In this document: in pieces, positions 1 through 30,596 of the stretch | Position numbering within the stretch: the first letter of the stretch is position 1 | How the letters are laid out: each line of letters opens with the position of its first letter | Program-made: the position numbers and the translations under genes | The notes under the pieces: model-generated | Databases searched by the model: none | What the model saw: the letters and a program-made list of their open reading frames with translations, nothing else | Told to the model about the DNA's origin: nothing | NCBI GenBank assembly: GCA_045863855.1 | Contig: BTVV01000071.1 | Location: forward strand, 1-30,596 | From: Planctomycetota bacterium | GTDB lineage: Bacteria; Planctomycetota; SZUA-567; H5-PLA8 | Direction: 5' to 3' | DNA length: 30,596 nucleotides

Positions 1-2
1 CA

Positions 3-605
3 CGCGGCAGCGGACCGCGCGGTCCGTCCGTGCGCGGTACGTTCAAGCCGTTTGTCGTGGTTACCGTCACGGCACATCACCGCCGCCCCGCGCGCGACTA
101 TACGCACGGCGTGAAAGCCGTACTGGCCAGCTTCCGGCGCCAGGAATCCAGCGTCGTCGCGACGCTCAAGACCACCGCCTACATCGAACAGATCTTCGCG
201 CGGCGCGAAGCCGACGCCGCGGGCGCCGACGAGGCGCTGTTGCTCAACAACGCGGGGCTGCTCTGCGAAGGCAGCGCCTCCAACATCACGCTCGTCCGCG
301 GCGGAGGGCTGGTCGTGCCCGATTCGCAACTCGTCGGCGCGCTGCCGGGAACCATGCAGGTGCTCGCGCTGAAACTCGCGCGCGAAGCCGGCATTCCGGT
401 CACCGAAGCCGCGCTGGGTCCGTGGGATCTGAAGCTCTGCGACGAGGCGTTCCTGACCGGATCGCTGCGCGAGATCACGCCGCTGGTCGGCGTGGGCCGC
501 GAGCCCATCGGGACGGGCCGGCCGGGACCGCTTACGAAGCGGCTGATCCGCGCCTTCCGCGCGCACGTGCTTCGAACGTGTCCGGGCTATCGCTTCAGGC
601 GTTAG
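3..605 (+). CDS. Class IV PLP-dependent aminotransferase (branched-chain/D-amino acid aminotransferase or aminodeoxychorismate lyase family), 5'-truncated by the window edge
   Basis: Frame is open from position 3 (RGSGPRG). Carries the PLP lysine motif LKTTAY, 'DEALLLN..G.LCEGSASN', 'LPGT', 'DEAFLTGSLREITP' and 'G.PGPLT.RL'. Ends at TAG 605. Confidence 0.9.
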   Translation, partial: RGSGPRGPSVRGTFKPFVVVTVTAHHRRPARDYTHGVKAVLASFRRQESSVVATLKTTAYIEQIFARREADAAGADEALLLNNAGLLCEGSASNITLVRGGGLVVPDSQLVGALPGTMQVLALKLAREAGIPVTEAALGPWDLKLCDEAFLTGSLREITPLVGVGREPIGTGRPGPLTKRLIRAFRAHVLRTCPGYRFRR

Positions 606-1269
606 GGTCGTCGGCGGGCGAGGGGAGCCGTTCCATAAAGCGCACGACGATGCCGCGTCCGCGCGCCAGCAGCGAGACGCGCACGCGCCGCCGCCGGCCC
701 CAACTGCTGATCGTCGCTTCGCGCTTGCGGTCGTCGTCGGTGAAGCGCAGCCGCCGCCTCAGGAAGGACGTGCAGCTTGCCGTCAGCGCCGCCGGCAGGT
801 AGCCGATCGGCTCGTCCTCGTGCTTCTTGTCCTTTTCCGGAAGCTTGGCGTGTGGCTTCGGTTCCTTGATCAGCTTCAGCGCGTTCATCTCGGTGTGCTC
901 GGCTTTCGGAGCCGGATGCGACGCCGCGAAGTGGCGCAGCGTCAGCAGCAGCCGCGGGCCCGTTCGCACCGCCCGCAGTTCCGCAGGATACGCCCGCAGC
1001 GGAAGCGCGAACGTCAGCGGGATCAGCGTGCGCGCGATATGTTCGCGGTCCTGATCGTTCAATTCGTCGGAGATCATCTCGTTCAGCCGCTTTGGATCGC
1101 GCTGCAGCGCATCCATCAGGCGCAGCCAGAGTCGGTCGAGTCCGTCGTTGCAGAAGCCCCAAGGACGCTCGAGGTCGCTGAGCTGGCGCGCGTTGGCATA
1201 AGCCGTCAGGTACCGCGCCAACAGGTCGTGGCCGAGGGACTGCGAGGGTTTGCTGCCACCCGAACTCAT
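595..1269 (-). CDS. Hypothetical protein (~224 aa)
   Basis: ORF with protein-like composition, ATG at 1269 (MSSGGSKP), overlapping the convergent aminotransferase end by 11 nt. No family recognised. Confidence 0.6.
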   Translation of the reverse strand: MSSGGSKPSQSLGHDLLARYLTAYANARQLSDLERPWGFCNDGLDRLWLRLMDALQRDPKRLNEMISDELNDQDREHIARTLIPLTFALPLRAYPAELRAVRTGPRLLLTLRHFAASHPAPKAEHTEMNALKLIKEPKPHAKLPEKDKKHEDEPIGYLPAALTASCTSFLRRRLRFTDDDRKREATISSWGRRRRVRVSLLARGRGIVVRFMERLPSPADDPNA

Positions 1270-1364
1270 GGCTTCTGATTTAGTCCGCGCGCGATCCGGT
1301 CGCAAGGCTTTTTGCGCGATTGCGCGGCGAAATCACATGTGCCTGAATGAAAGTGCGGCGCGGC

Positions 1365-2480
1365 TTATCGAAGGCGGCGCAAGCGAATCAAGCCCGCCGC
1401 GCCGCTCGCATCCAACGCATCGACGGCGGCATCGGAAAACGAAGCCGCGGCCCGTGACGCGCCGTTCGGCGCTTGAGCCTTCGCCCATGGGGAAGGGTGT
1501 TCCTGCAGCAAGCTCGCCGCCCATACCGCGCTCAGCAGCGGCGCGGCGGCAAAGAGTTCTCCCGCAAAAAGCTTGGGAACGATGCACGCCGCTTGCGCAC
1601 CGGCGGACGGCCACGCGTCGCGCTCGGCACGATCGTGAACGGAAGGCGCTGCGGCGAATAACAGATCCGGTTTTCCGTGCGCCAGCGCCGCAATCCCGCC
1701 CGGTCCGGCCAGTTGAACGTCGGCCAATTCCGCATACGCCTTCCGGCCGCGGGCCGCCGCCGCGGCTTCGGTCTCCAGCAGCAGCGCCGCTCCGCCTTCG
1801 CCCGGCACGATCCCCTCGGCCGCCCCGCTCCATAAGGCGGGCTGTCCCGACGCGCTCAGCTTCTTCGTGGCGAACAGATGCGCGTGCAGCGCCCGCGTCA
1901 AGCTTTCGCTCGCGCAGACCAGCACCGCCTGCGCGCTTCCGGTCTGCAACTGGTCCGCCGCGAAGCGCAACGCTTCCACGCCCGCAAGCGACTCGCCGCT
2001 GAAGGTCGCCGCCGATCCTTTCAGTCCGAATTCGATGCACAGCAGCGAGGACGGGCTGTTCGCGTAGCCGTGCGTGAACGGAAGCGGCGCGGCAAACTTG
2101 GGATTGGTGGCCTTGACCTTCTTCCAGAAGATCTCCATCGCCTCCAGGCAGCCGAACTGCGTCCCGTACGCGCAACCGATCTCCAGCCCCGCCGGACGCT
2201 TCTCGCGATCCAGCAGCCCCGCGTCTTCCAGCGCCAGTTTGCCCGCCGCCAGCGCGAAGGCGCTCGTGCGGTCCACGAAACTTTTGACGTTGGGGAGGTA
2301 CGTCTCGATTTTGAATTCCGGCGCCTCGAAGCCGAAGGCCGGCGCGCCTTCGGGCGTCTCGAATGCCGTGATCTCCGGCGCGGTTTCGGGCGGATCGGCC
2401 AGGCGCCCGGCCAGCGCATCATGCAGCGTGGGCGCCGCCACGAATCCGATGCCGGTGACGAGGATGCGAGGCGTATGCAC
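1365..2480 (-). CDS. Beta-ketoacyl synthase-like protein lacking the catalytic Cys (chain-length-factor-like)
   Basis: KS N-terminal motifs 'ILVTGIG', 'DRTSAFALAAGKLALEDAGL' and 'P.FTHGYANSPSS..CIEFGLKG'. The active-site segment reads ATFSGESLAGVEAL instead of T.STACSSG. GAGGAG SD upstream. Confidence 0.85.
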   Translation of the reverse strand: MHTPRILVTGIGFVAAPTLHDALAGRLADPPETAPEITAFETPEGAPAFGFEAPEFKIETYLPNVKSFVDRTSAFALAAGKLALEDAGLLDREKRPAGLEIGCAYGTQFGCLEAMEIFWKKVKATNPKFAAPLPFTHGYANSPSSLLCIEFGLKGSAATFSGESLAGVEALRFAADQLQTGSAQAVLVCASESLTRALHAHLFATKKLSASGQPALWSGAAEGIVPGEGGAALLLETEAAAAARGRKAYAELADVQLAGPGGIAALAHGKPDLLFAAAPSVHDRAERDAWPSAGAQAACIVPKLFAGELFAAAPLLSAVWAASLLQEHPSPWAKAQAPNGASRAAASFSDAAVDALDASGAAGLIRLRRLR

Positions 2481-2655
2481 GGCGGACTCCTCAAATCGGC
2501 CTGCGCTATTCCAGAACCTTTTAATTCTTGGCCAACATTCCTGAACCGGTTTGCCGGCGGCGGCTTGTCCGCCGCTGGACGCTTACCCGGTGGCGGTCCA
2601 GCGGCTGCAAGCGGCCGCTGGCACACCGGCTTTCGCGCCGCCGGCACGGCCGAAA

Positions 2656-3222
2656 TTACAACTGGTGCCGGTGATAGATATGCGCGAAGACTTCGTCGCG
2701 CGCAGCGTGGTCCGTCACGAAGATCCCGCGAATCGCACTCGTCACCATCACGCTGCCGGGCTTCTGGACGCCGCGCATCGTCATGCACGTATGCGTCGCC
2801 TCGATCAGCACCGCGACGCCCCGCGCATCGAGCTTTTCCATCAGCAGATCCGCGATCTGGCTGGTCAGGCGTTCCTGCACCTGCAGCCGCCGCGCGAACT
2901 CTTCGACCACCCGAGCGAGCTTGCTCAGCCCCACGATATGCCCGTTCGGCAGGTAACCCACGTGCGCTTTGCCCATGAACGGCATCATGTGGTGTTCGCA
3001 CAGGCTGTAGAAGGGAATGTCCTTCAGCACCACCAACTCGGTATGCGATTCGTCGAAGACCACGTCGAGATGCCGCGCGGGATTCACCGTCATGCCGCTC
3101 AGCAGCTCGCCGTACATCTTCGCCACGCGCCGCGGCGTATCGCGCAGCCCGTCGCGTCCCGGATCTTCGCCCACCGACTTCAAAATGGTGCGTACGGCGT
3201 CCTCGATGTTGGAATCTTTCAC
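2656..3222 (-). CDS. folE: GTP cyclohydrolase I
   Basis: Motifs '[18 protein letters not shown]', '[11 protein letters not shown]', 'GLSKLAR', '[10 protein letters not shown]' and 'HTCMTMRGV'. Likely start is GTG at 3222. Confidence 0.97.
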
Positions 3223-3292
3223 GCGTCGGGTTCCTCGCGATTCGTTCGGTGCAGTCAAGGCGGGCAGGACGCGCAAGCGCCCGAACGCCGCG

Positions 3293-4489
3293 TCAGGCTT
3301 CGATGTCCCAGTCCAGCGGTCCGCCGGAGCCGCGCCGGATGCGCCGGTACAGATGGTTTCGCTCGACCGGCACGCCGCCGGTCTCTTCGATCAGGTGATG
3401 CAACTCGTCCACGCCCAAGGCCTGCGGCGTGCTCGCGCCGGCCATATGGTAAATCTTCTCCTGCAAGACCGTCCCGTCCATGTCGCTCGCCCCGTACCCC
3501 AGCGCCAACTGCGCCGTCGCGAGACCCAGCATGATCCAGTAGCTCTTCACGTGCGGAAAATTGTCCAGCATCAGGCGCGAGACCGCGTACATGCGCAGTT
3601 CCTGCATCCCCGTGGGACCGTGCTCCACCTTCAGGCTGTTGTGTTCGGGATGGTAGCTCAGCGGGATAAATGCGAGGAACCCGCCGGTCTCGTCCTGCAG
3701 AGCGCGCAGTTGCAGCAAGTGGTCAATGCGCTGTTCGAGCGTCTCGTAGTGCCCGTGCAGCAGCGTGGCGTTGGACGGCAGTCCCAGGCGGTGCGCAGTG
3801 CGGTGCAGGTCCAGCCATTCCGCCGAGGTTTCTTTGCCTTTGCAGATCACGTCCCGCAGCTTGTCGTCGAGGATCTCCGCGCCGCCGCCGGGAAGCGAGT
3901 CGAGCCCCGCTTCCTTAAGCGCCTGCAACGTCTCGCCCACGCTCAGCTTCTTCAGACCCGCGATGTGGTACACCTCGATGGCCGTGAAGCACTTCAGCCC
4001 CAGCTTCGGATACCGCGCGCGAATCCCGCGCAACATCTCGGTGTAGTATTCGAACGGGAAATCCGGATGCAAGCCGCCCACGACATGCGCCTCGGTGCCC
4101 CCGCGCGCGTAAATCTTCCCCGCTTCTTCGAAGACCTGCTCGAGGTTCATTTCGTAGCCGCCGTCGCGGCGGTCTTTCCCTTTGCGCCGGTAAAAGCTGC
4201 AGAAGGCGCAAGAGAGCGTGCAGTAATTCGAGTAATTGATGTGCCCGTTGTTGACGTAATAGACCGCGCGCCCATGCTTGCGCCGCGCGAACCACTGCGC
4301 CAAGCGGCCCAGCCCGAGCAGATCGCGCGCGCCGAAGAGCGCCAAACCGTCCTCGCGCGTCAGGCGCCGGCCTTCGGCCAGCTTATCGCGAAACGGCGCC
4401 AACTCGGCGCTCACCGCCGGTGGCTGCGCCGGTTCCGCCACGTCCGCCGCCGTGCGCGCCCAAGGCGCCTGGAGGGCCACCGTGCTCAT
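3293..4489 (-). CDS. mqnE: Aminofutalosine synthase MqnE (radical SAM, CofH/MqnC/MqnE family; futalosine menaquinone pathway)
   Basis: CxxxCxxC (CTLSCAFC), 'HVVGGLHP', 'K.FTAIE', 'SLPGGGAEI', '[10 protein letters not shown]', '[18 protein letters not shown]'. Confidence 0.88.
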
Positions 4490-4584
4490 GCCGCCACGAC
4501 TCCGATCGATCCGGAACCCGTCCCGGAAACGGGCCGCAGCTTAACACGAGTCGAGTCCGCTTGCAGGGGAAGCTGGAGTGGCTT

Positions 4585-4878
4585 TCAGTTCGCGCCGAAG
4601 ACCCGCGCGTTGGGGCGGGGCAGGCTCTCGCCTTGCTCCCAGCGCTTGCGCAGCACACGCAGCTTCTTGAGGCTCACGTGATGCCGCGTCGCTTCCTGCC
4701 CGTCGATATGCAGCACCGGAATCTCGTAGCGGTAGCGCTGCCACAACTCCGGGTCTTTCGTGATGTCCACGATTTCCAGCTTGACCGCGCACTCCGACTG
4801 GAACTCCGCCAACGCCCGTTTAGCTTCGTCGCAAAGCGGGCAATCCGGCTTCGAATAAAGCGTCAAGGTCCAGGTCAT
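4585..4878 (-). CDS. Glutaredoxin-like protein (DUF836 type)
   Basis: 'LYSKPDCPLCDEAK' and 'VDI..DPEL..RY..EIPVL.IDG'. Confidence 0.92.
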   Translation of the reverse strand: MTWTLTLYSKPDCPLCDEAKRALAEFQSECAVKLEIVDITKDPELWQRYRYEIPVLHIDGQEATRHHVSLKKLRVLRKRWEQGESLPRPNARVFGAN

Positions 4879-5056
4879 GGCCTCATATCCTTCGACGGGC
4901 TTGCGTACAAGACGGCTTGAATTGCTGCGCCTTCGTACTTAATCGAAACGGTCAAGTGCGATCCTGTTCAGCCGCAGGCGATGAGATATAGTCCACAATT
5001 CGAGATCATCTAATTCGCTAATCTACTTCGTAGGAAACCCAAGGTAAAGACGAATC

Positions 5057-5896
5057 ATGCCGGAACTCCCCGAAGTCGAAACCGTGGTACGCGCGCTGCG
5101 CCCGCTCTTGACCGGCCGGTCCGTAAACGCCGTACGGGTGCTAAACGCTTCCACCGTCGCCGGTTCACTTGTGCCTTTGGCGCGCTTGGCGGGCTTGTCT
5201 ATACAAGCGGTGGAACGGCAGGGAAAATACATCTGGATTCACGGTTCCGGTGAGCGCAGCCTCGTCGTCCATTTGCGCATGACCGGCTGGCTGGGCGTCC
5301 TCTCGCGCGCCGAATTCGACCGCCGCGCCGATCCGTACGTCCGCTTGACGCTGGATCTCGATGTCAAACCCGGCGCCGAACCCGACCTCCTGGTCTTTCG
5401 CGACATCCGCAAATTCGGGCGTGTCTGGGGCGGCCCGACGCAGGCGCTCGCGGCGCTCAAGTCCCTCGCCAAGCTCGGCCCCGATCCGCTGGTCATCGAA
5501 GCCGAGGCGTTTCTGAAACGCCTCCGCGCGCGACGCGGGCGGCTCAAGACCCTCCTGCTCGATCAGACTTTTCTGGCCGGGGTGGGCAACATTTACGCGG
5601 ATGAGGCGCTCTTCCGCGCGGGGATTCATCCGCTTGCCGAAGCGGCGCGCCTGAGCGCCCCGCGCGCCGAGCGCCTGCGCGCCGCGATCGGCGAGATCCT
5701 GCGGCGTTCCATCGAAGCCGGCGGATCGACGATCAGCGACTACTACCATCCCGACGGGCAGCCCGGCTGGTTCGAACGCGAACTGCGCGTGTACGGCCGC
5801 GGCGGGGAAGCGTGCCTGGATTGCGGAGCGAAGATTAAGCGGATCGTGCTGGGGCAGCGCAGCACCTGCTTTTGCCCGAAATGCCAGCGGAAGTGA
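5057..5896 (+). CDS. mutM: Formamidopyrimidine-DNA glycosylase / AP lyase
   Basis: N-terminal MPELPEVETV, 'HLRMTG', 'D.RKFG', H2TH 'LLDQ..LAGVGNIYADEALF' and C-terminal zinc finger CLDC...CPKCQ. Confidence 0.98.
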   Translation: MPELPEVETVVRALRPLLTGRSVNAVRVLNASTVAGSLVPLARLAGLSIQAVERQGKYIWIHGSGERSLVVHLRMTGWLGVLSRAEFDRRADPYVRLTLDLDVKPGAEPDLLVFRDIRKFGRVWGGPTQALAALKSLAKLGPDPLVIEAEAFLKRLRARRGRLKTLLLDQTFLAGVGNIYADEALFRAGIHPLAEAARLSAPRAERLRAAIGEILRRSIEAGGSTISDYYHPDGQPGWFERELRVYGRGGEACLDCGAKIKRIVLGQRSTCFCPKCQRK

Positions 5897-5897
5897 A

Positions 5898-6923
5898 TCA
5901 CGCCTCCGCCGTCGGCGTGCTCTCCAGCCACACCAGCGGCCCGGATGCGTCGGCGCGCACCGGCGCTTCGGACAAATCGGCCGGCAGCAGCACCGTTTGC
6001 CCGGCTGCGAAAGCCCGCCCGCTTAAGCTTCCGCGCCCTTGCAGTGCCATGACGATCTTCGGCGCGCCGTGCGTCGCGATCGTGCCGCCCGCGCCCGCCC
6101 CGGCGCTGAGCCGTACGAGATCGAAGTAGCGCCCCCGCAGCAGCCGCTCCCGCTTTAGCGCCCCTTGCGCTTCGGGCCGAGCGGACACGGTCGGTGCGCT
6201 CATATCGCCTTCGAAATACGCGCCGAAATCGCCGCCGAAGGCGATCGTCTCCAGCGATTCGCGCACATGCAGCGCGCGCGGTTGGCCGTCCAGCCCCGCC
6301 CGGTTGTAGTCGTACACCCGAAAGGTGATGTCGCTGTTCTGCTGAATCTCGGCCACCACCACGCCCGCGCAGATCGCGTGGATCATCCCCGGCGGGATCG
6401 CCAGCACTTCGCCCACGCGCGGCTCGAAATAATGGAGCACCTCCTCGAGCCGCTGCGCGTTCAGCGCTTCCTCGAAACGCGCGCGCGTCACGCCGGGTTT
6501 GAGTCCGCGCTGGATGCGCGCGCCGGGTTCCACGTGCACGATCGCCCAGCATTCGGTCTTGCCGCGGTCGGGAATCCCGAACCTCCGCGCGCCGTCGTCG
6601 TCGGGATGCACCTGCACGCTCAGGTCGTCGCCGGCGTCGACGAACTTCACCAGCAGCGGAAAGCGCGCCGGCTTGCGTGCGGCCAGCTTCGATCCGAGCA
6701 GCTCGGCGCCGCGTTCTTCCATCAGCCGCCGCAGCGTCCAGCCGTCGAACGCGCCGCCCAAGACCGTGCTTTGCGCGTCGGCGCGGTCGGTCAGTTCCCA
6801 GCTCTCGCCGATCTGCCCGCCCGGCGGGCAGGCTTTCCCGTACAGCGTGCCCAGCCTGTTCCCGCCCCAGACTTTCTCGAACAGGACCGGTTGCAGGAAG
6901 AGCGGTTCGCGAATGGTGTTCAT
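5898..6923 (-). CDS. manA: Type I mannose-6-phosphate isomerase (cupin)
   Basis: 'VWGG..L', 'IGESWE', 'FPLLVKFVDA...LSVQVHPDD', 'GKTECW', 'IPPGMIHA', 'EIQQNSDITFRVYDYNR'. ATG at 6923 with GAGAGG SD. Confidence 0.93.
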   Translation of the reverse strand: MNTIREPLFLQPVLFEKVWGGNRLGTLYGKACPPGGQIGESWELTDRADAQSTVLGGAFDGWTLRRLMEERGAELLGSKLAARKPARFPLLVKFVDAGDDLSVQVHPDDDGARRFGIPDRGKTECWAIVHVEPGARIQRGLKPGVTRARFEEALNAQRLEEVLHYFEPRVGEVLAIPPGMIHAICAGVVVAEIQQNSDITFRVYDYNRAGLDGQPRALHVRESLETIAFGGDFGAYFEGDMSAPTVSARPEAQGALKRERLLRGRYFDLVRLSAGAGAGGTIATHGAPKIVMALQGRGSLSGRAFAAGQTVLLPADLSEAPVRADASGPLVWLESTPTAEA

Positions 6924-6988
6924 GGGCGCCTCTCGTCGGAGACCTTCGTCCACGCCCGCGATCTTACTTCGCGCCCGCGGCGCGGTCC

Positions 6989-7025
6989 AAAAAAGAAGCC
7001 CCTCCGCGCGCTGCGAAGGGGCTTC
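6989..7025 (-). terminator. Rho-independent terminator downstream of pgi
   Basis: Minus strand GAAGCCCCTTCGC-loop-GCGGAGGGGCTTC followed by TTTTTT, 40 nt after the pgi stop. Confidence 0.85.
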
Positions 7026-7065
7026 TGGAACCTTGGTCCGGGCGCTGGGCCCGTTTGGACTTGCC

Positions 7066-8652
7066 TTAGGCCGAGTACTTCGTCTCGAACTCCGTCGCGC
7101 CGGGCTTGACCTTCACCTTCTTGTCCGGATTGGCCCCGATGTGGCGCAGAATCCAGTGCACCGCTTCGGCTTCGTCCGGCTTCCCGATCCCGGCGGCGAC
7201 TTCTTCGCTGGTGAACGCCTTGCCCTTGTTCGCGCGCAGATGCGCCATGACTTTGTGCTGCATGTCCAGCACCGCCGCGGCCGCCTTCTTGCCCGCTTCC
7301 ACGCCCGGCTGGTGGTACGCGTTGATGTTCACCAGCACGCCGTAGAAGCCCACCGTCCGCTCGAAGAGCGCGATCAGCTTGCCCACCGTCTCGGCGCTCA
7401 CGTCGTTGACCGTGATCGTCATCGATTCGCGGCCCTTTTCGTACAGCGCGCGGCGCGTGCCCTGCAGGAACCCGTTGAGGTAGTCGCCGCTCGATACGTC
7501 GTTCTCGACCTGCATCGAACGCGAGGCGCGGTCCTTCAGCACCTGGATGAACGTGACGAAGAAATTCGGCACCCCGTCGCGGAGCTGCTGGACGTACGCA
7601 TGCTGGTCGGTGCTGCCCTTGTTGCCGTACACCGCGATGCCCTGGTTCACGACCTTCCCGTCCAGATCGTGCTCCTTGCCCAGCGATTCCATCAGGAGCT
7701 GCTGGAGGTACTTGCTGAACAGCTCCAGCCGGTCCTTATAGGGCAGCAGAACCAGGTCCTTCGCGCCTTTGCCGCCGGTGGCGTGGTACCACATCAGCGC
7801 CATCACGGCCGCGGGATTCTTCTTCGAGTCGTGGACGATCGTATACGCGTCCATCGCCTTTGCGCCCTTCAGCATCGCATCGATGTTCAGGCCCTGCAGC
7901 GCCGCCGGCAGCAGCCCCACCGCCGAGAGTTCCGACGTCCGCCCGCCGACCCAGTCCCACATCGGGAAGCGGTCGAGCCAGCCGTTGGTCTTGGCGTAGT
8001 TGTCCAGTTCGCTCCCGTCGCCCGTCACCGCGACGACGTGCTTCTCGAACTTCAGCTTCGCCGCTTCGTACGCGGCCTTCGCTTCCAGCATCCCGTTGCG
8101 CGTCTCTTTCGTCCCGCCCGACTTCGAGATCACCACCGTGATCGTCTCTTTCAAGCCCGATCCGATGCGCGCCAGCACCGCGTCCATGCCGTCCGGATCG
8201 GTGTTGTCGAAGAAGAACGGGTTGAGCTTGTCCTTCGCGCCGCCCAGCGCCTTCGCCACGAACTGCGGGCCCAGCGCCGAACCGCCGATGCCGACGACCA
8301 GCACGTTCTTGAAGCGCCCGGCCTTCTGCGGCTTGATCTTCCCGGCGTGCACGGCCTTCGAGAACTTCTTGATCTTGGCCAGTGTCCCGTCGATCTCCTT
8401 CTTCGTCGCGGCGTCGGGCGCCAGGCTGGAATCGCGCAGCCAGTAGTGGCCGACCATGCGCTTCTCGTCCGGGTTGGCGATCGCGCCCTTCACCAGATCG
8501 TCCATCGACTTGAACGCCTTCTCGAGCTTCGGCTGCATCTCGGCGAGGAACGAGTCGGAGAAGTTCATGCGGCTGTAATCGAGCGAGACGCCGATCTTGG
8601 GGCATTCCACCTGGCACTGTTTGTACTTTTCCCACAGCGAGCGCGCGGACAT
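7066..8652 (-). CDS. pgi: Glucose-6-phosphate isomerase
   Basis: 'MVGHYWLR', 'GIGGSALGP', '[10 protein letters not shown]', 'DWVGGRTS', '[10 protein letters not shown]', 'GNKGSTDQH', '[12 protein letters not shown]'. ATG at 8652 after AAAGGAAG. Confidence 0.98.
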
Positions 8653-8808
8653 GGGGCTTCCTTTCGTGGCGGTGCGGCGCTCCGGCAAGCCCTTTTGCGT
8701 ATCGGGCCGCCTGCGCCGCACGACGGGTTGAGGTTCAAGGAACATCCGGATACGCGCGCGATTCTAGCCGGGCAGGAAGGAGTGCAACTGCAAGTCTACA
8801 CGTGCATT

Positions 8809-9303
8809 TCAACAATGATGGCGCAATGAAGAGATGCTAAAGTGCATGGGTGGTTGGCCCGTGTAGGCTTCCAGGTCCATGCATCGAAGCGTAACCCCTG
8901 GAAGGAGTTGCCGAATTCTTTGCAGCCCTTGAGGAGTAATGGACGTGTCTACCAGATACAACGTTTCAAGATGACTTAACTGAACGATATGGTCGATGTG
9001 GGAATCGGTGCAAGCCCAACCGCCCAGCACCAATTTCCTGTGCAGCTCGAATCCCAGTACGTTCTGCGTCTCCGATACGAACCAGTGCGGATTTTTTTCA
9101 AAGAACTGACCTGATCTGTGCGGCCTTCCCATGTCCTCATACCCGTGAACCTGCACGAAGATTCTCATCACTTCCGCTTCCGCTCGAAACTCCCACCAGG
9201 CCGCCGCATACCATGCACCCATGCCGCCCAGCAAAACCGAGGCGAGCAACAGGGTTCGTAAGCTGAAGCGGATGCGAGATATAAACCGGCGGAGCGTTGT
9301 CAC
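8809..9303 (-). CDS. Small membrane-anchored hypothetical protein with RFSLRTLL motif and one LRR-like repeat
   Basis: GTG start with GAGG SD. 'RFSLRTLLL' plus a hydrophobic helix, then 'LSHLETLYLVDTSITPQGLQRIRQLLP' (LRR-like). Visibly lower GC than its neighbours. Confidence 0.8.
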   Translation of the reverse strand: MTTLRRFISRIRFSLRTLLLASVLLGGMGAWYAAAWWEFRAEAEVMRIFVQVHGYEDMGRPHRSGQFFEKNPHWFVSETQNVLGFELHRKLVLGGWACTDSHIDHIVQLSHLETLYLVDTSITPQGLQRIRQLLPGVTLRCMDLEAYTGQPPMHFSISSLRHHC

Positions 9304-9374
9304 GCGTATTTCCTCGGTGTCTACACCCAGGTTACGCCATGCATTGCCCAGACGAAGTAATTCGTGCGTAAAAG

Positions 9375-12300
9375 CTACTTCCGATAGTGCTCCAAGAGCT
9401 TCCGGATCGATCCTTCCTTGTCGTTCGCGTCGTACGCCACGCCCAGCTTCTCGAAATGCTTCGCCAGCCCTTCCCCGCGATCCATGCTATACAGAATATC
9501 GCGCGGTTCGATCCCCACGTCGCGCAGCTTATCCATCCACTGCTTGCCCTGAACCTTATGCGTGTTCGAGAACCCAAAGCGGTTGGCGCTCAGCCCGTAA
9601 ATCTCGCCGTAGTTCAGGTCCGCGACGAACTTCTCGTACTGCGCCGCCGTCAACTCGGGCTTCGAGAGCGGCGGGCGCCAGCCGTCGTGGAAGCTCAGCT
9701 CGCAGATCCCGTGCAGGCCCTTTGCCGCCGCGGCTACCTCGACCGGCGCGGCCGCCGCGCTATGGAATTGGATCTCCAGCAGCCCGCTTTCGAGGTTCAC
9801 GCGCACGCTCTGCCGCGCGGCGAAGTCCGTTCCGCGCAGCACCCGCGCCGTCACGCCCCACGCCGGCTTGGCCCCGCGGTCCGTCACGTCCAGCCAGTTC
9901 GGCGCGCCTTCGCCCGAATCCACGCAGACCGGCGCGACGTTATCTTCCGAGGCGTGCCAGACGCGGTAGCCGTTGCCGGGGCCGACTTCCAGCCCCGCGC
10001 GCCGCCAGAGCGGCCAGTGCGGCTGGTTTTCGCGTCCTTCCATCGCCGCCAGCCAGGACGGAATCTGCTCGTCGTTCTGGTTCAAGCGCGTCCGCTCGAG
10101 CCGGAAAGCGCCCGGCCGTGTCACCGTCAGCGCGTGGCCGTTCCCGCTCAGCTTCAAGGGCACGCGAACGCCCCAGTGCGCCACGCGCCCCGAACCGGCC
10201 GGAACCTGGCAGCTCACCGCGATCCGCACCGCCGGCGCGCCGTCCACCGTGACGGCCTGCATCCGGGCGCTCACTTGGGCCGGACCCGCCGCCCCTTTTG
10301 CGGCCAGCGCGCCTTCGCCGCCCTCGCCCAGCGCTTCCCACTTCGCTGCGTGTTCCGCGTACGCGCTCGCCAGCCGCGGGTCGTCGGCATGGGCGCCCGC
10401 CAGCGCCACGTACGCCTGGATCGGCGCCGCCAGCGGCTGCGCGCCGCCGACGTCCACGCCGTCGGCCAAGCCCGTTTTGGCGGTCCACTTCGCCGCGCCG
10501 GCCTCGAGCGCTCCGCCGTCCGCGCCCTTCGGCGCCGGAAGTCCGGCCGCCGGGAAGGCCGCTTCGTTCGGCTGCTGTGCGCCGCCCGGCGCGTACCAGT
10601 CTTTCGGGGCGCGCGCCGGCCACGCCGCCGGGAAGGCCTGCGCTTGCGGCCATTCGGTTCCGGAGGCCGCGCTCAATACGCCCAGCGCGTAGGGGTAGTC
10701 CCGCGTCTCGCCCGCTTTCAGGTTCGCCGTCCGAGGGCCCGCGTGTCCGGGCCACTGCGCCGGAGGCAGCGCGCTGAGCGAGGTGTCCCGCGCGTGGTTC
10801 AATTCGCTGAGCGTGCTTTCGAGCTTCGCCTTCAGGGAGGGGTCTTTGCTGAAGCGGTAGGCCATGGCGATGGCGTACAGGAACGCCGCGCTGTCCTTTT
10901 CCGCCGCGCCGCGCTTGCCCAGCTCCACCACGCGCTGCTTGAACGATTCGTCTCCCGCAAGGTCCGCGTATTCGCCCGCCGCGTTAAAGAGGCCGAACGA
11001 AGGCCCGTAGCCCAGGCCCTTGCCCGCCGCCGGCGGCACCAACCCGCTCGTGTCGAGCATCTTCCCGCAGGCATCGAGGTACTTTTTCTCGCCCGTCGTC
11101 TCGTGCTTCCACAAGAGCGCGTTCGCCCCGCTGCCTTGCCCGTCGCTCCCCCCGCTGTTGCACAACCGCGAGCCCGATCCGTTGGTGTATTGCCACGCCG
11201 CGTCGCTCACGATCTCCAGCCCGTCCGCGATCACGCCGTCGCCGGTGAGCAGATGCAGGATGCGCTGGCCCACGGGGTAACTCCCGCGCATCCCGATGTA
11301 CGGGCAGCCGAAGGGCTGGACGTTGTGCCGGTGGCTGCTCCCTTTGGCCACCCACCAGCCTTGCGCGTTCTCCATCTGATACTCGGTGTGCACCATGTTC
11401 GTGTCGTAGTTGACCCGATTGAAGGCGTCGCCGGCTTCGAAATAGCGCCGTTCGCCGGTGCGGAGGTACTGGAGCATCAGGATGTGCCCGATCCGGCCGG
11501 CGCCGTCGTTCAGCGCCCAGCCCCAGCGCCCGTAGTCGTTGTCCCAGCGGTCGTGCCGGTGCACCTGACCGAAGCGCGACTGCCAGTTGCCGTATTCGAG
11601 CTTGCCGTGCCAGCGGTACAGGTCCTGGCAGAAGAGATGAAAATCCAGTTCGCGCCGCGTCCCCGCCTCCAGCGCCGCGAACGGGCCGCTCGACTGTTCC
11701 GGCGCGAACGGGCCCAGCGCTTCGCTCTTGGCGTACCAACCCGGCGCCGCCGCCAGCAGCGCCCGCCCGCTCAAAGCCTGCGCCGCCGCCGCGCGGTCGC
11801 CCCCGTCGAAGCTCATCGCAAAGCGGTGGCTCTTGGCGATGCCGTACGCCGCCACCTGAGCGAAGTTCTTGGCTTGCTCGGGTTTACGCGGATCGTAGCT
11901 CTCGCCCACCGCGTACTCCCGCGCGTAGCGCCGCAGGTCGAAGACGCCCGCCTCGCGCGGCCAGAACTCGATCCACGCCGCCCCGTCGCGCGCCGCGATC
12001 CCGCACGGCCGTTCGTACCAGCCGTCGCGGATCAGGCCCATGCCCGCCGCCGTCGGCGCCCAGCACAGCCGATCCTGCTTGGCCGGAGCCTTGAGGCCGG
12101 CGGCGCTCGATTCCAGATTGAGGCCCGGCTCCAGCGTCAGCGTCCCGCGTTCGCCCGCCTGCCCCGGCCAGACCAGCGCCCAGTTGGCGATGAAGTCGTT
12201 GTCCGGCTCGCCGGCAAAGACGATCTGGTGCTCGCCGTAGACGATCCCCGTCCCGCGGTAGAAGTGCAGGCGCAGCGAGAAGGGCAGTTGGCCCGTCTCC

Positions 12301-13022
12301 GCGCGCTCGCGCAGCTTCGCCGGGAGCGTCGCGCCCAGGCGCTTAAAGGCCGCGTGCCCGCGCAGGAGCACCGTGGCGCGGACCGGGCCGGCCGATTCGA
12401 CGGATACGTCGTCGAGCACGATTGCGCCGCGTTCCATCTGCGCTTGCGGATCGCGGCAGACGTAATTCAGCACCGGCAGCGTCTCGCCGCCGCGAGCCGT
12501 CCCGTTCTCCGTGCGCAGCGTGTCCAGGACCAGCTTCACGGGCTGCTCCGGCGTGGCGATGGCCTTTCCCTTAATACTCAACTCGTCCAGCACCGCCGGC
12601 GTGGCTTTGTTCACGCGAGCGGCGATGCCGCCGCCGCTCACCACGGCGTCCGCCCCGTCGAGCTTCGCGGCGATCGGGTCGCTCACCGACGCACGCGTCA
12701 CGCCCGCGCCGAACTCCAACGCCAGGTCTTTCGCGTTCCCGGCCAGAACCGTTTCAACCAGAACCCATTTCACGCTTCCGTCGGGCCAGGCCGCCGTGCG
12801 CGTGATCTGGCTGGGGATTTCCTGCCCGCCTTGGAGCAGCCGAACGGCGTCGGCCGATGCGAGGGTTCCGCGTGCGAAAGGCACCCCTCCGGCGACCGGA
12901 ACCGCCACCGCCGGCGGCGCGCCGTCGGGCAGGCTCAGGCGCAGCGGCACGCGTTCGGCGGCGCAAAGGGCGCCTCCGCACCATGCCGCAAGTCCCAGCG
13001 CCAGAAGAGTTAATCGTAGCAT
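9375..13022 (-). CDS. Large secreted protein, PcRGLX/YetA-like (PL26 exo-rhamnogalacturonan lyase-related), with an extra C-terminal beta domain
   Basis: Signal peptide MLRLTLLALGLAAWCGGALCA. N-terminal 'PV.GGVPF.RG' and 'WPDGSVKW', then 'GPVRATV', 'FWP.....DLRRY', 'WHGKLEYGNW', 'YGRWGWALND', 'QYLRTGERRYF' and 'GSSHRHN'. GAGG SD before ATG 13022. Confidence 0.75.
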   Translation of the reverse strand: MLRLTLLALGLAAWCGGALCAAERVPLRLSLPDGAPPAVAVPVAGGVPFARGTLASADAVRLLQGGQEIPSQITRTAAWPDGSVKWVLVETVLAGNAKDLALEFGAGVTRASVSDPIAAKLDGADAVVSGGGIAARVNKATPAVLDELSIKGKAIATPEQPVKLVLDTLRTENGTARGGETLPVLNYVCRDPQAQMERGAIVLDDVSVESAGPVRATVLLRGHAAFKRLGATLPAKLRERAETGQLPFSLRLHFYRGTGIVYGEHQIVFAGEPDNDFIANWALVWPGQAGERGTLTLEPGLNLESSAAGLKAPAKQDRLCWAPTAAGMGLIRDGWYERPCGIAARDGAAWIEFWPREAGVFDLRRYAREYAVGESYDPRKPEQAKNFAQVAAYGIAKSHRFAMSFDGGDRAAAAQALSGRALLAAAPGWYAKSEALGPFAPEQSSGPFAALEAGTRRELDFHLFCQDLYRWHGKLEYGNWQSRFGQVHRHDRWDNDYGRWGWALNDGAGRIGHILMLQYLRTGERRYFEAGDAFNRVNYDTNMVHTEYQMENAQGWWVAKGSSHRHNVQPFGCPYIGMRGSYPVGQRILHLLTGDGVIADGLEIVSDAAWQYTNGSGSRLCNSGGSDGQGSGANALLWKHETTGEKKYLDACGKMLDTSGLVPPAAGKGLGYGPSFGLFNAAGEYADLAGDESFKQRVVELGKRGAAEKDSAAFLYAIAMAYRFSKDPSLKAKLESTLSELNHARDTSLSALPPAQWPGHAGPRTANLKAGETRDYPYALGVLSAASGTEWPQAQAFPAAWPARAPKDWYAPGGAQQPNEAAFPAAGLPAPKGADGGALEAGAAKWTAKTGLADGVDVGGAQPLAAPIQAYVALAGAHADDPRLASAYAEHAAKWEALGEGGEGALAAKGAAGPAQVSARMQAVTVDGAPAVRIAVSCQVPAGSGRVAHWGVRVPLKLSGNGHALTVTRPGAFRLERTRLNQNDEQIPSWLAAMEGRENQPHWPLWRRAGLEVGPGNGYRVWHASEDNVAPVCVDSGEGAPNWLDVTDRGAKPAWGVTARVLRGTDFAARQSVRVNLESGLLEIQFHSAAAAPVEVAAAAKGLHGICELSFHDGWRPPLSKPELTAAQYEKFVADLNYGEIYGLSANRFGFSNTHKVQGKQWMDKLRDVGIEPRDILYSMDRGEGLAKHFEKLGVAYDANDKEGSIRKLLEHYRK

Positions 13023-13051
13023 GTGCGGTCCTCGCTTGAAGCACTTGGATA

Positions 13052-13067
13052 ACTGCATGTATGCAGT
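13052..13067. promoter_or_regulatory. Palindromic operator candidate ACTGCAT-GT-ATGCAGT upstream of the PL26-like gene
   Basis: Perfect 7-bp arms. The core TGCATGTATGCAG recurs at 14638-14650, upstream of the adjacent regulator. Confidence 0.7.
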
Positions 13068-13073
13068 CATGCT

Positions 13074-13087
13074 GTGGTCTACACCAG
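13074..13087. promoter_or_regulatory. Second operator candidate GTGGTCTACACCAG, resembling DasR/NagR (GntR-HutC) dre sites
   Basis: TGGTCTACACCA differs by one base from the palindrome TGGTCTAGACCA, the known dre core. Confidence 0.4.
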
Positions 13088-13167
13088 CTCATTCGGAGCG
13101 CGCATGGAAAAGTACGATTCGCGTCCGAGCCTTCTGCCAACCTTTGACTATCCAACGAGTTAAAGAT

Positions 13168-14622
13168 TCATTCCGCGGCTTGCAGTCCGGCTTCGCCGCC
13201 GTGGTCCAGCAGTTCTTGCAGGATCGCCCCGGCCTCCTTCACGACCGCTTCGGTGGGGGCGTCGGTGGTAAAGAGCGCCGAGAGCGCCCAGTTGGCTTTG
13301 GCGTACAGGGCCGGCTGGCGCGCCTCGTAAATCAAACGCCCCGCGCTCAAGGTCCGCTCGAACTCCGCCGTTATCGCATCGCGTTCCCAAGCCGCCGGAA
13401 GCGCGGCCAGCCGGTAGCCTTGGGCCGACAGATCGCGAGCTGCGTCCAGGCCGGTGAGCGCGCGCAAGAGCGTCCAGACGCGCGGGTCGTGCTCCGCGCG
13501 CTTGTGCACACACAGCCCTTCGCTGAAAAAGACCGTCGCTCCGGGCGCCGGGAATGCGCCCCGGCATTCCGCCGGGCCGCTGGGCAGTGGCGCCACACTC
13601 CAGGCTTCGCCTTCCGGACACGTGGCCGGTTCGGAACGCAGCCGCGCCGCCAGGTGCCCGCCCCAGATCAGCATCGCCACTTCGCCGCGCGCGAAGCGTT
13701 CGAAGGCGGAATGGGAGCCTTCGCCGCGAATGCGCAGGTCGGCCGGGCCCAGGACATACAGTTCGCGGTAAAAGGCCAGCGCCCGTAGCGTGGGCGGCGT
13801 GTCGAGCAGGCACTGCCGGGCCGCATGATCCCATAGCCCGCCACCCGACTGCCAGAGGTACGGCATCAGGTGGCTGATCGCCGGGACGATGCCCAAGCCC
13901 ATCCGCCCGTGCTGGGAATCGTTCAGCGCCACGGCCGCCGCGCGCAAGTCGTCCCAAGTCCAGGCGGCCGAAGGTTCGGCCAGCCCCGCCGCACGAAATA
14001 GATCGCGCCGGAAGTACAGCACGCACGCGGCAAAGCTGCGCGGCATACCGACTTGGCGTCCTTCGTGGCGAAAGAGTTCTAACGCTTGGGGATGCGGGCA
14101 GTCTTTTTCGGGCAGCGCCGCGGTATAGGCGTCCAACGGCGCCGCGCGTTGGGCTACGGCCCAGGAGTGATTCCCGATCGTCCGGAAGATATCGGCTTCG
14201 CCGGCCCGGTCGCCGTCCTCCACCCGCACGCGGATCTCGGGATGCTCGCGCGCGAAGCGTTCCAGAATCGCGCTGACTTGCAGGTGGTCCATCGGCGGAA
14301 ACGGCCCGCCCAGCGTCACCTCGTCCCGCGATGCGGCCGCGGAGGCCGCCGAGGCCGGCTTCTCTTTAAGGAAGGTGCCTTTGCCTTGGCGGCGTTCGAG
14401 GACGCCTTCGTGCGCCAGTTCGCGCAGGGCGCGTGTCACCGTCGGGTAGCTCATCTTGTGCGTGCGCATCAGTTCGCGCTCGCTGGGTAAGCGCGCGCCG
14501 GGCTGGAGGTTCTGTTCGCGGATGGACGTGCGCAGCAGGTCCATCAGTTGGAGATACAGCGGGCGCGGATCGGGCGGCTCTTTGCGGCGGGGCATCTTGG
14601 GAACGGACTTGGGACGAGCCAT
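13168..14622 (-). CDS. GntR-family transcriptional regulator fused to a sugar-type solute-binding (SBP family 1) domain
   Basis: wHTH 'PLYLQL...LR..I....LQPGARLPSERELM....SYPTVTRALREL..EGVL.RRQGKGTF'. SBP motifs 'F...HPEI.V', 'GMP.......LYFRRDLF..AGL..P...WTWDDL' and 'F.RGEVAM'. No signal peptide. Confidence 0.9.
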   Translation of the reverse strand: MARPKSVPKMPRRKEPPDPRPLYLQLMDLLRTSIREQNLQPGARLPSERELMRTHKMSYPTVTRALRELAHEGVLERRQGKGTFLKEKPASAASAAASRDEVTLGGPFPPMDHLQVSAILERFAREHPEIRVRVEDGDRAGEADIFRTIGNHSWAVAQRAAPLDAYTAALPEKDCPHPQALELFRHEGRQVGMPRSFAACVLYFRRDLFRAAGLAEPSAAWTWDDLRAAAVALNDSQHGRMGLGIVPAISHLMPYLWQSGGGLWDHAARQCLLDTPPTLRALAFYRELYVLGPADLRIRGEGSHSAFERFARGEVAMLIWGGHLAARLRSEPATCPEGEAWSVAPLPSGPAECRGAFPAPGATVFFSEGLCVHKRAEHDPRVWTLLRALTGLDAARDLSAQGYRLAALPAAWERDAITAEFERTLSAGRLIYEARQPALYAKANWALSALFTTDAPTEAVVKEAGAILQELLDHGGEAGLQAAE

Positions 14623-14637
14623 AACCCGGCGCCTCGG

Positions 14638-14650
14638 TGCATGTATGCAG
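14638..14650. promoter_or_regulatory. Palindromic operator candidate TGCATGTATGCA(G), probably autoregulatory
   Basis: Lies 15 nt upstream of the regulator's ATG and is identical to 13054-13066. Confidence 0.7.
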
Positions 14651-14670
14651 GTAGCTTAACGCAGCCGGGG

Positions 14671-14702
14671 GGATTTTTGGATTCTCGATTTTGGATTTTG
14701 GA
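14671..14702. repeat. Degenerate heptamer tandem repeat (TGGATTT-like)
   Basis: GGATTTT-TGGATTC-TCGATTT-TGGATTT-TGGA in an intergenic region. Confidence 0.5.
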
Positions 14703-14730
14703 GGACGGAACCCGCGGGCGCTGCAATCTG

Positions 14731-15315
14731 CTATCGTTTGCGCACGATCGAGCAGCCGCCTTCCGGAGTCTCGGAGGGATCGACGATCTGCTTGTTGAGC
14801 AAGGCTTTAAGCGCATTTTCCGTATAAGCTTTCTGCGCGCCCGCATGGAGCCGCCCGCGGTAACGCAGCTTGCCGTCGCCGTCGATGACGATCGCGGTGG
14901 TGGTCGTCGCGATGCGGAACAGGTCGGCCACTTTGGCGCCTGGATCGAGCAAGACGGGCAAGGACAAGTCTTTACGGTGTTCGAGAAAACGCTTCACGTC
15001 GGCGGCGCTGTCGTCGGCGTTCGCGTCCAGCGCGTAGATCGCCGCTTGAGCCTGGTAAGTCTTGGCCAACTTCGCGATATCGGCTTCGAACTGTCGGCAA
15101 CTGCCGCAGTAGGTGCACCAGAAGACCAGCACCAGCGGGCGTTTAGCTTCGCCCTGCAACTCGCGCCAAGAACGTTCCGCGCCGTCCAAGTCGGCGATTT
15201 TGAAGTCCGGCACGTCCGCGCCAATCGCGAGCTTGGCCGATTCTCCGGCGTGAGCCATGCCGCTTAGCAGCACGAGTGCCGCGATCCAGAATCGAACGGG
15301 CCTGAGTTTCCGCAT
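14731..15315 (-). CDS. Exported redoxin (AhpC/TSA, thioredoxin-fold) protein
   Basis: Signal peptide ending AHA, 'IGADVPDF', 'LVFWCTYCGSC', 'PVLLDP', 'IDGDGKLRYRG' and C-terminal 'GCSI'. Confidence 0.9.
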   Translation of the reverse strand: MRKLRPVRFWIAALVLLSGMAHAGESAKLAIGADVPDFKIADLDGAERSWRELQGEAKRPLVLVFWCTYCGSCRQFEADIAKLAKTYQAQAAIYALDANADDSAADVKRFLEHRKDLSLPVLLDPGAKVADLFRIATTTTAIVIDGDGKLRYRGRLHAGAQKAYTENALKALLNKQIVDPSETPEGGCSIVRKR

Positions 15316-15451
15316 CGTGGGGCTCCGCAGGTGCAGGCGATCAGCGTACTCCAACTTCCGTTCAGGAGCCAGCTTGCGATCGGGAGCGGCGCGGGCTGTC
15401 ATTCGCGCGCGGCATCCGGTAAGCTGCCTGCGGTACTCGGACGCCTTACCC

Positions 15452-16561
15452 ATGCGCTTTCTTTATTCCGATTGGGATCGCCAGAAGGAGCGTCAGGAAC
15501 AGCTCCTTAAAGATCTCTTTAAGCTCTTCCGTGAACTGCTCGCCAAGACCGCCGGCGACGCGGAGCAGGCGCTGGAGTGGCTCGATAAGATCGCGCAGCG
15601 TTACAACATATGGGGCCAGGATTTAGACCTCGAGAAGTTCAAGAAGCTGCTGGAAGGCGACGGGCAGATCAAGCGCGATGGGCCTGCGGGGAAGGCTTCG
15701 CTGACGCCGAAGGGCGAGAAGGCGCTGCGGCACGAGGCGCTGACGGAGATTTTCCGCAACATGAGCGGCGGAGCGGCCGGGGATCACCGCAGCCGCGCGA
15801 CGGGCCCGGGAGTCGAGCGCCAGACCGAGGTGCGTCCGTATACGTTCGGGGACGATCTGTTCAGCATCTCGCCGACCGATTCGCTGAACAATGCGGTGCG
15901 GCGCAGCTTGGGCGAGGGGCAGAGCGAGATTTCGGTAACCGAAGAAGACTTGGCGGTTTACGAGACCGAATTAATCGCGGCGTGCGCCACGGCGCTGCTC
16001 GTCGATTGCAGCCACAGCATGGTGCTCTACGGCGAAGACCGCATGACGCCGGCGCGCAAGGTGGCGATGGGTTTGGTGGAGCTGATCCAGACGCGCTTCC
16101 CGAAGGACAAGCTGATCGTGATCGCCTTCGGCGACGACGCCGTGGAGGTTCCGCTAAAGGAAGTTCCGTATTTGAGTTACGGGCCGTACCACACGAATAC
16201 GAAAGCGGCGATCGAGATGGCGCGGAAGCAGTTGCTCCGCGTGCGCAGCCCCAACCGGCAGATCTTCCTGATCACCGACGGAAAGCCCACGGTGCTCGAC
16301 GAGGACGGCCGGCGGATGATGGATTCGGGTCCGTGGTTGAATCCGCGGATCGTGAACCGGACGCTGGACGAAGCCGCGCAGTGCCGGCGCAAAAACATTC
16401 CCATCACTACCTTTATGGTAACGGACGATCCGGTGCTGGTGCAGTTCGTGGAAGACCTGACCGCGATCAACCACGGCCGCGCGTACTACACGGGGCTGGG
16501 TAAGCTGGGTCAGTTCTTGTTCGTGGACTACGTCCGCAACCGCCGCCGCAGCGTGCGGTGA
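15452..16561 (+). CDS. von Willebrand factor A (vWA) domain protein, Mg-chelatase-associated type
   Basis: MIDAS motif DCSHSM, 'LYGEDR.TPARKVA..L', 'GPYHTNT', 'QIFLITDGKPT', 'TLDEA' and 'G.AYY'. ATG at 15452. Confidence 0.92.
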   Translation: MRFLYSDWDRQKERQEQLLKDLFKLFRELLAKTAGDAEQALEWLDKIAQRYNIWGQDLDLEKFKKLLEGDGQIKRDGPAGKASLTPKGEKALRHEALTEIFRNMSGGAAGDHRSRATGPGVERQTEVRPYTFGDDLFSISPTDSLNNAVRRSLGEGQSEISVTEEDLAVYETELIAACATALLVDCSHSMVLYGEDRMTPARKVAMGLVELIQTRFPKDKLIVIAFGDDAVEVPLKEVPYLSYGPYHTNTKAAIEMARKQLLRVRSPNRQIFLITDGKPTVLDEDGRRMMDSGPWLNPRIVNRTLDEAAQCRRKNIPITTFMVTDDPVLVQFVEDLTAINHGRAYYTGLGKLGQFLFVDYVRNRRRSVR

Positions 16562-16602
16562 AGTTGTTACGTTGGTAAAGATGGGCGCCTGCGCGAAAAT
16601 CG

Positions 16603-16977
16603 ATGGCTATTCGCTTTCAATATAGCTTATATGGGCTCCTCGCGTTCGCAGTCGCAAGTGGCCTGTTTATCGGGCTTCAGTTTGCTGAGTATAATTCACA
16701 AGGGTTTCCGGATCCTACGGTTAGCAACCTAACCGTGGGGCGATTGGTCGAAGGTGAACCGGTCCTTACATATCGATCCAAGCGCGACTTTGGCTGGCCC
16801 AATCGAATCTTGACCCAAATCGAATGTTGGGACGCGCCAACTCAGAACCATTTCTATTGGGAAGGAATTGCAGTCAATGCTCTTATCGGCGGCGGGCTTG
16901 CCGCTGTCATAGGTGTGTTTATTGGTCGATTACCGTTTCATCGGAAAGCTACGAGCAAGGTTAAGAGCCAATCATGA
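16603..16977 (+). CDS. Small membrane protein with RFQYSL..LL motif
   Basis: N-terminal RFQYSLYGLL plus a TM helix, a 'FGWP' motif and a second TM 'IAVNALIG'. Low-GC codon usage. Confidence 0.8.
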   Translation: MAIRFQYSLYGLLAFAVASGLFIGLQFAEYNSQGFPDPTVSNLTVGRLVEGEPVLTYRSKRDFGWPNRILTQIECWDAPTQNHFYWEGIAVNALIGGGLAAVIGVFIGRLPFHRKATSKVKSQS

Positions 16978-17029
16978 ACTCGTCCGGCCAGCCTCGGTGC
17001 TCTCTGCGATCTCTGTGGTGAACAAGACT

Positions 17030-18328
17030 TTATACCGCAGGCGGCTTTTCGGGAACCTCATCGGGCTCGCGGCGAATCACCGCGCCGAGCGAGCGGAGCT
17101 TGCCTTCGAAGTTCTCGTGGCCGCGGTCGACGTGGTAGATGCGGCGGACGTGGGTTTCGCCCTGGGCGCAGAGGCCGGCGATGACGAGCGCCGCACCGGC
17201 GCGCAGGTCGCTGGCCATGACGGGCGCGGCTTGGAGCGGGGTGCCGCCGAGGACGACGCAGGTGTTGTTCACGCGTAAGATCTTGGCGCCCATACGCTTA
17301 AATTCACTGACATGGTGCAGGCGGTCGGGGAAGATGCTGTCGGTGAAGACGCTGGCACCGCGGCCCATGATCGTCAGGGCCATCATCTGCGCTTGTAAGT
17401 CCGTGGGGAATCCCGGGTAAGGCAGGGTGGTCAGTTCCACTTCGCGGATCGGTTCGGCGCCGGAGACAGCGACGGTTTTGCAGTTGCGGTTCAAGCCGAC
17501 ACCGGCCTCGCGGAATTTATCGAAGACCGCTTCTAAGTGTGTGGGATCAATGTTCTTAAAGAGGACTTCCCCGCCCGTAGCGGCGGCGGCCATCATCAGG
17601 GTTGCGGCTTCGATACGGTCGGGAATCACGTCGTGCGCGCAGCCTTCGAGACGCCGCACCCCGCGGATGGTCATGCGGTGCGAGCCCGCGCCGTCGATGG
17701 ACGCGCCCATGGCGATGAGGAAGTTGGCCAGATCGACAATCTCGGGTTCGACGGCGGCGTGTTCGATGACCGTGGTGCCGTCGGCTAAACAGGCTGCCAT
17801 CATGACGTTAGCGGTACCGAGGACGGTGCTGCCGTTGGGTCCGCCGAGGTAGATGTTGGCGCCGCGGAGGCGTTTGGCTTTGGCGATGACGTAGCCGTGT
17901 TCGATTTCGATCTCGGCGCCGAGCGCTCGGAAGCCTTTGAGATGGAGGTCGACCGGCCGGTCGCCGATCGCACAACCTCCGGGGAGGCTTACCTTTGCAT
18001 AACCGCGCTTGGCCAGGAGCGGCCCCAGGACGCAGAAGCTGGCGCGCATCATGCTGACCAGTTCGTAGGGCGCGGTATTGCAGTCTTCGCTGAGCAGTTT
18101 GGTGTGCAGGCGACCGGATTTATCGCGTTCAATCTGCATGCCTAGGACGCCGAGGATCCGGGCCAGGACGTCGACGTCGCGCAGACGAGGGACGCCGCCG
18201 AGGTCGCAAGGTGTTTCAGCCAAAAGAGTTGCGGCGAGAATCGGCAGCGCCGCGTTCTTGGAACCGCTGACGGTGACTTCGCCGTGGAGCGGATGACCGC
18301 CTTCGATGACGAGTTTTTCGAGCGACAT
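17030..18328 (-). CDS. murA: UDP-N-acetylglucosamine 1-carboxyvinyltransferase
   Basis: 'GSKNAALP', 'MRAS', 'LPGGCAIG.RPVDLH' (active-site Cys), 'PDRIEA', 'PYPGFPTDLQ', 'SDLRAGA', 'HVDRG'. Confidence 0.98.
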   Translation of the reverse strand: MSLEKLVIEGGHPLHGEVTVSGSKNAALPILAATLLAETPCDLGGVPRLRDVDVLARILGVLGMQIERDKSGRLHTKLLSEDCNTAPYELVSMMRASFCVLGPLLAKRGYAKVSLPGGCAIGDRPVDLHLKGFRALGAEIEIEHGYVIAKAKRLRGANIYLGGPNGSTVLGTANVMMAACLADGTTVIEHAAVEPEIVDLANFLIAMGASIDGAGSHRMTIRGVRRLEGCAHDVIPDRIEAATLMMAAAATGGEVLFKNIDPTHLEAVFDKFREAGVGLNRNCKTVAVSGAEPIREVELTTLPYPGFPTDLQAQMMALTIMGRGASVFTDSIFPDRLHHVSEFKRMGAKILRVNNTCVVLGGTPLQAAPVMASDLRAGAALVIAGLCAQGETHVRRIYHVDRGHENFEGKLRSLGAVIRREPDEVPEKPPAV

Positions 18329-18517
18329 GGCCAGGATGCCCCCTTTGGACCGTGAAAGGGGAATCGTCCACTAAAGGGTTGAGCTTGAAGGAATTGGAAG
18401 AATGGTAGGGGTTTGGGCGGGGCGTTGGGGCCGGATAACGCTTTGGATATATAAATCCATTCACGAATTGATTTTATAGGTTTTATGGGAATTGGGTGCG
18501 CGTTTGGGTAGAGCGGT

Positions 18518-18553
18518 GTAATACAAACAGGACAAGTAATACAAGTAGAACAA
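18518..18553. repeat. Four tandem 9-mers in the murA/gntR divergent region, possibly an operator array
   Basis: GTAATACAA-ACAGGACAA-GTAATACAA-GTAGAACAA. The first unit is part of the palindrome TGTA-A-TACA (18517-18525). Confidence 0.6.
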
Positions 18554-18638
18554 TAAGGGTTTCGGGGACCGAAAACTGCGCAAATCGGAACATTGAGCGC
18601 ACATTCTGCCATATCACTGCCATAAAAAGGGGTCTGCC

Positions 18639-19790
18639 TTGGGACGGGTCATTTTCGAACAACACGGCCAACTGCACCTCCAAGTTCGCGACCGGATCGT
18701 GAACATGATCCTCCAAAAAGGGCTGCGCGGCGGCGATCCGTTGCCGACGTACCGCGATCTGAGCCGGATGCTGAACGTTTCGCTGGTGACGGTGCAGCGG
18801 GCGATGAAGGAACTGAGCCGCGAGGGGCTGGTGGCGGGCCATCCGGGCCGCGGGACGGTGGTGGCGCGGGAGGTATCGGGCGAAGGTCGGCGGCTGACGC
18901 AGATCGGGCTGGTTTTCTTCTGTTCGAAGCAGTTGCTCTTCGGATCGGCGTACCTGATGGACCTGTTTCGCGGCTTGATGCTGGCGGCGGATGCGCGCGG
19001 CTCGGACGTGCGGATCGTTTCGATCAAGAGCGAAGGGAGCCTTTCGCCGAAGCAGATCGCGGCGGGGGGCGTGGACGGCGTGATTTTATGCGCGGTGGCG
19101 AACGACGCGTACTTGCGGCAGTTCGACGCGGAAGGGATTCCGACGGTGGCGGTGGATACGTTCAACGCGGACGTGAAGCTGGATTACGCGGTGGCGGACA
19201 ACGCGGCGGCGCTGCGGCAGACGGTGGACCACCTGGTGCGGCTGGGGCACCGCCGGATCGGGTACATCGACGGCTGGTCGACGGATACGGTGGCGGGCTC
19301 GGGCGCATCGCGCGATCCGGTGATCGATTCGTCGGACGCTCAGGAGCGGCGCGGCGCATTCTTCGCGGCGATGGGTTCGCACGGTCTGCTGGACGGTGCG
19401 ACGCTGTACCCGGTGCACGTTCGGGCTCCGCAGGAGACGGTTTCGCGCGCGGTGGACGCGTGGCTGGATTCGAATCCGCGGCCGACGGCGGTGATCGGGT
19501 ACGACGCGGGGTACGCTCAACCGTTCGCCGAAGCATTGGAGGAGTTCGGCCTGCGCATGCCGGAGGACGTCTCGTTCGCGGGCGCGGTGGCGGCCGGCAC
19601 GGCGCTGCTGGACGGGCGGGTGATCTCGACCAACAAGATCGATTTCGTGGACTTGGGCCGGCAGGCGGTGGCGTTGCTGGAACTGCGGCATCGCGAGGGG
19701 CGTTCGACGCCGCCGCGCGTTTACCGCGGCAGGCCGGAGTTCGTGGCGGGGCATACGGTGGGGCCGGTAATGGGAGAGGGGATGAGTTAG
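18639..19790 (+). CDS. GntR-wHTH / LacI-type periplasmic-binding-fold transcriptional regulator (AraR-like architecture)
   Basis: TTG start after an AAGGGG SD. 'GDPLPTYRDL...LNVSLVTVQRAMKEL..EGLV...PGRGT', followed by 'VDGVIL', 'IPTVAVD', 'HLVRLGHRRIGYI', 'PTAVI' and 'GLRMPEDVS'. Confidence 0.92.
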   Translation: MGRVIFEQHGQLHLQVRDRIVNMILQKGLRGGDPLPTYRDLSRMLNVSLVTVQRAMKELSREGLVAGHPGRGTVVAREVSGEGRRLTQIGLVFFCSKQLLFGSAYLMDLFRGLMLAADARGSDVRIVSIKSEGSLSPKQIAAGGVDGVILCAVANDAYLRQFDAEGIPTVAVDTFNADVKLDYAVADNAAALRQTVDHLVRLGHRRIGYIDGWSTDTVAGSGASRDPVIDSSDAQERRGAFFAAMGSHGLLDGATLYPVHVRAPQETVSRAVDAWLDSNPRPTAVIGYDAGYAQPFAEALEEFGLRMPEDVSFAGAVAAGTALLDGRVISTNKIDFVDLGRQAVALLELRHREGRSTPPRVYRGRPEFVAGHTVGPVMGEGMS

Positions 19791-19864
19791 TAAAGAGTAA
19801 GCGCGGCAAACTTCAAACGGCAAGAACCAAACAAACGGCAGGCAAGGCCATAAGGAGCGAATGT

Positions 19865-22054
19865 ATGCGCGGGCTACTGCGGACCGGTCGGGCTCTCGGA
19901 ATCGCGCTGCTGCTGGTGCTGGGAGCGGCGGGTACGGCGCATGGGGCGGCGCCGGGGTCGGGGACGGGGGCGGTCTTAAAAGTCGAGAACGGGAGCGTCC
20001 AGGTCGATGCGTGGAAGGCCGAGGATTTCGGCTGGGTTGCGCGGAGCTTGGCGAAGGTACCGGAACTGAAAAGCGCGAACCCGCGCTTCACGTTCTGGGC
20101 GTTGGGGAACGGGAAGAAGTCGGTGCTGGCGATGCTGTGGGACGAATCGGGCGGGACGGGCACGGGTTACGACACGCTGTACTTGGACAAGAACTTCAAC
20201 GGCGATCTGACCGAGGAAGGCGAGAAGCACGCGGGCGCCGCGGAGAAGCACACGTACGAGATCAAGGACCTTAAGGAAGCGGACGGCGAAGGGACGTTCT
20301 CGATGAAGCTGGTGATGGAGAAGGGGAACTACCACTGGCAGTCGGGCTTCCACGCGTCGTGGCCGAATCCGTCGGACGCGGGTAAGCGCGTGGGCTTCGG
20401 GGTGGGCCTGCTGCCGGGGAACCTGCAGATCCGTTCGGCGCCGAAGCCGGAGGACGCTCCGGTGTACCGCCTGGGCGGGCTGCCGACGCCGATGCTGTCG
20501 AAGCAGGTGCGCGAGCACAACAAGGACCGCTGGATTCCGGTGTATCCGGGCGAGACGTTCGCGGAGTGGACGGCCGGCGCGGAGGCGGGGGTGAGCATGG
20601 CGGTGGCGGTGATCGGGAGCGCTCCGGAGAACAACCTGCGCTTCTACCATAGCCAAGCGCCGGGCGGTCTGCCGGTGGTGAGCCTGCGCGTGCACGGTCC
20701 GGACGGTAAGGCTTCGGAAGAGATCGCGTTCACGGGCGGGTGCGGCTGCGCGGGCTCGTTCGGTCAGAACCTGCTGATCCCGCGCCGCGTCGCGCCGGGT
20801 ACGCATACGCTGGTGATCCGGCTGAACCGTCCCGATTGGTGCGGCGGGAAGGCCGAGTACCTGTATCCGGTGACGGTGCAGAATCCGGACTTCGGCAAAG
20901 CGTACGAGGATCCGGCCTACGTGGCGCTGAAGGCGAAGTTCGGCGGGACGAACGCGAAGTTCGCGAGCCTGCGGCGGGCGGTGACGCCGGAGCAGCTTGC
21001 GAAAGCCTTCCCCGACGAGCCGCTTTTGGGCGGGCGGGTGCGGGACAACTACATGATGAGCAACAGCATGCACTGGGACAGCAAGATCGCGAACAACGGG
21101 ACGGATCCGTACCTCGAAGTGGGGCAGAAAGCGGGGCTTAACGCGCCGAACCGCGCGTTGATCCAGTTCGATCTGGCGGGCCTGCCGAAGGGCGCGAAGC
21201 TGCTGGGCGCGTATGCGCGGTTCACGCTGGTGAACGTGCCGTGGTCGGGGGCGAAGGAAGACGCGGCGGTGGAGGCGTATGCAGTGCGCCGCGCGTGGAA
21301 CGAAGTTCCGGAGAACAACCTGTACTGTTCGTGGTACGGCCCGCTGTACCGCGGCAACAAGAACCGCCCCGAAGCGCAAGACATCGTCTTCTGGAAGCAG
21401 GGCGGCTGCGAAGATCCGCAGGAAGACCGTTATCCGGACGCGGCCGGGAGCTTCTCGGTGGCGAACTTCCCCGCCAAGGCCAGCGCGAAGGGCGCCGCCG
21501 ACGGCGAACGCTTCCGCATGGTGGCGATGGATATCACCGCGACGGCGCAGAAGTGGCTGAGCGGCGAGATCGAGAACCACGGGCTGGTGCTGGTCTTCAA
21601 AGGCAGCGGCGGCTGGGCTCCGATCTGCAGCAGCGAGCATCCCGAGTACATCTTCCGCCCGACGCTGGTGCTGGCGTACGAAGGCGGCGAGATGGTCGGC
21701 GCGCTGACGAAGCCGCGGGGCGAAGACCTGGACCTGGCGCGGGCCGAAGCGCAGAAGCGCGGCGTGCCGGTCGCGATCAAGTTCTACAGCCCGACGTGTT
21801 CGGTCTGCGTGAAGGCCAACAAGACCACCTTCGCCGACAAGACGGTCAAGGAGACGCTTTCCAAGCAGGTGGAGTTCGTGAGCCTGAAAGTGGAGGATTA
21901 TCCGAAGCTGGCGCAGGACCTGGGCGTGGGTTCGGTTCCGACGCTGGTGGTCTTGAACGCGGACGGCGCGACGGCGAAGGCGGCGTTGGGTTCGGATGTG
22001 CTGCTGGATGGGAAGGCGCTGGTGGTGAAGTTGGGGGAGGCGGTAGGGAAGTAG
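19865..22054 (+). CDS. Secreted multidomain protein: unknown N-terminal domain with a CxC motif, DNRLRE/CBM96-like domain and C-terminal thioredoxin (CSVC)
   Basis: TAAGGAG SD and a signal peptide ending AHG-A. 'YDTLYLDKNFNGDLTE' and 'GGCGCAG'. DNRLRE-type motifs 'RALIQFDL..LP.GA....A', 'W.E', 'DIT...Q.W......NHGLVL' and 'SSE.....RPTLVL.Y'. Trx motifs 'FYSPTCSVC' and 'GV.SVPTLVVL'. Confidence 0.85.
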   Translation: MRGLLRTGRALGIALLLVLGAAGTAHGAAPGSGTGAVLKVENGSVQVDAWKAEDFGWVARSLAKVPELKSANPRFTFWALGNGKKSVLAMLWDESGGTGTGYDTLYLDKNFNGDLTEEGEKHAGAAEKHTYEIKDLKEADGEGTFSMKLVMEKGNYHWQSGFHASWPNPSDAGKRVGFGVGLLPGNLQIRSAPKPEDAPVYRLGGLPTPMLSKQVREHNKDRWIPVYPGETFAEWTAGAEAGVSMAVAVIGSAPENNLRFYHSQAPGGLPVVSLRVHGPDGKASEEIAFTGGCGCAGSFGQNLLIPRRVAPGTHTLVIRLNRPDWCGGKAEYLYPVTVQNPDFGKAYEDPAYVALKAKFGGTNAKFASLRRAVTPEQLAKAFPDEPLLGGRVRDNYMMSNSMHWDSKIANNGTDPYLEVGQKAGLNAPNRALIQFDLAGLPKGAKLLGAYARFTLVNVPWSGAKEDAAVEAYAVRRAWNEVPENNLYCSWYGPLYRGNKNRPEAQDIVFWKQGGCEDPQEDRYPDAAGSFSVANFPAKASAKGAADGERFRMVAMDITATAQKWLSGEIENHGLVLVFKGSGGWAPICSSEHPEYIFRPTLVLAYEGGEMVGALTKPRGEDLDLARAEAQKRGVPVAIKFYSPTCSVCVKANKTTFADKTVKETLSKQVEFVSLKVEDYPKLAQDLGVGSVPTLVVLNADGATAKAALGSDVLLDGKALVVKLGEAVGK

Positions 22055-22071
22055 GCGTTCAAAAGTAATGA

Positions 22072-22092
22072 GTGAACGGTGAACGGTGAACG
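22072..22092. repeat. Perfect heptamer tandem repeat (GTGAACG)x3
   Basis: Read directly from the intergenic sequence. Confidence 0.8.
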
Positions 22093-22108
22093 GATTCTGG
22101 AGCTGGGG

Positions 22109-23764
22109 ATGCGCATAGGGTCGAAATGGATGGTGGCGGCGGTGCTGGCCGGTTGCTCGGCTTCCGGTTGGGCGGCCGATGAGTCGGCGGAGGCGCTGGC
22201 GGAGTTCGGGAAGCGGCTCGAGGTTCCGGTGGCGTCGGCGCCGAAACCGAACGCCGAAGCGGCGGCATGGTTCGCGCAGGAAGCTCCGCCATCGGGGACC
22301 GTGACGGCGCTGGATTTGACGGGCTGGGCGGGCCCGTTGGGCTTCGCGCACCTGGACGGGAAGCCGGATGCGCCGGCGGTGCGGACGGAAGGGTACTTCG
22401 CGTGCGACGCGGAGGCGCTGTACGCGGCGGTGCGGTGCTTCGATCCGGACTTGGAAGCGGCGCCGGCCAAGGCGGGCGCGCGGGACGGGAACGTCTGGCA
22501 CTCGGACAGCGTGGAGTTGATCGTGCTGCCGGGGCTGGAGGTGTCGTCCTCGTACTATCATTTCGCGGCCGATGCGTCGGGGACCTTGTACGACGCTCGC
22601 GTGAACGACGCGAGCTGGCAGTCGAACGCGACGGTGCGCGTGGCGCGCGGCGAGGGGTATTGGACGGTGTTCTTCCGTGTGCCGCTCGCGGATCTGGGCG
22701 TGACGGCGGCGAGCGCTCCGGCTGTGTGGCGCGCGAATCTCCATCGCGCTCGGCCCAAGCGCGGCGGCGCGGCGGCGCAGGATCTGGCCTGGTCGCCGAC
22801 GGGCGGGCGGAGCAACCACGTGCCGGGGCGTTTCGGCGTGTTGCATCTGGACGGCTTGGGGCGGGGGCCGGACGCGGCGGCGTTGCGGGCGTTCATGGCG
22901 CAGAGCGAGCGGTTGGAGATCGTCTTCCGCCAGGATTTCGCGGCGAACCGGGACGGATTCGGCGGCGGCGCGGTCGTGCCGGCCGCGGACGGCCAGCCGG
23001 CGAGCGAAGGGTTCTTGCGCGTTTCGAACGCGCGGAGCTTGGCGTGGGAGCGGAGTTTCGCGGCGCCGCAGGGGATTCGGATCGCGTTCGCGTACCGGAC
23101 GGCTCCGGGGCAGCACGGCTTGGCGGTGCACGGAAGCGGGAGCGTGGTGCGCGCGTGCCGGCCGGGGCTGATCGAAGTCTTCGGGCGCGGCCTCAAGGCG
23201 GCTCAGAGCACCTGCCAGGACGCCGACGGGCAGAGCCGCAGCTTCGACCTGGGCTTCGACGCGTTCCGCTTCAAGCGCCCGTACGGGCACTGACAGCAGT
23301 CGAACATGCCCCCGACCCCGGGGGCGGAGTGGGCGGTCGCCCGCTTCAACCTCGACGAGATGTACAGCAACGACACGCACACCAAGGTGCTGGATCCGAA
23401 GCAGCAGTACGAGCGGCTGAGCTTCGTGCTGAACGGGGAATTGAAGCCGGAAAGCGTGATCGAATTGGACTGGGTGGTGGCCTGGCGCGGGAAGGACGCC
23501 GAAGCGCCGGACGCTCCGTCGGGCTTCGCGGTTGCGCGCGAAGGCGAGACGATGCGCTTCGCGTGGCGCGCGGCGGCGGATAACTTGCAGGTGAGCCACT
23601 ACGAATTGCTGCGCAAGGACGGCGCGGAGTGGAAAGCGTTCACGCTCGCGACGGGCTGCGCGACGCGCTTGCCGGCGGCGGGTTTGGGCGAAGGTCCGTT
23701 CGCGGTCCGCGCGCTGGACGCGGCAGGGAACGCGTCGGAGGCGGTGGAGCTGGCCGTGCCTTGA
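22109..23764 (+). CDS. Exported CBM9-like + beta-sandwich + Fn3-like protein with one in-frame TGA at codon 395 (candidate selenocysteine; alternatively a nonsense-disrupted gene)
   Basis: ATG 22109 with GGAG SD and a signal peptide/lipobox LAGC. CBM9-like 'D...LY.AV.C.D', 'RDG.VW..DSVEL', 'YYHF', 'WTV..RVPL..LG', 'WRANL.R' and 'WSPT...NH.P.RFG'. ORFs 22079-23293 and 23306-23764 are in the same frame, separated only by TGA plus 4 sense codons. C-terminal Fn3-like 'P.APSG', 'W.AA.DN..V..Y' and 'VRALDAAGN.S'. Confidence 0.75.
23308..23325 (+). promoter_or_regulatory. Candidate bacterial SECIS hairpin
   Basis: GCCCCCG-ACCC-CGGGGGC, a 7-bp GC stem starting 14 nt after the in-frame TGA. If the closing pair opens, the loop begins with G23314, 20 nt after the TGA. 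Confidence 0.5.
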
Positions 23765-23772
23765 AGGCTTGC

Positions 23773-23803
23773 GCCGATCGCGTCCTTACAGGACGCGAAC
23801 GGC
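23773..23803. repeat. Intergenic inverted repeat (REP-like or terminator hairpin)
   Basis: GCCGATCGCGTCCT-TAC-AGGACGCGAACGGC, with 13 of 14 arm positions paired and no U-tract. Confidence 0.6.
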
Positions 23804-23943
23804 TGGGGCGCACCGCGAGGTAAACGGCGATAGGCCTTTGCCAATGAGGGAAAACGTTCCCGCCCGAGATAACATGCTTAAAAAAGCCGCATAGAACACG
23901 TGCAATGCCACGCGAGTTTATTTCATGGCCGAACGCATTCGTA

Positions 23944-23973
23944 TTGAAATGACGGGCGAAAAGCCTCCATAAT
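23944..23973 (+). promoter_or_regulatory. Putative sigma70 promoter
   Basis: TTGAAA-18 nt-CATAAT upstream of the 24050 gene. Confidence 0.45.
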
Positions 23974-24049
23974 AGCGCCTGTCGCGGAGGCCGGCCGGCG
24001 GGAGGTTCGCCGGCAGCCGGTTATGCCATCCGTCCGAGAGGTATCCCGC

Positions 24050-24673
24050 ATGAAGAAGCACGAATCGACGTGGGCGGTGGCTCGTTACGTCATTCTGGGC
24101 CTGGTGGTGCTTGCGGCGGGCGGCGCTTGGGCGCTTTGGGGCGCCGATTTCCGGGCATATTACGCGCGTGAAGCGTTGACGAAAGCGTTCGAAGGGCGCG
24201 AAAAGGAATTTTACGATCAGGCAGAGGGCATCTTTAAGGAGCATGCCGGTTCGGGAAAAGTTCCGGCGGATGCGCACCGCGCGGGCAAGGCGGTCTGGAT
24301 CCGCGCGCGGCTGATGCCGCGTTCGAATCGCTTCGAGATGAACCTCGATATCGATCCGTCGGCCGGGCACCTTGCGGAGGAACTGCGCGCCGAGCGTCCG
24401 GAAGACGTGCGTTCGGTGGTGTTGTTGTATCCCAAGTCGGGTCAGGTGGGCGAGTACGTGCCCAAGGACGGTTCGAGTACAGCGGTCCCTCAGGCGGCTT
24501 ACGAAGAACGGGTGGATGTGCGGATCGTGGATCTGCAGAAAAAGTCGCTGCTTGGTCACAAAGTATTCACCTTCAGTCCCAAGCACGAGATCACGCAATC
24601 CCGCGAGCGTTTCGAGGTGCTGGATATGGGGCAGGTGCTGGCCTGGTACGCGAGTTTGCCGGAGGCTCCGTAG
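24050..24673 (+). CDS. Hypothetical membrane-anchored protein
   Basis: GAGAGGT SD, ATG 24050 and an N-terminal TM helix 'YVILGLVVLAAGGAWALW'. No family recognised. Confidence 0.75.
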   Translation: MKKHESTWAVARYVILGLVVLAAGGAWALWGADFRAYYAREALTKAFEGREKEFYDQAEGIFKEHAGSGKVPADAHRAGKAVWIRARLMPRSNRFEMNLDIDPSAGHLAEELRAERPEDVRSVVLLYPKSGQVGEYVPKDGSSTAVPQAAYEERVDVRIVDLQKKSLLGHKVFTFSPKHEITQSRERFEVLDMGQVLAWYASLPEAP

Positions 24674-24778
24674 CGGAGCGTCCGCATCCGACTTATCGAT
24701 CTACTTGCTTTCGGCCGCGCGGGGTGCCTTAATACGCACCACGAAGAGTCCACATTCGAGCTGAGGCGGGCGATCGAA

Positions 24779-26788
24779 ATGCCGACGGTTGCGGAACTTC
24801 CGGCGCAGGGTCTGACGGGGCGCTCGTTGCGGCGCTATGTCGAGGCCAAGCTGTTGCCGCACGTCGAGACGCCGGCGCAGTACGCGGGCGGCGAGTTGAA
24901 CCAGATCGTGAAGGATCACGCGGCGGCGCGGGTGAAGGTGGCGCTGGCGTTTCCCGACACGTACGCGATGGGGATGTCGAGCACGGGCTACCGGATTCTG
25001 CATCACGTCTGGAACCTGCGCGCCGATTATTTGTGCGAGCGGGTCTTCGCGCCGTGGCCGGACATGGAAGCGCGGATGCGCGAGCACGGCGTGCCGCTCT
25101 TCAGCCTCGAGACGTACACGCCGATCCGTTCGTTCGACGTGCTGGCGTTTTCGTGCGCGTACGAGATGGGCTTCACGAACATCCTGACGATGCTGGACCT
25201 GGCCGGTATACCGCTGAAGGCTGCGGAGCGGACGCTGGACGATCCGTTCGTGATCTTCGGCGGGCATACGTCGTTCGCGCCGGAGCCGGTGGCGGATTAC
25301 ATCGACGCGTTCTGCATCGGCGAAGGCGAAGAGCTTGCGCTGGACGTGACGGAGAAGCTGGACGAACTGAAGCGCGCGGGCCTGCCGCGCGAAGAGATCC
25401 TGCTGCGCTTGTGCCGCGAAGTGCCGGGCGTGTACGTGCCGCGCTTCTACGGTTTTCAATATTTTCCGGACGGGAGCATCGCGGACGTGGTGCCGCTGGC
25501 CGCTCGGGTGCCGTTCCCGGTGAAGCGGCGGATCGTGCACGATCTGGAGAACGCTCCGTTCCCGACGAAGCAGATCGTTCCTTACGTCGAAGCGGTGTTC
25601 GACCGGTACAGCATCGAGATCATGCGCGGCTGCGTAAACGGTTGCCGCTTCTGCCAGGCGGGGATGATCACGCGGACGCAGCGGCAGCGCAGCGTCGAGA
25701 AGGTGATCGAGCTGGCGAAGAGGGGCTACGAAGAGACGGGCTACGACGAGATCGGGCTGCTCTCGCTGAGCAGCAGCGACTACTACGGGATCACCGAGCT
25801 GGCGACGCGGCTGAACGACTACTTCGAAGAGAAGGGCGTGAGCATCGGTTTGCCGAGCCTGCGCATGAACGAAGTGCTGGCGACGCTTCCGAAGGAGCTG
25901 GCGCGGGTGCGCAAGGGCGGGCTGACGATCGCTCCGGAAGCCGCGACGGAGCGGATGCGGAACATCATCAACAAGCCGGTGAAGGACGAGCATCTGATCG
26001 CGGCGGTGCGCGAGGCGTTCAAGCACGGCTTCGACCACGTGAAGCTTTATTTCATGCTCGGGCTGCCCGGCGAGACGGACGCGGACCTGCGCGCGATCGG
26101 GGAGTTCAGCGACAAGATCAGCCTGCTGCGGACCGAGCTGGGGAAGAGTCCGGCGAAGGTGAGCAGCAGCGTGAGTTCGTTCGTGCCGAAGGCGGGGACG
26201 CCGTTCCAGTGGGCTCCGATGCTGACGCGCGAGGAATGGCGCCGGCGGCAGCAGTTGATCGTGAAGAGTTCGCGGATCAAGGCGGTGCGGGTGAAGGTGC
26301 ACGATCCGGACGTGAGTTACCTGGAAGGCGTATTTTCGCGCGGCGACCGGCGGCTGGGGGCGGCGATCGAGACGGCGTGGCGGGCCGGCGCGCGCTTCGA
26401 CGGCTGGGACGAGCACCTGAAGCTGGAGATCTGGAACGCGGCGTTCCAGGCGCACGGGATCGATCCGGACTGGATCGCGCTGCGCGAACGGCCGCTGCAC
26501 GAGATTCTGCCGTGGGTGGCGGTGAACGACACGGTGAGCGAGCAGTTCCTGAAGCGGGAGCTGAAGCGCGCGGAGCAGGGTCGGATCACGGAGTCGTGCG
26601 CGGACACGAATCCGGCGAAGGAAGCGCCGTGCTTCATCTGCGACGGGTGCGAACGCAGCCCGCTGTGGGACAAGAAGGAAGAACTGCTGGCCGCTCCGGT
26701 GCGCGGCGAGGTTCGCGACGCCCGGTACGCGAAGAACTGGCAGCTCACGCCGGGGGCTCACGCGGCGGCGGCGGGTTCGGGCGACTGA
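24779..26788 (+). CDS. B12-binding-domain radical SAM protein (TIGR03960-like)
   Basis: 'VE.PAQY.GGELN', 'AFPD.Y.MGMS', 'CERVFAPWPD', 'PLFSLET', 'EIMRGCVNGCRFCQAG', 'SLSSSDY', 'GLTIAPEA', 'KLYFMLGLPGET', 'FVPK.GTPFQW', 'GARFDGW.E' and a C-terminal C...CxxC.C cluster. Confidence 0.9.
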   Translation: MPTVAELPAQGLTGRSLRRYVEAKLLPHVETPAQYAGGELNQIVKDHAAARVKVALAFPDTYAMGMSSTGYRILHHVWNLRADYLCERVFAPWPDMEARMREHGVPLFSLETYTPIRSFDVLAFSCAYEMGFTNILTMLDLAGIPLKAAERTLDDPFVIFGGHTSFAPEPVADYIDAFCIGEGEELALDVTEKLDELKRAGLPREEILLRLCREVPGVYVPRFYGFQYFPDGSIADVVPLAARVPFPVKRRIVHDLENAPFPTKQIVPYVEAVFDRYSIEIMRGCVNGCRFCQAGMITRTQRQRSVEKVIELAKRGYEETGYDEIGLLSLSSSDYYGITELATRLNDYFEEKGVSIGLPSLRMNEVLATLPKELARVRKGGLTIAPEAATERMRNIINKPVKDEHLIAAVREAFKHGFDHVKLYFMLGLPGETDADLRAIGEFSDKISLLRTELGKSPAKVSSSVSSFVPKAGTPFQWAPMLTREEWRRRQQLIVKSSRIKAVRVKVHDPDVSYLEGVFSRGDRRLGAAIETAWRAGARFDGWDEHLKLEIWNAAFQAHGIDPDWIALRERPLHEILPWVAVNDTVSEQFLKRELKRAEQGRITESCADTNPAKEAPCFICDGCERSPLWDKKEELLAAPVRGEVRDARYAKNWQLTPGAHAAAAGSGD

Positions 26789-27107
26789 ATGCGCCCGTGC
26801 TTCGTGCGGGTTACTTATTTCCGGAAAAATAGTTCGCTTAATTAGGCCGGTGCGCCAACGATCTTGGGTGCGCGGCGTTGGTCTTTCCAACGATTCCGCC
26901 GTAGTTCCCTACAACAATGACGAAAATGGGCACGTGTTCGGGCGCGCGCATGGCGCGGCCTTCGGATCGCGCAACAATTAACCGGCGAAAGCAGTTGTAC
27001 AATTGCGGCGCTCGAAACGGCGCATGGCCTTGGCGTTGCGTGGATCGAATTGGCCGTCCGGCCGGGGAGCGTACGCCGGCGGCGGGACTCGCACCGAGGA
27101 TTCTTGC

Positions 27108-28655
27108 ATGCCGCATGCCGCCCGCTCCTGCCCGCCTGCTTCGCATCGAAAACCGTCCCGACCGCCCGAGCCATCCGCCACGCGCCGCACGTTCTTGAAG
27201 CTGGGCGCGGCGGCGGCGGCGTTCGTGGCGCTGAGTTCGCGTTTTCACCGATCGGCATGGGCCGGCGCGCCGGTGGGCAAGCGCGTGGCGCCGGCGGACC
27301 CGGTCTACCACCTGCTGAACCGGATCAGCTACGGCGTGACGCCGGCGGAGTTGGCGCTGGCGCAGAAGATGGGCTTGAACGCGTACCTGGAGCAGCAGTT
27401 AAATCCGGGAAGTATCCGCGAGACGGCGCTGAAGGGACGGATCAACAAGCTCAAGGTTTGGAATCTGAGTTACGCGCAACTGTACCAGCGCGGGGACTGG
27501 GAGTCGAGCTACCGGGGGTTGATCGAGGGCGCGGTGGCTCGGGCGGTGTACGCGAAGGCGCAGCTTTACGAGCGCGTCTGCGAGTTCTGGACCGATCACT
27601 TCAACGTCTCGGGCGACGACTTTCCGGCGGACACGGTGGATTACGTGAACGCGCTGCGGCGGCATGCGTTCGGGCGCTTCCGCGACCTGCTGGGCGCGAG
27701 CGCGAAGCATCCGGCGATGCTTTTTTACCTCGATAACGCGAGCAATATCGCGGCGCATCCGAACGAGAATTACGCGCGGGAGCTGATGGAGCTGCACACA
27801 CTGGGCGTGGACGGCGGCTACACGGAGCAGGACGTGAAGGAAGTGGCGCGCGCGTTCACGGGCTGGTCGGTGGACTGGGGCCGCGGCTTCGGGTTCTACG
27901 AGTGGGATCACGATTTCGGCGCGAAGCAGATCCTGGGCGCGGCGTTCCCGGCGGGGCGGGGGATCGAGGAAGGCGAGCAGGTGCTGGACCTGCTGGCGAA
28001 CCATCCGAGCACGCGGCGGTTCGTCTGCCGCAAGCTGTGCCGTCGCTTCGTGAGCGACGCTCCGCCGGAAAGCCTGGTGACGCGGATGTCGGACGTGTGG
28101 GCGGCGACGGGCGGGCAGATCGTGCCGGTGCTGCGCGAGCTGTTTCTTTCGGCGGAGTTCGGGGCCTCGGCGGGCCAGAAGCTGCGGCGTCCGTTCGACT
28201 GGTACGCGGCGGCGCTGCGCACGACCGGCGCGGAGGTGAAGGAGTTCTGGTGGCAGCATTACATGCTGGCGCAACTCGCGCAGGTGCCGCACGGCTGGCA
28301 TCCGCCGAACGGGTATCCGGACGTGGCGCGCGCGTGGGCGAATACCGGCGGCTTGCTGGCGCGCTGGAACGAGGCGTTCGTGCTCACCGACGGCGCGCTG
28401 ACGTGGCGCGACCGGAACCTGATCTCGGGGCTGAAGAAGAAGGCCGGCCGCTTCAAGACGGCGGGGCAGATGGTCGAGCGGCTGGGGCAGGCGATCTTCG
28501 GTTCGACGCTGTCGCCCGAGCAGGCGGCGCCGTACGTCGCGTTCGCCAGCGACGGGGTGGGGGCGGAGGCGCTGTTGGATAAAGACGCCGTCGCATCGAA
28601 GCTGGGCACGACGGCGGGCTTGATGCTCTGTTCGCCGCTGTTCATGTGGCGCTGA
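27108..28655 (+). CDS. DUF1800-family protein with Tat signal
   Basis: GAGGA SD, twin-arginine TRRTFLK, 'HLLNRISYG', 'QLYER..EFW.DHFNV', 'HPAML.YLDN', 'PNENYARELMELHTLG', 'YTEQDV.E.AR.FTGW' and 'PP.GYPD'. Confidence 0.93.
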   Translation: MPHAARSCPPASHRKPSRPPEPSATRRTFLKLGAAAAAFVALSSRFHRSAWAGAPVGKRVAPADPVYHLLNRISYGVTPAELALAQKMGLNAYLEQQLNPGSIRETALKGRINKLKVWNLSYAQLYQRGDWESSYRGLIEGAVARAVYAKAQLYERVCEFWTDHFNVSGDDFPADTVDYVNALRRHAFGRFRDLLGASAKHPAMLFYLDNASNIAAHPNENYARELMELHTLGVDGGYTEQDVKEVARAFTGWSVDWGRGFGFYEWDHDFGAKQILGAAFPAGRGIEEGEQVLDLLANHPSTRRFVCRKLCRRFVSDAPPESLVTRMSDVWAATGGQIVPVLRELFLSAEFGASAGQKLRRPFDWYAAALRTTGAEVKEFWWQHYMLAQLAQVPHGWHPPNGYPDVARAWANTGGLLARWNEAFVLTDGALTWRDRNLISGLKKKAGRFKTAGQMVERLGQAIFGSTLSPEQAAPYVAFASDGVGAEALLDKDAVASKLGTTAGLMLCSPLFMWR

Positions 28656-28699
28656 CGATTGGGATCGTACTTCGCGTACCTCGCACCGGGAGTCCCACG

Positions 28700-29968
28700 A
28701 TGAATGACACGTTGTCGCGCCGCGAGCTGTTCACGCGCTGGTTCAAGAGCGGGAGTTTGACGCCGGAGGCGCTGCCGAAGCACGCGCCGCGGGTGGCGTT
28801 CGCGCCGCGCGGGGCGTTCCCGCTGGGGGATGTGGTGGTCTGCGTCTTCCTGCGCGGGGGGATGGACGGGCTGAGCGTCGTCGCGCCGTACGGCGAAGGC
28901 GCGCACTATTACGACGCTCGCCCGACCCTGGGCCTGCGCGAGCCGGGGGCGCCGGCCAACGCGCTGCTGGATCTGAACGGGTTCTTCGGCCTGCATCCGT
29001 CGCTCGCGCCGCTGTTGCCGCTGTACCAAGGCGGGCGGCTCTCGTTCGTGCACGCGACGGGCGGGACCGATCCGACGCGCAGCCACTTCGACGCGATGCG
29101 CTTCATGGAAGCGGGCGCTCCGGGCGACCGGAGCATCGGGACGGGCTGGCTGGGCCGGCACCTGGAACTGCTGAACGCGGGGAACGATTCGCCGTTCCGT
29201 GCGCTGGGGATCGGCGATCTGCTGCCGGAGTCGCTGCGCGGTTCGGTTCCGGCGCTGGCGATCGGCGATCTGGAATCGTTCCGCCTGCAAGCGCGCTGGG
29301 ACGAACAGGACGCGATCGAGCAGCAGATTCGCGCGCAGTACCGCGTGGACAGCCCGTCGGGGTTTCTCGAACAGGCCGCGCGTTCGGTCTTCGACGTGGT
29401 GGACATCATTCAGGGCCTGGATCCGGGGAACTACGCGCCTTCGGGCGGGGCGGTGTACCCGGAGAATCAGGCGGGCTGGGGTTTGCGGCAGGTGGCGCAA
29501 CTGATCAAGGCCGACTTGGGCCTGGAGGCGGCGTGCGTCGATTTCGGCGGCTGGGACACGCACGAAGGCGAGGGCGTGATCGGCGGCTGGTTCGACGGGA
29601 TGATCGCGGGGCTGGGCCAGGCGCTGGCGGCGTTTCACGCCGATCTGGGCAACGCGATGGACCGGGTGACGGTGGTGACGATGAGCGAGTTCGGGCGGCG
29701 CGTGGAAGAGAACGGGAGCGCCGGGACGGATCACGGGCACGGCAACGTGATGATGCTGATGGGCGGCGGCTTGAACGGGGGGCAGGTTTTCGCCGACTGG
29801 CCGGGGCTGGCGCCGAACGAACTGGACGACGGCGACCTGGCGATCACCACCGACTACCGCGACGTGCTGGCGGAATTGATCGAGCGGCGGCTTGCGAACC
29901 CGCAGGCGGCGCAGGTGTTCCCGAACTTCACGCCGCAGGCGTTGAATTTGTTCGTGCCGCAGGCGTAG
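28700..29968 (+). CDS. DUF1501-family protein
   Basis: SRRELF at the N-terminus, 'VFLRGGMDGL', 'FGLHP', 'TRSHFDA', 'GWLGR', 'GGWDTH', 'MSEFGRR..ENG..GTDHGHG' and 'TTDYRDV'. Confidence 0.93.
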   Translation: MNDTLSRRELFTRWFKSGSLTPEALPKHAPRVAFAPRGAFPLGDVVVCVFLRGGMDGLSVVAPYGEGAHYYDARPTLGLREPGAPANALLDLNGFFGLHPSLAPLLPLYQGGRLSFVHATGGTDPTRSHFDAMRFMEAGAPGDRSIGTGWLGRHLELLNAGNDSPFRALGIGDLLPESLRGSVPALAIGDLESFRLQARWDEQDAIEQQIRAQYRVDSPSGFLEQAARSVFDVVDIIQGLDPGNYAPSGGAVYPENQAGWGLRQVAQLIKADLGLEAACVDFGGWDTHEGEGVIGGWFDGMIAGLGQALAAFHADLGNAMDRVTVVTMSEFGRRVEENGSAGTDHGHGNVMMLMGGGLNGGQVFADWPGLAPNELDDGDLAITTDYRDVLAELIERRLANPQAAQVFPNFTPQALNLFVPQA

Positions 29969-30183
29969 GAATGCGAAATTCAAAAAGTAGTTCTGATTTT
30001 TCGTGACGAGCGGTGCAAGGAGCATCCCTGCCTAACCGCCGAGGTGGTATGGGCCGGATATTCCTGGCTAAGCTGAATTGAATGCCATTGATTTCGGGTG
30101 GTGAAATACGCTATGTTGCGGCGGTGCGAATGGCGCAGGGAAGTCGGCGGAAAAGTATAAGTTGGGCGGCAGGACGTCTCGCT

Positions 30184-30596
30184 GTGCACTATTGGAATAA
30201 AGCCAATTTCGAAGGTCTATTGCAGTTGGCGGAGTCGCTTAACTCCGACGAACGCTTGTCGTCGCTCGCCGAGTATTGCCGCTGTCGTGAACGTGGCCTG
30301 CGACAAGAGGCCTTCGCCGCTCTTGAGGAGTTTCTCGGAACTGCCGGCCAATGGCAGAGTTCTGACGCTCGGCACATCTGTCAGACCGTTCTCGAGTTAC
30401 ATGCTCGCACACCCGCCGCTCACCAGTTTCTGACTCATCCACTCCGCACCCGCTTTGTCTTACCAGTTCTGGAGGGGTGGGTAGCAGAGGAGCCCGACTG
30501 TCAGACTGCGCTGCGGTGGCTTGGCATCCTGCGCCGCGACTTAGCATCCCTGCAACGAGCGCTCGCGCTTTCTCCCGAGGACGTACCCGTCAGACG
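30184..30596 (+). CDS. Hypothetical helical protein, 3'-truncated by the window edge (absent from the supplied ORF track)
   Basis: GTG at 30184 after AGGA. The frame stays open to the window end: MHYWNKANFEGLLQLAESL...AEYCRCRERGLRQEAFAALEEF...FLTHPL...VLPVLEGW...ALRWLG. Lower GC than the core genes. Confidence 0.75.
   Translation, partial: MHYWNKANFEGLLQLAESLNSDERLSSLAEYCRCRERGLRQEAFAALEEFLGTAGQWQSSDARHICQTVLELHARTPAAHQFLTHPLRTRFVLPVLEGWVAEEPDCQTALRWLGILRRDLASLQRALALSPEDVPVR

Follow-up and report, generated by a model that had tools for sequence, protein, structure and literature searches.

Known bacterial selenoproteins, among them FdhA, SelD, MsrA, and the SelW-like proteins, share several features with the gene reported here: a TGA on a Cys column, the accompanying genes selA, selB, selD, and selC, and a downstream hairpin (16 to 37 nt) with a G early in its loop. 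Unlike these proteins, the read-through protein has no oxidoreductase fold at the Sec position, and its gene is set apart by the motif YGH-U-QQ.NMPP, an atypical loop (GACCCC), and a tandem second hairpin. The CxxU/UxxC motif of thioredoxin-fold selenoproteins is also absent, the predicted fold being a jelly roll. The predicted selenoproteins SaoB, SaoX, the TonB-dependent receptor FCYXU, and TsoA-C/X/Y also came to light through proteins cut short at a Cys column; some of them are exported, and Sec perhaps serves in them as a metal ligand (PMC13188914). Neither the read-through protein nor its homologs are hit by the NCBIfam models of those families, which are tabulated without CBM or Fn3 domains. 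Its closest structural likenesses are to CBM9 (1i82, 4jpq; Z 17.5 to 19.4), CBM22/CBM4 (4xuo, 2w5f, 3p6b; Z 13), and Fn3 (1k85; Z 11 to 12). The CBM and Fn3 tail of GH85 enzymes (2vtf) resembles the predicted modules, but the protein lacks a glycoside hydrolase domain. Its CBM-like domains are 10 to 18% identical to known CBMs, which places them under Pfam cut-offs, and differ from them by an insertion of about 60 extra residues bearing Cys369, His394, and Sec395.

A recent review tabulates 119 prokaryotic selenoprotein families, mostly thioredoxin-like or known redox enzymes (PMC13188914). The table holds no CBM- or Fn3-based entry and no YGHU motif, and the accessible text of the review nowhere mentions carbohydrate, CBM, fibronectin, or Planctomyc. 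No such family appears under the terms searched in the accessible parts of BSepDB (PMC13326102), deep-Sep (PMC12013277), and SelCysML (PMC13745706). The read-through protein and seven of its homologs were scanned against the selenoprotein models of Pfam and NCBIfam 20.0 with no match, and neither collection has a model that covers the Sec region. Our literature searches found nothing joining selenoproteins with Planctomycetes and carbohydrate binding, or with DNRLRE, and matches for selenocysteine together with a carbohydrate-binding module looked unrelated by title. The families of Haft and Tolstoy (2025) figure in both the review table and NCBIfam, and Deng et al. (2026) are said to give unvalidated candidates from 44,000 MAGs; either study could list the families discussed below.

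A candidate new selenoprotein family on a carbohydrate-module scaffold is well supported, with its newness judged by the review table and the NCBIfam and Pfam models. A sequence-only reading of this DNA had suspected an unrecognised family, and the curated families contain no match to it. Sec placed on an exported CBM scaffold would show where the active site lies in a protein that is anonymous in other respects, and the family also leads to a second unlisted candidate family next door. Since gene callers split such genes, selenoprotein counts for uncultured Planctomycetota are probably too low. The Cys forms are directly expressible and offer a cheap test, and the tandem hairpin with its atypical loop offers a test case for SelB recognition.

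A reading frame interrupted at a conserved cysteine column

The gene lies in a window of 30,596 nucleotides (the whole stretch of DNA analysed, contig BTVV01000071.1) from a Planctomycetota metagenome bin of 287 contigs, 6.9 Mb, and 94% completeness. Translation agrees with the earlier reading that two annotated ORFs form one frame broken by a single TGA: across 551 codons the only internal stop is codon 395, in the context PYGH*QQSNMP (...FKRPYGH*QQSNMPPTPGAEWAVARF...). By eye, GGAG precedes the actual start, whereas no purine run resembling an SD lies ahead of the internal ATG (23306), as had been remarked before. The upstream piece carries an apparent export signal, which the downstream piece lacks. 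The features of the locus are collected in Table 1.

Table 1. Features of the read-through gene and its neighbours, in window coordinates
Feature	Position	Strand	Basis
GntR-HTH/LacI-type sugar-binding regulator, heading the three-gene block	18639..19790	+	Pfam
Upstream gene, ~729 aa, start at 19856 or 19865	19865..22054	+	Domain scans, homologs
Read-through gene, 551 codons, candidate exported selenoprotein	22109..23764	+	Frame, homolog comparison, purifying selection in both halves versus G002
Export signal: basic N-terminus, hydrophobic stretch	22109..22174	+	Read by eye
CBM9-like (DOMON-type) domain, residues 38-250	22220..22858	+	Fold match
CBM22/CBM4-like jelly roll, residues 265-463, split by TGA	22901..23497	+	Fold match
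Cys369, candidate Sec partner	23213..23215	+	Conservation
In-frame TGA, putative Sec395, motif R.YGH-U/C-QQ.NMPP	23291..23293	+	Homolog column, TGA in other genomes
Hairpin 1, SECIS candidate, loop onset 20 nt past TGA, G first	23308..23325	+	Folding, shuffles, re-coding
Hairpin 2 (9-bp stem, GGUC loop), 41 nt past TGA	23326..23347	+	Folding
Asp422-x-His424, with Met418 and Asn421	23372..23380	+	24/24 rows, excluding the Ser homolog
Fibronectin type III domain, residues 464-551	23498..23761	+	Fold match

All four components of the selenocysteine machinery are present in the genome: SelA (E 3e-133), a tRNA-Sec with anticodon TCA (70.7 bits), the SelB wing domain, and a SelD that itself carries an in-frame TGA (CAG*AAK). 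A genome-wide scan for ORF-TGA-ORF arrangements with our own script returned 123 candidates, 16 of them with a SECIS-like hairpin, and ranked the read-through gene second by coding score. Its companions in the scan include what we take, by motif, to be MsrA-, SelW-, and heavy-metal-associated UxxC proteins. SelA and tRNA-Sec were also found in both other genomes that carry the TGA.

Where the codon could be read as DNA, in five distinct genomes with duplicate records counted once, it is TGA in three and TGC in two (L033/L038 and L034). The TGA genomes are the present one, G002 (same genus, 88% identical), and G216 (another class, 59% identical over the central domain). Searches for SelA and tRNA-Sec in the two TGC genomes found neither, which is weak evidence because those genomes are incomplete (one at 88%, the other with no figure given). 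Against G002, we observe 10 synonymous and 5 non-synonymous codons at residues 396-463, and 17 and 10 at residues 464-551; conservation is no lower downstream of the TGA than upstream of it, indicating purifying selection on both halves. The longest identical run of the gene in this comparison is the 18 codons after the TGA, a non-significant excess (P ~0.07).

Our homolog set comprises 188 database proteins, most of them CBM9- or Fn3-like only. Seventeen run through the motif (11 clusters at 90%), and at the stop column 16 have Cys and one has Ser; none has Trp, Arg, or Gly. In a further 15 proteins, which group into 14 clusters at 90% and 12 at 70%, YGH is the precise C-terminus; close relatives of the three TGA genes are among them. 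Truncation at an otherwise invariant Cys column reaches down to about 37% identity. The stop was read as DNA in the three TGA genomes, which represent two independent lineages, the other truncations being known as protein ends. Another 15 proteins start at the Met four codons past the site, of which one from a Cys cluster was dropped. The similarity of two proteins (P0176 and P0177) fades shortly before the site, and these belong to neither the run-through nor the YGH-ending class. The names given for homologs are from Planctomycetota or Phycisphaerae, with hypothetical as the annotation except for one glycerate dehydrogenase-like fusion.

In a FastTree phylogeny of 21 proteins (P0170, P0071, P0085, and P0034 left out), one Cys protein falls among the truncated ones (0.83) and eight Cys proteins form a weak clade (0.62), which would imply at least two switches between Cys and TGA. 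The family is rare and patchy. It occurs in 4 of 401 genomes of the phylum sample, and profile searches of further genomes gave matches in 1/25, 2/62, 1/1, 2/401 (one of these weak and partial, E 5e-5), 0/48, and 0/1 but no added member; a protein-pattern scan of metagenome contigs returned one unrelated Fn3-type locus only.

Taking the column and the machinery together, UGA395 is very probably decoded as selenocysteine, which would yield a single 551-residue exported protein. The computational checks put forward with the sequence-only reading all turned out in its favour. SelB and tRNA-Sec would read the codon under the guidance of the hairpin or hairpins just downstream.

Predicted folds and conserved residues

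By eye, the signal ends either in a lipobox-like LAG-C16 or in a signal peptidase I-like GWA/AD, the latter being usual among homologs. The AF2 model of the whole protein, built on an 18-row alignment with U modelled as C, has pLDDT 85.6 and pTM 0.74, with pLDDT below 50 at residues 1-19. Structure alignment with VIA-align against 48,161 chains, with which Foldseek is concordant, resolves three predicted modules. Residues 38-250 align to 4jpq (Z 19.4, 190 aligned, rmsd 3.0) and to CBM9 1i82 (Z 17.5). The Pfam model CBM9_1 (PF06452) reaches only E 0.006 and 16.8 bits, under the gathering threshold of 23.4 (21.4 for the homolog P0010); we label the domain CBM9-like only, because the fold match is clear but the Pfam threshold is missed. 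Residues 265-463 align to the CBM22 4xuo (Z 13.4, rmsd 2.8, 137 aligned) and have no Pfam match; ESM Atlas gives galactose-binding-like clusters at 0.88 to 0.91, which we treat as leads only. The C-terminal domain matches the ChiA74 Fn3 (Z 12.0) and 1k85 (Z 11.1; hmmsearch E 2e-7). The protein had earlier been described as a CBM9/Fn3 protein: the N- and C-terminal assignments stand, while the central domain is distinct and CBM22/CBM4-like. The beta-sandwich said to span the stop is recovered in that central domain.

About 60 residues of the jelly-roll domain have no CBM counterpart. From secondary structure and comparison with the insertion-less relative P0111, these probably form an insertion around residues 346-405 that holds Cys369, His394, and Sec395. 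In the predicted model, strand 385-391 is joined to strand 409-414 by the loop that holds Sec395; a stop there would therefore halve the sandwich.

Two Cys residues, 26 and 45 codons upstream of the TGA, had been put forward as possible partners of Sec. The nearer, Cys369, is conserved in its column in 20 of 23 homologs, and the other three have a Cys no more than two residues away; the farther, Cys350, is conserved in only 9 of 23 and was rejected. Residues invariant in all 24 rows include R351, P352, G359, G361, D373, R390, Y392, G393, H394, M400, P401, P402, W408, M418, N421, D422, and H424, among others. Asp422 and His424, with Met418 and Asn421, may bind a metal or take part in catalysis. 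In P0034, the Ser homolog, C369, H394, C395, and H424 are all missing, and the Asp422-x-His424 site is lost with them.

Neighbouring genes and possible roles of the putative Sec site

The read-through gene is the last of three genes headed by the regulator (Pfam GntR E 7e-15, Peripla_BP_3 E 3e-19). Between them lies a gene whose product has an N-terminal hydrophobic signal, a DNRLRE domain, a GGCGCAG motif (20735-20755), and a C-terminal thioredoxin domain with CSVC (21797-21808). Its AF2 model has pLDDT 72, with the CGC motif below 50, and Foldseek is clear for the thioredoxin domain only. G002 and the distant low-GC locus L033 likewise have the regulator first, then the CGC protein and the Sec protein, and the regulator keeps its place in the order at L046 and L033. 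This arrangement is missing from G216, where the upstream gene does not adjoin the Sec gene. Elsewhere, regulator and CGC gene occur together on short loci with no Sec gene nearby, and several genomes have the upstream gene without the Sec gene. Matches to the upstream family were found in 9 of 401 genomes.

In five members of the upstream family, a TGA interrupts the frame within the CGC motif or next to it. The G091 locus reads GCP*GG, in a copy that also looks frameshifted upstream, and G002:C1 reads AGAC*SG where a 59% identical paralog in G001 has AGACCSG. The loci of G216, G335, and G438 form one clade reading FRDY*GG, for which the pairing of TGA with Cys is approximate because identity is 24 to 28%. 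All five have a textbook hairpin 18 to 20 nt downstream (loop AGUU, CGUGC, or AGUUC), and SelA was found in G091, G335, G216, and G002. NCBIfam applied to three proteins of the family matched DNRLRE only. Given these TGA loci with their hairpins, the upstream gene appears to represent a second candidate selenoprotein family, in its Cys form.

If Sec is inserted, the site may act as an exported redox center, in which Sec395, assisted by His394, would be the nucleophile and, outside the cytoplasm, would form a selenenylsulfide with Cys369 in each cycle. The Sec loop would sit on the insertion of the predicted CBM22/4-like jelly roll, flanked by the CBM9-like and Fn3 domains. The CBM-like and Fn3 domains would anchor the site to the cell surface or to glycans, and the upstream CxC/thioredoxin protein, where co-encoded, would re-reduce it. 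We regard this as the likeliest of the roles considered, though a little short of probable. Conservation of Cys369 and its loss along with Cys395, His394, and His424 in the Ser homolog speak for it, as does the thioredoxin-domain neighbour, whose place in the gene order is kept in a distant genome of low GC. Against it, 26 residues separate C369 from U395 and a CxxU motif is lacking, and the upstream gene is absent beside the G216 copy and found elsewhere without the Sec gene. A broader version, which we consider unlikely, is a two-protein exported selenium/sulfur relay for glycan use, in which two undescribed families under a sugar-sensing regulator would carry out Sec chemistry on or at extracellular polysaccharides. 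If true, the relay would be the first selenium-dependent carbohydrate-active system.

As the main rival, the conserved residues can be read as a soft-metal site in which Sec395 is a ligand and not a redox catalyst. Such an exported site would bind an ion like Cu, Zn, or Hg, for scavenging, for detoxification, or as a catalytic metal. His394, Sec395, Asp422, and His424, perhaps with Cys369, Met400, and Met418, would be the ligands; they are invariant or nearly so and are lost together in P0034, and metal binding by Sec has been suggested for several families outside the oxidoreductases, SaoB and SaoC among them (PMC13188914). The surroundings argue otherwise, since a sugar-type regulator and a thioredoxin-domain protein adjoin the gene and the three-gene block has no metal transporter, and we hold this reading possible but rather doubtful.

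A further reading is a glycan-acting enzyme, with a His-Sec pair or a Sec-held metal as the catalytic center on a CBM-like scaffold. All three domains match modules of carbohydrate-active enzymes, a sugar regulator of GntR/LacI type is the first gene of the operon, and the genome contains at least nine further CBM9-like matches. Glycosidases with a Cys nucleophile exist (GH127/GH146), in another fold. However, Pfam, NCBIfam, and fold searches detected no catalytic glycosidase domain, the common fold by itself says nothing of function, and sugar binding is putative, which makes such an enzyme improbable.

Downstream hairpins and readings without selenocysteine

The 60 nt from the TGA fold into two adjacent hairpins (-34.8 kcal/mol, z -4.2), a stability equalled by none of 200 shuffles. 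The 7-bp hairpin that had been noted after the stop is recovered in the minimum free energy fold, either as 7 bp with loop ACCC or as 6 bp with the atypical loop GACCCC. As far as the review text shows, the bSECIS model asks for a loop of 3 to 9 nt, a stem of 4 to 16 bp, a G in the first two loop positions, a distance of 16 to 37 nt, and an MFE of -7.5 or lower, and describes a G[G/U] loop as "mostly" the case (PMC13188914); the accessible part of BSepDB gives a canonical element for 87.4% of entries (PMC13326102). By our own script, hairpin 1 fits this model with its closing G-C pair open (GACCCC, 20 nt, -13.6 kcal/mol). Hairpin 2 is the stronger of the two, and its core TGGGCGGTCGCCCG also occurs in G216; its loop lies 4 nt outside the model range, and it is possibly an auxiliary or alternative SelB site. 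The usual G[G/U] loop is absent in hairpin 1 and present in hairpin 2 (GGUC) and in G216 hairpin 1 (AGUUU). Compared with the MsrA-, SelW-, and HMA-like candidates of the same genome, hairpin 1 agrees in loop onset (20 nt versus 20 to 22) and departs in the loop itself (GA, theirs being G[G/U]).

The G216 hairpin occupies the equivalent position but differs in sequence and register (GCCGCCC AGUUU GGGCGGC), its protein reading PPSLGG where the present one reads PPTPGA. The loop lies 20 to 21 nt past the TGA in both TGA lineages, and the hairpin is absent from the Cys copies; fold z scores versus shuffles are -3.35 here and -1.72 in G216, as against -0.32 and -0.07 in the Cys genes. In a post hoc count over related sequences, GG opposite the PP codons was seen in 9 of 14 split-type and 0 of 10 Cys-type members. 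Synonymous re-codings with an equally good hairpin made up 1.7% of 3000 for the present gene and 3.2% for G216. A loose SECIS-like test is passed by 117 of 1161 ordinary TGA stops (~10%) and by 37.5% of the G216 synonymous re-codings, and a tighter version, set afterwards, by about 1% of stops. By itself, the hairpin is modest evidence for Sec.

Were the TGA a true stop, the gene would be a pseudogene or would encode proteins of 394 and 152 aa that reassemble. Gene callers do give two ORFs, an in-frame ATG follows four codons past the site in all members, and the loss of similarity before the site in P0176 and P0177 indicates that broken copies occur. Yet across 14 clusters and down to ~37% identity the break falls exactly at the invariant Cys column and cuts one beta-sandwich, the codon is always TGA where DNA was read, both halves are conserved, the downstream piece lacks an export signal, and the TGA genomes contain sel genes; a true stop is therefore very unlikely. 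That the TGA is a sequencing or assembly error, or codes for Trp or Gly in a recoded genome, has a negligible chance: the genome is indeed a multi-contig metagenome bin, but independent assemblies and other species share this TGA, the genome's long ORFs end in TGA more often than in any other stop (1161 versus 948 TAA and 813 TAG), and homologs have Cys, never Trp or Gly.

The TGA is genuine. We compared assemblies from 4 of 24 listed runs, with differences listed fully for X7 and X5 and partly for X13 and X19. The X7 contig, from a study not flagged as the source, shows 0 differences over 23164-23713, and the X5 contig, from a second such study, shows 7 over 22050-23410, all away from the TGA, which is unchanged in both.

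Two long ORFs overlapping the selenocysteine frame, 22267-23583 on the forward strand and 19976-23599 on the reverse, were set aside as shadows of GC-rich sequence, since it is the Sec frame that homology and synonymous change track. Rfam gave 0 matches across 18300-24100, and a promoter and terminator scan found nothing beyond shuffles, with no terminator-like site on the forward strand 3' of the TGA. The RNA run X19 yielded a low-depth contig across the TGA with 8 differences, partly listed.

Selenocysteine machinery and in-frame TGA codons in the genome

In the genome of the window (G000), selA, selD and the tRNA-Sec gene are clustered on a small contig, C231 (L001, L002, L039), where selD itself contains a TGA, and selB lies on a separate contig, C192. 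ARAGORN also calls a candidate second tRNA-SeC on another contig. Seven additional in-frame TGA candidates are collected below, together with the gene upstream of the candidate Sec gene and four ordinary genes of the window that lie nearby. At least nine further CBM9-like domains occur in G000 (C12, C20, C147, C9, C144, C24, C4, C1, and C97), and the Sec domain is absent from all of these matches.

Window genes and additional TGA candidates; "presumed" marks labels that we assume from the motif
Feature	Location	Strand
GntR with solute-binding domain	window 13168-14622	-
AhpC/TSA redoxin with CxxC	window 14731-15453	-
MurA/EPSP-synthase family	window 17030-18328	-
CGC/DNRLRE/thioredoxin protein, upstream of candidate Sec gene	window 19865-22054	+
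B12-binding radical SAM	window 24779-26788	+
Presumed MsrA-like, GUFW	C24:45219	-
Presumed SelW-like, CGMU	C4:108705	-
Presumed HMA-like, UGGC	C3:15006	+
Protein with FNPD*VVAKLDC	C151:11330	+
Presumed thioredoxin-like, UGPC	C41:33140	-
Presumed thioredoxin-like, UGPC	C92:13560	-
CGQU motif	C29:53433	+

The upstream CGC/DNRLRE/thioredoxin protein

This protein belongs to a second candidate selenoprotein family, of which it is the Cys form. It has no match among NCBIfam selenoprotein models. In five homologous loci, an in-frame TGA falls at or beside the CGC motif and is accompanied by SECIS-like hairpins; the homologous loci listed for the family are L053, L054, L055, L059, L066, and L080.

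Tandem hairpins and unusual homologs

Two tandem hairpins 3′ of the TGA are common to selD on C231 and the Sec gene (where they span window 23308-23347), with a GGU-type loop in the second hairpin of both, at 32-33 nt in selD and 41 nt in the Sec gene. The low-GC Cys copy of the Sec gene (L033) keeps the GC-ending codons GCG GTC in its 5040-5050 region, 3′ of the TGC; these codons form the GGUC loop in TGA copies, lack a stem in L033, and may be either a remnant or chance.

Among the homologs, the degenerate P0034 is a natural control that looks inactive: its Sec-column residue is Ser, and Cys369, His394, Asp422, and His424 are gone too. The Cys member P0170 is without the CBM9-like domain and is linked to a glycerate dehydrogenase-like protein (624 aa), a linkage that may be a genuine fusion or an assembly artefact.
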